Assembly: GCF_013167455.1 (NCBI RefSeq)
Contig: NZ_CP038328.1
DNA from: Escherichia coli O157:H7
GTDB taxonomy: Bacteria > Pseudomonadota > Gammaproteobacteria > Enterobacterales > Enterobacteriaceae
Length of the DNA stretch: 64,000 nt
Direction: 5' to 3' (one strand)
In this document: positions 1 to 64,000 of the stretch, in pieces
Position numbering within the stretch: the first letter of the stretch is position 1
Layout: each line of letters starts with the position of its first letter
Program-made: the position numbers and the translations under genes
The notes under the pieces: generated by a model
What the model was told of the DNA's origin: nothing
The model's input: only the letters and a program-made list of their open reading frames with translations
Database searches by the model: none

Positions 1-11459: not shown

Positions 11460-11722
11460 ATATTGCCGGATAAATTAAACGCCTCTGTCAGTAATGATGG
11501 GGGCGTTTTTATTTTGCGAGCAGCATTCCTGATTTTAAACGTGAACGCCGCTGGAAGAATTATCAGGTATAGAATGGCGTCGGGTGCTTGAGGCTGTCTG
11601 GCGTTAAGCATTCGCGAGGTTCCAGATGGACAAAAGCCCCAGGCGATATTTCTATCAACCTGAGGCTCGCGTTCGAACGTAGCAATTCGGATGTTAGTCT
11701 CTTCTTTGCAGGGAGGCAAGAC

Positions 11723-11875
11723 ATGCTAACAAAATATGCCCTTGTGGCAATCATAGTACTGTGTTGTACAGTACTGGGATTCACGCTCATGGTAGGCGAC
11801 TCGTTATGTGAGTTGAGTATCAGAGAGCGTGGTATGGAGTTTAAGGCAGTTCTCGCTTACGAATCGAAGAAGTAG
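11723..11875 (+). CDS. Hok/Gef-family type I toxin (small membrane peptide), hokX-like position
   Basis: 50-aa [53 protein letters not shown]; Hok-like TM segment plus SLCE...AYE motif; GC stem-loop follows. Confidence 0.7.
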
Positions 11876-11880
11876 CCACC

Positions 11881-11902
11881 ACGCGGGGGTAAAACCCCGC
11901 GT
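11881..11902 (+). terminator. stem-loop at 3' end of hok-like transcript
   Basis: acgcgggggtaaaaccccgcgt inverted repeat. Confidence 0.4.
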
Positions 11903-12066
11903 ATTGAATTGTGATGGTTTGGTCTCCTGTACCCTTTTTTAAATTTATATTTTTTATGTGAATATATAGTCTCTATTTATCATTATGAATTTCAAATGAA
12001 AATCATTAATTTATTCATAATATAAATGTTTATTGGCTGATATATATCACAGATAATTTTTAAAAT

Positions 12067-14766
12067 ATGCGTAAATATCCTTTAAGTTTACTGAAGGATA
12101 AAAATATTGTGACTTTCTTTGATTTCTGGGGAAAAACCCGACGTGGCGAGAAAGAGGGTGGCGACGGCTATCACCTTCTTTGCTGGCATTCGCTGGATGT
12201 GGCCGCAATGGGCTATTTAATGGTTAAAAGAAATTGCTTCGGGCTGGCTGATTACTTTCGTCAATTAGGGATTTCTGACAAGGAACAGGCGGCTCAATTT
12301 TTCGCTTGGTTGCTGTGCTGGCACGATATTGGAAAATTTGCCCGCTCTTTTCAGCAACTTTACCTGGCCCCTGAACTCAAGATTCCGGAAGGTTCCAGAA
12401 AGAATTACGAAAAGATCTCTCATTCAACGCTGGGTTACTGGCTGTGGAATTATTATTTAAGTGAATGTGAGGAGTTGCTTCCTTCATCTTCACTCTCTTC
12501 TCGTAAACTTACACGTGTAATAGAGATGTGGATGTCCATAACTACCGGGCATCATGGTCGACCACCTGACCGTATTGATGAGCTGGATAATTTTCTGCCT
12601 GAAGACAAAGCTGCCGCGCGAGATTTTCTCCTTGAAATCAAGGCACTGTTTCCGCTCATAGAGATTCCCACATTCTGGGATGATGACGAGGGCGTTGAAC
12701 TTTTAAAACAACTTTCCTGGTATATCTCTGCAACAGTCGTACTCGCAGACTGGACGGGTTCGTCAACGCGATTTTTTCCACGCGTCGCACACCCAATGGA
12801 TATTAAAGATTACTGGCAGAAAACTTTAGTTCAGGCTCAAAACGCCTTAACCGTCTTTCCTCCAAAAGCAGAAACCGCACCTTTCACCGGAATTAATACG
12901 CTGTTTCCTTTTATTGAGCACCCGACACCATTACAGCAAAAGGTACTGGATCTGGATATCAGCCAGCCAGGGCCACAGTTATTTATTCTGGAAGACGTGA
13001 CTGGCGCAGGTAAAACAGAAGCGGCGCTTATCCTGGCGCACAGGTTGATGGCTGCGAGGAAAGCACAGGGTTTGTTTTTTGGCCTGCCAACAATGGCAAC
13101 GGCCAATGCCATGTACGATCGGCTGGTCAAAACCTGGCTTGCTTTCTATTCGCCAGAGTCCCGCCCCAGCTTGGTGCTGGCACACAGTGCCCGCACATTA
13201 ATGGACCGCTTCAATGAATCACTCTGGTCCGGTGATTTAGTCGGGTCAGAAGAACCGGATGAACAAACATTCAGTCAGGGATGTGCGGCCTGGTTTGCCA
13301 ACAGTAACAAGAAGGCGCTACTGGCTGAAATTGGCGTCGGCACGCTGGATCAGGCGATGATGGCAGTGATGCCGTTTAAACATAATAATCTGCGGCTTCT
13401 GGGGTTGAGTAACAAAATCCTGCTGGCTGATGAGATCCATGCCTGTGATGCTTACATGTCGTGCATTCTTGAAGGGCTGATCGAGCGGCAGGCGCGTGGC
13501 GGAAACAGCGTCATTTTGCTTTCTGCTACGTTATCCCAACAGCAGCGCGACAAACTCGTCGCCGCCTTTGCGCGTGGCACAGAGGGCCAGCAAGAAGCTC
13601 CGTTCCTTGAAAAGGATGATTACCCCTGGCTGACGCATGTCACGAAATCCGATGTGAACTCACACCGGGTAGCGACGCGCAAAGACGTTGAGCGTAGCGT
13701 CAGCGTGGGTTGGCTTCATAGTGAACAAGAGAGTATTGCGCGTATCGAATCGGCGGTAAGTCAGGGAAAATGCATCGCCTGGATCCGGAATTCTGTCGAT
13801 GACGCTATTAAGGTTCATCGTCAGCTGCTTGCCCGCGGCGTCATTCCCGCTTCCAGCCTTTCACTCTTTCATAGCCGCTTTGCTTTTAGCGATCGCCAGC
13901 GAATTGAAATGGAGACGCTGGCACGCTTTGGTAAAGAAGACGGTTCACAGCGTGCCGGAAAAGTCCTCATTTGTACTCAGGTCTTAGAGCAGAGCGTTGA
14001 TTGTGACCTGGACGAAATGATCTCCGACCTGGCCCCTGTTGATTTGCTGATTCAGCGAGCGGGGCGATTACAGCGGCATATCCGCGATATTAATGGTCAG
14101 TTAAAGCGTGACGGAAAAGACGAGCGTTCCCCTCCTGAATTGCTGATTCTGGCCCCCGTCTGGGACGACGCTCCTGGTGACGAATGGTTCGGCAGTGCCA
14201 TGCGTAACAGTGCATATGTCTATCCCGATCATGGACGAATCTGGCTGACGCAGCGTGTACTGCGTGAGCAAGGCGCTATTCAAATGCCACACGCAGCCCG
14301 CCTTCTTATTGAATCAGTCTACGGTGAGGACGTGGTAATGCCGGAAGGATTTGCCCGCAGCGAGCAGGAGCAAGTGGGCAAATATTACTGCGATCGCGCA
14401 ATGGCTAAAAAGTTTGTCCTGAACTTCAAGCCTGGCTATGCCGCCAATATCAACGATTACCTTCCGGAAAAGCTGTCGACACGTCTGGCTGAGGAATCTG
14501 TTTCCCTGTGGCTGGCTACCTGTATTGCCGGTGTGGTGAAGCCTTATGCCACCGGTGCTCACGCATGGGAAATGAGCGTTGTCAGAGTGCGTCGAAGCTG
14601 GTGGAAAAAACATCGGGATGAGTTTTCTTTACTGGAAGGGGAAGCGTTCAGGCAGTGGTGCATTGAACAGCGGCAAGATCCGGAAATGGCAAACGTGATT
14701 TTAGTCACTGATGACGAAAGTTGCGGGTATTCGGCCAGGGAGGGATTGATTGGCAAGGTTGATTGA
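12067..14766 (+). CDS. cas3: Cas3 HD nuclease/helicase (type I-E)
   Basis: 899-aa ORF; HD motif (LLCWHDIGKF), Walker A (GAGKTEAA), DEIH; alternative GTG start at 12109 possible. Confidence 0.9.
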   Translation: MRKYPLSLLKDKNIVTFFDFWGKTRRGEKEGGDGYHLLCWHSLDVAAMGYLMVKRNCFGLADYFRQLGISDKEQAAQFFAWLLCWHDIGKFARSFQQLYLAPELKIPEGSRKNYEKISHSTLGYWLWNYYLSECEELLPSSSLSSRKLTRVIEMWMSITTGHHGRPPDRIDELDNFLPEDKAAARDFLLEIKALFPLIEIPTFWDDDEGVELLKQLSWYISATVVLADWTGSSTRFFPRVAHPMDIKDYWQKTLVQAQNALTVFPPKAETAPFTGINTLFPFIEHPTPLQQKVLDLDISQPGPQLFILEDVTGAGKTEAALILAHRLMAARKAQGLFFGLPTMATANAMYDRLVKTWLAFYSPESRPSLVLAHSARTLMDRFNESLWSGDLVGSEEPDEQTFSQGCAAWFANSNKKALLAEIGVGTLDQAMMAVMPFKHNNLRLLGLSNKILLADEIHACDAYMSCILEGLIERQARGGNSVILLSATLSQQQRDKLVAAFARGTEGQQEAPFLEKDDYPWLTHVTKSDVNSHRVATRKDVERSVSVGWLHSEQESIARIESAVSQGKCIAWIRNSVDDAIKVHRQLLARGVIPASSLSLFHSRFAFSDRQRIEMETLARFGKEDGSQRAGKVLICTQVLEQSVDCDLDEMISDLAPVDLLIQRAGRLQRHIRDINGQLKRDGKDERSPPELLILAPVWDDAPGDEWFGSAMRNSAYVYPDHGRIWLTQRVLREQGAIQMPHAARLLIESVYGEDVVMPEGFARSEQEQVGKYYCDRAMAKKFVLNFKPGYAANINDYLPEKLSTRLAEESVSLWLATCIAGVVKPYATGAHAWEMSVVRVRRSWWKKHRDEFSLLEGEAFRQWCIEQRQDPEMANVILVTDDESCGYSAREGLIGKVD

Positions 14767-14863
14767 GATACCTGCGACAGGACTCTCTGAATAGTTGATA
14801 CACCGAAAAGGATGGAATGATGGACAACCGACCAGGGATGGTCTTTTTTACGAGAGGATACAT

Positions 14864-16426
14864 ATGAACTCGTTTTCACTTCTGACAACCCCGTGGTTGC
14901 CCGTTCGTTTTAAAGACGGAACAACAGGCAAGCTGGCGCCAGTCGATCTGGCGGATGAAAATGTTGTCGATATCGCTGCGCCGCGGGCAGATCTCCAGGG
15001 GGCGGCATGGCAGTTTTTGCTGGGGTTACTACAAAGCAGTTTCGCGCCAAAAGATTATCGTCGTTGGGATGATATCTGGGAAGACGGGCTGGAAGCTGAA
15101 AAGCTACGGGAAGCATTGCTGTCATTAGAACACCCTTTCCAGTTTGGCCCAGATTCACCTTCATTTATGCAGGATTTCGAGGTGCTCATGGGCGATAAAG
15201 TTCAGGTCGCTTCGCTACTGCCTGAGATTCCCGGCGCTCAAACAACGAAGTTTAATAAAGACCACTTTATTAAGCGTGGCGTGACTGAACACGTATGCTC
15301 TCATTGTTCTGCGTTAGCTCTGTTCTCCCTACAGTTAAATGCGCCGTCAGGTGGCAAAGGCTATCGCACCGGTTTACGCGGCGGTGGGCCGATGACGACT
15401 CTGATTGAATTGCAGGAGTATCAGGGTAATCAACAAGCCCCCTTGTGGCGCAAACTGTGGCTCAACGTGATGCCGCAGGATGAAGCCGACTTACCGCTAC
15501 CCAAAAAATTTGACGATCTGGTTTTCCCCTGGCTTGGCCCGACGCGTACCAGCGAACTGGCCGGTGCGGTGGTAACCGATGATCAGGTCAATAAACTCCA
15601 GGCGTACTGGGGAATGCCGCGGCGTATTCGTATTGATTTTAATACCACGACAGTCGGCAACTGCGATATTTGCGGTGAGCAGAGTGACGCGCTTCTGAGT
15701 TTGATGACTACCAAAAATTACGGTGCGAATTATGCCATGTGGCAGCATCCCTTAACGCCTTACCGTGTACCACTTAAAGAGGGCGGTGAGTTTTACTCCG
15801 TTAAACCACAACCGGGCGGTTTAATCTGGCGCGACTGGTTAGGCCTTATCGAAACGGGTAAGTCAGAAAACAATACGGAACTTCCCGCGCTGGTGGTGAA
15901 ACTCTTTAATGCCAGCAGTCTGAAACAGGCAAAAGTGGGCCTGTGGGGATTTGGTTATGATTTCGACAACATGAAAGCGCGCTGTTGGTACGAACACCAT
16001 TTCCCGCTGCTGCTCAATAAAAAAGAAGGCCAGATACCGAAGCTGCGGCTGGCTGCGCAAACGGCTTCACGGATTCTGAGTCTGTTACGGAGTGCATTGA
16101 AAGAAGCATGGTTCTCCGATCCAAAAGGTGCAAGGGGTGATTTCAGTTTTGTGGATATCGACTTCTGGAACAAAACTCAGCATCGCTTCCTGAGGTTAGT
16201 GCGCCAAATTGAAGAAGGTCAGGATGCGGATGAATTACTCGGCAAATGGCAAAAGGAAATTTGGTTATTCGCACGTCAGGATTTTGACGAGCGTGTATTC
16301 ACCAATCCTTATGAGCCCGTTGATTTGGAACGCGTCATGACCGCGCGCAAGAAATATTTTACAACATCGGCGGAGAAGCAAAGTGCTAAAGCCGCCAGGG
16401 AGAAAAAGCAGGAGGCTGCTGAATGA
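14864..16426 (+). CDS. casA: Cascade large subunit Cse1/CasA
   Basis: ORF 14795..16426; ATG 14864 after GAGAGGA; first gene after cas3. Confidence 0.85.
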   Translation: MNSFSLLTTPWLPVRFKDGTTGKLAPVDLADENVVDIAAPRADLQGAAWQFLLGLLQSSFAPKDYRRWDDIWEDGLEAEKLREALLSLEHPFQFGPDSPSFMQDFEVLMGDKVQVASLLPEIPGAQTTKFNKDHFIKRGVTEHVCSHCSALALFSLQLNAPSGGKGYRTGLRGGGPMTTLIELQEYQGNQQAPLWRKLWLNVMPQDEADLPLPKKFDDLVFPWLGPTRTSELAGAVVTDDQVNKLQAYWGMPRRIRIDFNTTTVGNCDICGEQSDALLSLMTTKNYGANYAMWQHPLTPYRVPLKEGGEFYSVKPQPGGLIWRDWLGLIETGKSENNTELPALVVKLFNASSLKQAKVGLWGFGYDFDNMKARCWYEHHFPLLLNKKEGQIPKLRLAAQTASRILSLLRSALKEAWFSDPKGARGDFSFVDIDFWNKTQHRFLRLVRQIEEGQDADELLGKWQKEIWLFARQDFDERVFTNPYEPVDLERVMTARKKYFTTSAEKQSAKAAREKKQEAAE

Positions 16427-16959
16427 GTATTGTAAAAGAGGAGCACAAAGCCACGCTGCGCAAATGGCATGAGGAATTGCAGGAGAAACGCGGCGAACGT
16501 GCCAGTCTGCGGCGTAGTACGACGGTTAATGATGTTTGTCTGACGGATGGATTTCGCCTGTTTCTGAAGAACAGACAAATAAAGTGGCAGGATGAACCTG
16601 AATGGCGTATTACCGCACTGGCGCTGATAGCCGCACTTAGCGCTAATGTTAAAGCCATTGATGAACGGCTGCCTTTTGCTGCGCAGCTGGCGGCGGTAAT
16701 GTCAAAGGGGCGTTTTACTCGCCTGTCGGCAGTAAAAACACCGGATGAATTACTGCGCCAGTTACGCCGCGTAGTCAGATTATTAAACGGTTCCGTTAAT
16801 CTTGACTCTCTGGCAGAGGGTGTCTTCCGCTGGTGCCAGGAGAGCGACGATCTGCTCAATCATCACCGCCGTCATCAGCGGCCAACCGAATTTATCCGTA
16901 TCCGCTGGGCGCTGGAATATTACCAGGCTGGCGACGTCGATAACGAACAAAATCAATAA
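16423..16959 (+). CDS. casB: Cascade small subunit Cse2/CasB
   Basis: 178-aa ORF; ATGA overlap with casA. Confidence 0.8.
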   Translation: MSIVKEEHKATLRKWHEELQEKRGERASLRRSTTVNDVCLTDGFRLFLKNRQIKWQDEPEWRITALALIAALSANVKAIDERLPFAAQLAAVMSKGRFTRLSAVKTPDELLRQLRRVVRLLNGSVNLDSLAEGVFRWCQESDDLLNHHRRHQRPTEFIRIRWALEYYQAGDVDNEQNQ

Positions 16960-16970
16960 AGGACTATCTC

Positions 16971-18026
16971 ATGACGACATTTATTCAGCTTCATTTGTTA
17001 ACCGCTTACCCTGCAGCCAACCTTAACCGTGATGACACCGGAGCGCCGAAAACCGTGGTCCTGGGTGGAGCAACGCGACTGCGCGTTTCCTCGCAAAGTC
17101 TGAAACGTGCGTGGCGCACTTCTGCACTTTTTGAACAGGCACTGGCGGGCCATATTGGTATTCGCAGTGGGCGTATTGCGCGTGAGGCGGCAACTATCCT
17201 GATTGAGAAAGGCATCGAAGAGAAAAAAGCCATCGAATGGGCGGCAAAAATTGCGGATTATCTTGGGAAAGCTAAAAACGACAAAAAACCAAAAGATCCG
17301 CTCACTAACGCCGAAACTGAACAATTAGTCCATATCAGCCCGGCAGAATTTGACGCCGTAAAAGCGCTGGCCCATCAACTGGCCGAAGAAAAGCGCGCGC
17401 CAAAAGAGGAAGATCTCGCTTTGTTACGTAAAGATCGCATGGCAGTAGATATCGCTATGTTTGGTCGTATGCTGGCGAATAAACCCGAATTTAATGTTGA
17501 AGCCGCCTGCCAGGTCGCGCATGCATTTGGTGTCAGTGAAACGATTGTCGAAGATGATTTTTTCACCGCCGTTGATGATTTGCGCCAGGCTTCTGAAGAT
17601 GCCGGTGCCGGGCATCTTGGTGAAACCGGATTCGGTTCTGCGCTGTTCTACACCTATATCTGCATCGATAAAGATCTGCTGGTCGAAAACCTCGGCGGTG
17701 ACGAAGCGTTAGCTAATCAGACCTTGCGCGCCTTTACGGAAGCCGCACTTAAAGTCTCCCCAACCGGCAAACAGAACAGCTTTGCCAGCCGTGCCTACGC
17801 CTCCTGGGCGCTGGCAGAAAAAGGCACCGAACAACCACGTTCTCTGGCGGCGGCTTTCTATGAACCCATTAATGGCACCCGGCAGTTAGATGTGGCGGTG
17901 CAGCGTATTACAACGCTTCGCGAAAATATGAATACGGTCTATGAACAGAAGACCGAATGCGCAAGCTTTGACGTGATGAACAAACAGGGAAGCATGAAGG
18001 ACGTGCTGGACTTTATCTGCGCGTAA
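16971..18026 (+). CDS. casC: Cascade backbone Cas7/CasC
   Basis: 351-aa ORF; operon position. Confidence 0.85.
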   Translation: MTTFIQLHLLTAYPAANLNRDDTGAPKTVVLGGATRLRVSSQSLKRAWRTSALFEQALAGHIGIRSGRIAREAATILIEKGIEEKKAIEWAAKIADYLGKAKNDKKPKDPLTNAETEQLVHISPAEFDAVKALAHQLAEEKRAPKEEDLALLRKDRMAVDIAMFGRMLANKPEFNVEAACQVAHAFGVSETIVEDDFFTAVDDLRQASEDAGAGHLGETGFGSALFYTYICIDKDLLVENLGGDEALANQTLRAFTEAALKVSPTGKQNSFASRAYASWALAEKGTEQPRSLAAAFYEPINGTRQLDVAVQRITTLRENMNTVYEQKTECASFDVMNKQGSMKDVLDFICA

Positions 18027-18036
18027 GGGGCGGCTA

Positions 18037-18783
18037 ATGAGCCAATATTTGATTTTTCAGCTTCATGGGCCAATGGCATCCTGGGGCGTCGATGCCCCCG
18101 GCGAAGTGCGTCATACCCATGAACTGCCTTCGCGCTCAGCATTGCTGGGGCTGCTGGCTGCCGGGGTAGGGATTCGGCGTGATGATACCGAACGATTAAA
18201 CGCGTTTAACCGCCACTATTCACTGGTGGTTTGCGCCAGCCGTAACCCGCGCTGGGCACGGGATTATCACACGGTCCAGATGCCAAAAGAGGTGCGTAAA
18301 GCGCGTTATTTCAGCCGTCGCGAAGAGTTGAGCGCCCCTGATCTTCTGAGCGCGATTATCTCCCGGCGCGACTACTACACCGATGCCTGGTGGATGGTGG
18401 CGGTGGCAACAACCCCCGATGCGCCTTACAGCCTTGAACAGTTGCAGGACGGTTTACGTCATCCGGTTTTTCCGCTTTATCTGGGGCGAAAAAGTCATCC
18501 GCTGGCGTTACCACTTGCGCCGTTACTGCTCGAAGGCAACGCGTCTGATGTCTTACGTAACGCATACCAACAGTATCAGGATAGTTTCCGCGAACTGAAA
18601 GTCTCACTCCCGAAACTTCAGGATGAATGCTGGTGGGAAGGGGAACACGACGGCCTGGTCGCGAGCAAAATATTACGTCGCCGGGATGTTCCTTTAAATC
18701 GTCAGCAGTGGCTGTTTGGGGAACGCACCATCAATCAGGGGCCGTGGCTCAGCAAGGAGGAACCATGTACCTCTCAAGAATAA
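18037..18783 (+). CDS. casD: Cas5/CasD
   Basis: 248-aa ORF; operon position. Confidence 0.8.
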   Translation: MSQYLIFQLHGPMASWGVDAPGEVRHTHELPSRSALLGLLAAGVGIRRDDTERLNAFNRHYSLVVCASRNPRWARDYHTVQMPKEVRKARYFSRREELSAPDLLSAIISRRDYYTDAWWMVAVATTPDAPYSLEQLQDGLRHPVFPLYLGRKSHPLALPLAPLLLEGNASDVLRNAYQQYQDSFRELKVSLPKLQDECWWEGEHDGLVASKILRRRDVPLNRQQWLFGERTINQGPWLSKEEPCTSQE

Positions 18784-19411
18784 CCTTACATACCGGCCAG
18801 CTTTCGCCTGCGCAGTTGCTGCATTTGGTGGATCGCGGGGAATATGTGATGCATCAGTGGCTGTGGGATCTCTTCCCTGGCGGCAAAGAAAGGCAATTTC
18901 TTTATCGTCGGGAAGAACTCCAGGGCGCGTTTCGCTTTTTTGTACTGTCGCAGGAACGCCCGGCGGAAAGTGAAACGTTCACCATCGAATGCCGGTCATT
19001 TGTGCCCGAGCTGCGTACCGGACAACAACTTTGTTTCAACCTGCGGGCGAATCCAACAATCTGTAAAGCGGGCAAGCGCCACGATCTGCTGATGGAGGCG
19101 AAACGGCAGGTGAGGGGGCAGGCGGAAGGAAGTGATGTCTGGTTGCATCAACAACAGGCGGCGCTGGACTGGCTGGCAGCGCAGGGGGAGAGAAGCGGTT
19201 TTACACTGCTGGATACCTCGGTTGATGCCTACCGACAACAGCAACTGCGGCGGGAAAACTCCCGGCAACTGATCCAGTTCAGTAGCGTGGATTATACGGG
19301 GATGCTTACGGTCACCGATCCCGGGTTATTTCTGCAACGTCTCAGTCAGGGGTATGGCAAAAGCCGCGCGTTCGGCTGTGGTCTGATGCTGATCAAACCC
19401 GGAGCAGAGGT

Positions 19412-19415
<4 letters not shown>
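18765..19415 (+). CDS. casE: Cas6e/CasE crRNA endoribonuclease
   Basis: ORF 18627..19415; ATG 18765 after AAGGAGG; 216 aa. Confidence 0.85.
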
Positions 19416-20625
<1,210 letters not shown>

Positions 20626-20720
20626 GTTATGTGTTCTTTAAAAATAAGGAAATGTTTGAATTTAGTTGGTAGATTGTTGATGTGGAATAAATTTGTTTAA
20701 AAACAGATATGTATGCTTAG
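20626..20720 (+). promoter_or_regulatory. CRISPR leader (AT-rich)
   Basis: 95-bp AT-rich stretch between cas2 stop and first repeat. Confidence 0.7.
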
Positions 20721-20993
20721 TGTGTTCCCCGCGCCAGCGGGGATAAACCGTCACCAAAACAGTGACAAAAACTGTCACCAAAGTGTTCCCCGCGCCAGCG
20801 GGGATAAACCGCTCATATTCGGATTGATCGTGTGTTTCGGTTTGTGTTCCCCGCGCCAGCGGGGATAAACCGGCCCAGGGATTTGTTCAATCCAGCGTGC
20901 CGCTGTGTTCCCCGCATCAGCGGGGATAAACCGGGCGCACTGGATGCGATGATGGATATCACTTAGAATTCCCCGCCCCTGCGGTAGAACACC
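20721..20993 (+). CRISPR. Type I-E CRISPR array: 4 full 29-bp repeats, four 32-bp spacers, degenerate terminal repeat
   Basis: Repeat GTGTTCCCCGCGCCAGCGGGGATAAACCG at 20721, 20782, 20843; variant at 20904 (GCATCA loop); degenerate copy 20965..20993. Confidence 0.95.
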
Positions 20994-21014
20994 CAGCTCC
21001 CATTTTCCAACCCA

Positions 21015-22052
21015 TCAAGACGCCTTCGCCAACTCCTTCACCAGCGGTAGCATTATCCGCATAACGTCACGGCAGCGACGTTCTATTCTTCCAGGAAGTG
21101 CTTTATCAATATGTTGCTGATTATCCAGTCTTACGTCATGCCAGCTATTTCCCGCAGGGAATGCGGCTGTTTTTGCGCGTTGCTGATAACCATCTTTATT
21201 CCCAAGATTCCAGTTTGTCGCTTCCACCGAAAGTACAGCAATGCCCGCTTTGTCGAATATTTCTGCGTCATTACAACATCCAGTGCCTTTCGGATAATTT
21301 TTATTCAAACCCGGATTGGTCGTTGCGGCAATTCCATGACTACGCGCAATTGCCAGCGCCCTGTCGCGCGTTAATTTCCTTACTGCTTCAGGGGTTTTTA
21401 CACCGCTGTTGAAATACAATTTATCGCCAACAATTAAGTTATCGAGATTAATCACCAGCAGCGTATTTTTCTTTTCGGTGTCACTCATCCGCTTGAGTAA
21501 ATTCTCAGCGCCTAATTTCCCTTCCTCTTCTCCACTGGTCGCCACAAATCGAATACCATACTCGGTAGGCGTATTTTTCAGGCGTTCTGCCAGTTCCAGC
21601 ATGACACCTAAACCTGCGGCGTTATCATCCATTCCTTGTAACGTCAGCCCGCCGAGATTGGCATCTGCATCTGCGTCGCTCTGCGGGGCATAGGTATCCA
21701 GATGCGCCATAATAATGATCTGCTGCGGCGCTTTGCCTTCATGAGCGGCAATCACCGTACTTCCCGTCACGTTGTGCCAGTTTTTGCGGTTATCGCGGGC
21801 GGTATAAATATATCGGCTATTAAACGTACGAATATCACTGCGGTAACCCATTTGCTGAAACTGTTGCCGAATATAATCGGCAGATAACATTTCTGCGGGT
21901 GTTCCGGTCATTCGTCCCGGAAAGAAAGTGGCAATATGTCGCGCCTGTGTATTGGCAAAATCGCCAGGTTTAGGTGACGAGGCGTGTACGGGGAGAATAA
22001 AGCATACGCCGAGCGCCAGGGCAGCGGTACGGTGGCGCAATGCGGAAAACAT
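21015..22052 (-). CDS. iap: alkaline phosphatase isozyme conversion aminopeptidase
   Basis: 345-aa ORF with signal peptide; position between CRISPR and cysD. Confidence 0.85.
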   Translation of the reverse strand: MFSALRHRTAALALGVCFILPVHASSPKPGDFANTQARHIATFFPGRMTGTPAEMLSADYIRQQFQQMGYRSDIRTFNSRYIYTARDNRKNWHNVTGSTVIAAHEGKAPQQIIIMAHLDTYAPQSDADADANLGGLTLQGMDDNAAGLGVMLELAERLKNTPTEYGIRFVATSGEEEGKLGAENLLKRMSDTEKKNTLLVINLDNLIVGDKLYFNSGVKTPEAVRKLTRDRALAIARSHGIAATTNPGLNKNYPKGTGCCNDAEIFDKAGIAVLSVEATNWNLGNKDGYQQRAKTAAFPAGNSWHDVRLDNQQHIDKALPGRIERRCRDVMRIMLPLVKELAKAS

Positions 22053-22303
22053 AGTGAGTCCTTAAATACCATGCAAATTTTTTTACCGCCATAGTATGAA
22101 ACTGCCGCTGCGCTAAAACAATTTCAAATCTTCCTAAACGCCCGAAATCCGGTGCCTTAAGCACTTTTTGATATTAGCTTTGCCAAATCGTTATTCCGTT
22201 AAGGAACTACTCATTCTAATTGGTAATTTCATTCGTTCTCTTACGCTCCCTATAGTCGAAACATCTGATGGCAAGAAAATAGCGGTATTGCAAAGGAACG
22301 GTT

Positions 22304-23212
22304 ATGGATCAAATACGACTTACTCACCTGCGGCAACTGGAGGCGGAAAGCATCCACATTATTCGCGAGGTGGCGGCAGAATTCTCAAATCCGGTGATGC
22401 TCTACTCTATCGGTAAAGATTCCAGCGTCATGCTGCATCTGGCGCGCAAGGCGTTTTATCCAGGTACGCTGCCTTTCCCGTTGCTGCATGTCGATACCGG
22501 CTGGAAATTCCGTGAGATGTATGAGTTCCGCGATCGTACGGCGAAAGCCTACGGCTGCGAGCTGCTGGTGCATCAAAACCCGGAAGGCGTGGCGATGGGG
22601 ATTAATCCATTCGTGCACGGCAGCGCGAAACATACCGATATTATGAAGACCGAAGGCCTGAAGCAGGCGCTGAATAAATACGGTTTTGATGCCGCCTTCG
22701 GTGGTGCGCGCCGCGACGAAGAGAAATCCCGTGCTAAAGAGCGTATCTACTCTTTCCGTGATCGCTTCCATCGCTGGGACCCGAAAAATCAGCGCCCGGA
22801 GCTGTGGCACAACTATAACGGGCAGATTAACAAAGGCGAAAGCATCCGCGTTTTCCCGCTCTCTAACTGGACCGAGCAGGATATCTGGCAATACATCTGG
22901 CTGGAAAATATCGACATTGTGCCGCTGTATCTCGCTGCGGAACGTCCGGTTCTGGAACGCGACGGTATGTTGATGATGATTGATGACAACCGTATCGACC
23001 TGCAACCGGGCGAAGTGATTAAAAAACGGATGGTGCGTTTCCGTACGCTGGGCTGCTGGCCGCTGACCGGTGCGGTGGAGTCAAATGCACAAACGCTGCC
23101 GGAGATCATCGAAGAGATGCTGGTTTCCACCACCAGTGAACGTCAGGGGCGCGTGATTGACCGCGACCAAGCTGGTTCTATGGAGCTGAAAAAACGTCAG
23201 GGGTATTTTTAA
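22304..23212 (+). CDS. cysD: sulfate adenylyltransferase subunit 2
   Basis: 302-aa ORF. Confidence 0.95.
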
Positions 23213-23213
23213 G

Positions 23214-24641
23214 ATGAACACCGCACTTGCACAACAAATCGCCAATGAAGGCGGCGTCGAAGCCTGGATGATTGCGCAACAACATAAAAGCCTGCTGCGT
23301 TTTCTGACCTGTGGTAGCGTCGATGACGGCAAAAGTACCCTGATTGGTCGTCTGTTGCACGATACCCGCCAAATCTATGAAGATCAGCTCTCATCGCTGC
23401 ATAATGACAGTAAGCGTCACGGCACCCAGGGCGAAAAGCTGGATCTGGCTCTGCTGGTGGACGGCCTGCAAGCTGAGCGTGAACAGGGCATCACCATTGA
23501 CGTGGCCTACCGCTATTTCTCTACCGAGAAGCGTAAATTTATTATCGCCGACACTCCAGGGCACGAGCAGTACACCCGCAATATGGCGACTGGCGCATCG
23601 ACATGTGAACTGGCGATCTTACTGATCGATGCCCGTAAAGGCGTGCTCGATCAAACCCGTCGTCACAGTTTTATCTCCACACTGTTGGGGATCAAACATC
23701 TGGTCGTGGCGATCAACAAAATGGATCTGGTGGATTACAGTGAAGAGACGTTCACCCGTATTCGTGAAGATTATCTGACCTTTGCCGGGCAGCTGCCGGG
23801 TAATCTGGATATCCGCTTTGTGCCGCTCTCCGCACTGGAAGGTGACAACGTGGCTTCGCAAAGTGAAAGTATGCCGTGGTACAGCGGTCCGACACTGCTC
23901 GAAGTGCTGGAAACCGTGGAGATTCAGCGAGTGGTGGATGCCCAGCCAATGCGCTTCCCGGTGCAGTACGTTAACCGCCCAAATCTCGATTTTCGTGGCT
24001 ACGCCGGAACGCTGGCATCCGGTCGCGTGGAAGTCGGGCAACGTGTAAAAGTGCTGCCCTCTGGTGTGGAATCAAACGTCGCGCGGATCGTGACTTTTGA
24101 TGGTGATCGCGAAGAAGCCTTTGCCGGAGAAGCTATCACCCTGGTGCTGACGGATGAGATCGACATCAGCCGTGGCGATCTGCTGCTGGCGGCAGACGAA
24201 GCGTTACCAGCTGTGCAGAGCGCGTCGGTGGATGTGGTATGGATGGCGGAACAGCCGCTTTCCCCGGGCCAGAGTTACGACATCAAAATTGCCGGTAAGA
24301 AGACGCGTTCTCGTGTTGATGGCATTCGTTATCAGGTTGATATTAATAACCTTACCCAACGCGAAGTTGAAAACCTGCCGCTGAACGGCATCGGCCTGGT
24401 GGATCTCACTTTTGACGAGCCACTGGTGTTAGATCGTTATCAGCAAAACCCGGTTACCGGTGGGCTGATTTTTATCGATCGCCTGAGCAATGTGACCGTA
24501 GGTGCCGGTATGGTGCATGAGCCAGTTAGCCAGGCAACTGCTGCGCCATCTGAATTTAGTGCATTCGAACTGGAATTGAATGCCCTGGTTCGCCGCCACT
24601 TTCCACACTGGGGCGCGCGCGATTTGCTGGGGGAGAAATAA
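23214..24641 (+). CDS. cysN: sulfate adenylyltransferase subunit 1 (GTPase)
   Basis: 475-aa ORF; GTP-binding motifs ([18 protein letters not shown]). Confidence 0.95.
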
Positions 24642-25246
24642 TGGCGCTGCATGACGAAAACGTCGTCTGGCATAGCCATCCGGTCACTGTGCAACAACGC
24701 GAGCTACACCACGGTCATCGTGGTGTAGTGCTGTGGTTTACCGGCCTCTCCGGGTCCGGTAAATCAACGGTCGCCGGGGCGCTGGAGGAGGCGTTACATA
24801 AACTCGGCGTCAGTACGTATCTGCTGGATGGCGACAATGTTCGCCACGGATTATGCAGCGATCTCGGTTTTAGCGATGCCGATCGTAAAGAGAATATCCG
24901 TCGCGTCGGTGAAGTGGCGAATTTGATGGTTGAAGCCGGACTGGTGGTGCTGACCGCATTTATCTCGCCACACCGCGCCGAACGCCAGATGGTTCGCGAA
25001 CGCGTAGGAGAAGGGCGCTTTATCGAAGTGTTTGTCGATACGCCGCTGGCGATTTGCGAAGCCCGCGATCCAAAAGGCTTATATAAGAAAGCGCGTGCCG
25101 GTGAACTGCGCAACTTTACGGGAATAGATTCCGTTTACGAAGCGCCTGAATCGGCAGAAATTCATCTCAATGGTGAACAATTAGTAACAAATTTGGTACA
25201 GCAATTATTAGATCTGTTGAGACAGAACGATATTATCAGATCCTGA
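24641..25246 (+). CDS. cysC: adenylylsulfate kinase
   Basis: 201-aa ORF; P-loop GLSGSGKST. Confidence 0.95.
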
Positions 25247-25295
25247 GACACCACCGGGTTTCCATGCCCGGTTCGTCAAAGTAACAGGATCAAAT

Positions 25296-25619
25296 ATGCG
25301 TAATAGCCATAACATTACACTAACAAATAACGACAGCCTTACTGAGGATGAAGAAACCACATGGTCACTGCCTGGTGCCGTGGTCGGTTTTATCTCCTGG
25401 TTATTTGCGCTGGCGATGCCGATGTTGATTTATGGCTCTAACACGCTGTTCTTCTTTATCTACACCTGGCCTTTCTTTCTGGCGCTGATGCCCGTTGCGG
25501 TAGTGGTGGGGATTGCGCTGCATTCATTGATGGACGGAAAGCTACGCTACAGTATTGTTTTCACCCTGATGACAGTAGGCATTATGTTTGGCGCACTGTT
25601 TATGTGGCTACTGGGCTAA
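25296..25619 (+). CDS. ygbE: small inner-membrane protein
   Basis: 107-aa hydrophobic ORF; synteny. Confidence 0.7.
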   Translation: MRNSHNITLTNNDSLTEDEETTWSLPGAVVGFISWLFALAMPMLIYGSNTLFFFIYTWPFFLALMPVAVVVGIALHSLMDGKLRYSIVFTLMTVGIMFGALFMWLLG

Positions 25620-25812
25620 TTTGTACTTTCTTGTCTCCTCTGTTCATAATTCAAACCGTAACTAATAATGAGATTATGTTCTGCACGCCCTGGGTATACG
25701 TAACAATGGACAAATGTGGTACATTTGCCCGCGTTGTCGCGGTATCCCCAACAGAGGATGTAGAGTCGTCTTCGGATGCATGGGATGATGATGCCGTTTT
25801 TCAGGGGGCAGG

Positions 25813-26124
25813 ATGGGTAAACTAACGCTGCTGTTGCTGGCTATTCTGGTCTGGCTACAGTATTCGCTGTGGTTCGGTAAGAACGGTATACATGACTATA
25901 CCCGCGTCAATGATGATGTGGCGGCACAGCAAGCTACAAACGCGAAACTTAAAGCGCGAAACGATCAACTTTTTGCCGAAATTGACGATCTCAATGGCGG
26001 CCAGGAGGCGCTCGAAGAGCGTGCGCGTAATGAACTCAGCATGACCAGGCCGGGCGAAACTTTTTATCGTCTGGTGCCTGACGCGTCGAAGCGCGCACAG
26101 TCTGCGGGGCAAAACAATCGATAA
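25813..26124 (+). CDS. ftsB: cell division protein FtsB
   Basis: 103-aa ORF, N-terminal TM then coiled coil. Confidence 0.9.
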
Positions 26125-26142
26125 ATCAGCCCGGGAATTAAC

Positions 26143-26853
26143 ATGGCAACCACTCATTTGGATGTTTGCGCCGTGGTTCCGGCGGCCGGATTTGGCCGTC
26201 GAATGCAAACGGAATGTCCTAAGCAATATCTCTCAATCGGTAATCAAACCATTCTTGAACACTCGGTGTATGCGCTGCTGGCGCATCCCCGGGTGAAACG
26301 TGTCGTCATTGCCATAAGTCCTGGCGATAGCCGTTTTGCACAACTTCCTCTGGCGAATCATCCGCAAATCACCGTTGTAGATGGCGGTGATGAGCGTGCC
26401 GATTCCGTGCTGGCAGGTTTGAAAGCCGCTGGCGACGCGCAGTGGGTATTGGTGCATGACGCCGCTCGTCCTTGTCTGCATCAGGATGACCTCGCGCGAT
26501 TGTTGGCGTTGAGCGAAACCAGCCGCACGGGAGGGATCCTAGCCGCACCAGTGCGCGATACTATGAAACGTGCCGAACCGGGCAAAAATGCCATTGCTCA
26601 TACCGTTGATCGCAACGGCTTATGGCACGCGCTGACGCCGCAATTTTTCCCTCGTGAGCTGTTACATGACTGTCTGACGCGCGCTCTAAATGAAGGCGCG
26701 GCTATTACCGACGAAGCCTCGGCGCTGGAATATTGCGGATTCCATCCTCAGTTGGTCGAAGGCCGTGCGGATAACATTAAAGTCACGCGCCCGGAGGATT
26801 TGGCACTGGCCGAGTTTTACCTCACCCGAACCATCCATCAGGAGAATACATAA
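26143..26853 (+). CDS. ispD: 2-C-methyl-D-erythritol 4-phosphate cytidylyltransferase
   Basis: 236-aa ORF. Confidence 0.9.
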
Positions 26854-27332
26854 TGCGAATTGGACACGGTTTTGACGTACACGCCTTTGGCGGTGAAGGC
26901 CCAATTATCATTGGTGGCGTACGCATTCCTTACGAAAAAGGATTGCTGGCGCATTCTGATGGCGACGTGGCGCTCCATGCGTTGACCGATGCATTGCTTG
27001 GCGCGGCGGCGCTGGGGGATATCGGCAAACTGTTCCCGGATACCGATCCGGCATTTAAAGGTGCCGATAGCCGCGAGCTGCTACGCGAAGCCTGGCGTCG
27101 TATTCAGGCGAAGGGTTATACCCTTGGCAACGTCGATGTCACTATCATCGCTCAGGCACCGAAGATGTTGCCGCACATTCCACAAATGCGCGTGTTTATT
27201 GCCGAAGATCTCGGCTGCCATATGGATGATGTTAACGTGAAAGCCACTACTACGGAAAAACTTGGATTTACCGGACGTGGGGAAGGGATTGCCTGTGAAG
27301 CGGTGGCGCTACTCATTAAGGCAACAAAATGA
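26853..27332 (+). CDS. ispF: 2-C-methyl-D-erythritol 2,4-cyclodiphosphate synthase
   Basis: 159-aa ORF overlapping ispD stop. Confidence 0.95.
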
Positions 27333-28358
27333 TTGAGTTTGATAATCTCACTTACCTCCACGGTAAACCGCAAGGCACCGGGCTGCTGAAAGCCAATCCG
27401 GAAGACTTTGTGGTGGTGGAAGATTTGGGCTTTGAGCCTGATGGTGAAGGTGAGCATATTCTGGTTAGAATCCTCAAAAACGGCTGCAATACCCGTTTTG
27501 TGGCGGATGCACTGGCGAAATTCCTGAAAATTCATGCCCGTGAAGTCAGCTTTGCTGGGCAAAAAGACAAACATGCTGTTACAGAACAGTGGTTATGCGC
27601 TCGCGTGCCGGGCAAGGAAATGCCCGATCTGAGCGCCTTTCAATTGGAAGGCTGCCAGGTGCTGGAGTATGCGCGGCACAAGCGCAAGCTGCGTTTAGGG
27701 GCGCTGAAAGGTAACGCCTTTACCCTGGTTCTGCGCGAAGTGAGCAATCGCGATGACGTTGAACAACGTCTGATCGATATTTGCGTAAAAGGTGTACCGA
27801 ACTACTTCGGTGCCCAACGTTTTGGGATTGGCGGTAGCAACTTGCAGGGCGCGCTGCGCTGGGCGCAAACCAATACTCCGGTGCGCGATCGCAATAAACG
27901 GAGTTTTTGGTTGTCGGCAGCCCGCAGTGCGTTGTTTAATCAGATTGTTGCTGAGCGCCTCAAAAAAGCAGACGTTAATCAAGTTGTTGACGGCGATGCG
28001 CTACAATTAGCCGGACGTGGTAGCTGGTTTGTTGCAACCACCGAAGAACTGGTGGAATTACAGCGTCGCGTCAACGATAAAGAGCTGATGATAACCGCCG
28101 CATTGCCGGGCAGTGGTGAATGGGGAACTCAGCGTGAAGCGCTGGCATTCGAACAGGCAGCTGTCGCCGCAGAAACTGAATTACAAGCTTTACTGGTGCG
28201 CGAAAAAGTTGAAGCCGCGCGCAGAGCGATGCTGCTGTATCCGCAACAATTAAGCTGGAATTGGTGGGATGACGTCACCGTAGAAATCCGTTTCTGGCTT
28301 CCGGCGGGTAGTTTTGCAACCAGCGTTGTCAGGGAACTTATCAACACAACAGGTGATT

Positions 28359-28378
<20 letters not shown>
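27329..28378 (+). CDS. truD: tRNA pseudouridine13 synthase
   Basis: 349-aa ORF. Confidence 0.9.
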
Positions 28379-29740
<1,362 letters not shown>

Positions 29741-29879
29741 AACGTGAGGAAATACCTGGATTTTTCCTGGTTATTTTGCCGCAGGTCAGCGTATCGTGAA
29801 CATCTTTTCCAGTGTTCAGTATGGTGCCTTGCACGGTAATTATGTCACTGGTTATTAACCAATTTTTCCTGGGGGATAA

Positions 29880-31019
29880 ATGAGCGCGGGAAGCCCAAAA
29901 TTCACCGTTCGCCGCATTGCGGCTTTGTCACTGGTTTCGCTATGGCTGGCAGGCTGTTCTGACACTTCAAATCCACCGGCACCGGTCAGCTCCGTTAATG
30001 GCAATGCGCCTGCACATACCAATTCTGGTATGTTGATTACGCCGCCGCCGAAAATGGGGACGACGTCTACAGCGCAGCAACCGCAAATTCAGCCGGTGCA
30101 GCAGCCACAAATTCAGGCTACTCAACAACCGCAAATCCAGCCAGTGCAGCCAGTAGCTCAGCAGCCGGTACAGATGGAAAACGGACGCATCGTCTATAAC
30201 CGTCAGTATGGGAACATTCCGAAAGGCAGTTATAGCGGCAGTACCTATACCGTGAAAAAAGGCGACACGCTTTTCTATATCGCCTGGATTACTGGCAACG
30301 ATTTCCGTGACCTTGCTCAGCGCAACAATATTCAGGCACCATACGCGCTGAACGTCGGTCAGACCTTACAGGTGGGTAATGCTTCCGGTACGCCAATCAC
30401 TGGCGGAAATGCCATTACCCAGGCCGACGCAGCAGAGCAAGGAGTTGTGATCAAGCCTGCACAAAATTCCACCGTTGCTGTTGCGTCGCAACCGACAATT
30501 ACGTATTCTGAGTCTTCGGGTGAACAGAGTGCTAACAAAATGTTGCCGAACAACAAGCCAACTGCGACCACGGTCACAGCGCCTGTAACGGTACCAACAG
30601 CAAGCACAACCGAGCCGACTGTCAGCAGTACATCAACCAGTACGCCTATCTCCACCTGGCGCTGGCCGACTGAGGGCAAAGTGATCGAAACCTTTGGCGC
30701 TTCTGAGGGGGGCAACAAGGGGATTGATATCGCAGGCAGCAAAGGACAGGCAATTATCGCGACCGCAGATGGCCGTGTTGTTTATGCCGGTAACGCGCTG
30801 CGCGGCTACGGTAATCTGATTATCATCAAACATAATGATGATTACCTGAGTGCCTACGCCCATAACGACACAATGCTGGTCCGGGAACAACAAGAAGTGA
30901 AGGCGGGGCAAAAAATAGCAACCATGGGTAGCACCGGAACCAGTTCAACACGCTTGCATTTTGAAATTCGTTACAAGGGGAAATCCGTAAACCCGCTGCG
31001 TTATTTGCCGCAGCGATAA
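29880..31019 (+). CDS. nlpD: lipoprotein NlpD (LysM, degenerate M23 peptidase)
   Basis: 379-aa ORF; lipobox LAGCS; PQIQ repeat tract. Confidence 0.9.
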
Positions 31020-31081
31020 ATCGGCGGAACCAGGCTTTTGCTTGAATGTTCCGTCAAGGGATCACGGGTAGGAGCCACCTT

Positions 31082-32074
31082 ATGAGTCAGAATACGCTGA
31101 AAGTTCATGATTTAAATGAAGATGCGGAATTTGATGAGAACGGAGTTGAGGTTTTTGACGAAAAGGCCTTAGTAGAAGAGGAACCCAGTGATAACGATTT
31201 GGCCGAAGAGGAACTGTTATCGCAGGGAGCCACACAGCGTGTGTTGGACGCGACTCAGCTTTACCTTGGTGAGATTGGTTATTCACCACTGTTAACGGCC
31301 GAAGAAGAAGTTTATTTTGCGCGTCGCGCACTGCGTGGAGATGTCGCCTCTCGCCGCCGGATGATCGAGAGTAACTTGCGTCTGGTGGTAAAAATTGCCC
31401 GCCGTTATGGCAATCGTGGTCTGGCGTTGCTGGACCTTATCGAAGAGGGCAACCTGGGGCTGATCCGTGCGGTAGAGAAGTTTGACCCGGAACGTGGTTT
31501 CCGCTTCTCAACATACGCAACCTGGTGGATTCGCCAGACGATTGAACGGGCGATTATGAACCAAACCCGTACTATTCGTTTGCCGATTCACATCGTAAAG
31601 GAGCTGAACGTTTACCTGCGAACAGCACGTGAGTTGTCCCATAAGCTGGACCATGAACCAAGTGCGGAAGAGATCGCAGAGCAACTGGATAAGCCAGTTG
31701 ATGACGTCAGCCGTATGCTTCGTCTTAACGAGCGCATTACCTCGGTAGACACCCCGCTGGGTGGTGATTCCGAAAAAGCGTTGCTGGACATCCTGGCCGA
31801 TGAAAAAGAGAACGGTCCGGAAGATACCACGCAAGATGACGATATGAAGCAGAGCATCGTCAAATGGCTGTTCGAGCTGAACGCCAAACAGCGTGAAGTA
31901 CTGGCACGTCGATTCGGTTTGCTGGGGTACGAAGCGGCAACACTGGAAGATGTAGGTCGTGAAATTGGCCTCACCCGTGAACGTGTTCGCCAGATTCAGG
32001 TTGAAGGCCTGCGCCGTTTGCGCGAAATCCTGCAAACGCAGGGGCTGAATATCGAAGCGCTGTTCCGCGAGTAA
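31082..32074 (+). CDS. rpoS: RNA polymerase sigma factor RpoS (sigma38)
   Basis: ORF 31046..32074; ATG 31082 ([14 protein letters not shown]) giving 330 aa; codon 33 GAG. Confidence 0.95.
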
Positions 32075-32090
32075 GTAAGCATCTGTCAGA

Positions 32091-32126
32091 AAGGCCAGTC
32101 TCAAGCGAGGCTGGCCTTTTTCTTTT
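32091..32126 (+). terminator. rho-independent terminator of rpoS
   Basis: aaaggccagtctcaagcgaggctggcc stem then TTTTTCTTTT. Confidence 0.85.
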
Positions 32127-32193
32127 GTTTGGGAAGCTTGTGTTTTTGTCGCCTGGATAAGACACGTCAGCGTCCTACCCGGCAATTTGCATC

Positions 32194-32634
32194 CTATGTG
32201 TTCATCATCTTGCGCACCAGCTGCACAAACAGCTCCTGCTCTTCTGCACTCAAACGCCCCAAAAATTCCTCATCCACGCTGTCACCAATCGGTATCGCCG
32301 CAGCAAGTATCTTTTCTCCTTCGGCAGTCAGCCAGACAAAGCGACGCCGCTTGTCAGCGGCATCATGTTCACGTCTGACTAAGCCACGATTCTCCATTCT
32401 TGCCAACATTTCTGCCAACGTTGCTTTGGTGCTGACTGCTGCTTCTATCAGTGCCACCTGTTCGATACCAGGCTTATCAGCAATGGCGCGCATCACCGCA
32501 TACTGTGGTTTGGTCAGGTCAGGTAACTCGTGCTGCCAGCGAGCCGTGTGCTGCTGAAAAAGCTGTCGTAACTGATGGAACGCTTTATTTCGTAACGTCA
32601 TGTAAACTCCGGGCAAACTATCTGCCGCTATCAT
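32194..32634 (-). CDS. MarR/SlyA-family transcriptional regulator
   Basis: 146-aa ORF (alternative start at 32601); winged-helix-type sequence; divergent from decarboxylase genes. Confidence 0.75.
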   Translation of the reverse strand: MIAADSLPGVYMTLRNKAFHQLRQLFQQHTARWQHELPDLTKPQYAVMRAIADKPGIEQVALIEAAVSTKATLAEMLARMENRGLVRREHDAADKRRRFVWLTAEGEKILAAAIPIGDSVDEEFLGRLSAEEQELFVQLVRKMMNT

Positions 32635-32717
32635 AGCGGTTTTTCAGTGACGAAGGGGATGTTGTTACTTTTCAGTGCTTGCCGCAATGAGAACAGAGGC
32701 GTATTTTAATAATAATG

Positions 32718-32731
32718 TTCGTATACGAACA
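32718..32731. promoter_or_regulatory. perfect 14-bp palindrome GTTCGTATACGAAC, candidate operator of the MarR-like regulator
   Basis: Self-complementary 14-mer 17 bp upstream of ATG 32748, in the divergent promoter region. Confidence 0.5.
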
Positions 32732-32747
32732 ATTAAGAGAGTAAGCA

Positions 32748-33341
32748 ATGAAACTGATCGTCGGGATGACAGGGGCTACCGGTGCGCCTCTTGGTGTGGC
32801 ATTACTGCAAGCGCTGCGGGAGATGCCGAATGTCGAGACTCATCTGGTGATGTCGAAGTGGGCGAAAACCACCATTGAACTGGAAACGCCTTACAGCGCC
32901 CGCGATGTTGCTGCCCTCGCTGACTTCAGCCATAACCCGGCGGATCAGGCGGCGACCATCTCCTCAGGTTCCTTTCGTACAGACGGCATGATCGTTATTC
33001 CGTGCAGTATGAAAACGCTCGCCGGTATCCGCGCTGGTTACGCTGATGGCCTGGTAGGGCGCGCGGCGGACGTCGTGCTTAAAGAAGGCCGCAAACTGGT
33101 GCTGGTGCCGCGTGAAATGCCGCTTAGCACCATCCATCTCGAAAATATGCTCGCACTTTCACGCATGGGCGTGGCGATGGTGCCGCCGATGCCTGCCTTT
33201 TATAACCATCCCGAAACGGTAGATGACATTGTCCACCACGTGGTAGCCCGCGTGCTGGATCAATTTGGCCTTGAACATCCCTACGCCAGGCGCTGGCAAG
33301 GATTGCCGCAGGCCCGGAATTTTTCTCAGGAGAATGAATAA
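32748..33341 (+). CDS. UbiX-type flavin prenyltransferase (Pad1-like)
   Basis: 197-aa ORF; MKLIVGMTGATGA N-terminus. Confidence 0.85.
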   Translation: MKLIVGMTGATGAPLGVALLQALREMPNVETHLVMSKWAKTTIELETPYSARDVAALADFSHNPADQAATISSGSFRTDGMIVIPCSMKTLAGIRAGYADGLVGRAADVVLKEGRKLVLVPREMPLSTIHLENMLALSRMGVAMVPPMPAFYNHPETVDDIVHHVVARVLDQFGLEHPYARRWQGLPQARNFSQENE

Positions 33342-34768
33342 TGGCATTTGATGATTTACGCAGCTTTTTACAGGCGCTTGATGACCACGGCCAGTTACTG
33401 AAAATCAGCGAAGAGGTGAACGCGGAACCGGATCTGGCTGCCGCTGCCAACGCCACCGGGCGTATCGGCGATGGTGCACCGGCGCTGTGGTTTGATAATA
33501 TTCGCGGTTTTACCGATGCCCGCGTGGCGATGAATACCATCGGTTCCTGGCAGAACCACGCGATTTCCTTGGGCCTGCCGCCAAACACCCCGGTTAAAAA
33601 ACAGATTGATGAGTTTATCCGCCGCTGGGATAACTTCCCGATCGCCCCGGAGCGCCGCGCCAATCCAGCCTGGGCGCAGAACACCGTCGATGGTGACGAG
33701 ATTAATCTGTTCGATATCCTGCCGCTGTTTCGTTTAAACGACGGTGATGGCGGTTTCTATCTCGACAAAGCGTGCGTGGTTTCCCGCGATCCGCTCGACC
33801 CGGATAACTTCGGCAAGCAGAACGTCGGTATCTACCGCATGGAAGTGAAGGGCAAGCGTAAGCTCGGCCTGCAACCGGTGCCGATGCACGATATCGCCCT
33901 GCATCTGCATAAAGCGGAAGAGCGCGGTGAAGATCTGCCGATTGCCATCACCCTGGGTAACGATCCGATCATCACCCTTATGGGCGCCACGCCGCTGAAA
34001 TACGATCAGTCTGAGTATGAAATGGCAGGCGCGCTGCGCGAAAGCCCGTACCCGATCGCCACCGCGCCATTGACTGGTTTTGATGTGCCGTGGGGTTCAG
34101 AAGTGATCCTCGAAGGGGTTATCGAAAGCCGCAAACGCGAAATCGAAGGGCCGTTCGGTGAGTTTACCGGGCACTACTCCGGCGGGCGTAACATGACCGT
34201 GGTGCGTATCGATAAAGTCTCTTACCGCACCAGGCCGATTTTCGAATCGCTGTACCTCGGCATGCCGTGGACCGAAATCGACTACCTGATGGGGCCAGCC
34301 ACCTGTGTGCCGCTGTATCAACAACTGAAAGCCGAGTTCCCGGAAGTGCAGGCGGTAAACGCCATGTACACCCACGGCCTGCTGGCGATTATCTCCACCA
34401 AAAAACGCTACGGCGGCTTTGCCCGCGCGGTGGGCCTGCGTGCGATGACCACGCCGCACGGTCTGGGCTACGTAAAGATGGTGATTATGGTCGATGAAGA
34501 CGTTGACCCGTTCAACCTGCCGCAGGTGATGTGGGCGCTCTCCTCGAAAGTAAATCCGGCAGGGGATTTGGTGCAGTTGCCGAATATGTCCGTGCTGGAA
34601 CTCGACCCTGGCTCAAGCCCGGCGGGGATCACCGACAAGCTGATTATCGACGCCACCACGCCTGTCGCCCCGGACAACCGTGGTCACTACAGCCAGCCGG
34701 TGGTGGATTTGCCGGAAACCAAAGCCTGGGCTGAAAAACTGACCGCTATGCTGGCCGCACGTAAATAA
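33341..34768 (+). CDS. UbiD-family (prFMN-dependent) decarboxylase, phenolic acid decarboxylase C-subunit-like
   Basis: 475-aa ORF overlapping UbiX-like stop. Confidence 0.85.
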   Translation: MAFDDLRSFLQALDDHGQLLKISEEVNAEPDLAAAANATGRIGDGAPALWFDNIRGFTDARVAMNTIGSWQNHAISLGLPPNTPVKKQIDEFIRRWDNFPIAPERRANPAWAQNTVDGDEINLFDILPLFRLNDGDGGFYLDKACVVSRDPLDPDNFGKQNVGIYRMEVKGKRKLGLQPVPMHDIALHLHKAEERGEDLPIAITLGNDPIITLMGATPLKYDQSEYEMAGALRESPYPIATAPLTGFDVPWGSEVILEGVIESRKREIEGPFGEFTGHYSGGRNMTVVRIDKVSYRTRPIFESLYLGMPWTEIDYLMGPATCVPLYQQLKAEFPEVQAVNAMYTHGLLAIISTKKRYGGFARAVGLRAMTTPHGLGYVKMVIMVDEDVDPFNLPQVMWALSSKVNPAGDLVQLPNMSVLELDPGSSPAGITDKLIIDATTPVAPDNRGHYSQPVVDLPETKAWAEKLTAMLAARK

Positions 34769-34778
34769 GGAGAACAAG

Positions 34779-35015
34779 ATGATTTGTCCACGTTGTGCCG
34801 ATGAACAGATTGAAGTGATGGCGAAATCGCCGGTGAAAGATGTCTGGACGGTATATCAGTGCCAGCATTGCCTTTATACCTGGCGCGATACCGAACCGCT
34901 GCGCCGTACCAGCCGCGAACATTATCCCGAAGCGTTCCGCATGACGCAGAAAGATATTGATGACGCGCCAATGGTGCCGAGCATCCCGCCGCTGCTGGCG
35001 GAAGGTAAGCGCTAA
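34779..35015 (+). CDS. small zinc-ribbon subunit of phenolic acid decarboxylase (D-subunit-like)
   Basis: 78-aa ORF with CPRC...CQHC pairs directly after the UbiD-like gene. Confidence 0.7.
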   Translation: MICPRCADEQIEVMAKSPVKDVWTVYQCQHCLYTWRDTEPLRRTSREHYPEAFRMTQKDIDDAPMVPSIPPLLAEGKR

Positions 35016-35023
35016 TAAAAAGT

Positions 35024-35051
35024 GCCGGGTAGTGGCTTTGCTTTACCCGGC
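35024..35051. terminator. hairpin between convergent decarboxylase operon and pphB
   Basis: gccgggta...tacccggc stem with A/T-rich flanks. Confidence 0.5.
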
Positions 35052-35055
35052 CTCA

Positions 35056-35712
35056 TTACTTTATTTTATAAAATGACAGCCGCCCGCTTTTCGGCGATCC
35101 GGTATCAATATAAATCTGGTTAGCGAACGTCTGAATGTTATCAAACATCATATGTCCAAATATAAAATAATCAGCGCCGTTTATTTGTTGTAACTCGCCA
35201 TTAAGCGATTTCTGCACACGATCAACAGGCCAGAGTAATTCGCTCTCCGCTATTTCTTTACCAAAGAGATATTCACTCCCCGGATAATCTGCATGTGCGA
35301 TGACATATTTTATGTTGTCGTTAGTGATTTCAATAATATGTGGAAGGTGATGGAATTTCAGCAACAGATCTGTAGCTTCTTTTTGCTCTGAATCATTTAA
35401 ATCGAAAAACCAGTCACCACCGCTGGCAAGCCACATATTGCCATCGCCGGTCGCGAACGCATCCAGCGCCATTGCTTCGTGGTTGCCTTTAACGGAGATA
35501 AACCAGGGCTGGTTTAGCAGGCGCAGGACGTTAAGACTCTCCGGCCCACGATCAATATTATCGCCGACAGAAATAAGTAAGTCGGTTTCGGGGAAAAAAG
35601 AGAGTTGATGTAAGCGGGATTGTAATAACTGATATTCACCATGAATATCACCAACGACCCATATATGGCGATAGTGATGGGTATTGATTTTTTGATAGCG
35701 TGTAGATGGCAT
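35056..35712 (-). CDS. pphB: serine/threonine protein phosphatase 2
   Basis: 218-aa ORF; metallophosphatase motifs (GDIHG, GDNIDRG, GNHE). Confidence 0.85.
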   Translation of the reverse strand: MPSTRYQKINTHHYRHIWVVGDIHGEYQLLQSRLHQLSFFPETDLLISVGDNIDRGPESLNVLRLLNQPWFISVKGNHEAMALDAFATGDGNMWLASGGDWFFDLNDSEQKEATDLLLKFHHLPHIIEITNDNIKYVIAHADYPGSEYLFGKEIAESELLWPVDRVQKSLNGELQQINGADYFIFGHMMFDNIQTFANQIYIDTGSPKSGRLSFYKIK

Positions 35713-35817
35713 GGTTTTACCCTGTAAAATAAGCTTTCCTATTATACAGGGTATTTTTATTTGATTCGTCAGTTATCGTTAATATTCCCGATAGCAAAAG
35801 ACTATCGGGAATTATTA

Positions 35818-38379
35818 TTACACCAGACTCTTCAGGCGATAAATCCATTCCAGCGCCTGACGCGGGGTGAGTGAATCCGGATCGAGGTTTTCCAGTGCCT
35901 CGACTGCAGGCGAGGTTTCTTCCGGTACGGACAGCAAAGACATTTGCGTACCATCCACTTGCGTAGCGGCGGCGTTCGGCGAAATGCTTTCCAGCTCACG
36001 CAGTTTTTGCCGTGCGCGCTTAATAACCTCTTTTGGCACGCCGGCCAGAGCTGCAACCGCCAGGCCGTAGCTTTTGCTCGCCGCGCCATCCTGCACGCTA
36101 TGCATAAAGGCAATGGTGTCGCCGTGCTCCAGTGCATCGAGATGCACGTTGGCGACGCCTTCCATTTTCTCCGGTAACTGGGTCAGCTCGAAATAGTGGG
36201 TGGCAAACAGCGTCAACGCCTTAATCTTATTCGCCAGATTTTCCGCGCACGCCCACGCCAGCGACAGACCATCGTAAGTGGACGTTCCGCGCCCAATCTC
36301 ATCCATCAGCACCAGACTGTACTCGGTGGCGTTATGCAGAATATTAGCGGTTTCGGTCATCTCCACCATAAAGGTTGAACGCCCGGAAGCCAGATCATCC
36401 GCTGCCCCTACGCGGGTAAAGATACGGTCAATCGGGCCAATCTCGACTTTTTGCGCCGGTACGTAGCTGCCGATATAGGCCATCAGCGCAATCAGTGCGG
36501 TCTGGCGCATATAGGTACTTTTACCGCCCATGTTCGGACCGGTAATAATCAACATCCGGCGCTGCGGTGACAGATTCAGCGGGTTGGCGATAAATGGCTC
36601 GTTCAGCACCTGTTCAACCACCGGATGGCGGCCTTCGGTAATGCGAATGCCCGGTTTATCAATGAAGGTCGGGCAGGTGTAGTTCAGGGTATAGGCCCGT
36701 TCCGCCAGGTTCACCAGCACGTCGAGTTCCGCCAGCGCGCTCGCGCTCTGTTGCAACGCTTCCAGATGCGGCAACAGCAGGTCGAACAGCTCTTCATAAA
36801 GCTGTTTTTCCAGAGCCAGTGCTTTGCCTTTTGAAGTGAGGACTTTATCTTCGTACTCTTTTAGCTCTGGAATGATGTAGCGCTCGGCGTTTTTCAGCGT
36901 CTGGCGACGCATATAGTTGATAGGTGCCAGATGGCTTTGCCCACGGCTGATTTGAATGTAGTAGCCGTGCACCGCATTAAAGCCAACTTTTAGCGTGTCC
37001 AGGCCGGTACGTTCACGCTCGCGGACTTCCAGACGCTCCAGATAATCGGTCGCGCCGTCAGCCAGCGCGCGCCACTCATCCAGCTCTTCGTTATAGCCTG
37101 ATGCGATAACACCACCGTCGCGTACCAGCACCGGCGGTGTGTCGATGATTGCTCGCTCCAGCAGATCGCGCAGCTCGGCAAACTCGCCCATCTTCTCACG
37201 TAGCGCCTGTACTGGTGCACTATCAACAGTTTCTAACTGCGCACGCAGCTCCGGCAGTTGCTGGAAAGCGTGACGCATACGGGCCAGATCGCGTGGGCGA
37301 GCGGTACGCAACGCCAGACGCGCCAGAATACGTTCCAGGTCGCCGACCTGACGTAGTACCGGCTGCAACTCGGCGGTGAAATCCTGCAATGCGCCAATAG
37401 TTTGCTGGCGCTCAAGCAACACGCGGGTATCGCGCACTGGCATATGCAGCCAGCGTTTCAGCATACGGCTGCCCATCGGCGTGACGGTGCAGTCGAGCAC
37501 AGAAGCCAGCGTATTTTCCGCACCACCCGCCAGGTTCTGGGTGATTTCCAGATTACGACGCGTCGCGGCATCCATAATGATGCTGTCCTGCTCACGTTCC
37601 ATGGTGATGGAACGAATATGCGGCAGAGTCGTACGTTGGGTATCTTTCGCATACTGCAACAGACAACCGGCAGCACAAAGTCCGCGCGGCGCGTTCTCGA
37701 CGCCAAAACCGACCAGATCGCGGGTCCCAAATTGCAGATTCAACTGCTGGCGCGCGGTGTCGATTTCAAACTCCCACAGCGGGCGACGGCGCAGGCCGCG
37801 ACGGCCTTCAATTAACGACATTTCAGCAAAATCTTCTGCATACAGCAGTTCCGCAGGATTAGTGCGTTGCAGTTCTGCCGCCATCGTTTCCCGGTCAGCC
37901 GGTTCGCTCAGGCGAAAACGACCGGAACTGATATCCAGCGTCGCGTAGCCGAAACCTTTGCTGTCCTGCCAGATAGCCGCCAGCAGGTTGTCCTGACGCT
38001 CCTGCAACAGGGCTTCATCGCTGATGGTGCCTGGCGTAACGATACGCACAACTTTGCGCTCAACCGGACCTTTGCTGGTCGCCGGATCGCCAATTTGTTC
38101 GCAGATGGCAACGGACTCGCCCTGATTCACCAGTTTGGCGAGGTAGTTTTCCACCGCATGGTAGGGAATCCCCGCCATCGGGATCGGCTCTCCCGCCGAA
38201 GCACCGCGTTTGGTCAGTGAAATATCCAGCAGTTGCGACGCGCGTTTTGCGTCGTCATAAAACAGTTCATAAAAATCACCCATCCGGTAAAACAGCAGGA
38301 TCTCGGGATGCTGGGCTTTCAGCTTGAGATACTGCTGCATCATGGGCGTATGGGCGTCGAAATTTTCTATTGCACTCAT
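35818..38379 (-). CDS. mutS: DNA mismatch repair protein MutS
   Basis: 853-aa ORF; Walker [10 protein letters not shown]. Confidence 0.97.
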
Positions 38380-38619
38380 GGGGTTATGTCCGGTTCCCTG
38401 ATATTAAATGGGGTGTGATGGTTTTTATTTTCGTTGTAATCACATAAGGCGCACATGATACCGGAGTTAATCATTTCAGGGGAAGAAGCGAACGGCGAGT
38501 TCTTGATGCTGGTTCCGGGAAAGATGCTGTTTTGCAGCTTTTGCGTGATGCTTATGAAGCAAGTACGCAAAATTGTATCGGTTGGCTAACCCTTCTTCTT
38601 TAGAGTCATAGTGCCCTTT

Positions 38620-38648
38620 AAGATTAAGTTGTAATATAAATGCATCTT
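38620..38648. promoter_or_regulatory. candidate NsrR operator upstream of ygbA
   Basis: aagattaagttgtaatataaatgcatctt; right half AAATGCATCTT fits the NsrR half-site as recalled. Confidence 0.45.
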
Positions 38649-38665
38649 AATGAGGTGGAGGCAGT

Positions 38666-39019
38666 ATGTCCGGCAAGCGTATCTCTCGTGAAAAACTGAC
38701 GATTAAAAAAATGATCGATCTTTATCAAGCGAAATGCCCGCAGGCGTCAGCGGAGCCGGAGCATTACGAGGCGTTGTTTGTTTACGCGCAAAAGCGGCTG
38801 GATAAATGTGTGTTCGGCGAAGAGAAACCAGCCTGTAAGCAGTGTCCGGTGCACTGTTACCAGCCTGCAAAGCGTGAAGAGATGAAACAGATTATGCGTT
38901 GGGCCGGGCCGAGAATGCTGTGGCGTCATCCGATCTTAACCGTGCGTCATCTCATCGATGACAAGTGTCCGGTGCCAGAACTGCCGGAAAAATATCGTCC
39001 GAAAAAACCTCGTGAATAG
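38666..39019 (+). CDS. ygbA: YgbA (nitrosative-stress-associated small protein)
   Basis: 117-aa ORF with GAGGTGGAGG upstream; synteny. Confidence 0.8.
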   Translation: MSGKRISREKLTIKKMIDLYQAKCPQASAEPEHYEALFVYAQKRLDKCVFGEEKPACKQCPVHCYQPAKREEMKQIMRWAGPRMLWRHPILTVRHLIDDKCPVPELPEKYRPKKPRE

Positions 39020-39055
39020 TATGCCGGACAGGCAGATCTGTCCGGCAATTTGCAG

Positions 39056-41134
39056 TTAAATCAATGCCGATTTATCAATTCCCAGTCGCTTCATCCGTGA
39101 CAGCAGGGTCGTGCGTTTCAGCCCCAGACGTTGCGCAGCGCCTTTAGGCCCGGCAACCACGCCGTTAGTTTCTTTCAGCACGCGAACAATCAACTGATAT
39201 TCATCTTCGCCCTCCTGAGCGACAACCGTTGCGGCAGGCGGCGTTTCAGGCTCCGGTAAAGCAATATCTGGCAATGACAGCTGCAGCACGTTGCCGCGTG
39301 TTAGCAATACCGCGCGCTCAATGACGTTTTCCAGTTCGCGTACGTTACCCGGCCACTCCATATTGCTCAAGGTGCGCAACGTCTCGGCAGGAATGCTGTC
39401 GATATTGCGCCCCAGACGACGGGCAATTTTGAAGGTAAAGGCTTTCGCCAGCAGCGGAATATCTTCCGGACGCTCGCGTAGTGGCGGCAGGTGAATCGGG
39501 AATACGTTCAGGCGGTAATAGAGATCGCTACGGAACTCACGGTCGGCGACCATTTTTTTCAGATCGCGGTTAGTCGCGGCGATTAGACGCACGTCCGTCT
39601 GAATGATTTTGTTGCTGCCGAGGCGTTCAAACTCCTGTTCCTGCAATACACGCAGCAACTTCGGCTGTAACTCCAGTGGCATATCGCCCACTTCGTCGAG
39701 GAACAGGGAGCTTTTATCCGCCAGTTCAAAACGACCGATACGCTGGGCGCTGGCACCGGTAAAAGCCCCACGCTCATGACCAAACAGATCGCTCTCCAGC
39801 AATCCGGCAGGCATCGCCGCGCAGTTCATTTTGACCATGCGGCGATTATTACGCCCACTGAGATTATGGATAGCACGGGCAATCAGCTCTTTACCCGTGC
39901 CAGTTTCACCGAGGATCAGCACGGTACTGTCACTTTGCGCCACCATTTCAACTTGTTTAAGCACGCTGTACATGGCTTCGCTGCGGCCAATAATCTCGCC
40001 AAATTCACTATCAACATTGTTGAGCTGCTCGGTCAGGGCGAGGTTTTCATCAACCAGCCGTTCTTTCAGACGATGGATTTCCTGATAGGCGAGGGCGTTA
40101 TCGACAGCGATTGCCACACGTTCGGCAATCTGGCGCAGTAAATTCAGATTGGTAGTGGTAAACACTTTCTCTTCACATTGCGCCAGTTTCAGCACGCCCA
40201 GCATGGTGTCGCCAGACATCAGCGGTAACAGGCACAAGGTTTGAATCTGGTTGCCCCAGGTATCGAACAACATGCGTTCATAGGGGGCTAAATCATCCCG
40301 CTCGTGGAGATTAATCAGCAGCATCTCTTTACTTTTGAACACGCGTTCGGTGAGGGTTCCGGCTTCATCGACTTCGCTCTGTTCGTGGGCGGGATGCTGT
40401 TTATCAAGATAGTGAGTGGAGTAGATGTTGAGTTTGTTTTTACGGTGGCTGCGTAAGACGATACTGATATCGTCAATATCGAAATAGTAATGGATTTCTT
40501 TGGCGACTTCGCTGACCAGTTCGTCCATATCCAGGCGGGAAAGCACCGCGTTGGTGATGGCGACCAGGATGCGGAAGTTATCGCGTTCCCGGCATAACAA
40601 CTCATAGTCGACATTGTTAACGACGCGACTCTGGATTTGTTCGGTGACGACAGAAACGATCTGCGTAAATGTTTGCAGACGATTGAACTCTTTTTCGCTC
40701 CAGGGGCGATCGTCATAACGAATAAATTCACAGCCACCAAAAATATGCCCTTCCGCCGCCAGTGGCATCAGGCAATAGTGACCAAATTTTGGGTATAGCC
40801 CACCTGCGGCCAGCTGCGGCCAGGTTTCACAAAATTCTTCGTAACTGCAATGCAACGTATCAGGGCGCGACAAAATGCTGCGTACCGGACCGTGTGCCAG
40901 AACAGTTTCGTCTTCATATTTAATGGGGGTGTCTTTTTCACGCGATGCGTAATAAGACGCACGTTGAGTCTGCGCTTGCCACAACACAATAGCCGCGTTG
41001 TCGGCGAGCGCAGAACGCTTTACCAGTTGCGAAAGAGCCTCACACAGCGAGGCCAGATCGGGCTGCTGCAATAGTGTCCGAGTGATGTCGAACAACCCTT
41101 GCTGTCCGAGATCACTCATCGGTGTATATGACAT
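39056..41134 (-). CDS. fhlA: formate hydrogenlyase transcriptional activator (sigma54 EBP)
   Basis: ORF 39056..41170; start at MSYTPMSD giving 692 aa; GAF and AAA+ (GETGTGKE) domains. Confidence 0.9.
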   Translation of the reverse strand: MSYTPMSDLGQQGLFDITRTLLQQPDLASLCEALSQLVKRSALADNAAIVLWQAQTQRASYYASREKDTPIKYEDETVLAHGPVRSILSRPDTLHCSYEEFCETWPQLAAGGLYPKFGHYCLMPLAAEGHIFGGCEFIRYDDRPWSEKEFNRLQTFTQIVSVVTEQIQSRVVNNVDYELLCRERDNFRILVAITNAVLSRLDMDELVSEVAKEIHYYFDIDDISIVLRSHRKNKLNIYSTHYLDKQHPAHEQSEVDEAGTLTERVFKSKEMLLINLHERDDLAPYERMLFDTWGNQIQTLCLLPLMSGDTMLGVLKLAQCEEKVFTTTNLNLLRQIAERVAIAVDNALAYQEIHRLKERLVDENLALTEQLNNVDSEFGEIIGRSEAMYSVLKQVEMVAQSDSTVLILGETGTGKELIARAIHNLSGRNNRRMVKMNCAAMPAGLLESDLFGHERGAFTGASAQRIGRFELADKSSLFLDEVGDMPLELQPKLLRVLQEQEFERLGSNKIIQTDVRLIAATNRDLKKMVADREFRSDLYYRLNVFPIHLPPLRERPEDIPLLAKAFTFKIARRLGRNIDSIPAETLRTLSNMEWPGNVRELENVIERAVLLTRGNVLQLSLPDIALPEPETPPAATVVAQEGEDEYQLIVRVLKETNGVVAGPKGAAQRLGLKRTTLLSRMKRLGIDKSALI

Positions 41135-41207
41135 TTTGTTCTTCCAGGAAAGCACCGCAAAGCGGTGCAAAAGGTCATTGACTAACTATAGGAGATTTAG
41201 AATTTTA

Positions 41208-42218
41208 TTAGCATATACGCGGAAGCGGTTCGGCGTGTGGTAAATCGAGGGTTCGTTTCACGCCATACAGACCGGCAAGACGAACACCTTTACGTTCCAC
41301 CACTTCACCAATCAGCGCCGCGTCTTTCCCCAGTGGATGGGAATGTAACGCTGCCAGCACTTGCTCTGCCGCGTTGCGTTCAACGGCGATCACCAGTTTG
41401 CCTTCGTTGGCAAAGTTCAGGGCGTCCAGTCCCAGCAATTCGCAAACGCCGCGCACGGCAGGTTTAACCGGCAGCGCTGATTCAGAAATTTCAATACCGC
41501 AACCGCAGGCTGCCGCGAACTCATGAACCACCGCGTTTACACCACCACGGGTGGCATCACGCAGCGCTTTCACGCCGGGAATGTCACGCAGCGTCTGAAT
41601 AAGCGGCGTCAGCACCGCGCAGTCGCTGACCAGTTCGCCATCCAGCCCCAGCTGCTCACGCAGGTTAAGGATAGTCGCCCCGTGGTCGCCGAGTGTACCG
41701 CTAACCAGCAATATATCGCCTGCGGTTAGCGTCTGTGCGCCCCAGTGAATATTCGTCGGAATTGCGCCCATGCCCGCGGTGTTGATAAACAGTTTATCTG
41801 CCGCGCCGCGCTGCACCACTTTAGTATCGCCAGTAACGATGGCAATGCCTGCCGTGCGGGCGGTTTCTGCCATGCTGGTCACTACGGCTTTCAGTGTCTC
41901 CATCGGCAATCCTTCTTCGAGGATAAAGCCACAGGAGAGATAGCGCGGAATAGCGCCACTGACCGCAACGTCATTCGCGGTGCCGCAAATCGCCAGCTTG
42001 CCGATATTACCGCCAGGGAAGAACAGCGGGTCAATAACGTAACTGTCGGTGGAGAACGCCAGACGGTCGCCTTCCGCTACCAGCTGCGCCAGATCAAGAC
42101 GTGCCTGATCTTCCTGCTCTGCCAGCCACGGGTTGGCAAAGGCTTCCATAAACAGGCTGTTGATTAATTGCTGCATCGCCTGGCCGCCGCTACCGTGGGC
42201 GAGTTGGATATTATTCAC
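41208..42218 (-). CDS. hypE: hydrogenase maturation protein HypE
   Basis: 336-aa ORF. Confidence 0.9.
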   Translation of the reverse strand: MNNIQLAHGSGGQAMQQLINSLFMEAFANPWLAEQEDQARLDLAQLVAEGDRLAFSTDSYVIDPLFFPGGNIGKLAICGTANDVAVSGAIPRYLSCGFILEEGLPMETLKAVVTSMAETARTAGIAIVTGDTKVVQRGAADKLFINTAGMGAIPTNIHWGAQTLTAGDILLVSGTLGDHGATILNLREQLGLDGELVSDCAVLTPLIQTLRDIPGVKALRDATRGGVNAVVHEFAAACGCGIEISESALPVKPAVRGVCELLGLDALNFANEGKLVIAVERNAAEQVLAALHSHPLGKDAALIGEVVERKGVRLAGLYGVKRTLDLPHAEPLPRIC

Positions 42219-43336
42219 GCTTCACTCTCCTGCTGACGATACTGATACCACGCGGCGCACGCTCCTTCGGAGGAAACCATCAGCGCACCAAACGCGGTTT
42301 GAGGATTACAGGTGTTACCAAACAGCGGGCATTGATGCGGCTTACATTTGCCCGTCAAGACTTCGCCACAACGCGCGCGCGGGTCATCGCAGACCTGCTG
42401 CGGTGCCGGGCGGAAATGTGCTTCGGCATCGAATCGTTGATAATCCGGCGTCAGGTGCACGCCAGAAGATTCAATCACGCCTAAGCCGCGCCATTCGCTG
42501 TCGCCGTTGACACAGAACACATCGGCAATCGCCTGTTGCGCCAGCAGGTTACCGGCATCCGGTACCACCCGACGATACTGATTCTCTACCTTGCTGTGGG
42601 CCGCTATTTTCTGCTCCACCAGCATGACCACGCCTTGCAGTAGATCAAGGGGTTCGAAACCAGCCACCACCAGCGGACGCTGAAAATCGCTGGCGATAAA
42701 ATTATAGGCATCAGTGCCGATAACCATACTAACGTGGCCCGGCGCGAGGAACGCGTCGATACCGTTATCCGGCTGTTCCAGCAAACTGCGCAGCGTCGGG
42801 ATAAGCGTAATATGCTGGCAGAAGAAGTAAAAATTCTGCACATCACGCGCTTTCGCCTGTTGCAGAGTGATGGCGGTGGTCGGCATGGTGGTTTCAAAAC
42901 CTAAGCCGAAGAACACCACTTTGCGGGTTGGATTCTCCTGCGCCAGTTTCAACGCATCCATCGGCGAATAGACGATGCGCACATCGGCACCGCGTGCTTT
43001 TGCCTGCAACAGCGATCCCTGTTTCCCCGGCACGCGCATGGCGTCGCCAAAGGTACAGAAGATGACTGCCGGATGGCTGGCAATCTCCACGCAGGTGTCG
43101 ATTCTGCCCATCGGCAGTACGCACACCGGGCAACCCGGACCGTGGATAAACTCAACGTTTTCAGGCAGTAACTGGTCGAGGCCGAATTTAAAAATGGCGT
43201 GGGTATGACCACCGCACACTTCCATAATCCGCAGAGGGCGTTCGGCGGTGTAAGAGAGATGTGAAGCACGTTCGCGCAGATGCTCAATTAACTGCATCAC
43301 CTGTTCCGGCGCGCGATATTCATCAACAAAACGCAT
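42215..43336 (-). CDS. hypD: hydrogenase maturation protein HypD
   Basis: 373-aa ORF. Confidence 0.9.
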   Translation of the reverse strand: MRFVDEYRAPEQVMQLIEHLRERASHLSYTAERPLRIMEVCGGHTHAIFKFGLDQLLPENVEFIHGPGCPVCVLPMGRIDTCVEIASHPAVIFCTFGDAMRVPGKQGSLLQAKARGADVRIVYSPMDALKLAQENPTRKVVFFGLGFETTMPTTAITLQQAKARDVQNFYFFCQHITLIPTLRSLLEQPDNGIDAFLAPGHVSMVIGTDAYNFIASDFQRPLVVAGFEPLDLLQGVVMLVEQKIAAHSKVENQYRRVVPDAGNLLAQQAIADVFCVNGDSEWRGLGVIESSGVHLTPDYQRFDAEAHFRPAPQQVCDDPRARCGEVLTGKCKPHQCPLFGNTCNPQTAFGALMVSSEGACAAWYQYRQQESEA

Positions 43337-43608
43337 TATTTTTCCTCGCCATACAACAGCGCGCCGACATCCGGCTCAACGTCAAACATGTTTTGCAAGG
43401 CGTCGAGAGTGTCGCGTGCTTCGGCTTCATTAATTACGCTCATGGCAAAGCCAACGTGTACCAGTACCCACTGGCCCACGCGCGGCTGACCGTTTTCATC
43501 GCAGCTGCCGACTAACGTTAAATCGACATCGCGCTGAATGCCGCAGACGTCGACTTTCGCCTGGTTACCGTCAATGGTGCGGATCTGGCCGGGAACGCCT
43601 ATGCACAT
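43336..43608 (-). CDS. hypC: hydrogenase maturation chaperone HypC
   Basis: ORF 43336..43635; start at MCIGVPGQI giving 90 aa. Confidence 0.85.
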
Positions 43609-44471
43609 CGCTGTGTCTCCAGCCAGTTCAGCCACTGGTCCATCCCTTCGCCGCTGGTGGCGGAAATAAGGATGATTTCAATTTCTGGATTGACTTCGCG
43701 GGCGCAGGCGATGCACTTCTCAACGTCAAAGTTGAGATACGGCAACAGGTCAACTTTGTTGAGCAGCATCAGCGAGGCGGCGGCAAACATATGCGGATAT
43801 TTCAGCGGTTTGTCTTCACCTTCGGTAACGGAAAGCACCGCCACTTTGTGTTTTTCACCGAGATCGAAGCTGGCCGGGCATACGAGGTTGCCAACGTTTT
43901 CGATAAACAGAATACCGTTATCGTCCAGTGGCAGACGCGGTGCGGCGTCGGCAATCATCTGTGCGTCAAGATGGCAGCCTTTACCGGTGTTCACCTGAAT
44001 CGCTGGTGTGCCGGTAGCGCGAATGCGTGCGGCATCGTTCACGGTTTGCTGGTCACCTTCAATAACCGCGCACGGAACGCTGTCTTTCAGGCGCATTAAG
44101 GTTTCCGTCAGCAGGGTGGTTTTACCGGAACCTGGGCTGGAAACCAGGTTGAGCACCAGTTGCTTGCAGGCAGCAAAGCGCGCGCGGTTGCGTTCAGCCA
44201 GACGGTTATTTTTGTCCAGCACGTCAATTTCGACTTCCAGCATCCGACGCTGGCTCATGCCCGGTGCGTGAGTGCCCGCTTCGCCATGACCGTAATGCAG
44301 GTCGCCTTCTTCAGTCTGGCTGGGGGTAAATTCAGGCGCTTTAATGCCGGTGATTTTCATCTTCGGGCGTGCCGCCGGGGCAAATGGCGCGCTACGAAAC
44401 GCGGAATGAGGGTTATGTTCATCACCCTCGATATACAGGTTGCCTTCACCGCAACCGCATGTTGTACACAT
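43599..44471 (-). CDS. hypB: hydrogenase nickel incorporation GTPase HypB
   Basis: 290-aa ORF; N-terminal Cys/His metal-binding region; GTPase motifs. Confidence 0.9.
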
Positions 44472-44474
44472 CGC

Positions 44475-44825
44475 TCACTCCTGGTCTATTTCTATCCGCC
44501 GAATCTGTAAACCGTCGTCTGCCACAATCTGTAGCATGTCACCATGACACTGTGGACAGCGGCGGACGCGCTGGGTCAGTAGCGTCACATACTGTTGGCA
44601 TGTTTCACACCAGCATTCGGCCTCTTGTTCTTCGAGGTGCAGTTTACAACCTTCCGCCACGCTGCCGCGGCAAACCAGATCAAAACAAAAGGCAAGAGAG
44701 CTGGTTTCGACACAAGAAAATGCGCCAATTTTGAGCCAGACCCCAGTTACGCGTTTTGCGCCGTGTTTTGCGGCCTGCTGTTCGATCAATTCCAGTGCCC
44801 GTTGGCAGAGGGTTATTTCGTGCAT
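44475..44825 (-). CDS. hypA: hydrogenase nickel incorporation protein HypA
   Basis: ORF 44475..44837; start at MHEITLCQ giving 116 aa; CxxC...CxxC. Confidence 0.85.
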   Translation of the reverse strand: MHEITLCQRALELIEQQAAKHGAKRVTGVWLKIGAFSCVETSSLAFCFDLVCRGSVAEGCKLHLEEQEAECWCETCQQYVTLLTQRVRRCPQCHGDMLQIVADDGLQIRRIEIDQE

Positions 44826-44855
44826 ATCGCCTCCCATTAACTATTGCCAGCTACA

Positions 44856-44871
44856 AGCAATAATTGTGCCA
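44856..44871 (-). promoter_or_regulatory. sigma54 -24/-12 promoter for hyp operon
   Basis: minus strand TGGCACaattatTGCT (GG and GC correctly spaced), about 30 bp upstream of hypA ATG. Confidence 0.6.
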
Positions 44872-44984
44872 GTGTTGATTATCCCTGCAGTGAATAATGT
44901 CGATGATGTCGAAATGACACGTCGACACGGCGACGAAATTCACCAAAATCTTAAAAATCGCTTTAATAATAATAAATTAAAAGT

Positions 44985-45000
44985 TGGCACAAAAAATGCT
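44985..45000 (+). promoter_or_regulatory. sigma54 -24/-12 promoter for hyc operon
   Basis: TGGCACaaaaaaTGCT upstream of hycA ATG 45037. Confidence 0.65.
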
Positions 45001-45036
45001 TAAAGCTGGCATCTCTGTTAAACGGGTAACCTGACA

Positions 45037-45498
45037 ATGACTATTTGGGAAATAAGCGAGAAAGCCGATTACATCGCACAGCGGCATCGTCGCCTACAGG
45101 ACCAGTGGCACATCTACTGCAATTCGCTGGTTCAGGGGATCACGTTATCGAAAGCGCGCCTGCATCACGCCATGAGCTGCGCGCCGGACAAAGAACTCTG
45201 TTTCGTCCTTTTTGAACATTTTCGTATTTACGTCACCCTGGCGGATGGCTTTAACAGCCACACCATCGAGTATTACGTCGAAACAAAAGATGGCGAAGAC
45301 AAACAGCGGATTGCGCAGGCGCAACTGAGCATTGACGGCATGATTGATGGCAAGGTCAACATCCGCGATCGCGAACAGGTTCTGGAACACTATCTCGAAA
45401 AAATCGCTGGCGTTTACGACAGCTTATACACCGCTATTGAAAACAATGTGCCGGTGAATTTAAGCCAACTGGTAAAGGGACAAAGCCCGGCAGCATGA
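45037..45498 (+). CDS. hycA: formate hydrogenlyase regulatory protein HycA
   Basis: 153-aa ORF. Confidence 0.85.
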   Translation: MTIWEISEKADYIAQRHRRLQDQWHIYCNSLVQGITLSKARLHHAMSCAPDKELCFVLFEHFRIYVTLADGFNSHTIEYYVETKDGEDKQRIAQAQLSIDGMIDGKVNIRDREQVLEHYLEKIAGVYDSLYTAIENNVPVNLSQLVKGQSPAA

Positions 45499-45622
45499 GC
45501 TGAGGCTTTGCCCGTTTTGCAGGCGTTACGCCTGTTTGGGGATGGGCGTGTCGATGAGTGTCGAAAATGACATTTCATCGGCATGTTTTCGTCAAAAATG
45601 ACAATCACCTGAGGAATGCCTG

Positions 45623-46234
45623 GTGAATCGTTTTGTAATTGCTGACTCCACGCTCTGTATCGGTTGCCACACTTGTGAGGCCGCCTGTTCAGAGACGCAT
45701 CGCCAGCACGGCCTGCAATCAATGCCGCGCCTGAGAGTGATGCTAAATGAAAAAGAATCTGCGCCGCAGCTCTGTCACCACTGTGAAGATGCACCCTGCG
45801 CGGTGGTCTGCCCGGTTAACGCCATCACCCGCGTTGATGGGGCCGTGCAGTTGAATGAAAGCCTGTGCGTAAGCTGCAAGCTGTGCGGCATCGCCTGCCC
45901 GTTTGGCGCAATTGAATTTTCCGGCAGCCGTCCGCTGGATATTCCTGCAAATGCCAATACCCCGAAAGCGCCACCGGCACCGCCTGCTCCGGCGCGTATC
46001 AGTACGCTGCTTGACTGGGTGCCGGGTATTCGCGCGATCGCCGTCAAATGTGACCTTTGTAGCTTTGATGAACAAGGTCCGGCCTGCGTGCGGATGTGCC
46101 CGACTAAAGCCCTGCATCTGGTGGATAACACCGATATCGCCCGCGTCAGCAAACGTAAGCGTGAGCTGACCTTTAACACGGACTTTGGCGATCTCACCTT
46201 GTTTCAGCAGGCTCAAAGTGGAGAGGCTAAATGA
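45623..46234 (+). CDS. hycB: formate hydrogenlyase Fe-S subunit HycB
   Basis: 203-aa ORF; 4Fe-4S cysteine clusters. Confidence 0.9.
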   Translation: MNRFVIADSTLCIGCHTCEAACSETHRQHGLQSMPRLRVMLNEKESAPQLCHHCEDAPCAVVCPVNAITRVDGAVQLNESLCVSCKLCGIACPFGAIEFSGSRPLDIPANANTPKAPPAPPAPARISTLLDWVPGIRAIAVKCDLCSFDEQGPACVRMCPTKALHLVDNTDIARVSKRKRELTFNTDFGDLTLFQQAQSGEAK

Positions 46235-48057
46235 GCGCAATTTCCCTGATCAATAGCGGCGTGGCGTGGTTTGTCGCCGCCGCTGTTCTGGCATTTCTCT
46301 TTTCTTTTCAAAAGGCGCTAAGCGGCTGGATAGCCGGAATTGGCGGCGCGGTTGGTAGTCTGTATACGGCAGCCGCGGGCTTCACTGTACTGACTGGCGC
46401 GGTTGGCGTGAGCGGTGCGCTGTCGCTGGTAAGCTACGATGTGCAAATCTCTCCGCTTAACGCGATTTGGCTGATTACGCTCGGTCTGTGCGGTCTGTTT
46501 GTCAGCCTCTACAACATTGACTGGCATCGCCACGCGCAGGTGAAGTGCAACGGCTTGCAGATCAATATGTTGATGGCTGCCGCCGTCTGCGCCGTCATTG
46601 CCAGCAACCTCGGCATGTTCGTGGTAATGGCCGAAGTCATGGCCTTGTGTGCGGTGTTCCTCACCAGCAACAGCAAAGAGGGCAAACTGTGGTTTGCGCT
46701 GGGGCGTCTTGGCACTCTGCTGCTGGCGATTGCTTGCTGGCTGCTGTGGCAGCGTTACGGCACGCTGGATCTGCGCCTGCTGGATATGCGTATGCAACAG
46801 CTGCCGCTCGGTTCCGATATCTGGCTGCTCAGTGTGATTGGCTTTGGCCTGCTGGCCGGGATTATTCCGCTGCACGGCTGGGTGCCGCAGGCACATGCGA
46901 ACGCCTCTGCGCCAGCTGCCGCGTTGTTTTCTACGGTAGTCATGAAAATTGGCCTGCTGGGCATTTTAACCCTGTCACTGCTGGGCGGTAATGCACCGCT
47001 GTGGTGGGGGATCGCGCTGCTGGTGCTCGGTATGATCACCGCGTTTGTCGGCGGTCTGTATGCGTTGATGGAACATAATATCCAGCGTCTACTGGCTTAC
47101 CACACCCTGGAAAATATCGGCATTATCCTGCTGGGGCTGGGCGCTGGCGTAACGGGTATCGCGCTCGAACAACCGGCGCTGATTGCTCTTGGCCTGGTCG
47201 GTGGTCTGTACCATCTGCTTAACCATAGCCTGTTCAAAAGCGTACTGTTCCTCGGGGCGGGGAGCGTCTGGTTCCGTACCGGTCATCGCGATATCGAAAA
47301 ACTCGGTGGTATTGGCAAGAAAATGCCGGTTATCTCCATCGCTATGTTAGTCGGGCTGATGGCAATGGCTGCACTGCCGCCGCTGAACGGTTTTGCCGGG
47401 GAATGGGTTATCTATCAATCCTTCTTCAAACTGAGCAATAGTGGCGCGTTTGTTGCCCGTCTGCTGGGGCCGCTGCTCGCTGTGGGTCTGGCAATTACCG
47501 GTGCGCTGGCGGTGATGTGTATGGCGAAAGTCTATGGCGTCACGTTCCTCGGCGCGCCGCGTACCAAAGAAGCCGAAAACGCCACCTGTGCACCGCTCCT
47601 GATGAGCGTAAGCGTAGTGGCACTGGCGATTTGCTGCGTAATTGGCGGTGTTGCTGCGCCGTGGCTGCTGCCGATGCTCTCTGCTGCTGTACCTCTGCCG
47701 CTGGAACCTGCTAACACCACCGTTTCTCAACCGATGATCACGTTGCTGCTGATTGCCTGCCCGCTGCTGCCATTCATCATTATGGCGATTTGCAAAGGCG
47801 ATCGTTTGCCATCGCGTTCCCGCGGCGCGGCCTGGGTGTGCGGCTACGACCATGAAAAATCAATGGTAATTACCGCCCACGGTTTTGCCATGCCGGTGAA
47901 ACAGGCGTTTGCGCCGGTGCTGAAACTGCGCAAATGGCTGAATCCGGTGTCGCTGGTGCCGGGCTGGCAGTGCGAAGGCAGTGCGTTGCTGTTCCGCCGG
48001 ATGGCGCTGGTTGAACTGGCGGTGCTGGTGGTGATTATTGTTTCACGAGGAGCCTGA
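46231..48057 (+). CDS. hycC: formate hydrogenlyase membrane subunit HycC
   Basis: 608-aa hydrophobic ORF. Confidence 0.9.
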   Translation: MSAISLINSGVAWFVAAAVLAFLFSFQKALSGWIAGIGGAVGSLYTAAAGFTVLTGAVGVSGALSLVSYDVQISPLNAIWLITLGLCGLFVSLYNIDWHRHAQVKCNGLQINMLMAAAVCAVIASNLGMFVVMAEVMALCAVFLTSNSKEGKLWFALGRLGTLLLAIACWLLWQRYGTLDLRLLDMRMQQLPLGSDIWLLSVIGFGLLAGIIPLHGWVPQAHANASAPAAALFSTVVMKIGLLGILTLSLLGGNAPLWWGIALLVLGMITAFVGGLYALMEHNIQRLLAYHTLENIGIILLGLGAGVTGIALEQPALIALGLVGGLYHLLNHSLFKSVLFLGAGSVWFRTGHRDIEKLGGIGKKMPVISIAMLVGLMAMAALPPLNGFAGEWVIYQSFFKLSNSGAFVARLLGPLLAVGLAITGALAVMCMAKVYGVTFLGAPRTKEAENATCAPLLMSVSVVALAICCVIGGVAAPWLLPMLSAAVPLPLEPANTTVSQPMITLLLIACPLLPFIIMAICKGDRLPSRSRGAAWVCGYDHEKSMVITAHGFAMPVKQAFAPVLKLRKWLNPVSLVPGWQCEGSALLFRRMALVELAVLVVIIVSRGA

Positions 48058-48059
48058 GA

Positions 48060-48983
48060 ATGAGTGTTTTATATCCGTTAATTCAGGCGCTGGTGCTATT
48101 TGCCGTTGCGCCGCTGCTCTCCGGTATTACCCGCGTGGCGCGCGCCCGCTTGCATAACCGTCGCGGGCCGGGCGTGTTGCAGGAGTATCGCGACATTATC
48201 AAACTGCTGGGTCGCCAGAGCGTTGGCCCGGATGCCTCCGGCTGGGTGTTCCGCCTGACGCCGTATGTGATGGTGGGCGTCATGCTGACTATCGCTACTG
48301 CGCTGCCGGTGGTGACCGTCGGTTCTCCGCTGCCGCAACTGGGTGATTTGATCACCTTACTGTATCTCTTTGCCATCGCGCGTTTCTTCTTTGCCATTTC
48401 TGGTCTGGATACCGGTAGTCCGTTTACCGCTATCGGCGCGAGCCGTGAAGCGATGCTTGGCGTGCTGGTCGAACCGATGCTGCTGCTTGGTCTGTGGGTT
48501 GCCGCACAGGTTGCCAGTTCCACCAACATCAGCAACATCACCGACACCGTTTATCACTGGCCGCTGAGCCAGAGCATCCCGCTGGTGCTGGCGCTTTGTG
48601 CCTGTGCGTTCGCCACTTTTATCGAAATGGGCAAACTGCCGTTCGACCTGGCGGAAGCCGAGCAGGAGTTGCAGGAAGGTCCGCTCTCTGAGTACAGCGG
48701 CAGCGGCTTTGGCGTCATGAAATGGGGTATCAGCCTGAAACAGTTGGTGGTGCTGCAGATGTTCGTCGGGGTGTTTATTCCGTGGGGACAAATGGAAACC
48801 TTCACCGTCGGTGGGCTGCTGCTGGCGTTGGTGATTGCCATCGTCAAACTGGTGGTCGGCGTCCTGGTTATCGCGCTGTTCGAAAACAGCATGGCCCGTC
48901 TGCGTCTTGATATTACTCCGCGCATTACCTGGGCTGGGTTTGGCTTTGCATTTTTAGCGTTCGTCTCCTTGCTGGCGGCGTGA
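48060..48983 (+). CDS. hycD: formate hydrogenlyase membrane subunit HycD
   Basis: 307-aa hydrophobic ORF. Confidence 0.9.
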   Translation: MSVLYPLIQALVLFAVAPLLSGITRVARARLHNRRGPGVLQEYRDIIKLLGRQSVGPDASGWVFRLTPYVMVGVMLTIATALPVVTVGSPLPQLGDLITLLYLFAIARFFFAISGLDTGSPFTAIGASREAMLGVLVEPMLLLGLWVAAQVASSTNISNITDTVYHWPLSQSIPLVLALCACAFATFIEMGKLPFDLAEAEQELQEGPLSEYSGSGFGVMKWGISLKQLVVLQMFVGVFIPWGQMETFTVGGLLLALVIAIVKLVVGVLVIALFENSMARLRLDITPRITWAGFGFAFLAFVSLLAA

Positions 48984-49000
48984 TTAAAGAGAGTTTGAGC

Positions 49001-50710
49001 ATGTCTGAAGAAAAATTAGGTCAACATTATCTCGCCGCGCTGAATGAGGCATTTCCGGGCGTCGTGCTGGACCACGCCTGGCAGACCAAAGATCAGCTGA
49101 CTGTCACCGTAAAGGTGAACTATCTGCCGGAAGTGGTGGAGTTTCTCTACTACAAGCAGGGGGGCTGGCTGTCGGTGCTTTTTGGTAACGACGAACGCAA
49201 ACTGAATGGTCATTACGCCGTTTACTACGTGCTGTCGATGGAGAAGGGGACTAAGTGCTGGGTAACGGTTCGCGTCGAAGTTGATGCCAACAAACCGGAG
49301 TATCCTTCCGTGACGCCGCGCGTTCCGGCTGCGGTGTGGGGCGAGCGTGAAGTACGTGATATGTACGGTTTGATTCCGGTTGGTTTGCCGGATGAACGTC
49401 GTCTGGTGCTGCCGGATGACTGGCCGGATGAACTTTATCCGCTGCGTAAAGACAGCATGGATTATCGTCAGCGTCCGGCACCGACCACCGATGCTGAAAC
49501 CTACGAGTTCATCAACGAACTGGGCGACAAGAAAAACAACGTCGTGCCGATTGGTCCGCTGCACGTCACTTCTGACGAACCGGGCCACTTCCGTCTGTTC
49601 GTCGATGGCGAAAACATTATCGACGCCGACTACCGCCTGTTCTATGTCCATCGCGGCATGGAAAAACTGGCAGAAACCCGCATGGGTTATAACGAAGTGA
49701 CCTTCCTCTCTGACCGTGTGTGCGGGATCTGCGGTTTTGCTCACAGCACCGCCTACACCACGTCGGTGGAAAACGCGATGGGTATTCAGGTGCCAGAACG
49801 TGCGCAGATGATCCGCGCCATTCTGCTGGAGGTAGAACGTCTGCACTCGCATCTGCTCAACCTCGGCCTCGCCTGTCACTTTACCGGCTTTGACTCCGGC
49901 TTTATGCAGTTCTTCCGCGTGCGTGAAACCTCCATGAAAATGGCAGAGATCCTTACCGGTGCGCGTAAAACCTACGGCCTGAACCTGATCGGCGGGATTC
50001 GTCGCGATCTGCTGAAAGATGACATGATCCAGACCCGTCAACTGGCGCAACAGATGCGTCGTGAAGTGCAGGAGCTGGTGGATGTGCTGCTGAGTACGCC
50101 GAACATGGAACAGCGCACTGTCGGCATTGGTCGTCTGGACCCGGAAATCGCTCGCGACTTCAGTAACGTCGGCCCGATGGTCCGTGCCAGCGGTCACGCC
50201 CGCGATACCCGCGCCGATCACCCGTTTGTTGGTTATGGCCTGCTGCCAATGGAAGTCCACAGCGAGCAGGGCTGCGACGTTATTTCGCGTCTGAAAGTGC
50301 GTATTAACGAAGTCTATACCGCGCTGAACATGATCGACTACGGTCTGGATAACCTGCCGGGCGGCCCGCTGATGGTGGAAGGCTTTACCTACATTCCGCA
50401 CCGTTTTGCGCTGGGCTTTGCCGAAGCGCCGCGCGGCGATGATATCCACTGGAGCATGACCGGCGACAACCAGAAGCTGTACCGCTGGCGCTGCCGTGCC
50501 GCGACCTACGCGAACTGGCCGACCCTGCGCTACATGCTGCGCGGCAACACCGTTTCTGATGCGCCGCTGATTATCGGTAGTCTGGACCCTTGCTACTCCT
50601 GTACCGACCGCATGACCGTGGTCGATGTGCGTAAGAAAAAGAGCAAAGTGGTGCCGTACAAAGAACTCGAGCGTTACAGCATTGAGCGTAAAAACTCGCC
50701 GCTGAAATAA
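49001..50710 (+). CDS. hycE: hydrogenase 3 [NiFe] large subunit HycE
   Basis: ORF 48980..50710; ATG 49001 giving 569 aa. Confidence 0.9.
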   Translation: MSEEKLGQHYLAALNEAFPGVVLDHAWQTKDQLTVTVKVNYLPEVVEFLYYKQGGWLSVLFGNDERKLNGHYAVYYVLSMEKGTKCWVTVRVEVDANKPEYPSVTPRVPAAVWGEREVRDMYGLIPVGLPDERRLVLPDDWPDELYPLRKDSMDYRQRPAPTTDAETYEFINELGDKKNNVVPIGPLHVTSDEPGHFRLFVDGENIIDADYRLFYVHRGMEKLAETRMGYNEVTFLSDRVCGICGFAHSTAYTTSVENAMGIQVPERAQMIRAILLEVERLHSHLLNLGLACHFTGFDSGFMQFFRVRETSMKMAEILTGARKTYGLNLIGGIRRDLLKDDMIQTRQLAQQMRREVQELVDVLLSTPNMEQRTVGIGRLDPEIARDFSNVGPMVRASGHARDTRADHPFVGYGLLPMEVHSEQGCDVISRLKVRINEVYTALNMIDYGLDNLPGGPLMVEGFTYIPHRFALGFAEAPRGDDIHWSMTGDNQKLYRWRCRAATYANWPTLRYMLRGNTVSDAPLIIGSLDPCYSCTDRMTVVDVRKKKSKVVPYKELERYSIERKNSPLK

Positions 50711-50719
50711 GGAATCGCC

Positions 50720-51262
50720 ATGTTTACCTTTATCAAAAAAGTCATCAAAACCGGCACGGCGACCTCGTCTTATCCGCTGGAACCGATTGCGGTTGATAAA
50801 AACTTCCGTGGTAAGCCAGAGCAGAACCCGCAGCAGTGCATCGGCTGCGCGGCCTGCGTCAATGCCTGCCCGTCAAACGCCTTAACGGTTGAAACTGACC
50901 TCGCCACCGGTGAGCTGGCGTGGGAGTTCAATCTCGGGCGCTGCATCTTCTGCGGACGCTGCGAAGAAGTCTGCCCGACGGCGGCAATCAAACTGTCGCA
51001 AGAGTACGAACTGGCGGTGTGGAAGAAAGAAGACTTCCTGCAACAGTCCCGCTTCGCGCTGTGCAACTGCCGCGTCTGCAATCGTCCTTTCGCCGTCCAG
51101 AAAGAGATCGACTACGCCATTGCGCTGCTTAAGCACAATGGCGACAGCCGCGCGGAAAACCACCGCGAAAGCTTTGAGACTTGCCCGGAATGTAAGCGCC
51201 AGAAATGCCTGGTGCCGTCCGACCGTATTGAACTGACTCGCCATATGAAAGAGGCCATCTGA
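50720..51262 (+). CDS. hycF: formate hydrogenlyase Fe-S subunit HycF
   Basis: 180-aa ORF; two CxxCxxCxxxCP motifs. Confidence 0.9.
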
Positions 51263-52029
51263 TGAGCAATTTATTAGGCCCCCGTGACGCCAACGGCATT
51301 CCGGTCCCGATGACGGTGGATGAATCCATCGCCAGCATGAAGGCGTCGTTACTGAAAAAAATCAAACGTTCTGCCTACGTTTACCGCGTGGACTGCGGCG
51401 GCTGCAACGGCTGCGAAATCGAAATTTTCGCCACTTTGTCGCCGCTGTTCGATGCAGAACGCTTCGGCATTAAAGTCGTTCCTTCACCGCGTCATGCGGA
51501 TATTTTACTGTTTACCGGCGCGGTCACCCGTGCAATGCGATCCCCTGCGCTGCGTGCGTGGCAGTCCGCGCCGGACCCGAAAATTTGTATCTCCTACGGT
51601 GCCTGCGGTAACAGCGGCGGGATCTTCCACGATCTCTACTGCGTGTGGGGCGGTACGGATAAAATCGTCCCGGTGGATGTTTATATCCCTGGCTGCCCGC
51701 CAACGCCAGCCGCCACGCTGTACGGCTTTGCAATGGCGCTCGGCCTGCTGGAGCAGAAAATTCACGCCCGTGGGCCGGGTGAGCAGGATGAACAACCGGC
51801 GGAGATCCTGCATGGCGATATGGTGCAGCCGCTGCGTGTGAAAGTGGATCGCGAAGCACGTCGACTGGCGGGTTATCGTTACGGTCGTCAGATTGCCGAT
51901 GATTACCTTACACAGTTAGGGCAGGGCGAAGAACAGGTTGCACGCTGGCTGGAAGCGGAAAACGATCCGCGTCTGAACGAGATTGTCAGCCATCTGAATC
52001 ATGTTGTTGAAGAGGCGCGTATCCGATGA
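51262..52029 (+). CDS. hycG: hydrogenase 3 small subunit HycG
   Basis: 255-aa ORF. Confidence 0.9.
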
Positions 52030-52436
52030 GTGAAAAGGTGGTGTTCAGTCAACTGAGCCGTAAATTTATTGATGAGAACGATGCCACGCCCGCCGAGGCG
52101 CAGCAGGTGGTCTATTACAGCCTGGCGATTGGTCACCACCTTGGGGTTATCGATTGCCTGGAAGCGGCGCTCACCTGCCCGTGGGATGAATATCTGGCAT
52201 GGATTGCCACTCTGGAGGCGGGCAGCGAAGCCCGCCGCAAAATGGAAGGTGTGCCGAAATATGGTGAGATCGTCATCGACATTAACCATGTGCCGATGCT
52301 GGCCAATGCATTCGATAAAGCCCGGGCAGCGCAAACTTCGCAGCAGCAGGAATGGAGTACAATGCTGTTAAGTATGCTGCATGATATTCATCAGGAAAAC
52401 GCCATCTATTTGATGGTGAGGAGACTGCGTGACTGA
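52026..52436 (+). CDS. hycH: formate hydrogenlyase maturation protein HycH
   Basis: 136-aa ORF. Confidence 0.85.
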
Positions 52437-52899
52437 CGTTTTACTCTGTGTTGGCAATAGCATGATGGGTGATGATGGCGCAGGTCCGCTGCTGGCGGAA
52501 AAGTGCGCCGCCGCGCCGAAAGGTAACTGGGTGGTGATTGACGGCGGTAGCGCACCGGAAAACGACATTGTCGCTATCCGCGAACTGCGCCCGACACGGC
52601 TGCTGATTGTCGACGCCACGGATATGGGGCTAAACCCCGGCGAAATCCGCATCATCGACCCGGATGATATCGCCGAGATGTTTATGATGACTACCCATAA
52701 CATGCCGTTGAACTACCTTATCGATCAGTTGAAAGAAGATATTGGCGAAGTGATTTTCCTCGGCATCCAGCCGGATATCGTCGGCTTTTACTACCCGATG
52801 ACCCAGCCGATTAAAGATGCGGTAGAAACCGTTTATCAACGACTGGAAGGCTGGGAAGGGAACGGCGGCTTCGCGCAGTTAGCGGTGGAAGAAGAGTAG
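52429..52899 (+). CDS. hycI: hydrogenase 3 maturation endopeptidase HycI
   Basis: 156-aa ORF. Confidence 0.85.
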   Translation: MTDVLLCVGNSMMGDDGAGPLLAEKCAAAPKGNWVVIDGGSAPENDIVAIRELRPTRLLIVDATDMGLNPGEIRIIDPDDIAEMFMMTTHNMPLNYLIDQLKEDIGEVIFLGIQPDIVGFYYPMTQPIKDAVETVYQRLEGWEGNGGFAQLAVEEE

Positions 52900-53022
52900 T
52901 TTTTCAATAAGTAATCAGGACAGGGATGTTCTTGATGAGGGAATCAGAACTGATAGCAAACCCCAGATTGCCCGATGCGCAACGCTTATCGGGCCTTCCT
53001 GGTTAGTGCGACAGTAGGTTAC

Positions 53023-55913
<2,891 letters not shown>

Positions 55914-55998
55914 CGGATTTTATCCTGTTATCAGTAGGGAAGATGTAGTTGTTATCAGTCGACGTGACGGAAAAATGCCGATGCTGAAACGGAATTAA

Positions 55999-56010
55999 GA
56001 AACCGGTTTC
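55999..56010. promoter_or_regulatory. palindrome GAAACCGGTTTC, candidate AscG operator (second imperfect copy at 56073..56086)
   Basis: 12-bp perfect palindrome with central CCGG in ascF-ascG divergent region; related tgtgaaaccggtcacc 70 bp away. Confidence 0.5.
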
Positions 56011-56169
56011 ACAAAATCATGAATAGTTGTAACCAAATGAGCAAGAGAGTTAATTGTTCATTTTTTATATTTGTGAAACCGGTCACCTGAATATTTTTCC
56101 CGCCGATTGCGCAAGGACAATCGGTAAACGGTGCAGTACACTGCGTTGATTGCGTGTAAAGGGATGAAA

Positions 56170-57183
56170 ATGATGACGACGATGCTGGAAGTGGCGAAGC
56201 GCGCCGGGGTTTCAAAAGCGACCGTTTCCCGCGTGCTTTCAGGTAATGGCTACGTCAGCCAGGAGACTAAAGATCGCGTGTTTCAGGCGGTAGAAGAGAG
56301 CGGTTACCGTCCAAACTTGCTGGCGCGCAATCTGTCGGCGAAAAGTACCCAGACGCTGGGGCTGGTAGTGACTAACACGCTTTACCACGGCATTTATTTT
56401 AGTGAATTACTGTTTCATGCCGCGCGAATGGCGGAAGAGAAAGGGCGGCAGTTGCTATTGGCAGATGGTAAACACAGCGCCGAAGAAGAGCGCCAGGCGA
56501 TTCAGTATCTGCTGGATTTGCGCTGCGACGCCATTATGATTTACCCGCGTTTTTTAAGTGTGGATGAGATCGATGACATCATTGACGCGCACAGTCAGCC
56601 GATAATGGTGCTTAATCGCCGCCTGCGCAAAAATAGCAGCCATAGCGTCTGGTGCGATCATAAACAGACCAGCTTTAACGCCGTGGCAGAGTTGATAAAC
56701 GCCGGGCATCAGGAGATTGCTTTTCTTACCGGCTCGATGGATTCCCCCACCAGCGTTGAACGTCTTGCCGGATATAAAGACGCGCTGGCGCAGCATGGTA
56801 TTGCGCTCAATGAAAAACTTATCGCTAACGGTAAATGGACGCCCGCCAGCGGGGCCGAAGGGGTAGAAACGTTGCTCGAACGTGGGGCTAAATTTAGCGC
56901 GTTAGTTGCCAGTAACGACGATATGGCGATAGGTGCGATGAAAGCGTTACACAAGCGCGGCGTAGCGGTGCCAGAGCAGGTGTCAGTTATCGGATTCGAT
57001 GATATCGCAATTGCCCCCTATATCGTTCCGGCGCTCTCCAGCGTAAAAATTCCGGTGACTGAGATGATTCAGGAAATTATTGGACGGCTGATTTTTATGC
57101 TCGATGGCGGGGATTTCTCACCGCCGAAAACCTTCAGCGGAAAACTGATCCGCCGCGACTCACTCATTGCTCTTTCGCGATAA
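56170..57183 (+). CDS. ascG: LacI-family repressor AscG
   Basis: ORF 56131..57183; start near MMTTMLEVAKRAGVSKATVSRVL giving about 337 aa; intact. Confidence 0.85.
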   Translation: MMTTMLEVAKRAGVSKATVSRVLSGNGYVSQETKDRVFQAVEESGYRPNLLARNLSAKSTQTLGLVVTNTLYHGIYFSELLFHAARMAEEKGRQLLLADGKHSAEEERQAIQYLLDLRCDAIMIYPRFLSVDEIDDIIDAHSQPIMVLNRRLRKNSSHSVWCDHKQTSFNAVAELINAGHQEIAFLTGSMDSPTSVERLAGYKDALAQHGIALNEKLIANGKWTPASGAEGVETLLERGAKFSALVASNDDMAIGAMKALHKRGVAVPEQVSVIGFDDIAIAPYIVPALSSVKIPVTEMIQEIIGRLIFMLDGGDFSPPKTFSGKLIRRDSLIALSR

Positions 57184-57196
57184 ACATTGTCATCAC

Positions 57197-57231
57197 ATGT
57201 CATCGTCACTAGTGTCGATGACATCTTTTTT
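57197..57231 (+). terminator. rho-independent terminator after ascG
   Basis: atgtcatcg/cgatgacat stem followed by CTTTTTT. Confidence 0.75.
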
Positions 57232-57331
57232 CCTGCATTACAGAAATTAATTTCCTTAAATAACAGCAAATTAAAAACTGGCATGATTTGTGAATGTATC
57301 GGCGCATTAACTGTCATTGCTGGAGAATTTG

Positions 57332-57859
57332 ATGAACCGTTTCATCATTGCTGACGCGAGTAAATGTATTGGTTGCCGTACCTGTGAAGTGGCGTGCGTG
57401 GTTTCTCATCAGGAAAATCAGGACTGTGCATCGCTGACCCCGGAAACATTTTTACCGCGTATCCATGTCATTAAAGGTGTGAACATTTCCACGGCGACAG
57501 TTTGCCGTCAGTGTGAAGATGCACCGTGCGCTAACGTCTGCCCGAATGGTGCTATCAGCCGTGATAAAGGGTTTGTTCATGTGATGCAGGAACGTTGCAT
57601 TGGTTGCAAAACCTGCGTTGTGGCTTGCCCGTATGGCGCGATGGAAGTGGTGGTACGTCCGGTGATTCGCAACAGCGGCGCAGGGCTGAATGTACGGGCT
57701 GACAAAGCCGAAGCCAATAAATGCGACCTGTGCAACCATCGTGAAGACGGCCCGGCGTGTATGGCGGCTTGCCCGACCCATGCGCTAATTTGTGTCGATC
57801 GCAATAAACTTGAACAACTGAGCGCAGAAAAACGCCGCCGTACGGCGCTGATGTTCTAA
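57332..57859 (+). CDS. hydN: Fe-S electron transport protein HydN
   Basis: ORF 57317..57859; ATG 57332 giving 175 aa; multiple 4Fe-4S motifs. Confidence 0.85.
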
Positions 57860-58011
57860 AAATCTTACAGAACTGTTCTGGCATCAAAGGAATTCCCGGA
57901 AATATTCGTAGAATACGGAGCGGGCGGTATCGCCGACCTGTGACTGCCGGATGCGACGCTGTCGTGTCCGGCTGGACGGGTTACGCAATTCATGATGGCG
58001 GGAATAACTCA

Positions 58012-60264
58012 ATGGCAAAAAACACATCTTGCGGTGTCCAACTGCGTATTCGAGGCAAAGTGCAGGGCGTCGGTTTTCGTCCGTTTGTCTGGCAGCTGGC
58101 ACAGCAATTAAATCTTCACGGCGATGTCTGTAATGACGGCGATGGCGTAGAAGTCCGGCTGCTGGAAGACCCGGAAACGTTTCTTGTTCAATTGCATCAG
58201 CACTGCCCGCCGCTGGCGCGTATTGATAGCGTTGAGCGTGAACCGTTTATCTGGTCACAACTGCCCACTGAGTTCACCATCCGCCAGAGCGCGGGCGGCG
58301 CCATGAATACGCAAATTGTTCCCGATGCCGCCACTTGCCCTGCTTGCCTTGCCGAAATGAATACCCCAGGCGAACGGCGTTATCGTTATCCATTTATCAA
58401 CTGTACCCACTGCGGCCCGCGCTTCACCATTATTCGCGCCATGCCTTACGATCGCCCGTTTACCGTGATGGCGGCGTTTCCGCTGTGTCCAGCCTGTGAT
58501 AAAGAGTACCGCGACCCGCTCGATCGTCGCTTCCACGCCCAGCCGGTGGCCTGCCCGGAGTGTGGCCCGTATCTTGAATGGGTAAGTCATGGTGAACATG
58601 CAGAACAAGAGGCGGCATTACAGGCGGCTATCGCACAGTTAAAAATGGGCAACATTGTCGCCATCAAAGGGATTGGCGGATTTCATCTTGCCTGCGATGC
58701 ACGTAACAGTAACGCGGTGGCGACACTTCGGGCGCGCAAACATCGCCCGGCGAAACCGCTGGCAGTCATGTTGCCAGTGGCTGACGGTTTACCAGACGCT
58801 GCGCGCCAGTTGCTTACCACGCCCGCCGCGCCGATTGTGCTGGTGGATAAAAAATACGTTCCTGAGCTTTGTGATGATATCGCCCCTGGCCTTAACGAAG
58901 TCGGGGTAATGTTGCCTGCGAATCCGCTTCAGCATTTGCTGTTACAGGAACTACAATGCCCGCTGGTGATGACCTCTGGCAACCTGAGCGGTAAACCACC
59001 GGCTATCAGCAACGAACAGGCGCTGGAGGATTTGCAGGGCATTGCCGACGGATTCTTAATACACAACCGCGACATTGTGCAGCGGATGGATGATTCGGTG
59101 GTGCGCGAAAGCGGCGAAATGCTGCGCCGTTCGCGGGGGTATGTGCCGGATGCGCTGGCTTTGCCTCCGGGCTTTAAAAATGTTCCGCCTGTACTGTGTC
59201 TCGGCGCGGATCTGAAAAATACCTTCTGCCTGGTGCGCGGTGAACAAGTGGTGTTGAGCCAGCATCTGGGCGATTTAAGTGACGATGGCATCCAGACGCA
59301 GTGGCGCGAAGCGTTACGCCTGATGCAAAACATCTACAATTTCACTCCGCAATACGTTGTGCATGACGCACATCCGGGCTATGTCTCCTGCCAGTGGGCG
59401 AGCGAAATGAATCTGCCGACGCAAACGGTGCTGCATCATCATGCCCACGCAGCGGCGTGTCTGGCAGAGCATCAGTGGCCGCTGGATGGCGGTGATGTCA
59501 TTGCTTTGACGCTCGACGGTATCGGTATGGGGGAGAATGGCGCTTTGTGGGGCGGCGAGTGCCTGCGGGTGAACTATCGCGAATGTGAGCACCTGGGCGG
59601 CTTGCCTGCAGTGGCGCTTCCGGGTGGCGATTTGGCGGCGAAGCAGCCGTGGCGTAACCTGCTGGCGCAGTGCCTGCGCTTTGTGCCGGAGTGGCAGAAT
59701 TACCCTGAAACGGCAAGTGTGCAACAGCAAAACTGGAGCGTACTGGCGCGGGCCATTGAGCGTGGAATTAACGCGCCGCTGGCGTCATCGTGTGGGCGTT
59801 TGTTCGATGCTGTGGCGGCGGCACTGGGCTGTGCGCCAGCCACGTTAAGTTATGAAGGTGAAGCGGCTTGTGCTCTGGAGGCGCTAGCAGCCTCATGCGA
59901 CGGAGTGACGCATCCGGTGACGATGCCGCGGGTGGACAATCAACTGGATCTCGCCACTTTCTGGCAGCAGTGGCTGAACTGGCAGGCACCGGTTAATCAA
60001 CGCGCGTGGGCGTTTCATGATGCGCTGGCGCAGGGTTTTGCCGCGTTGATGCGTGAGCAGGCCACGATGCGTGGTATCACTACGCTGGTATTTAGCGGCG
60101 GGGTTATTCATAACCGTTTGCTGCGTGCACGTCTGGCGCATTATCTCGCTGATTTCACATTGCTGTTTCCACAGAGTTTACCGGCGGGTGATGGCGGTTT
60201 GTCTCTGGGGCAGGGGGTTATTGCTGCGGCGCGTTGGTTAGCGGGTGAAGTCCAGAACGGATAA
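58012..60264 (+). CDS. hypF: carbamoyltransferase HypF
   Basis: ORF 57940..60264; ATG 58012 giving 750 aa; acylphosphatase, two zinc fingers, YrdC and Kae1 regions. Confidence 0.9.
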
Positions 60265-60288
60265 AACGTGTTGCATTTGGACACCATT

Positions 60289-60373
<85 letters not shown>

Positions 60374-60391
60374 TTAGGCACAGTAGCCCAC

Positions 60392-61525
60392 CTACACCGG
60401 CAACGTTTTCAACAATCCAAATGCCTCTTTCATCCGATCCTCACTGACCACAAAGGCGCGAAGTTGGTCTGCATCGTCAACACCGCGCGCCACCATTCCC
60501 TGGCGTTCGGTATTAATCTGCCAGCGTAAATCCTGACGCTGGGTTTCGCCTGCCAGATGCAGCGGTAATTCCGGCGTTTTGATTTTCACCAGCATCGCCG
60601 GTAGTTTCAGCGGCGTGTTATTGCCGAGAAGATTTTTTGCCAGCACCATCGCGCTAAGTTGAATCGGCTGCAGGAACGGCAATACCTGACCGTTAATTTC
60701 CGCGCAATCGCCCAGCGCGTAAATATCGGCATTACTGGTTTGCAGATAACTATCGACGCAAACGCCGCGATTAATCGTCAGCCCGGCGCGTCGTGCCAGG
60801 GCGGTTTCCGGGCGCAGTCCGGTGGCGGCAATTACCGCATCCACTTCGATGCTGCGCTGGTGGTCCAGCGTTGCCAGAATGCCAGAATCCGTTTTTTCCA
60901 GCCCCTGCAACTGAGATTTCAACAGCAGATGAACGCCCATCTCCGTCAACCGATGCTGCAAGCGACTGCTTACTTCCGGTGGCATTAACGACGCCAGAAT
61001 ACTGGCAGCGTTGTCGATTAGCGTAACCATTTTGCCTGCACGACAAAAATCCATCGCCAGTTCGCTACCAATCAAACCACCGCCAACAATCAACACGCGT
61101 CGGGCATCCCGCAGTTGCGTTTCACAGGCGCGATACTCTTGCTGACTATTTAACGTCAGCATTAACTCACGCCCAGGCACTGGCGGGACAAAGGCGCTGG
61201 CACCGGTTGCCAGCACCAGCTTGTCGTATTGCCACTGATTATTCTGGCTTTTCACCACACGGGCTTCGGCATCGATATCCGTCACCCAGGTTTGCGGAAA
61301 CAGGAGCAGATTAAACTGCTCGGCAAATTCACCCGCCGTCTGGCGGGTAAGGTCGTCGGCACGTTGCCCCTGACTGATAACATGGCTGAGGTCAGGTTTG
61401 TTGTACTCATCCATACTGTCGGCGGCAATCAGGGTTAATGGAATACTGGCGTCCTGTTTGCGAATATTTTTCACCAGTTGGCGGGCGGCGAAGCCCGAAC
61501 CAATGATCACAATGCCGTTGCTCAT
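60392..61525 (-). CDS. norW: NADH:flavorubredoxin reductase
   Basis: 377-aa ORF; FAD/NAD Rossmann motifs. Confidence 0.9.
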
Positions 61526-62961
61526 TTTGCCTCCGATGCCAGTTCGTCAAAGACGTCTTTGCCGAGGGAGCATTCCGGGCACAGGAAGTTATCCGGGACT
61601 TCACTCCACGGCGTTCCTGGCGCAACGTCCTGCATTGGCTCGCCTTTTGCCGGATCGTAAATCCACTGGCAGACGCTGCACTGCATCCGTGGGCCGAGGT
61701 CAGCCGTCGTGGTGGCAGAGGTTTCTTCTTTAACTACCGTATTCACCGTGCTCTGCGGCAGCGGCGCGAGCGCCCACTGACGGGCGATTTCGCGACCGTG
61801 TTCACGGCATAACTCCAGAGCGTCCTGGTCTGGTCGCCATTTCGCTTTCAGGCTAAGCGACATTTCGAAACCCGCATCCTGCAGGCGCGTGGAAAGACGA
61901 TCCACCGCACCGCCGCTCCAGCCGTGAGAGCCGAAAGCACTGGCGCGTTTGTTACGGAAGCGTAATCCGGTCATCTCCTCCACCAGCCCGGCGATTTTCG
62001 GCATCATCACGTTATTCATCGTCGAAGTGCCGACCAGCACGCCTTTTGAGCGGAAGACATTGGTCAGGATTTCGTTTTTATCGCTTCGGGCGACGTTGAA
62101 AATTTTCACCGCCACGCGTGGGTCGGTTTCCGCAATCCCCTGGGCGATAGCGTCAGCCATCATGCGGGTGTTATTCGACATGGTGTCGTAGAAAATGGTG
62201 ATTCTGTCTTCCTGATAATCAGCCGCCCATTTCAGGTACAGCTCGACAATTTGCGTCGGGTTATCGCGCCATACCACGCCGTGAGAGGTCGCTATCATAT
62301 CGACTGGTAAGTTAAAGCCCAGGATCTCGGTAATTTTCGGCGTTACCAGACGGCTGAACGGCGTAAGGATATTGGCGTAGTAACGCTGGCACTGCTCAAA
62401 AAGCTCCGTCTGATCCACTTCATCGTTGAACAGATGCTCGTCGCAGTAGTGCTGACCGAAAGCATCGTTACTGAACAGCACCGCGTCGCCTGTCAGGTAA
62501 GTCATCATGCTGTCCGGCCAGTGCAGCATTGGTGTTTCGACAAAAATGAGCTGTTTGCCGTTGCCGATATCCAGCGTGTCGCCAGTTTTCACCACATTAA
62601 AATTCCACTCCGGATGATGGTGATGACCATTTATCGAGTCGATAGCGTTGGCTGTACAGTAGATCGGCGTATCGGGAATTTGTGCCATCAGTTCGGTCAG
62701 CGCCCCGGCGTGGTCCTCTTCTGCATGGTTAATCACGATGTAATCGATATCCGCCAGATCGATTTCATTACGCAGGTTCTGCACAAATTCGCGGCTGAAT
62801 TTATGGTCGACGGTGTCGATCAGCACGTTTTTTTCTTCGCGGATGAGGTAGCTGTTGTAGCTGCTGCCGCGCAGCGTTTTATATTCCGTGCCGTGAAAAT
62901 CTCGTACTTCCCAGTCACGTTGACCAACCCAATGAATGTTATTTTTCACCACAATAGACAT
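61522..62961 (-). CDS. norV: anaerobic nitric oxide reductase flavorubredoxin
   Basis: 479-aa ORF; C-terminal rubredoxin CxxC pairs. Confidence 0.95.
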
Positions 62962-63008
62962 AGCAACCTCAATTTATTCAGCGTGTTCTAAAAAGATGTC
63001 TTGCTAAT

Positions 63009-63024
63009 TGCAGATTGCGTGCCA
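63009..63024 (-). promoter_or_regulatory. sigma54 -24/-12 promoter of norVW
   Basis: minus strand TGGCACgcaatcTGCA about 50 bp upstream of norV start. Confidence 0.7.
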
Positions 63025-63079
63025 GTTTTTTATCTGATTGTTTTTACTCTATAAATAAAATTATGCTCATTAATGAGTA

Positions 63080-63135
63080 GTCAAAATGACTATCAATCCA
63101 ATGGTCGATATGACAATATCTATAGTCAAATTGAC
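63080..63135. promoter_or_regulatory. three NorR enhancer sites (GTCA-N3-TGAC type)
   Basis: gtcaaaatgac (63080..63090), gtcgatatgac (63104..63114), gtcaaattgac (63125..63135). Confidence 0.7.
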
Positions 63136-63147
63136 AGTGAGGCAAAG

Positions 63148-64000
63148 ATGAGTTTTTCCGTTGATGTGCTGGCGAATATCGCCATCGAATTGCAGCGTGG
63201 GATTGGTCATCAGGATCGTTTTCAGCGCCTGATCACCACGCTGCGTCAGGTGCTGGAGTGCGATGCGTCTGCGTTGCTACGTTACGACTCGCGGCAGTTT
63301 ATTCCGCTTGCCATCGACGGGCTGGCGAAGGATGTACTCGGTAGACGCTTTGCGCTGGAAGGTCATCCACGGCTGGAAGCGATTGCCCGCGCGGGTGATG
63401 TGGTGCGCTTTCCCGCAGACAGCGAATTGCCCGATCCCTATGACGGTTTGATTCCAGGGCAGGAGAGTCTGAAGGTTCACGCCTGCGTTGGTCTGCCGCT
63501 GTTTGCCGGGCAAAACCTGATCGGCGCATTGACGCTCGACGGGATGCAGCCCGATCAGTTCGATGTTTTCAGCGACGAAGAGTTACGCCTGATTGCCGCG
63601 CTGGCGGCGGGAGCGTTAAGCAATGCGTTGCTGATTGAACAACTGGAAAGCCAGAATATGCTGCCGGGCGATGCCGCTCCATTTGAAGCGGTGAAACAGA
63701 CGCAGATGATCGGTCTGTCGCCAGGCATGACGCAACTGAAAAAAGAGATTGAGATTGTGGCGGCGTCCGATCTCAACGTCCTGATCAGCGGTGAGACGGG
63801 AACCGGTAAGGAGCTGGTGGCGAAAGCGATTCATGAGGCCTCGCCACGGGCGGTGAATCCGCTGGTCTATCTCAACTGTGCCGCACTGCCGGAAAGTGTG
63901 GCGGAAAGTGAGTTGTTCGGGCATGTGAAAGGAGCGTTTACTGGCGCTATCAGTAACCGCAGTGGGAAGTTTGAAATGGCGGATAACGGCACGCTGTTTC
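63148..64000 (+). CDS. norR: NO-responsive sigma54 activator NorR; 3' end cut by window edge
   Basis: Frame open from ATG 63148 to window end; GAF region then AAA+ start (GETGTGKE). Confidence 0.9.

Follow-up and report, generated by a model that had tools for sequence, protein, structure and literature searches.

The MarR family of transcriptional regulators offers several described systems with which the locus examined here can be compared. The archetype of the family, MarR acting on marO in Escherichia coli, resembles HosA in that a winged-helix dimer occupies a palindromic site overlapping a promoter and is relieved by a phenolic ligand. The two proteins belong to the same Pfam family, but HosA matches the MarR equivalog model weakly (29 bits against a cut-off of 240), and both the operator sequence and the regulated genes of the MarR-marO system are different. 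A second relative is PcaV of Streptomyces coelicolor, a MarR-family repressor that protocatechuate, a hydroxybenzoate, releases from its palindromic operator between divergent genes. PcaV (PDB 4fht/4g9y) is among the closest solved structures after HosA itself, being the second listed (E = 3.2e-16), but the sequence relationship is only a distant one, and the target of PcaV is the beta-ketoadipate pathway, not a UbiX/UbiD decarboxylase. A third comparison is provided by the BagL/FevM MarR regulators (NCBIfam NF041230), which come from actinomycete bagremycin and ferroverdin biosynthetic clusters and whose model is the best NCBIfam match of the HosA protein studied here; at 88 bits against a cut-off of 230, this protein is not a member of the group. 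The product of hadB, the gene adjacent to hosA, also matches the neighbouring BagM/FevK UbiX-type NCBIfam model, and the two matches together suggest that the association of MarR, UbiX and UbiD genes is an old one.

The closest described system is that of HosA in E. coli UMN026, for which Roy & Ranjan (2016, Biochemistry 55:1120) are credited with defining a 14-bp site. As their work is summarised in two HosA crystal-structure preprints, the HAD operon and hosA itself are both repressed by HosA, 4-hydroxybenzoic acid (4-HBA) disrupts the binding of HosA to DNA and induces the HAD operon, and the location of the palindromic site, downstream of where transcription starts, suggests that RNA polymerase is obstructed sterically. 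By EMSA and BLI, recombinant UMN026 HosA binds a 43-bp DNA containing the 14-bp palindromic TFBS, and 4-HBA, whose Kd is 4.7 uM, dissociates the protein from this DNA (PMC6261655). HosA of O157:H7 has been reported to give a specific response of up to 38-fold to 4-hydroxybenzoate in a reporter circuit (Ligify 2.0, 2026, PMC13355054), the supplement of that study being without a plasmid or operator sequence. The HosA site has been reused in several 4-hydroxybenzoate biosensors, and the HosA/operator pair is already in use as a biosensor module for this paraben breakdown product.

The window considered here, that is, the whole stretch of DNA that was analysed, comprises 64,000 nucleotides (64 kb) of E. 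coli O157:H7 sequence. Over the 3 kb surrounding the site of interest, which lie between rpoS and pphB/mutS, identity to E. coli O157:H7 chromosomes is 100%. Four genes make up the locus:

32194..32601, minus strand: hosA, MarR-family winged-helix repressor, 135 aa (RefSeq CDS, Pfam PF01047, PDB 8aga)
32748..33341, plus strand: hadB, UbiX-family flavin prenyltransferase, subunit B (NCBIfam VdcB NF041206, RefSeq)
33341..34768, plus strand: hadC, UbiD-family decarboxylase, subunit C (NCBIfam VdcC NF041204, RefSeq)
34779..35015, plus strand: hadD, small subunit D (NCBIfam VdcD NF041205, RefSeq)

A preliminary description made from the DNA letters alone had spoken of a MarR-like regulator, an assignment that can now be both upheld and narrowed. 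The regulator matches the Pfam MarR family PF01047 over residues 29-85 (E = 5.8e-12; 45.7 bits against a cut-off of 24.6) and is specifically HosA: a full-length comparison with PDB 8aga ("Transcriptional regulator HosA") gives 132 identical residues out of 135 (E = 7.8e-84), and the same identity holds for six other HosA entries of the PDB. It is 98% identical to the crystallised HosA of EPEC, and the three differences, at positions 2, 98 and 125, fall outside the winged-helix match at residues 29-85. The plus-strand genes are named in RefSeq as non-oxidative hydroxyarylic acid decarboxylase subunits B, C and D. Their products exceed the cut-offs of the respective NCBIfam models, namely VdcB for HadB (311 bits, cut-off 290), VdcC for HadC (790.5 bits, cut-off 650) and VdcD for HadD (121 bits, cut-off 30); in addition, HadB matches the Pfam Flavoprotein family (UbiX type) and HadC matches all three of UbiD_N, UbiD and UbiD_C. 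These genes are hadBCD, the non-oxidative hydroxyarylic acid decarboxylase operon, transcribed divergently from hosA. The full hosA-hadBCD locus (window 32100-35100) is present in 2378 of 5426 complete E. coli genomes (~44%), a partial presence consistent with the polymorphism already described for the rpoS-mutS region. Its intergenic region occurs in E. coli as at least two classes of alleles, one ~95-100% and the other ~88% identical to the window.

Within the intergenic region, the following elements are discussed below:

32625..32639, no strand: inverted repeat CCGCTAT-C-ATAGCGG (7+7), flagged as a hairpin
32679..32684, plus strand: probable hadBCD -35 hexamer TTGCCG; TTG at 32679-32681 is 99-100% conserved among 75 regions
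32702..32707, plus strand: probable hadBCD -10 hexamer TATTTT; TAnnnT (32702, 32703, 32707) is 97-100% conserved
32717..32730, no strand: HosA operator, as supported by the evidence below; perfect palindrome GTTCGTATACGAAC with half-sites GTTCG/CGAAC and a 4-bp centre
32735..32741, plus strand: Shine-Dalgarno-like AAGAGAG for hadB; GAGG at the aligned position in most genera

The palindrome GTTCGTATACGAAC occurs once in the 64-kb window and is exactly self-complementary, just as had been described, although its true span of 32717-32730 lies one base to the left of the 32718-32731 originally given. The maximal perfect palindrome is the 16-bp TGTTCGTATACGAACA at 32716-32731, in which the pair T32716/A32731 flanks the 14-mer. 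The distance of 17 bp to the UbiX-like start codon was also correct, with 17 nt (32731-32747) separating the 14-mer from the hadB ATG at 32748.

This 14-mer matches the published HosA binding site. GTTCGTATACGAAC is found in the supplementary oligonucleotide table S1 of PMC6261655, where the flanks equal those of the window, with CAGAGGCGTATTTTAATAATAA and then C or T before the site and AATTAAGAGA after it. A longer probe from the same source, CAGAGGCGTATTTTAATAATAAC-[site]-AATTAAGAGAATAAACAATGAG, corresponds to window positions 32695-32752 save for a few substitutions. Given that this is the site of the EMSA/BLI probe, the earlier proposal that the palindrome is the operator of the MarR-like regulator is borne out, and phenolic acids, which had been put forward as ligands, agree with the known ligand 4-HBA (PMC6261655). 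The UMN026 site thus has the same 14-bp palindrome, the same placement upstream of hadB and the same regulator as the window. Between O157:H7 and the published site there are only allelic differences, the flanks being alike save for a few substitutions: O157:H7 has T rather than C at 32716, which creates the 16-bp palindrome, and three changes lie between the site and the ATG. The operator of the hosA-hadBCD locus is accordingly an already characterised one and not a new feature, and the discovery value of the palindrome itself is limited, since site, regulator, ligand and mode of action were published in 2016.

One discrepancy in the published table deserves comment. In the machine-read version of table S1 of PMC6261655, the bold segments print GTTTCG, one T more than the window site. 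This extra T was read as a text-conversion artefact for four reasons: both complementary oligonucleotides carry an identical string, as only a palindrome could; another such T occurs elsewhere in one oligonucleotide relative to its complement; a non-bold oligonucleotide has GTTCGTATACGAAC intact; and the probe, once corrected, exists in nature. With the extra T removed, it matches 490 E. coli genomes at 100% identity, immediately before hadB. A site copied from the machine-read text would be a non-palindromic 15-mer.

By itself, a palindrome of this length is unremarkable at the scale of the window. Perfect palindromes of 14 bp or longer number 5, where Markov simulations lead one to expect 5.3 +/- 2.5, and those of 16 bp or longer number 2, where 1.3 are expected. 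The four additional palindromes, of 14-16 bp, are the 16-bp AAGAAACGCGTTTCTT at 11407-11422, CCTGGCGCGCCAGG at 3618-3631, TTAAACGCGTTTAA at 18196-18209 and CAAAGACGTCTTTG at 61548-61561, and their number agrees with chance expectation. Such a palindrome is uncommon inside the 146-bp intergenic region, where dinucleotide shuffling produced one of at least 14 bp in 244 of 20,000 trials and one of at least 16 bp in 56 of 20,000. When the 64-kb window was searched, with mismatches allowed, for the 14-mer and for GTTCG-N4-CGAAC, the additional matches were at chance level only, so that nothing points to a HosA regulon inside this stretch. The window-wide palindrome count and the lack of a significant second copy are both what would be expected if the palindrome had arisen by chance and had no function. 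Because palindromes occur in the window at the chance rate, outside evidence is needed, and here conservation is decisive.

A profile of HosA homologues was used to collect 80 loci from 18 named genera, ranging from Escherichia to Rahnella and with HosA identities from 96% down to 60%; 75 hosA-hadB intergenic regions, the window included, were compared. Divergent hosA and hadB neighbours are found in 74 of the 80 species loci. The motif GTTCG-N4-CGAAC is exact in 71 of the 75 intergenic regions, the remaining four carrying ATTCG-N4-CGAAC, and it is found together with hosA in all 80 loci. In total, the related loci, which add up to 418,891 nt, contain 75 exact occurrences where 0.4 would be expected, and all of those whose position was checked (the 71 in aligned intergenic regions and those in six further loci) lie in the same place upstream of hosA. 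Information content averages 1.97 bits per column in the half-sites and 1.4 in the central four bases; the remainder of the intergenic region has 0.80. The half-site columns are 95-100% invariant across the 75 regions while the flanks drift, the central four bases being TATA, TACA, TGTA, TATG or CATA, and the palindrome is unchanged even in those E. coli alleles that share just 88% identity with the window across the intergenic region. The conservation data refute the chance reading, to which practically no credence can be given. Since position 32716 is T or C and unconserved, the functional unit is the 14-mer rather than the 16-bp palindrome. The essentially invariant half-sites GTTCG/CGAAC, which extend through the Enterobacteriaceae and Rahnella (80 species), support the transfer of the UMN026 results to O157:H7 and to other genera.

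Several loci in this collection depart from the common arrangement. In L053 (a Pluralibacter MAG), L062 (Superficieibacter) and L079 (Rahnella victoriana), no UbiX-like hadB stands beside hosA; the gene following the operator is a UbiD-like hadC, whose product starts with MAFDDLRSF or MVFDDLRSF, and the operator is kept. The MAG "Citrobacter sp. HRGM_Genome_0066" contains two hosA loci (L002 and L017), one of them lying on a contig of 5,967 bp and Escherichia-like, with 96% HosA identity, and the other Citrobacter-like (77%). The 5,967-bp Escherichia-like contig in this bin is probably E. coli contamination.

The placement of the operator relative to the had promoter was then considered. A consensus scan offered the promoter ATGAGA-18-AATAAT, which was passed over for TTGCCG-17-TATTTT, a pair that the scan did not list; the latter is preferred for the 97-100% conservation of its key positions over the 75 species. 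With a spacer of 17 nt between the two hexamers, the hadBCD start site is predicted from the sequence at approximately 32713-32716. The operator begins 9 nt past the -10 hexamer, at roughly +3 to +17 from this predicted start. Its position just downstream of the putative had start agrees with the published wording, "downstream to transcriptional start site", used in a summary of the 2016 work. The preliminary description had set the palindrome in the divergent promoter region between the two genes; the divergent intergenic placement holds, but the site appears to lie within the initial transcribed region of the had promoter rather than between two promoters.

If the predicted start is right, the site would be transcribed, and the main role of the palindrome might then be that of a hairpin in the RNA, at the hadBCD 5' end, affecting the stability or translation of the message rather than binding a protein as DNA. 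Such a hairpin would have a 5-6 bp stem and a 4-nt loop, and the isolated 16-mer does fold at -5.0 kcal/mol (z = -4.2); an invariant "stem" enclosing four variable central nucleotides would also be expected of a stem with a free loop. In the context of the mRNA, however, the fold is no better than that of shuffled sequences (z = -0.48), and it leaves both the Shine-Dalgarno sequence and the ATG uncovered. Compensatory changes in the stem are absent from all 75 loci, the bases being simply invariant as base-specific protein contacts predict, and the second copy of the motif carried by other genera (see below) lies upstream of the -35 hexamer, outside the had transcript. Moreover, HosA binds double-stranded DNA containing the site in vitro (PMC6261655). 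A primary role as an RNA hairpin is consequently considered very unlikely.

It is likewise conceivable that the palindrome belongs to a different regulator, or forms a weak intrinsic terminator on the minus strand, and that HosA acts elsewhere, for example on CCGCTAT-C-ATAGCGG. Read on the minus strand, the site has a 6-bp stem with a T-rich tail behind it, and the consensus scan does class it as terminator-like; a second inverted repeat also exists at 32625-32639. Against the first of these points, no gene on the minus strand finishes upstream of the palindrome so as to need a terminator, and the hairpin stem is weak, with only 6 bp, 3 G-C pairs and -5 to -5.8 kcal/mol; on these grounds an intrinsic (rho-independent) terminator was rejected. 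Against the second, the published HosA probes carry the 14-mer and not the 32625-32639 repeat (PMC6261655), and the constant company of the motif and hosA in the 80 loci argues against a different regulator. Taken together, this alternative is regarded as extremely improbable.

The palindrome is therefore supported as the operator of the divergently encoded HosA, and it is held with high confidence that a HosA dimer bound there blocks RNA polymerase and keeps hadBCD off until 4-HBA releases it. The basis for this reading in the present analysis is the identity of protein and site, the conservation and the geometry; binding, release, repression and autorepression are taken from the UMN026 and O157:H7 literature. 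In the proposed sequence of events, a HosA dimer would place one recognition helix on each of the GTTCG/CGAAC half-sites, and RNA polymerase would be blocked at or just after initiation at PhadB, either in open-complex formation or in promoter escape. With an operator at about +3 to +17, bound HosA would stop the polymerase at or shortly after this step, so that the hydroxyarylic acid decarboxylase operon would stay off. When 4-HBA, a substrate of the encoded enzyme, binds HosA, the protein would leave the DNA and the operon would be induced.

On the other side of the intergenic region, the inverted repeat at 32625-32639 coincides with a second block of conservation. In the 75 regions, columns 32629-32639 are 83-99% conserved except for 32632 (C or G) and 32638 (65%), and the core shared across genera is TAT[C/G]ATAGC at 32629-32637. 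The minus-strand TATGAT running from 32635 to 32630 is a probable hosA -10 element, although the repeat could instead serve another factor. This candidate -10 (32630-32635, minus strand) lies ~85 bp from the operator, and Escherichia has no second site; because of this separation, the reported autorepression of hosA is not explained by simple promoter occlusion in E. coli.

In relatives of E. coli, the control region is organised differently. A second HosA-like site is present in 35 of the 75 intergenic regions, at a fixed distance of 56-57 bp upstream of the main operator and abutting the had -35 hexamer. It reads GATCG-N4-CGAAC in 26 of these 35 and GTGCG-N4-CGAAC in one Kluyvera ascorbata locus, with one half-site mismatch each, while in eight regions from Klebsiella and Kluyvera the left half is weaker, with two mismatches. 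The genera in which it occurs include Enterobacter, Klebsiella, Kluyvera, Lelliottia, Leclercia, Pseudocitrobacter and others, and an example can be stated as follows:

L042:2380-2400 region, Enterobacter hormaechei: second HosA-like site

Among the 75 regions compared, the second site is absent from Escherichia, Salmonella, most Citrobacter, Kosakonia and Rahnella, and the equivalent stretch of the window, at approximately 32660-32674, holds no such site. The Escherichia intergenic regions are also shorter, at 145-146 bp against ~170 bp in most other genera, with a gap of ~23 bp at window position 32644/32645, near the hosA promoter. The stretch missing from Escherichia contains a conserved TTTTAA, which could be the hosA -35 element (TTAAAA on the minus strand) in those genera.

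These differences raise the tentative possibility, to which somewhat less than even weight is given, that the E. coli operator is the sole survivor of an ancestral two-operator control region. If so, and if the second site is functional and previously undescribed, E. coli and its relatives would be expected to differ in the tightness of control, in cooperativity or DNA looping, and in autoregulation. A lineage-restricted second site of this kind could merit a small experiment. As a minor observation, the intergenic region of the window also contains an exact 9-nt direct repeat, TTTTCAGTG, at 32641-32649 and 32669-32677 with a spacing of 28 nt; the repeat could be due to chance, and no function is suggested for it.

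Follow-up and report, generated by a model that had tools for sequence, protein, structure and literature searches.

The 23 bp at 38626-38648, just upstream of ygbA in Escherichia coli O157:H7, very probably form the operator by which the repressor NsrR acts on this gene, and most likely also enclose the -10 element and the transcription start of its promoter. All coordinates refer to the window, by which we mean the whole stretch of 64,000 nucleotides that was analysed. The initial annotation had proposed a candidate NsrR operator in front of ygbA at 38620-38648, and this proposal is upheld by the top matrix score of the window, by an equivalent site in 79 of 80 enterobacterial species and by a published site at the same locus. 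The sequence at 38620-38648, AAGATTAAGTTGTAATATAAATGCATCTT, is an exact match to the string quoted in that annotation and lies, as described there, directly upstream of the ygbA ribosome-binding site, with the ATG at 38666. Its left boundary, drawn at 38620 with AAGAT, has to be moved by 6 nt, the true edge being placed at 38626 by spacing and conservation. The ygbA operator has been known in the literature since 2005, and ygbA counts among the textbook genes of the core NsrR regulon; the result is thus of little import beyond a correct annotation. What is added here are the exact boundaries of the O157-type site (38626-38648), a quantitative footprint over 80 species in which conservation stops at the 23-bp edges, a predicted -10 hexamer within the operator, which would account for the departure of the left half from the NsrR consensus, and the finding that operator alleles differ between E. 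coli lineages yet score equally. The parts of the site and the gene that it precedes are as follows.

38626-38648, no strand assigned: NsrR operator of 23 bp, an 11-1-11 inverted repeat AAGTTGTAATA-T-AAATGCATCTT, identified from the weight matrix, conservation and the published alleles
38626-38636, plus strand: left half-site AAGTTGTAATA, promoter-distal and the weaker one, 7/11 to AAGATGCATTT, 7.4 bits
38638-38648, minus strand: right half-site AAATGCATCTT, promoter-proximal, perfect, its minus strand reading AAGATGCATTT (11/11, 16.0 bits)
38620-38625, no strand assigned: AAGATT, the extra 6 nt of the earlier span, outside the operator by conservation, spacing and score
38653-38662, plus strand: Shine-Dalgarno region GAGGTGGAGG of ygbA, read from the sequence, a moderately conserved G-run
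38666-39019, plus strand: ygbA coding sequence, 117 aa, from the open reading frame, Pfam PF11756 YgbA_NO (E 1.6e-39) and RefSeq annotation

In published work the NsrR site of E. coli is described as a pair of inverted 11-bp motifs separated by 1 bp. This arrangement, with two inverted AAGATGYATTT halves, is found at 38626-38648, where the single base between the two 11-bp halves is the T at 38637. The right half had been said to fit the NsrR half-site, and AAATGCATCTT in fact agrees at all 11 positions with the half-site found in the ytfE NsrR palindrome; its sole exact copy in the window is the one at 38638-38648, and copies of this 11-mer with one mismatch occur at the chance rate (2 found versus 1.77 expected). 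The left half agrees with the ytfE half at 7 of 11 positions, or at 8 if Y is allowed, and the site as a whole matches the degenerate 11-1-11 consensus AAGATGYATTTNAAATRCATCTT at 19 of 22 positions. Hence the description of the left half as degenerate holds insofar as it is the weaker half, while in the correct register its departure is only moderate. Directly downstream of 38648 follows AATGAGGTGGAGGCAGT, and then the ygbA start codon.

A register whose left end is the AAGAT at 38620 was considered and rejected: with 11-nt halves it leaves a spacer of 7 bp, at odds with the 1-bp spacing, it runs over mostly unconserved columns, and a 23-mer placed from 38620 on reaches only 10.5 bits with the NsrR matrix. 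Plain match counts favour neither register, AAGATTAAGTT, the left end in the earlier register, matching the ytfE half at 8 of 11 positions against 7 of 11 for the in-register half; 38626 was preferred over 38620 because of spacing and conservation. When the strict ytfE palindrome AAGATGCATTTNAAATGCATCTT was searched over the window with up to three mismatches, there were no matches, the ygbA site included, because the left half alone has four mismatches, and a matrix or a Y/R-degenerate consensus is therefore needed.

The 25 distinct NsrR sites other than ygbA that Mehta et al. 2015 list in their Table 4 (PMC5320621) were used to derive a symmetrised log-odds matrix. The scan with an NsrR weight matrix, which had been suggested as a check, turned out strongly positive: 38626-38648 scores 23.6 bits and ranks first among 63,978 window positions, with a matrix trained without ygbA. 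The exact tail probability of this score is approximately 5e-9 per position, or 7e-8 under the AT-richer intergenic composition, and the chance expectation is approximately 3e-4 per window and 0.03 per 5.5-Mb genome. In 200 block shuffles of the window that kept its composition, 23.6 bits was never reached (maximum 20.0, mean 13.2). Of the 25 published sites, 21 score lower when evaluated leave-one-out, and 23.6 bits lies within the accepted range for an NsrR operator and above a genome-wide threshold. With a half-site matrix, the left half falls within the range of published half-sites at 7.4 bits, and the right half, at 16.0 bits, is the top half-site of the window. Further strong half-site matches lie at 21412-21422 and, inside norW, at 60419-60429.

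Conservation marks out the same boundaries. One YgbA scan of species-representative genomes yielded 80 loci, each of about 3.3 kb, from Escherichia, Citrobacter, Salmonella, Klebsiella, Raoultella, Enterobacter, Kluyvera, Leclercia, Lelliottia, Pluralibacter, Phytobacter, Trabulsiella, Kosakonia, Hafnia and others. The orthologous site just upstream of ygbA is the top matrix match of the entire locus in 79 of the 80, and the site scores (median 20.9 bits) are at least 15 bits in 71 of 80; the compared species are related, so that these counts are not independent events and the contrast with near-random flanks is the informative part. With the sequences anchored on the site, positions 1-23 carry a mean information of 1.39 bits per column; the 60 nt before them average 0.21 and the 12 nt after them 0.51. 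Columns 1, 2, 6, 7, 8, 11, 12, 16, 18, 19, 22 and 23 are conserved at 95% or more. Positions 38620-38623 carry 0.03-0.2 bits per column, with 0.83 at 38624 (T, position -2) and 0.72 at 38625. The conservation footprint has the edges of the 23-bp site and not those of the 29-bp span. The motif match, its significance, its position and this sharply bounded conservation are all direct observations of the present analysis.

The spacing to the gene is likewise constrained, the best upstream site lying 12-21 nt from the ATG in 79 of 80 genomes (mode 18). In Hafnia paralvei the site TACATGTATTATAAATATATATT scores 20.6 bits and ends 41 nt before the ygbA ATG, a spacing that implies either an extended leader or another start codon. 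The only decayed site among the 80, AAGAGGTAACATTCAAGCCTCTT with 4.5 bits, belongs to a metagenome-assembled genome, Enterobacteriaceae bacterium UBA5654.

It is conceivable, if improbable, that NsrR uses only the perfect right half-site at 38638-38648 and makes no specific contact with the left part. Single 11-bp motifs have been reported to be sufficient at some NsrR targets, the disparity between 7.4 and 16.0 bits would suit such a mode, and AAGATTAAGTT, in the AAGAT register, fits the ytfE half at one position more than the in-register half does. Across species, however, the six left-half positions 1, 2, 6, 7, 8 and 11 are 98-100% conserved, and A1, A2 and G6, which reach this level in 81 sequences, are not part of the -10 hexamer and are the dyad counterparts of positions 23, 22 and 18. 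In most species, moreover, the left half is closer to the consensus than it is here, as in AAGGTGTATTA, whereas AAGAT is mostly unconserved and would need the 7-bp spacer. These data argue for the full 23-bp operator as the unit that NsrR recognises.

Another regulator could in principle bind the palindrome in place of NsrR, given that it is AT-rich and lies among anaerobic genes and that IscR is a paralogue of NsrR. Between 38600 and 38665, however, the fits to the respective consensus sequences are 9/19 for Fur, 6/10 for FNR, 16/25 and 6/9 for IscR types 1 and 2, and 5/7 for NarL/NarP, compared with 19/22 for NsrR, and most of the best alternative matches fall off the conserved block; binding by Fur, FNR, IscR or NarL/NarP instead of NsrR is accordingly very unlikely. 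Neither the cross-species profile nor the consensus fits revealed a second conserved regulator site upstream of ygbA.

Within the NsrR operator, the cross-species profile also suggests the core elements of the ygbA promoter, which would be placed as follows.

38632-38637, plus strand: probable -10 hexamer TAATAT, embedded at site positions 7-12, from cross-species conservation
38609-38614, plus strand: putative weak -35 hexamer TAGTGC, from the T-T-G profile 17 bp before the -10
38644, plus strand: putative transcription start inside the right half-site, from geometry (about 7 nt past the -10); the leader would measure about 22 nt

TAnnAT occupies site positions 7-12 in 79 of the 81 sequences (TATTAT 52, TAAAAT 8, TAATAT 7, TAGAAT 7), with A11 conserved at 98% and T12 at 100%, whereas the NsrR consensus has T11 and any base at 12. 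Exactly 17 bp before TAnnAT, at site positions -17 to -15, the profile shows T-T-G, with G in 90%, where E. coli here has TAG. Together these two features point to a -10 hexamer of the ygbA promoter that probably lies within the operator, in its left half-site, which would then depart from the NsrR consensus because the embedded hexamer serves RNA polymerase as well as NsrR. Such a fusion of operator and -10, if real, would explain the fixed A11 and T12, neither of which is demanded by the NsrR motif. In this strain the match to the promoter consensus is 2/6 for the -35 and 4/6 for the -10; a simple sigma-70 consensus scan of 38300-39100 found no promoter-like site, and the promoter assignment therefore draws on conservation only. 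A text search of the literature found no mapped ygbA transcription start.

The near invariance of TAnnAT at positions 7-12, in a block placed where a core promoter should be, raises the question of whether the conserved block is simply the ygbA core promoter (-10, discriminator and start) with a coincidental resemblance to an NsrR site. This is highly improbable, as just 6 of the 23 conserved columns belong to the -10 hexamer, a dyad-symmetric conservation is seen in columns 1-2, 6, 15-19 and 21-23, the NsrR matrix gives P of about 5e-9, and ygbA is derepressed in nsrR mutants. Still less probable is the reading in which the inverted repeat folds into a hairpin in the leader RNA of ygbA, for instance an attenuator or a translational element. 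A hairpin can be drawn at 38623-38651 (ATTAAG...CTTAAT), but it folds no better than shuffled sequences (-11.2 kcal/mol, z = -1.21, with 25 of 200 shuffles doing as well), has no Rfam match and has an unconserved left arm, and with a start near 38644 most of the repeat would be untranscribed.

The NsrR operator reading accords with what has been reported for ygbA. NsrR is a repressor of the Rrf2 family whose iron-sulfur cluster senses nitric oxide (NO), as known from the literature. In the mechanism that we propose, holo-NsrR on 38626-38648 would cover the -10 region and the start and so keep RNA polymerase off the ygbA promoter, and damage to the iron-sulfur cluster by NO would release NsrR from the DNA and allow ygbA to be transcribed; the promoter elements and the start site are inferred, and with them the occlusion, whereas NsrR-dependent derepression, in vivo binding in K-12 and the chemistry of NO at the cluster come from the literature. 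A candidate NsrR site of E. coli K-12, ygbA -37 GATGtAaTaTAAATaCATC, which corresponds to positions 3-21 of the K-12 allele, was listed in the supplementary table of Rodionov et al. 2005 together with a ygbA site in Erwinia carotovora (PMC1274295), and their Discussion cites a communication from S. Spiro that YjeB/NsrR represses hmp, ytfE and ygbA. The statement that ygbA is reported as NsrR-regulated is well founded: according to papers citing Bodenmiller and Spiro 2006, ygbA of E. coli is regulated by NsrR and loss of nsrR derepresses it; in Salmonella, the ygbA mRNA of an nsrR mutant is up 31.8-fold (PMC2884951). Mehta et al. 2015 likewise call ygbA a known NsrR target (PMC5320621). Furthermore, ChIP-chip in K-12 found NsrR bound at ygbA (Partridge 2009, as relayed by Mehta et al. 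2015, PMC5320621). In CFT073, ygbA is among the most induced genes under nitrate/NO stress (PMC5320621), and Table 4 of Mehta et al. 2015 gives the CFT073 site AAGGTGCATTTATATTACAACTT a PatSer ln P of -16.65 against a cut-off of -14.28 (PMC5320621); this sequence is the reverse complement of the window site with one base different. NsrR ChIP-seq in CFT073 gave no peak at ygbA, which Mehta et al. 2015 regard as a false negative (PMC5320621), and their supplement has no ygbA entry. The literature surveyed yielded no in vitro NsrR footprint of the ygbA site. The published K-12 and CFT073 sites are orthologous to that of the window, sharing its locus, position and architecture.

The ygbA site can be compared with other operators of the core NsrR regulon, to which ytfE and ygbA both belong together with hmp and hcp. 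The ytfE operator AAGATGCATTTAAAATGCATCTT, its sequence taken from Table 4 of Mehta et al. 2015, is an 11-1-11 inverted repeat whose right half is identical to that of ygbA, but it is an essentially perfect palindrome of 32 bits, whereas the ygbA left half has four mismatches; among the differences, A11 and the fixed T12 of ygbA fit the embedded -10 hexamer. The hmp and hcp operators, like that of ygbA, combine one strong and one weaker half-site in a promoter region near the start codon, their positions in the table of Rodionov et al. being -48 and -28, compared with -37 for ygbA. In addition, the hmp and hcp promoters carry sites for extra regulators (FNR, NarP and others, according to the figure legends of Rodionov et al.).

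Within E. coli the operator exists in several alleles. The K-12 allele, AAGATGTAATATAAATACATCTT, differs from the window at 2 of 23 positions, 4 (38629) and 17 (38642), both of which also vary between species, and its right half reads AAATACATCTT, compared with the perfect AAATGCATCTT of the O157-type; these two differences are among only four in a 301-bp intergenic alignment of O157 and K-12. The CFT073 site differs from the window at 1 of 23 bases, position 20, where the window has T instead of C. This third allele, with C at position 20, also occurs in E. albertii and others, and CFT073 is the strain in which no ChIP-seq peak was seen. The matrix scores are nearly equal, at 23.6 bits for the window, 23.0 for K-12 and 22.0 for CFT073. 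In a census of exact 42-mers, the K-12-type allele was found in at least 2111 and the O157-type allele in at least 372 of 5426 genomes; the CFT073 23-mer placed in O157 flanks gave no exact 42-mer in E. coli genomes, presumably since the flanks differ. One may speculate that operator and -10 are fused under a joint evolutionary constraint and that the E. coli alleles tune NsrR affinity and basal ygbA expression between pathotypes, an extension that we consider rather doubtful.

The open reading frame at 38666-39019 is annotated as ygbA in O157:H7 genomes that are 100% identical and encodes a full-length protein of the YgbA_NO family. Of 5,426 complete E. coli genomes, 5,419 contain the stretch around the site. 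YgbA is a small, cysteine-rich protein with a CKQCPVHC motif and additional Cys residues; the literature describes it as a protein of no known function, and attempts to obtain a Salmonella mutant were reported as unsuccessful (PMC2884951). The order of genes in the window is cas genes, cysDNC, rpoS, mutS, ygbA, fhlA, hypEDCBA, hycA-I, ascBFG, hydN, hypF, norW, norV and the start of norR, with mutS (35818-38379), fhlA and hypEDCBA on the minus strand and ygbA (38666-39019) and hycA-I on the plus strand. The richness in NO and anaerobic-response genes pointed out in the initial annotation is therefore real, with hyc, hyp, fhlA, norW, norV and the start of norR all inside the window. In the spacer between mutS and ygbA, PGAP annotates a 44-aa 'hypothetical protein' (WP_000611932.1) at 38455-38589 on the plus strand in O157 genomes, which is unannotated in K-12; this annotation is probably spurious, because the part of it that lies under the cross-species profile is unconserved.

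The second-ranking position of the window scan, at 17.0 bits, is 45565-45587, AAATGACATTTCATCGGCATGTT, between hycA (end 45498) and hycB (start 45623), a site that belonged to the training set. The same sequence is the hycB NsrR site of CFT073 that was positive in ChIP-seq (Mehta et al. 2015, Table 4, PMC5320621), so that the window contains two published NsrR sites.

Follow-up and report, generated by a model that had tools for sequence, protein, structure and literature searches.

The hyp/hyc switch of the formate regulon has been understood since about 1990 and has been used in hydrogen-production engineering. Its start sites were reportedly mapped originally by S1 or primer extension analysis. 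In Escherichia coli K-12, two sigma-54 ChIP-seq peaks coincide with it (Bonocora et al. 2015, PMC4591121): in the excerpts of the published tables, OS27 (TTGGCACAAAAAATGCT, FAT 91) has hycA as its downstream gene and OS28 (CTGGCACAATTATTGCT, FAT 201) has hypA, and both carry the flag 'C' for EcoCyc, which denotes experimentally confirmed promoters. The value of 201 for hypA is among the strongest within these excerpts. Genomic SELEX with the RpoN holoenzyme also recovered the hycA/hypA spacer (Shimada et al. 2021, PMC8743547), and passages of PMC4591121 and PMC11841067 state that induction of the regulon depends on formate and FhlA. In Salmonella LT2, the orthologous motifs TGGCATGGAAAATGCT (hycA) and TGGCATAAATATTGCT (hypA) gave sigma-54 ChIP-chip signals, and, with a constitutive enhancer-binding protein, the wild type exceeded the delta-rpoN strain 26-fold for hyc and 5.6-fold for hyp (PMC3844500).

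How does the locus described here compare with these systems? The stretch of DNA that we analysed, referred to as the window, is 64 kb of an E. coli chromosome. Measured against hycAp and hypAp of E. coli K-12, the divergent NtrA (sigma-54)-dependent promoters (Lutz, Bohm, Beier & Bock 1990, Mol Microbiol 4:13), it does not differ in the 17-nt promoter sequences, the flanking genes, the orientation or the leader lengths; it is the same locus, and the strain background is the only difference. With hycA (STM2853) and hypA (STM2854) of Salmonella Typhimurium LT2 (Samuels et al. 2013, PMC3844500), it has in common the divergent architecture, the GG and GC blocks and their spacing, whereas the Salmonella promoters have T in place of C as the last base of the six-base −24 block (TGGCAT) and differ in their spacer bases. 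The other promoters of the FhlA formate regulon, those of fdhF, hydN-hypF and hyf, are built on the same sigma-54 −24/−12 core and the same TGTC-N5/6-GACA-type FhlA enhancer. However, they are single and unidirectional, whereas hyp and hyc have two promoters that face apart, with one enhancer in the space that separates them and another, apparently paralogous one beyond hycA.

Results

The locus and its genes

A 1.3-kb query around the motifs matched many complete E. coli genomes at 100% identity, with O157-type strains giving the best full-length matches, and the hyp/hyc region was found in 5425 of 5426 complete genomes at an identity of at least 95%. The RefSeq features beneath the matched region are hypB, hypA and hycA. 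In the annotation, fhlA-hypE-hypD-hypC-hypB-hypA lie on one strand and hycA through hycI on the other; ascBFG, hydN-hypF, norWV and norR are annotated beyond the hyc operon. The genes on which the argument turns are the following:

44475–44825, minus strand: hypA, first gene of the hyp operon (RefSeq annotation; Pfam HypA, E = 7.6e-31)
45037–45498, plus strand: hycA, first gene of the hyc operon, FhlA antagonist (RefSeq; Pfam HycA_repressor, E = 1.3e-90)
39056–41134, minus strand: fhlA, which closes the hyp operon and encodes the formate-sensing enhancer-binding protein (RefSeq; Pfam)

The ATG of hypA stands at 44825 on the minus strand and that of hycA at 45037 on the plus strand, and the divergent gap of 211 bp between the two genes houses both sigma-54 motifs. 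The FhlA protein carries the Pfam domains GAF, Sigma54_activat (E = 1.1e-72) and AAA lid; its HTH_8 match (E = 2.8e-4, 21.0 bits) falls slightly under the 22-bit cut-off. Further along the hyc operon, hycB starts at 45623 and matches a ferredoxin-type HycB in Pfam.

Two side observations concern the annotation. In the RefSeq record NZ_CP022050.2, the formate hydrogenlyase activator (14757–16835 of our extracted locus L001, equivalent to 39056–41134 of the window) is labelled 'flhA', with the product 'FlhA'; the label transposes the letters of fhlA and clashes with the name of a flagellar export gene. A known structured RNA at the promoters was considered and rejected, the only Rfam match being a sok RNA 33 kb away:

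11582–11738, plus strand: full-length sok antitoxin RNA (Rfam RF01794, 105 bits)

This match implies a chromosomal toxin–antitoxin locus of the hok/sok type about 33 kb from the hyp/hyc promoters.

Two outward-facing sigma-54 elements

The original prediction had placed one TGGCAC-N6-TGCT element on each strand of this region, with the GG and GC dinucleotides at the canonical −24/−12 spacing. Direct reading and a pattern search agree with it to the base: the hyp core TGGCACAATTATTGCT occupies 44856–44871 on the minus strand, the hyc core TGGCACAAAAAATGCT occupies 44985–45000 on the plus strand, and in both elements GG and GC are 10 nt apart, the canonical geometry. Extended to 17 nt, the two promoters are as follows:

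44856–44872, minus strand: PhypA, sigma-54 (−24/−12) promoter of the hypABCDE-fhlA operon, CTGGCACAATTATTGCT (sequence, matrix, ChIP-seq identity, conservation)
44984–45000, plus strand: PhycA, sigma-54 (−24/−12) promoter of the hycABCDEFGHI operon, TTGGCACAAAAAATGCT (sequence, matrix, ChIP-seq identity, conservation)

Both 17-mers are identical to the OS28 and OS27 motifs of K-12 given in the ChIP-seq table excerpts. The elements point outward, each toward its own gene, with 30 nt from the end of the motif to the ATG of hypA and 36 nt to that of hycA. The pattern TGGCACNNNNNNTGCT (TGGCAC-N6-TGCT) matches the 64-kb window only twice, at these two elements; shuffled windows contained 0.21 matches on average, and 2 of 100 shuffles reached two. 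Compared with a TGGCAC-N5-TTGCW-like core, TGGCACAATTATTGCT has no mismatch and TGGCACAAAAAATGCT has one.

We scanned both strands of the window with an RpoN weight matrix derived from 186 promoters (PMC7658346; maximum possible score 21.03). The hyp element ranked first (minus strand, 19.08), followed by a site at 63009–63024 (minus strand, 16.32), the hyc element (plus strand, 15.36) and a site at 45106–45121 (plus strand, 15.06); below the fourth rank, the scores dropped to 12.0.

PhypA and PhycA also form a 27-nt inverted repeat, 44845–44871 against 44985–45011, that is 81% complementary (…TGCTTnnAGCTGGCA) and extends from the −24 block as far as the predicted start sites. The similarity exceeds what the sigma-54 core requires, which suggests that the pair originated by inverted duplication.

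Predicted transcription starts

At a sigma-54 promoter, transcription is expected to depend on rpoN and to begin about 12 nt beyond the GC doublet. By the rule set out in the excerpted part of PMC4591121, the start site is predicted 19 nt downstream of the motif centre, and the leaders given there are 20 nt for hypA and 26 nt for hycA. Applied to the window, the rule yields the following predictions:

44845, minus strand: predicted hyp transcription start, 20-nt leader (PMC4591121 rule)
45011, plus strand: predicted hyc transcription start, 26-nt leader (PMC4591121 rule)

The published leader lengths match the geometry of the two ATGs in the window (44825 and 45037) exactly, and the predicted 20-nt hyp leader carries a GGGAGG Shine–Dalgarno sequence.

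Conservation across Enterobacteriaceae

A HycA-based scan with one genome per species returned 80 Enterobacteriaceae loci, which together with the window gave 81 sequences; the genera sampled include Escherichia, Citrobacter, Salmonella, Enterobacter, Klebsiella, Kluyvera, Raoultella, Lelliottia and Kosakonia. In all 80 loci, hypA is divergent from hycA, across a spacer of 188–223 bp. The top match to the RpoN matrix on each spacer strand was the orthologue of the element described above in every one of the 81 sequences, with the following scores and distances:

hyp promoter, 81 sequences: minimum score 15.5, median 17.0, motif end to ATG 28–34 nt (one at 42)
hyc promoter, 81 sequences: minimum score 14.1, median 15.3, motif end to ATG 34–37 nt

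The TGGCA and TGC columns of the alignment are invariant on both the hyp and the hyc side, and the five or six spacer bases drift (for example AATTA, GTTTA, CGTTA, TGTTA and TCTTA). Mean column identity is 0.93–1.00 in the blocks, 0.69–0.81 in the spacers and 0.50 in the stretch from the hyp −24 block to the enhancer. The sampled Salmonella locus (L010) has the hyp motif TGGCATAAATATTGCT, the same as that published in PMC3844500. Over the 81 sequences, the pattern of invariant blocks and drifting spacers is the clean footprint that a pair of sigma-54 promoters would leave.

FhlA-type enhancers and the AT-rich tract

Two regions resemble binding sites of FhlA, and an AT-rich tract lies beside one of them:

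44898–44943: UAS-1, FhlA-type enhancer between the promoters, with repeated TGTCG / CGACA half-sites (FhlA matrix, repeats, conservation)
45549–45603: UAS-2, second FhlA-type enhancer, hycA-hycB intergenic (FhlA matrix, conservation, alignment with UAS-1)
44945–44983: AT-rich tract between UAS-1 and PhycA (sequence)

The FhlA matrix derives from 13 characterised sites (PMC7658346; consensus TGTC-RAWRA-TGWCA, maximum 17.7); it probably includes the E. coli hyp/hyc sites, so that the E. coli scores are partly circular, which does not apply to the cross-species scan. With this reservation on the E. coli values, the best site in the window is TGTCGAAAATGACA of UAS-2, at 45559–45572 (17.5 of 17.7), and the second is the best 14-mer of UAS-1, TGTCGATGATGTCG, at 44898–44911 (16.1 of 17.7). 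A further FhlA site of UAS-2, CGTCAAAAATGACA, is found at 45590–45603. UAS-1 contains direct and inverted repeats, and its TGTCG and GACA..GTCG columns are conserved. Across the species, the hypA-hycA spacer has an FhlA site scoring at least 9 in 65 of the 81 sequences, mostly at the same offset, and the hycA-hycB gap has one in 80 of the 81.

Relative to the predicted hyc start, UAS-1 would lie at −113 to −68, a typical enhancer distance; it is also upstream of the hyp −24 block, with just 26 bp in between. UAS-2 follows the predicted hyc start at a distance of about 0.55 kb. In a local pairwise alignment, 44898–44943 and 45549–45602 align over their whole length with few indels of 1–3 nt and a score of 44, compared with 18 ± 4 for shuffles, none of 2000 of which reached 44; a MAFFT alignment of the two regions was uninformative. 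Judged by this similarity, UAS-1 and UAS-2 look like paralogous enhancer modules. UAS-1 is said to serve hyc, and the hycA-hycB site is said to serve hyp from a distance of about 0.7 kb. Full-text literature searches on which enhancer serves which promoter returned nothing usable.

The AT-rich tract is probably a DNA-bending region that accommodates IHF, and IHF has reportedly been found to bind it beside PhycA. The IHF consensus WATCARNNNNTTR has no match within one mismatch in the hypA-hycA intergenic region of E. coli; in 32 of the 81 species, a perfect match occurs at the equivalent place (for example AATCAATAAATTA).

Other sigma-54-like sites in the window

Three further sites in the window correspond to published sigma-54 peaks in the excerpts of PMC4591121:

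63009–63024, minus strand: norV sigma-54 promoter TGGCACGCAATCTGCA, 48 nt upstream of norV, score 16.32 (matches OS25)
57279–57294, plus strand: hydN-hypF sigma-54 promoter TGGCATGATTTGTGAA, 38 nt upstream of hydN (matches OS26)
47442–47457, plus strand: intragenic hycC site TGGCGCGTTTGTTGCC, in sense orientation (matches ChIP-seq IS31, GTGGCGCGTTTGTTGCC)

The norR gene is divergent from the norV promoter element. The hydN element has a weak −12 region (GTGAA) and an RpoN score of only 11.06.

The site that ranked fourth in the RpoN scan lies inside hycA:

45105–45121, plus strand: third sigma-54-like motif, GTGGCACATCTACTGCA, with its core TGGCACATCTACTGCA at 45106–45121

Could this motif, which scores 15.06 against 15.36 for PhycA and follows it by 121 nt in the same orientation, be another promoter? 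It falls on the codons Trp-His-Ile-Tyr-Cys (W-H-I-Y-C), and across the 81 sequences its score ranges from 4.6 to 19.1; about 18 of them lack the −12 GC, having the synonymous TGT as their Cys codon. Because the codons are conserved and the GC is lost wherever Cys is TGT, the motif appears to reflect protein coding and not selection for a promoter, and we rejected a conserved promoter on the cross-species scores. The excerpts of the main tables of PMC4591121, and its supplement text under a term search, list no separate ChIP-seq peak inside hycA, although the study could tell apart the peaks of hyc and hyp, which are separated by just 139 bp. The evidence leans against a promoter at this position, and a real one restricted to Escherichia and Klebsiella, starting near 45132, seems distinctly unlikely. 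If it were real, it would give hycB-I transcripts without the anti-activator HycA, and the ratio of hydrogenase-3 structural genes to repressor would become adjustable.

Weighing other readings of the promoters

Could the promoter upstream of hypA be bound by sigma-54 and still contribute little? An FNR-dependent promoter inside hypA reportedly drives hypBCDE-fhlA. If this sigma-70 promoter dominated the expression of hypBCDE-fhlA, PhypA would be reduced to a minor, formate-specific booster. In line with such an arrangement, PMC7658346 states, as a secondary source, that FNR activates hypABCDE-fhlA anaerobically, and in Salmonella the hyp response was weaker than that of hyc (5.6-fold vs 26-fold; PMC3844500). 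However, an FNR promoter inside hypA would act alongside the sigma-54 promoter, not in its place, and PhypA has the top matrix score in the window and a FAT of 201 in the table excerpts of PMC4591121. A search for the FNR consensus in hypA found nothing convincing; the best match within 44400–45100 has 2–3 mismatches and lies outside the expected place. Dominance of an FNR-dependent promoter over PhypA is very improbable in our judgement.

That the motifs are chance occurrences in an AT-rich intergenic region, with hyp and hyc transcribed from ordinary sigma-70 promoters, is barely conceivable. A score at the level of the hyc element is, by itself, not rare: 0.4 (zero-order) to 0.9 (first-order Markov) such scores are expected by chance in 64 kb, counting both strands. 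Within the 211-bp intergenic region and on the correct strand, however, the chance is about 3–6e-4 for a score of hyc grade and about 1e-5 for one of hyp grade, and the joint positional probability of the two elements is about 1e-8; their placement is far from chance. The elements are, moreover, invariant in 80 other species whose spacers drift, and it is these very sequences that the published data on sigma-54 ChIP-seq, SELEX and rpoN dependence concern. As for sigma-70, the region holds two weak hexamer pairs of that type, each on the plus strand, but this is the level expected by chance (2 found vs 1.7 expected) and neither faces hypA; sigma-70 promoters for hyp and hyc were rejected on this ground. 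The loss of formate induction in delta-rpoN has also already been reported in the cited literature.

Discussion

The region between hypA and hycA almost certainly contains the divergent pair of sigma-54 promoters that belongs to the formate regulon of E. coli, with PhypA reading into hypABCDE-fhlA on the minus strand and PhycA into hycABCDEFGHI on the plus strand. In this assignment, the motifs with their position, orientation and conservation, the fhlA gene and the FhlA sites are observed in the DNA, and the occupancy by sigma-54 and the dependence on rpoN and FhlA come from the literature. The original prediction of divergent sigma-54 promoters for the hyp and hyc operons is borne out by the annotation, Pfam, ChIP-seq, SELEX, the Salmonella rpoN data and conservation; the FhlA/sigma-54 dependence of formate hydrogenlyase, to which it appealed, finds support in the literature and in the fhlA gene and FhlA-type sites of the window.

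How would these elements work together? Sigma-54 RNA polymerase would bind each TGGCA-N7-TGC element and form a closed complex that is unable to open the DNA alone. As formate builds up in the cytoplasm during fermentation, FhlA would bind the TGTCG-type sites of UAS-1 and UAS-2, and formate-bound FhlA would oligomerise on these enhancers. It could then reach the polymerase by DNA looping, for which hyc would have the help of the AT-rich tract as bent by IHF, and its ATP hydrolysis would open the promoter, giving transcripts from near 44845 on the minus strand and 45011 on the plus strand. Within this scheme, we infer the pairing of each enhancer with its promoter, the role of IHF and the exact starts. 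Because fhlA belongs to the hyp operon and its antagonist hycA to the hyc operon, the circuit would include both a positive and a negative autoregulatory feedback loop.

PhypA and PhycA are already known: they are the classical hypAp and hycAp of E. coli. The finding therefore adds nothing to the field, and its value is that of a positive control, in which a reader of raw sequence located established promoters to the base and identified the right regulon. For the biology of the enterobacteria, the promoter pair is the switch through which formate controls the production of hydrogen in fermentation and the maturation of hydrogenases.

Follow-up and report, generated by a model that had tools for sequence, protein, structure and literature searches.

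The near-duplicate elements found upstream of hycA and between hycA and hycB in Escherichia coli O157:H7, together with a third copy, probably represent the recognition cores of two FhlA enhancers (UAS) of the E. coli formate regulon, a reading that we put at a probability of about 0.9 from sequence comparison. The window analysed here, a 64,000-nucleotide stretch of the E. coli chromosome, carries fhlA–hypEDCBA, hycABCDEFGHI and hydN–hypF (Table 1). A first-pass annotation had placed the repeats upstream of hycA and between hycA and hycB and had proposed that they were FhlA UAS acting on sigma-54 promoters. Its gene labels were right, both elements being intergenic (hypA–hycA and hycA–hycB), and its proposal is supported by matrix matches, flanking promoters, the presence of fhlA, words common to other FhlA-dependent regions and phylogenetic footprints. 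Formate-induced expression of formate hydrogenlyase and the hydrogenase maturation machinery is set by FhlA enhancers, which also find use in the engineering of hydrogen-producing E. coli strains. The UAS were reportedly defined at fdhF, hyc, hyp, hydN–hypF and hyf by Birkmann & Boeck in 1989, Lutz et al. in 1990, Schlensog et al. in 1994 and Leonhartsberger et al. in 2000. FhlA-enhancer biology is thus already known, published in the 1990s and 2000, and confirming it here adds no new biology; a classical regulatory element was recognised from sequence alone. What we add is the description of both modules as homologous tripartite arrays and their cross-genus pattern, with unequal inner spacing (N5 versus N6) and a near-invariant 16-mer.

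Table 1 Features of the hyp–hyc control region and related sites in the window
Feature	Position	Strand	Description and evidence
fhlA	39056–41134	-	Cognate sigma-54 activator, last gene of the hyp operon; annotation and Pfam
hypA	44475–44825	-	Annotation
Sigma-54 (−24/−12) promoter of hypABCDE–fhlA	44856–44871	-	TGGCACAATTATTGCT; RpoN matrix 19.1 bits, best in the window; ChIP-seq site OS28
UAS1 core, predicted FhlA site	44898–44927	.	Quasi-palindrome TGTCGA-TGA-TGTC-GAAAT-GACA-CG-TCGACA; includes the repeat at 44900–44919
UAS1 distal half-site-like element	44931–44943	.	CGACGAAATTCAC; module-to-module alignment
A/T-rich spacer between UAS1 and the hyc promoter	44944–44984	.	Presumed IHF bending region; weak consensus matches and literature
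Sigma-54 (−24/−12) promoter of hycABCDEFGHI	44985–45000	+	TGGCACAAAAAATGCT; RpoN matrix 15.4 bits; ChIP-seq site OS27
hycA	45037–45498	+	Anti-activator of the formate regulon, between both modules; annotation, Pfam HycA_repressor E = 1e-90
UAS2 first site, predicted FhlA site	45549–45583	.	Quasi-palindrome TGTCGA-TGAG-TGTC-GAAAAT-GACA-TTTCA-TCGGCA; includes the repeat at 45551–45572
UAS2 second site	45587–45603	.	TTTCGTCAAAAATGACA; the third copy, 31 bp from the first core; repeat family D5
hycB	45623–46234	+	Annotation
Candidate FhlA site upstream of hydN	57188–57223	.	TGTCATCACATGTCATCGTCACTAGTGTCGATGACA; common words; matrix ≤6.3 bits, weak
Sigma-54 promoter of hydN–hypF	57279–57294	+	TGGCATGATTTGTGAA; RpoN matrix 10.9 bits; ChIP-seq site OS26

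The near-duplicate is real: TCGATGATGTCGAAATGACA was found at 44900–44919 and TCGATGAGTGTCGAAAATGACA at 45551–45572, as first described, and the repeat reaches 2 bp further left than the 20–22-bp element noted initially. Gapped alignment of TGTCGATGA-TGTCG-AAATGACA (44898–44919) with TGTCGATGAGTGTCGAAAATGACA (45549–45572) gave identity in 22 of 24 columns, with two indels of 1 nt each. The local alignment score of 36 was reached in 0 of 2,000 mononucleotide shuffles of both intergenic regions (mean 15.7, s.d. 2.2, maximum 28), and the repeat is therefore far beyond chance. An ungapped 13-mer search allowing up to two mismatches returned three matches against 1.9 expected, which is non-significant alone; an indel sets the first copy apart and makes this search uninformative, and the gapped alignment and shuffles were used instead. 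The third copy is present as an ungapped 12/13 match to the second, 31 bp downstream of it, but its reported position was off by one, as the 14-mer CGTCAAAAATGACA occupies 45590–45603 whereas 45591–45603 reads GTCAAAAATGACA.

The repeats noticed first form the left two-thirds of larger, 30–35-bp quasi-palindromes. The two modules, UAS1 and UAS2, align end to end over approximately 46–55 bp, each consisting of a quasi-palindrome of TGTC/GACA tetramers followed by a downstream half-site, and as direct repeats they bracket a 651-bp segment containing the hyc promoter and hycA. Their inner spacing is unequal, TGTC-N5-GACA in UAS1 versus N6 in UAS2, and in most genera UAS2 also has N5. Module-to-module alignment identified the element at 44931–44943 as the UAS1 counterpart of the third copy. 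This element includes GACGAAA, a word common to the hycA–hycB region and fdhF, and is kept only in Escherichia, Salmonella and some Citrobacter; the UAS1 core is kept across genera and is identical in sequence in a K-12-like strain. The second site of UAS2 resembles TGTTTTTCGTCAGAG upstream of fdhF.

Next to these structural features, we scored the window with an FhlA site matrix derived from the 13 footprinted sites of Schlensog 1994 and Leonhartsberger 2000 (PMC7658346 Table 2). The top two matches in 64 kb on both strands (128 kb) fell inside both elements, TGTCGAAAATGACA at 45559–45572 with 17.9 bits and TGTCGATGATGTCG at 44898–44911 with 16.3 bits, a test that is partly circular in that these very E. 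coli sequences are, in all likelihood, among the 13 matrix sites. The second site of UAS2 (45590–45603) scored 11.8–12.1 bits on both strands. The fdhF, hydN and hyfA regions scored weakly (≤10 bits), too weakly for the five E. coli control regions to yield the 13 training sites. The idealised 16-bp FhlA consensus CATTTCGTACGAAATG (Leonhartsberger 2000, as quoted in PMC4987338) was non-discriminating: its best local match was 11/16, at 45585–45600, and 11 other positions in the window also reached 11/16 and one reached 12/16. Half-site words, such as CGAAATG, are present.

Words common to FhlA-dependent control regions were in excess. Among five such regions (those of the two modules, fdhF, hydN and hyfA), 12 7-mers were common to at least three, compared with 1.4 ± 1.2 (maximum 6) in shuffles. 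Of these words, nine belong to the element itself or to its flanks inside the two modules: GTGTCGA, TGTCGAA, TGTCGAT, GTCGATG, TCGATGA, CGTGTCG, GACGAAA, AATGACA and AAAAATG. GTGTCGA occurred in four of the five regions, and those with GACGAAA include fdhF. Reviews describe hyc, hyp, hydN–hypF and fdhF as FhlA/sigma-54 dependent, with the enhancer consensus from Leonhartsberger 2000. The candidate site upstream of hydN has GTGTCGA, TGTCGATGA and AATGACA in common with both modules and lies approximately 100 bp upstream of the hydN sigma-54 promoter.

The best RpoN-matrix matches flanking UAS1 are the divergent hyc and hyp promoters, which form an inverted repeat (I1); the hyp motif GCAATA...TGCCA and the TGGCA and TGCT of the hyc promoter are invariant across genera. 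The hydN–hypF, hyc and hyp promoters are identical to the sigma-54 ChIP-seq sites OS26, OS27 and OS28, respectively, of PMC4591121. The cognate activator is encoded in the same genome, and Pfam recognised GAF, Sigma54_activat, AAA_lid_14 and HTH_8 domains in FhlA. Measured from the hyc start site, the centre of UAS1 lies at −97 to −105, which is canonical for a bEBP; measured from the divergent hyp start site, it lies at approximately −60. Enhancers of bEBPs typically lie approximately 70–150 bp from the promoter but work over kilobases (PMC3844500). UAS2, downstream of the hyc promoter, is approximately 720–750 bp upstream of the hyp start site and approximately 555–590 bp downstream of the hyc start site, a non-canonical distance from every promoter yet inside the known bEBP range. 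Because just 20 bp remain to the hycB start codon, UAS2 cannot serve a promoter before hycB. In the A/T-rich spacer, the IHF consensus WATCAANNNNTTR gave only 2-mismatch matches (at 44941–44987) and hence no clear site, and most substitutions between O157 and K-12 in this intergenic region fall within the spacer. Table 1 of PMC2636881 names IHF among the activators of hyc and hyp.

A sigma-54-like motif inside hycA (45106–45121, 15.2 bits), considered as a nearby target of UAS2, was rejected as a selected promoter. The motif stems from conserved W-x-x-Y-C codons, and in 9 of 35 species its −12 GC is lost through a synonymous TGT; nor does the motif appear in the main-text ChIP-seq tables of PMC4591121.

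Across approximately 80 Enterobacteriaceae species, both elements stand out as phylogenetic footprints. At the first site of UAS2, GTGTCGA...GTGTCGAAA...TGACA is kept in all genera. The 16-mer of the second site, TTTCGTCAAAAATGAC, occurs without a mismatch in 76 of the 80 species loci and is unchanged in all 31 non-Escherichia sequences, a near-invariance that exceeds that of the other FhlA tetramers. The conservation profile of the 31 non-Escherichia species peaks exactly on the promoters and the UAS tetramers, with the adjoining intergenic DNA diverged, and the spacer GATGA, common to both modules, is specific to Escherichia. Of 5426 complete E. coli genomes, all but one (5425) carry both regions.

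These observations suggest how the modules may act. FhlA, with its GAF sensor, AAA+ sigma-54-interaction domain and C-terminal HTH, would bind the tetramer arrays as an oligomer, each array being a 30–35-bp quasi-palindrome followed approximately 10 bp on by a CG(A/T)C-AAA-type site. Formate-bound FhlA would then contact the sigma-54 RNA polymerase closed complex at the −24/−12 promoters by DNA looping, aided by IHF bending in the A/T-rich spacer, and ATP hydrolysis would lead to open-complex formation. We propose that UAS1 (44898–44943) is the enhancer for hycA–I and may add to hyp activation, and that UAS2 (45549–45603) most likely works at a distance on the hyp promoter. As the hyp operon includes fhlA, such an action of UAS2 on hyp would amount to positive autoregulation. 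Schlensog et al. reportedly assigned the hycA–hycB site as the hyp UAS in 1994, and Hopper in the same year is said to have described IHF involvement at hyc; our full-text literature search found no open paper that names the promoter served by the hycA–hycB site. For FhlA binding, formate dependence, the role of IHF and the promoter served by each module, we draw on the literature or infer. As relayed in the papers that cite them, Schlensog 1994, Hopper 1994 and Leonhartsberger 2000 described direct binding by FhlA, together with activation that required formate and FhlA and disappeared when the site was deleted.

The module between hycA and hycB might have a second purpose. It is possible, although doubtful, that it combines an FhlA enhancer on DNA with a palindrome and TTTCGTCAAAAATGAC that act in the hyc mRNA, or with the site of a second factor. 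In the RNA, the module could attenuate transcription through a hairpin and U-tract, determine processing or stability, or control the translation of hycB. If true, a dual-purpose module would explain why the 16-mer is conserved more strictly than every other FhlA tetramer and why some lineages show slight covariation between the stem arms.

We regard as quite improbable the stronger claim that this copy acts mainly at the RNA level, through a hairpin and GUUUUCGU in the hyc mRNA that would form a partial intrinsic terminator or a processing/stability element setting the hycA:hycB–I ratio, its likeness to the upstream copy being secondary. The hycA–hycB intergenic RNA folded at −53.8 kcal/mol, compared with −38.3 ± 3.8 in shuffles (z = −4.1), and the 45548–45584 hairpin alone at −19.1 kcal/mol. 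Perfect or near-perfect extended stems with differing spacers were found in several lineages (−31.3, −26.0 and −21.2 kcal/mol in L028, L079 and L026, respectively). Arm complementarity within species was 7.44/10, compared with 7.07 ± 0.09 (maximum 7.34) when arms were permuted between species, but this excess is small and the statistic carries no correction for phylogeny. RNAalifold, however, retained only the invariant TGTC/GACA pairs with 0 compensatory changes, so that the hairpin and U-tract do not show the compensatory conservation of a terminator or structured RNA, and the right arm is missing in Enterobacter, Lelliottia, Huaxiibacter and Pseudenterobacter, genera that nonetheless have TGTCGA-N-TGTCGA and the invariant 16-mer. 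In the terminator scan the hycA–hycB hairpin was not called, and Rfam gave no match for the element beyond one chance-level miRNA match (E = 0.17). A dyad is expected anyway for an oligomeric DNA-binding protein, a like module lies upstream of hycA, where the hyc promoter does not transcribe it, and attenuating the structural genes relative to their anti-activator would make little regulatory sense.

It is very improbable that the main protein bound at these sites is not FhlA but its paralogue HyfR or the anti-activator HycA. HyfR is a close paralogue of FhlA with a similar HTH and a reported overlap with FhlA at hyf, and the near-invariance of TTTCGTCAAAAATGAC could reflect an extra constraint. 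Yet the matrix derives from FhlA-footprinted sites and hyc and hyp are listed as FhlA-dependent; to our knowledge, hyf and HyfR are missing from many genera that retain the sites, and in HycA Pfam finds the HycA_repressor family only, with no recognised DNA-binding domain. It is hardly credible that the similarity is a chance repeat, which the shuffles exclude, or a functionless remnant of a neutral duplication in which the hyc promoter and hycA were inserted between the copies, as the direct repeats around the 651-bp segment and the Escherichia-specific spacer might suggest: the tetramers and the 16-mer persist across genera in which HycA identity falls to 63% and flanking intergenic DNA has diverged, which excludes neutrality, and a duplication origin would in any case be compatible with present function and is no true rival.

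Read as FhlA enhancers, the modules match the known UAS of the E. coli formate regulon in locus and organism; they hold the best site-matrix matches here and are paired with sigma-54 promoters identical to the mapped ones, and nothing substantive differs. They are also like the short inverted tetramer arrays of NorR (GT-N7-AC, three copies, at norV) and GlrR (TGTC-N10-GACA, three copies, at glmY and glmZ), which, as with FhlA, lie approximately 100 bp upstream of a −24/−12 promoter, often with IHF between (consensus table of PMC4987338). Unlike these, they have the FhlA-type spacing TGTC-N5/6-GACA rather than N7 or N10 and a different activator, and one FhlA module lies inside a neighbouring operon, approximately 0.7 kb from the promoter that it presumably serves. 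The sigma-54 promoter of norV is also located in the window, at 63009–63024.

The near-duplicate element at 44900–44919 and 45551–45572, with a further copy at 45591–45603, had been read in the first-pass annotation as sites for FhlA, the formate-sensing sigma-54 activator. All three strings were confirmed, the third, taken as a 14-mer, occupying 45590–45603. The repeat reaches two bases farther left than annotated: TGTCGATGA-TGTCG-AAATGACA (44898–44919) can be aligned with TGTCGATGAGTGTCGAAAATGACA (45549–45572) by allowing two single-base indels, and 22 of the 24 columns then match. Local alignment of the 211-bp hypA–hycA spacer with the 124-bp hycA–hycB spacer gave a best score of 36, compared with 15.7 ± 2.2 (maximum 28) for shuffled spacers, of which 0/2,000 reached 36; the repeat is real and chance is ruled out. 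The third copy, GTCAAAAATGACA, matches the repeat ungapped at 12 of 13 positions, 31 bp past GTCGAAAATGACA. These elements are portions of two larger homologous modules, alignable end to end, which we call UAS1 (hypA–hycA spacer) and UAS2 (hycA–hycB spacer; UAS, upstream activating sequence). Both open with a quasi-palindrome made of four short blocks and both end in a further site, so that the third element is matched by a counterpart in UAS1. In the window, inner spacing is TGTC-N5-GACA at UAS1 versus TGTC-N6-GACA at UAS2, the canonical N6 in UAS1 being found instead between its first two TGTC blocks. Across the species loci compared, UAS1 (44907–44919) keeps N5 in all genera; at UAS2 (45559–45572), Escherichia, Salmonella, K. 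pneumoniae and Raoultella have N6, and most of the remaining genera have N5. FhlA seems to accept ±1 bp in this spacing, or else to recognise different pairs of tetramers.

Modules, FhlA-matrix matches, sigma-54 promoters (with matching ChIP-seq site names) and genes (positions from transferred annotation)
Feature	Sequence	Position	Strand	Score (bits)	ChIP-seq site
UAS1	TGTCGATGA-TGTCG-AAATGACA---CGTCGACACG---GCGACGAAATTCAC	44898–44943			
UAS1 blocks	TGTCGA, TGTC, GACA, TCGACA	44898, 44907, 44916, 44922			
UAS1 terminal further site	CGACGAAATTCAC	44931–44943			
UAS2	TGTCGATGAGTGTCGAAAATGACATTTCATCGGCATGTTTTCGTCAAAAATGAC	45549–45603			
UAS2 blocks	TGTCGA, TGTC, GACA, TCGGCA	45549, 45559, 45569, 45578			
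UAS2 terminal further site	TTTCGTCAAAAATGACA	45587–45603			
FhlA matrix rank 1	TGTCGAAAATGACA	45559–45572		17.9	
FhlA matrix rank 2	TGTCGATGATGTCG	44898–44911		16.3	
FhlA matrix top dozen, third element		45590–45603	both	about 12	
hyp promoter	TGGCACAATTATTGCT	44856–44871	-	19.1	OS28
hyc promoter	TGGCACAAAAAATGCT	44985–45000	+	15.4	OS27
hydN promoter	TGGCATGATTTGTGAA	57279–57294	+	10.9	OS26
norV promoter	TGGCACGCAATCTGCA	63009–63024	-	16.4	OS25
fhlA		39056–41134	-		
hypEDCB		lying between fhlA and hypA	-		
hypA		44475–44825	-		
hycA		45037–45498	+		
hycB		45623–46234	+		
hycC-I		beyond hycB, downstream	+		
hydN-hypF		starts ~57332	+		

On sequence grounds, we put at about 0.9 the probability that the repeats correspond to the upstream activating sequences classically described for FhlA in the hyc/hyp control region. 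The earlier interpretation is supported by common words, cross-species footprints and adjacent sigma-54 promoters, the matrix matches being partly circular. The finding itself is already known; what is added, namely that the modules are homologous in all three parts, that their spacing varies between N5 and N6 and that one 16-mer is near-invariant, refines the description and amounts to no new kind of element.

The 64 kb was scanned on both strands with a 14-position FhlA count matrix (PMC7658346 Table 2) that draws on 13 characterised sites from Schlensog 1994 and Leonhartsberger 2000; its summary form is TG(A/T)C-N6-G(A/T)CA, position 10 always being T. Since the E. coli UAS1 and UAS2 sites very probably went into building the matrix, the scan is partly circular and mainly places them among the published characterised sites. 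The third-ranked match, TGAAAATGATGACG (56165–56178, +, 14.0 bits), lies at the ascG start with no sigma-54 promoter near and is probably due to chance. The idealised 16-mer CATTTCGTACGAAATG, a consensus credited to Leonhartsberger et al. 2000 in PMC4987338, was non-discriminating, matching 11/16 at 45585–45600 as at eleven unrelated positions, with one at 12/16. A non-circular word test compared five FhlA-dependent control regions: the K-12 fdhF and hyfA upstream regions, hydN upstream DNA from the window and both module regions. Twelve 7-mers were common to three or more of these regions, against 1.4 ± 1.2 (maximum 6) in shuffles, and nine of them are words from the element or its flanks inside UAS1/UAS2: GTGTCGA (four regions), TGTCGAA, TGTCGAT, GTCGATG, TCGATGA, CGTGTCG, GACGAAA (fdhF included), AATGACA and AAAAATG. 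The fdhF region carries a core palindrome, CGTCAAAACTGACG, and its TGTTTTTCGTCAGAG closely resembles TGTTTTCGTCAAAAATG of UAS2; TGTCATCACATGTCATCGTCACTAGTGTCGATGACA is present in the hydN region, ~100 bp upstream of the hydN promoter.

The hyp, hyc, hydN and norV promoters, located by a sigma-54 matrix scan, are all four letter-for-letter identical to sigma-54 ChIP-seq sites of Bonocora et al. 2015 (PMC4591121), and the hyc and hyp promoters together make up inverted repeat I1. With start sites assumed ~12 nt past the −12 GC, the UAS1 centre is placed at roughly −97 to −105 relative to the start of hyc, a canonical distance, and at roughly −60 to −67 relative to that of hyp, and UAS2 lies about +555 to +590 from the hyc start (about −720 to −750 from the hyp start). 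UAS1 (44890–44942) and both promoters are unchanged between this window and a K-12-like strain. The textbook mechanism is the best-supported reading: FhlA (Pfam GAF, Sigma54_activat, AAA lid and HTH_8) would bind the tetramer arrays as oligomers; once formate is bound at its N-terminal region, the AAA+ domain would contact the sigma-54 holoenzyme at the −24/−12 promoters via a DNA loop, a contact that would drive open-complex formation. HycA (Pfam HycA_repressor) would counteract FhlA. IHF, listed as an activator of hyc and hyp (PMC2636881), is thought to aid looping in the UAS1–hyc promoter spacer, which is A/T-rich and matches the IHF consensus only with two mismatches.

UAS2 cannot serve a promoter before hycB, because just 20 bp separate it from the hycB start codon; the only sigma-54 promoters reachable from it are hyp (~0.73 kb upstream-wise) and hyc (~0.57 kb behind UAS2). 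Schlensog et al. 1994 and a 2002 review by Leonhartsberger reportedly assigned the hycA–hycB site as the hyp UAS, an assignment we lean towards. UAS2 would then give formate-dependent positive autoregulation, since fhlA belongs to hyp. Enhancers of such activators (bEBPs) can work across these distances, even from downstream (PMC3844500).

Scanning one genome per species with HycA yielded 80 Enterobacteriaceae loci (HycA identity 100% to 63%). A footprint alignment of 35 representatives revealed sharp footprints in unconserved neighbouring spacer DNA: the hyp promoter GCAATA...TGCCA, the UAS1 core ATG(T/A)CGA-N3-TG(T/A)CGAAATGACA(Y)GTCG, the hyc promoter TGGCA...TGCT and, in UAS2, GTGTCGA-N3/4-GTGTCGAAA(A)TGACA. 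The UAS2 16-mer TTTCGTCAAAAATGAC (45587–45602) occurs unaltered in 76 of the 80 loci and is invariant in all 31 aligned non-Escherichia sequences, a stricter conservation than that of the near-duplicate element or any other FhlA tetramer. Kosakonia carries a 17–20-nt insertion between this 16-mer and the hycB ribosome-binding site, which argues against a constraint set by distance to that site.

That UAS2 acts mainly at the RNA level is improbable. The hycA–hycB RNA folds unusually well (z = −4.1, whole spacer), and in hyc mRNA the UAS2 palindrome can form a hairpin of −19.1 kcal/mol (window 45548–45584), followed by GUUUUCGU (within 45548–45592); some genera form perfect extended stems with differing spacer sequences, and arm complementarity within species slightly exceeds that permuted between species (7.44 versus 7.07 ± 0.09), a weak covariation. 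However, the right arm is missing in Enterobacter, Lelliottia, Huaxiibacter and Pseudenterobacter, which keep the tetramers and 16-mer, RNAalifold keeps invariant pairs only, a terminator scan of UAS2 made no call, its RNA has no Rfam match, and a dyad is in any case expected of an oligomeric protein's site. An RNA-level role may be a secondary function of UAS2. Binding of another regulator, HyfR or HycA, at the sites is very unlikely. The modules are direct repeats on either side of the hyc promoter and hycA, and duplication may be their origin, but their conservation excludes neutrality, leaving a neutral duplication remnant with very low probability.

The sigma-54-like motif TGGCACATCTACTGCA inside hycA (45106–45121, +, in hycA orientation) scored 15.2 bits, about as high as the genuine hyc promoter, and is probably a coding by-product: it overlies conserved W-x-x-Y-C codons, its −12 GC is broken by synonymous TGT in 9 of 35 species, and it is absent from the main-text ChIP-seq tables of PMC4591121, although a strong peak is only ~120 bp away. 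An inverted repeat across the hycA stop codon (45469–45487/45504–45522) and a second short hairpin, CAGGCGTTACGCCTG followed by TTTGG (~45520–45538, within 45469–45541), are unconserved outside Escherichia. The 7-mer ATTAACT/AGTTAAT occurs in four of the five FhlA-dependent control regions (44836–44842, 57305–57312, the fdhF 5′ UTR and hyfA upstream), falling in the promoter-to-start-codon interval in hypA, hydN and fdhF with inconsistent orientation; its recurrence may be chance in A/T-rich DNA. The window holds two bEBP genes, fhlA and norR, and four sigma-54 promoters. Of the eight substitutions that distinguish O157 from the K-12-like strain in the hypA–hycA spacer, seven fall at 44943–44970, between UAS1 and the hyc promoter in the presumed IHF bending region, and the eighth at 44889.

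The 1.8 kb surrounding the repeat matches O157-type E. coli chromosomes at 100% identity and is found at 95–100% identity in 5,425 of 5,426 complete E. coli genomes, with the UAS2 region at least 99% identical in 5,309 of the 5,426 records. The hyp–hyc control region is wholly absent from one of these genomes, and one E. coli record has a plasmid-borne copy.

Follow-up and report, generated by a model that had tools for sequence, protein, structure and literature searches.

An AscG operator and a CRP site carrying an AscG half-site in the ascG-ascFB intergenic region of Escherichia coli

Introduction

Two related, palindrome-like sequences lie between ascF and the divergently transcribed repressor gene ascG, and the question raised by this locus is which proteins bind them and what they imply for the control of the asc (arbutin-salicin-cellobiose) operon. 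In a first-pass annotation both sequences were taken for operators of the LacI-family repressor AscG, and the operon was expected to be repressed but inducible. Here, the sites, the surrounding genes and the orthologous loci of related bacteria were analyzed together with the published data on AscG and CRP. The region is very probably the known divergent asc control region, consisting of an AscG operator (site 1, O1) and an upstream CRP site (site 2), which in Escherichia contains an AscG half-site.

Materials and methods

The stretch of DNA analyzed, in the following called the window, comprises 64,000 nucleotides of one strand, and all coordinates refer to it unless another sequence is named. 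For the ortholog scan one genome per species was used, and 80 loci encoding AscG relatives (99% to 66% identity) were obtained from Escherichia, Citrobacter, Enterobacter, Klebsiella, Raoultella, Kluyvera, Leclercia, Lelliottia, Aeromonas, Sodalis and other genera. Within E. coli, the asc region was matched in 4699 of 5426 complete genomes, the best matches being O157:H7 strains.

Results

The asc locus of the window has the order ascB and ascF on the minus strand, a 259-bp intergenic region (55914..56172) and ascG on the plus strand. The genes are:

53023..54447, minus strand: ascB, 6-phospho-beta-glucosidase gene; intact, 474 aa, 464/474 identical to K-12
54456..55913, minus strand: ascF, PTS EIIBC component for beta-glucosides; intact, 485 aa, 479/485 identical to K-12
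56173..57183, plus strand: ascG, LacI/GalR-family repressor gene; intact, 336 aa, 331/336 identical to K-12 b2714

Pfam domains were found in all three products, namely the LacI HTH (E 1.8e-21) and Peripla_BP in AscG, PTS_EIIB and PTS_EIIC in AscF, and Glyco_hydro_1 (GH1) in AscB. Solved structures of AscG are available (PDB 3DBI and 3BRQ), and its residues 1-60, the DNA-binding domain, show no difference from K-12. The view that ascG is uninterrupted and that the operon is not insertion-activated was thus borne out, the intergenic region having the same length as in K-12 MG1655 and no insertion. The two intergenic regions differ by seven substitutions, four of which lie between the two sites. 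Both sites are base-for-base identical between the window and K-12, and the conserved TCTTG and cATGAT blocks described below are likewise free of substitutions; a single substitution falls within a proposed promoter hexamer, at the last, poorly conserved base of the -35.

Some further features of the locus were recorded. Ten of the 474 residues of AscB (53026..54447) are not those of K-12, and D27G, D68G, L97P, H140Q and F381L are non-conservative changes among them. The 5′ leader of ascF, the length of which varies widely among genera, contains a perfect 10-bp direct repeat (TGTTATCAGT) at 55926..55935 and 55950..55959, 24 bp apart. In the closest genome, that of O157:H7 DEC4E (NZ_CP038398.1, 1155607..1157154), the 901-bp query was matched in two pieces over 1548 bp, and the match carries an additional annotated 'PTS transporter subunit EIIC' fragment, which suggests that some 650 bp have been inserted in ascF or close to it. 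An IS621-family element adjoins ascG in strain WL164.

The two sites are located as follows:

55996..56013, no strand assigned: AscG operator O1 (site 1), 18-bp near-palindrome TAAGAAACCGGTTTCACA, with a perfect 12-bp palindrome and a published 14-mer inside
56072..56087, no strand assigned: CRP binding site (site 2), TGTGAAACCGGTCACC, reverse complement GGTGACCGGTTTCACA; one mismatch to the CRP core, with a ChIP-seq match

The perfect 12-bp palindrome of site 1 was correctly recognized in the first-pass annotation at 55999..56010 (GAAACCGGTTTC). LacI-family operators are mostly even palindromes of 14-22 bp with a central CG, typically at a distance of 30-140 bp (Ravcheev 2014). O1 has this form, with the 12-bp perfect palindrome enclosed in the 18-bp near-palindrome and CG as the central dinucleotide, and with 91.5 bp from its centre to the downstream ascF ATG it falls in the usual distance range. 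The divergent, intact gene of the cognate repressor is adjacent to it. The 14-mer 55998..56011 reads, as its reverse complement TGAAACCGGTTTCT, exactly as the AscG binding sequence that Guharajan et al. (2021, Table S3, PMC8667592) list for PascF; in their study, AscG bound to this sequence repressed strongly at +1 and, when at -61 alone, had almost no effect. Genomic SELEX data of Ishida and coworkers are curated in RegulonDB; a literature search on asc promoter names and AscG boxes returned no relevant paper. Site 1 as the known AscG binding site and primary operator of ascFB is therefore supported, with binding and repression taken from the literature.

The 12-bp palindrome on its own is not beyond chance, as 18 perfect palindromes of this length are present in the 64-kb window and 20.6 ± 4.6 were expected from Markov-1 simulations. 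Copies of the motif with up to two mismatches number eight, compared to three expected; two of the eight are the sites themselves, and the other six were treated as chance occurrences. Chance does not account for the occurrence of the sites as a pair, for their location between the gene of a LacI-family protein and the operon it controls, or for their conservation.

The imperfect second copy (tgtgaaaccggtcacc, 56072..56087) exists as previously described, 75 bp from site 1 centre to centre, except that the end coordinate given at that time, 56086, drops the last base (56087). Compared with TGTGA-N6-TCACA, site 2 has one mismatch, and only two matches of this quality occur in the window. The sole other one is TGCGACCACGGTCACA at 30563..30578. 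The 16-mer of site 2 is printed, as GGTGACCGGTTTCACA, for the CRP site of a high-confidence CRP ChIP-seq peak that ETEC H10407 shows in the ascG-ascF interval (PMC4287617), and ascF is among the known cAMP-CRP targets recovered by genomic SELEX (PMC3105977). Of the two LacI-family operators proposed earlier, site 1 consequently stands as a match to the published AscG site, and site 2 is primarily a CRP site, to which AscG may bind as well. In Escherichia the left half of site 2 together with the spacer (TGTGAAACCGG) forms a perfect AscG half-site in which the central CG is kept; the right half (GGTCACCTG) is a poor one. By calculation a CRP spacer would read AACCGG with a chance of about 1 in 4096, which makes an accidental origin of the AscG-like overlay unlikely. 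Any role of site 2 in repression is something we infer, because AscG alone at -61 was almost without effect. A second AscG target is reported from K-12, between prpR and prpB (locus 2945..3182). A scan of this interval found no full AscG palindrome, only AAGAAACCG and TGAAAC(G) four times, all in a stretch of about 50 bp, which suggests that AscG may bind or tolerate half-site-like sequences.

A promoter for ascF was proposed from the sequence blocks conserved in 43 gap-free orthologous sequences, which in ascF sense have the order CRP site - AAAAAATG - TCTTG - 17 bp - cATGAT - TGTG[G/A]AACCGGTTTCC. The resulting features are:

56059..56067, minus strand: A-tract TAAAAAATG, in the conserved AAAAAATG block upstream of the -35 and downstream of the CRP site, approximately -58 to -50
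56039..56044, minus strand: putative -35 of the ascF promoter, TTGCTC, from the conserved TCTTG block 17 bp upstream of cATGAT
56016..56021, minus strand: putative -10 of the ascF promoter, CATGAT, a conserved block at 17-bp spacing

The proposed hexamers match the consensus at 7 of 12 positions, and a consensus promoter and terminator scan of 55850..56250 gave nothing above threshold. With these conserved blocks as -35 and -10, transcription of ascF would start near 56009, the centre of site 1 would lie at about +5.5 and that of the CRP site at about -70.5. This predicted layout is compatible with AscG acting by steric occlusion and CRP as a class I activator, and it also agrees with the published repression by AscG at +1 but not at -61. 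The A-tract is a possible UP-element or alpha-CTD contact.

Conservation of the arrangement was assessed in the 80 orthologous loci. A divergent ascF homologue is present upstream of ascG in 79 of them. Citrobacter koseri NCTC10786 is the only locus in which the alignment of the AscF homologue starts at residue 53 and not at the N-terminus, and its ascF may be truncated or frameshifted. A match centred on AACCGGTT was found upstream of ascG in all 80 loci, where this motif served as the required anchor of the scan, so that the count tests presence in every locus and not invariance. The flanking positions 1 (T), 17 (C) and 18 (A) of the 18-mer, which are not forced by the anchor, are conserved in 79-81 of 81 sequences. 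The 18-mer consensus is T-[A/G]-n-G-[A/G]-AACCGGTT-[C/T]-CACA, and in Aeromonas O1 is a perfect 18-bp palindrome (TGTGGAACCGGTTCCACA).

The distance from O1 to the CRP-like site, determined for the 80 loci and the window (n = 81), is 75 bp in 44 sequences, 74 bp in 32, 73 bp in one and 65 bp in four, the last value corresponding to one helical turn less. At these fixed distances (73-75 or 65 bp) a CRP core with at most two mismatches is present in 79 of the 81 sequences and in 0.7% of shuffled windows. The CRP half-sites GTGA and TCAC/TCGC are conserved, and positions 6-9 of the spacer are free to vary, which is the pattern expected of CRP sites. The AscG-like spacer AACCGG was found only in the four Escherichia sequences, with near copies (AACCGA or AATCGA) in Kluyvera. 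While the distance between O1 and the CRP site is fixed, the ascF start codon lies anywhere between 27 and 94 bp from O1 among the loci, which indicates that the two sites are fixed to each other, and presumably to the promoter, but not to the coding sequence. From these sequence comparisons the ancestral design appears to be one AscG operator plus one CRP site, and the second AscG-like site would be a recent overlay in Escherichia.

Within E. coli, 4537 of the 4699 records agree with the window over the full 44-mer surrounding site 2; for the 44-mer surrounding site 1, 2247 agree fully and 2451 have one mismatch. In the three one-mismatch records inspected, the site-1 mismatch is an A/G difference at 55998, the base that adjoins the 12-bp palindrome.

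The two sites share GAAACCGGT, a 9-bp exact direct repeat spaced 76 bp start to start and 75 bp centre to centre. In addition, a repeat finder identified a perfect inverted repeat with 54 bp between its arms:

56002..56015, no strand assigned: left arm of the 14-bp perfect inverted repeat, ACCGGTTTCACAAA
56070..56083, no strand assigned: right arm of the 14-bp perfect inverted repeat, TTTGTGAAACCGGT

In E. coli TUM1226 (NZ_CP135719.1), one of the 4699 records, the 54 bp between the arms (equivalent to 56016..56069 of the window) are present as the exact reverse complement. This inversion would turn the putative ascF core promoter towards ascG. Rather than phase variation, we take it to reflect a single template switch, recombination between the inverted repeats or an error of assembly.

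Discussion

The sequences of the two sites, their identity to published AscG and CRP sites, their deep conservation at a fixed spacing and the intact genes on either side all lead us to regard the region with high confidence as the known asc control region described above. An AscG dimer at site 1, centred at about +5.5, would cover the predicted ascFB start and block RNA polymerase. CRP-cAMP at site 2, in a class I activator position at about -70.5, would place ascFB under catabolite control. AscG probably also binds site 2 as a weaker auxiliary site, where it would compete with CRP, cooperate with O1, or both.

How much of site 2 belongs to AscG is the point on which the alternatives differ. 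That both sites are essentially AscG operators acting together, perhaps through a loop of the intervening 75 bp, while the resemblance of site 2 to a CRP site is incidental, would account for the direct and inverted repeats common to both and for the low chance of an AACCGG spacer, and two AscG sites at ascFB are attributed to Ishida et al. (2009) by Meinhardt et al. (2012). The CRP half-sites, however, are kept in 80 of 80 loci, and the AscG-like spacer is confined to Escherichia and Kluyvera; the exact sequence of site 2 is occupied by CRP in vivo, and its right half does not match the AscG half-site. Meinhardt et al. (2012) also set results with a LacI-AscG chimera in contrast to the two-site arrangement at ascFB. 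A pair of operators with no true CRP site is accordingly considered improbable. At the other extreme, site 2 could serve CRP only, with no useful AscG binding and with repression through site 1 alone. Most genera have O1 and a CRP site without the AscG-like spacer, which suggests that a single operator is both ancestral and sufficient, and the near absence of a regulatory effect of AscG at -61 (PMC8667592) points in the same direction. Against it stand the two AscG sites credited to Ishida et al. (2009) by Meinhardt et al. (2012), the AscG half-site matched at 8 of 8 positions in every Escherichia sequence, and the reported prpB upstream target region with nothing but half-site-like TGAAAC motifs, which suggests a tolerance of AscG for such sequences. 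We consider an exclusive use of site 2 by CRP rather unlikely, though it deserves to be kept in mind.

Two more explanations concern the repeats as such. Perfect 12-bp palindromes occur in the window at the rate expected by chance, which taken alone would suit functionless chance features; the exact identity to published AscG and CRP sites and the fixed spacing conserved in 80 of 80 loci across genera leave this explanation practically no probability, and conservation and published binding data have already refuted it. Alternatively, ascFB could be turned on and off by inversion of the 54-bp promoter segment between the inverted repeats. Perfect 14-bp repeats do flank the proposed -35 and -10, and the exact inversion is present in one complete genome, TUM1226, but the inverted orientation is limited to this single record among 4699, the segment is short (54 bp), nothing implicates a recombinase, the repeats can be put down to protein binding sites that overlap, and an assembly error or a one-off template switch would explain TUM1226 equally well. 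Such a switch is highly improbable, and it was rejected on the frequency of the inversion.

For the asc control region as preferred here, with O1 and a CRP site that AscG may share, a more specific proposal is made tentatively. In Escherichia, and partly in Kluyvera, the ancestral CRP spacer may have been re-tuned to AACCGG, giving a composite CRP/AscG element that would let AscG dislodge the activator CRP as well as cover the start; through the 14-bp inverted repeat so formed, the 54-bp core promoter could occasionally be inverted, as in TUM1226. If true, the composite element would be a lineage-specific second mode of repression layered on a conserved single-operator design.

With regard to the state of the operon, the earlier expectation holds in one part. 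Repression agrees with the intact ascG and with the DNA-binding domain identical to that of K-12. The operon may be inducible, but in K-12 it is the classic cryptic state that has ascG intact, and AscG is stated to have no known effector (Meinhardt et al. 2012). Activation in K-12 is attributed to an IS186 insertion in ascG (Hall and Xu 1992). By comparative genomics, cellobiose-6P has been assigned as AscG effector (Ravcheev et al.). Unmutated K-12 and B strains show ascB-dependent growth on cellobionic acid (Desai et al.), which is the one hint of natural asc expression.

For the annotation it follows that the second 'operator' is to be corrected to a conserved CRP site, which would place the operon under catabolite control in addition to repression by AscG, and that the intact ascG denotes the classic cryptic state and not a demonstrated inducibility. 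In evolutionary terms, O1 and the CRP site at fixed spacing appear ancestral across the sampled Enterobacteriaceae and Aeromonas loci, and the second AscG-like site appears recent in Escherichia. Beyond a correct annotation the significance is small: the roles of both sites in E. coli asc are already known, and the window carries the experimentally characterized region with both sites unchanged.

The closest known system is the ascG-ascFB region of E. coli K-12 (Hall and Xu 1992; Ishida, Kori and Ishihama 2009), with which the window shares the genes, the intergenic length, both sites and the AscG DNA-binding domain, and from which it differs by the intergenic substitutions listed above. Class I CRP-dependent promoters of the lac type resemble the ascF promoter in their upstream CRP core, weak -35 and -10 and a LacI-family operator over the predicted start; they differ in that the ascF CRP site would be at about -70.5 rather than -61.5, in that AscG, with 336 aa, is not known to have the tetramerisation helix of LacI, and in that the Escherichia CRP site carries a repressor half-site. 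A CRP site at -70.5 is found at malT. The idealized palindrome TGAAACCGGTTTCA we take to be the operator of PtxS, a LacI-family regulator of the 2-ketogluconate regulon in Pseudomonas; site 1 differs from it at one end position, and organism, regulator and regulon are different. A literature search matched TGAAACCGGTTTCA verbatim in two Pseudomonas papers on carbohydrate regulation. The E. coli bgl and chb operons are similar to asc as cryptic or conditionally silent operons for a PTS and a phospho-beta-glucosidase, which can be activated by mutation and depend on CRP. Control of bgl, however, is exerted by H-NS silencing and BglG antitermination and not by a LacI-type repressor with an operator.

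Follow-up and report, generated by a model that had tools for sequence, protein, structure and literature searches.

A norR-norVW control region from O157:H7-like Escherichia coli with the sigma-54 promoter and three NorR sites described in K-12

Introduction

The divergent control region between norR and norVW is already known and has been dissected in Escherichia coli K-12 by footprinting, mutagenesis, ATPase assays and electron microscopy. Three NorR sites of the form GT-N7-AC are located upstream of the sigma-54 norV promoter, and IHF binds between the norV start and these sites (Tucker et al. 2010, PMC2831303). The DMS methylation footprint of NorR extends from -137 to -84 relative to the norV start (Tucker et al. 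2010, PMC2831303). The conversion of any single site to GG-N7-CC abolishes the nitrite-induced expression of norV-lacZ, and NorR still binds the remaining sites after one site has been mutated (PMC2831303). Additionally, the sites stimulate the ATPase activity of NorR and the formation of open complexes, for which assays on the K-12 sequence have been published, and a ring-shaped NorR oligomer forms on 266-bp DNA (Tucker et al. 2010, PMC2831303). In gSELEX with K-12, the norR/norVW spacer is the single major target of NorR (PMC8249747), and the same spacer carries a gSELEX peak of the sigma-54 holoenzyme (PMC8743547). The sigma-54 regulon of Salmonella likewise includes norV, under the control of NorR (PMC3844500).

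The region governs anaerobic NO detoxification, a process that contributes to the survival of enteric pathogens against host-derived NO, and it is a model for the enhancer-dependent assembly of a sigma-54 activator. The original NorR footprint was reportedly described by Tucker in 2004, and the K-12 norR-norVW region is said to have been studied also by Justino et al. in 2005 and Gardner et al. in 2003. Here, the norR-norVW region within a 64,000-nucleotide stretch of E. coli DNA (the window) is compared base by base with the K-12 region and with related loci in other species.

Results

The norR-norVW locus

The genes on the two sides of the control region are as follows.

60392-61525, minus strand: norW, NADH:flavorubredoxin reductase, a 377-aa ORF and the second gene of the regulated operon
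61522-62961, minus strand: norV, flavorubredoxin NO reductase, an intact 479-aa ORF and the first gene of the regulated operon
63148-64000, plus strand: 5' part of norR, the first 284 of 504 codons, continuing beyond the end of the window

The norV ATG lies at 62961 on the minus strand, and norR is transcribed divergently from an ATG at 63148, which leaves a norV-norR spacer of 186 bp (62962-63147) with 32% G+C. Pfam domains are consistent with the gene assignments: ODP/Lactamase_B, Flavodoxin_1 and Rubredoxin are found in NorV, and Pyr_redox_2 and Rbx_binding in NorW. The 284 NorR codons in the window encode exactly the N-terminal residues of the annotated O157:H7 NorR, the full-length form of which contains GAF, Sigma54_activat and AAA_lid domains and a GAFTGA motif at residue 262; judged by sequence, the norR product is an NO-sensing GAF-AAA+-HTH enhancer-binding protein. 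A scan of 62500-63600 against Rfam at E<=1 matched no family.

The 351 bases around the control region match several E. coli O157:H7 chromosomes at 100% identity. In a comparison of 5.1 kb with an annotated O157:H7 record, the window shows three base differences, none of them in the spacer, and the gene order in the annotated near-identical O157:H7 records is hypF, norW, norV, norR, gutQ. On these matches, the window is E. coli, O157:H7-like. An allele of norV with a 204-nt internal deletion is present in some O157:H7 genomes; in NZ_AP046301.1 (RIMD 0509939, O157:H7), for example, norV aligns at 100% identity in two pieces that cover only 86% of the gene, which corresponds to this deletion allele. 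In the window, norV is full length, so the DNA belongs to an O157-like strain that carries the undeleted allele.

Promoter and enhancer elements

The elements of the control region are arranged as follows, from norV toward norR, with site centres given relative to the proposed norV start.

62996-62999 (approximately 62998 +/-2), minus strand: norV transcription start, proposed from the GG/GC at -24/-12 and the published footprint limits
63009-63024, minus strand (read from 63024 to 63009): sigma-54 (-24/-12) promoter of norVW, TGGCACGCAATCTGCA, located by pattern search
63025-63079, unstranded: AT-rich spacer between promoter and enhancer, the published IHF zone (spacer GC 0.32)
63080-63090, unstranded: NorR site 1, GTCAAAATGAC, a perfect GTCA-N3-TGAC centred at about -87
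63104-63114, unstranded: NorR site 2, GTCGATATGAC, GTCG-N3-TGAC, centred at about -111
63125-63135, unstranded: NorR site 3, GTCAAATTGAC, a perfect GTCA-N3-TGAC centred at about -132

The promoter motif TGGCACGCAATCTGCA has one mismatch to TGGCAC-N5-TTGCA (C in place of T before GCA) and matches TGGCAC-N6-TGC exactly, and its GG and GC dinucleotides are 10 bp apart, as the sigma-54 class requires. It is oriented in the direction of norV, with a 3' end that precedes the A of the norV ATG by 48 nt. Taken alone, the sigma-54 motif occurs at chance frequency in the 64-kb window, with three matches at <=1 mismatch against 2.3 expected.

From the positions of the -24 and -12 elements and the published footprint limits, we infer that norV transcription starts close to 62998, which would give a leader of approximately 37 nt. 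With this start, the sites span -82 to -137, in keeping with the range of about 80-140 bp upstream of the start that is expected of a NorR enhancer, and on the norV-sense strand their G residues extend from -84 to -137. By symmetry, the opposite strand combined with a start at 62996 fits the published limits equally well, and the start is therefore quoted as 62998 +/-2; both the start and the footprint strand are derived indirectly via Tucker et al. 2010 (PMC2831303).

All three repeats contain the GT-N7-AC core and are situated between the sigma-54 motif and the norR ATG, with centre-to-centre distances of 24 and 21 bp. The distance from the end of site 3 to the norR ATG is 12 nt, and the three sites together occupy the region 12-68 nt upstream of it. 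The relaxed core GTC-N5-GAC is found 15 times in the 64-kb window against 11 expected, an unremarkable total. The clustering is far beyond chance: among 1500 first-order Markov simulations of the window, one contained three copies within 60 nt (the analytic expectation is 6e-4 per window), and the Poisson probability of at least three repeats with the AT-rich composition of the spacer is approximately 4e-7.

The first-pass annotation of the raw sequence had placed a minus-strand sigma-54 motif about 50 bp upstream of norV and three inverted repeats of the GTCA-N3-TGAC type between it and norR. Both statements are borne out, with a distance of 48 nt for the promoter motif and with the GTCG of site 2 falling within the described type.

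Correspondence with the K-12 experiments

In the alignment with K-12 MG1655, the spacer differs at 2 of 186 bases, both outside the motifs: position 63067 is T in the window and C in K-12, and position 63099, between sites 1 and 2, is C in the window and A in K-12. The published mutagenic primers, mapped on the window, change T63081G/A63089C in site 1, T63105G/A63113C in site 2 and T63126G/A63134C in site 3, and they differ from the window only at these designed changes and at SNP 63099. Similarly, the 66-bp 'NorR123' oligonucleotide maps to 63075-63140 with one mismatch (63099), and the 21-bp NorR1 oligonucleotide maps onto site 1 (Tucker et al. 2010).

The published experiments concern the K-12 sequence, to which the window allele with its two spacer SNPs is related here by sequence comparison; no functional difference arising from the two O157-type SNPs is known or predicted. 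The first-pass annotation had also recognized the known NorR enhancer architecture and had named a comparison with published footprints as the test that could refute it. The outcome is favourable, as the published footprint and primers sit on the three repeats, and the locus, sites and promoter are the same as those mapped experimentally in K-12. The reading of the raw sequence was thus accurate, and the annotation can be transferred to the window at base resolution with high confidence.

Variation within E. coli

The spacer was found in 5425 of 5426 complete E. coli genomes. Among five sampled E. coli alleles, eight spacer positions are polymorphic and none of these falls within the 49 motif bases, which is weakly informative, such avoidance being expected by chance with a probability of approximately 0.09.

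One genome of the 5425 carries a markedly different allele. In isolate AF3 (NZ_OZ547117.1; 2501-2641 of the extracted locus), a 45-bp deletion, equivalent to window positions 63087-63131, joins site 1 to site 3, so that one hybrid GTCAAAATGAC remains, and shortens the spacer to 141 bp, and several SNPs are also present in the AT-rich stretch. An assembly error may lie behind the deletion. If the allele is genuine, its norVW should be uninducible by NO; this prediction is made because all three sites are required according to the published work.

Related loci in other species

A triple-site pattern (GTCA-N3-TGAC, 9-17 nt, GTC-N5-GAC, 6-14 nt, GTCA-N3-TGAC) was searched in 100,044 species with one genome each. 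At least 120 loci match, where only a few are expected from base composition. Of the 120 loci listed, 54 have a NorR homologue (45-99% identity) whose N-terminal end is no more than 300 nt from the motif. Among the matches listed, 23 have norV and norR arranged divergently as in E. coli, with spacers of 158-281 bp; these are from Citrobacter, Enterobacter, E. albertii, Pseudescherichia, Phytobacter, Cedecea, Morganella, Shewanella and some Pseudomonas. Across the matches listed, norVW targets are found in Enterobacterales, Shewanella and some Pseudomonas, and the divergent gene encodes a globin-FAD-NAD flavohaemoglobin in most of the Pseudomonas, Comamonas, Diaphorobacter, Stenotrophomonas and Steroidobacter loci. 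This distribution of target genes matches the published NorR regulon (PMC2831303, PMC1274295).

The loci were chosen by the site pattern, and the conservation of the 22 site bases that it specifies is consequently circular; a motif-independent sampling of NorR loci has been published (PMC1274295). Several features lie outside this circularity or go beyond what the pattern demands. The -24 element is outside the pattern, and its conservation is hence not built in by the selection: of 24 aligned norV-norR sequences (the 23 loci and the window), 22 carry CGTGCCA (plus strand) unchanged, the other two have one substitution each in the first two bases, and GTGCCA is the same in all 24. The -12 element is more variable than the -24 element across these loci (TTGCA, CTGCA or TTGAT). 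The gaps between the sites are 13 and 10 nt in almost all aligned loci, although 9-17 and 6-14 nt were allowed. The inner A/T of site 2 is conserved without being required by the pattern; in most other genera site 2 reads GTCAATATGAC, a GTCA-N3-TGAC, from which the GTCG of E. coli is a minor deviation. Additionally, bases flanking the sites extend the palindromes in the norV-norR alignment.

In the remaining 66 of the 120 loci listed, a NorR homologue was not found near the motif (for example, L004, L024, L027-L029, L094, L104 and L118-L122). MAGs of Bacteroidales, Prevotellaceae or Lachnospiraceae account for many of the loci without NorR, and in them the palindrome occurs in tandem arrays with a period of approximately 23 bp; tandem repeats in Bacteroidales MAGs, together with unrelated hits, make up most of the 66. 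Several Pseudomonas loci also contain the motif with no NorR in the DNA examined.

The IHF zone and regulation of norR

The IHF consensus WATCAANNNNTTR, with up to one mismatch, has no match in the published IHF zone at 63025-63079. Its sole match in the norV-norR spacer at this threshold is TATCAATCCAATG (63091-63103), which lies in the gap from site 1 to site 2 and includes SNP 63099. The AT-rich stretch contains a partly conserved TTG(A/T)TTTT block in the norV-norR alignment, and on inspection of the alignment a perfect IHF consensus is seen in the aligned block of some other genera.

All three sites are 12-68 nt upstream of the norR ATG, so that a norR promoter or 5' UTR could not avoid overlapping them. 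For this reason, it is probable that NorR bound to the sites also lowers norR expression. Autoregulation of NorR is reportedly the subject of a 2002 paper by Hutchings. K-12 NorR is annotated as a 'dual regulator', it is described as regulating both norR and norVW (PMC8249747), and Rodionov et al. propose negative autoregulation for a NorR paralogue (PMC1274295). Against these points stands a sigma-70 scan for a norR promoter, which returned nothing on the plus strand and a single minus-strand match at chance frequency. Manually selected norR promoter candidates, such as TATAGT at 63121-63126, were dropped as they are not conserved in other genera. On balance, we consider it somewhat probable that autorepression through the sites is an added role beside norVW activation, the mechanism of which we infer from the position of the sites.

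A stronger version, in which the repeats are mainly operators for self-repression by NorR and the activation of norVW is secondary, draws on the same proximity to norR and is quite unlikely. Activation of norVW via the sites has been demonstrated directly, and the loss of any one of them abolishes induction (PMC2831303); as an exclusive explanation, this version is excluded.

A fourth palindrome inside norV

A fourth perfect GTCA-N3-TGAC, GTCACGTTGAC, is present at 62914-62924 within norV codons 13-16 (G-Q-R-D), approximately 75-85 nt downstream of the proposed norV start. The wobble base of the Gly codon that completes it takes all four forms across genera, and 7 of 24 aligned sequences preserve the whole palindrome. 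In addition, the published 266-bp and 362-bp fragments end inside GTCACGTTGAC, which halves the motif, yet they work. As a functional NorR site, GTCACGTTGAC was rejected on the grounds that its wobble base varies and that working published fragments and fusions end within it; the coding sequence most likely gave rise to it by chance.

Around the three sites, the two O157-type spacer SNPs and this palindrome are specific to the lineage, and they might alter the wrapping of flanking DNA about the NorR hexamer and so tune the NO responsiveness of the pathotype. Such an effect is very improbable.

The hypA-hycA region and possible sharing of the sites with FhlA

A second sigma-54 divergent region is present in the window, in the hypA-hycA spacer (approximately 44830-45037), with motifs between 44857 and 44999.

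44871 to 44857, minus strand: sigma-54 motif upstream of hypA, TGGCACAATTATTGC
44908-44918: NorR-core-like repeat between the hypA and hycA promoters, GTCGAAATGAC
44985-44999, plus strand: sigma-54 motif upstream of hycA (ATG at 45038), TGGCACAAAAAATGC

These motifs presumably represent the FhlA-dependent hyc/hyp promoters and their upstream activating sequence. A further good -24/-12 match, TGGCACATCTACTGC at 45106-45120 (plus strand), is inside the hycA coding sequence about 70 nt past its start, and it probably represents a chance match or a site that is not used.

The repeat GTCGAAATGAC shares the GTC-N5-GAC core of the NorR sites, which could suggest that the norV-norR sites are shared with, or mainly serve, some other enhancer-binding protein of the GAF type, for example FhlA. 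However, NorR protects the sites and norR is required for induction (PMC2831303), NorR gSELEX returns the norR/norVW spacer as its one major target (PMC8249747), and the Salmonella regulon assigns norV to NorR and hyc/hyp/hydN to FhlA (PMC3844500). No evidence was found for FhlA binding at the norV-norR spacer, and use of the sites by FhlA is extremely unlikely.

Finally, the reading of the repeats and the -24/-12 motif as chance matches in AT-rich intergenic DNA with no regulatory role has practically no probability left: 12 further GTC-N5-GAC copies in the window, the chance frequency of the one-mismatch sigma-54 consensus and the apparently accidental palindrome in norV are in its favour, but the clustering of the three repeats is beyond chance, their geometry is kept across genera beside norR, and published mutagenesis and footprints hit the same bases, so that mutational data have already refuted it.

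Discussion

The region is almost certainly the norR-norVW divergent control region, acting by the published NorR/sigma-54/IHF mechanism. The motifs, their geometry, the flanking genes, the identity with the sequence studied in K-12 and the conservation across genera are established for the window, and the binding of NorR, the need for all three sites, the hexamer, NO sensing and the role of IHF are taken from the literature.

By this mechanism, three NorR dimers would occupy the GT-N7-AC repeats at approximately -87, -111 and -132 and form a DNA-assembled hexameric AAA+ ring in a poised state, while sigma-54 RNA polymerase would form a closed complex on the -24/-12 promoter (63024 to 63009). 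A bend introduced by IHF in the intervening AT-rich DNA would bring the enhancer into contact with the polymerase. The reaction of NO with the ferrous iron of the NorR GAF domain is expected to free the AAA+ domain from repression, and ATP hydrolysis would then open the promoter and allow transcription of norV-norW, which encode the NO reductase and its reductase. Expression of norR is probably lowered as well by the NorR complex on the sites.

The closest described system is the K-12 norR-norVW region. It is the same locus, with an identical length of 186 bp, promoter motif, three 11-bp sites and spacing, and it is distinguished from the window by two single-base spacer differences outside the motifs.

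The flavohaemoglobin systems controlled by NorR (FhpR) in Pseudomonas and Comamonadaceae and the norA/norB systems of Ralstonia eutropha also have three tandem GT-N7-AC repeats, an adjacent divergent norR homologue and a -24/-12 promoter downstream. In place of a flavorubredoxin, their targets are a globin-FAD-NAD flavohaemoglobin or a haem NO reductase, their NorR is approximately 50% identical to that of E. coli, and the sites abut the norR start.

The FhlA hyc/hyp system resembles the norR-norVW region in its divergent spacer, its sigma-54 promoters, its GAF-domain enhancer-binding protein and a similar GTC-N5-GAC core. It differs in that the activator is FhlA, the signal is formate and there are two outward-facing promoters; we know of no three-site requirement in this system.

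At glnAp2, tandem upstream dimer sites similarly seed an AAA+ hexamer of NtrC, which contacts the sigma-54 polymerase by looping. For NtrC, two sites suffice and control is exerted via oligomerisation, whereas NorR depends on all three and is controlled in a form that has already assembled on the DNA (Tucker et al. 2010, PMC2831303).
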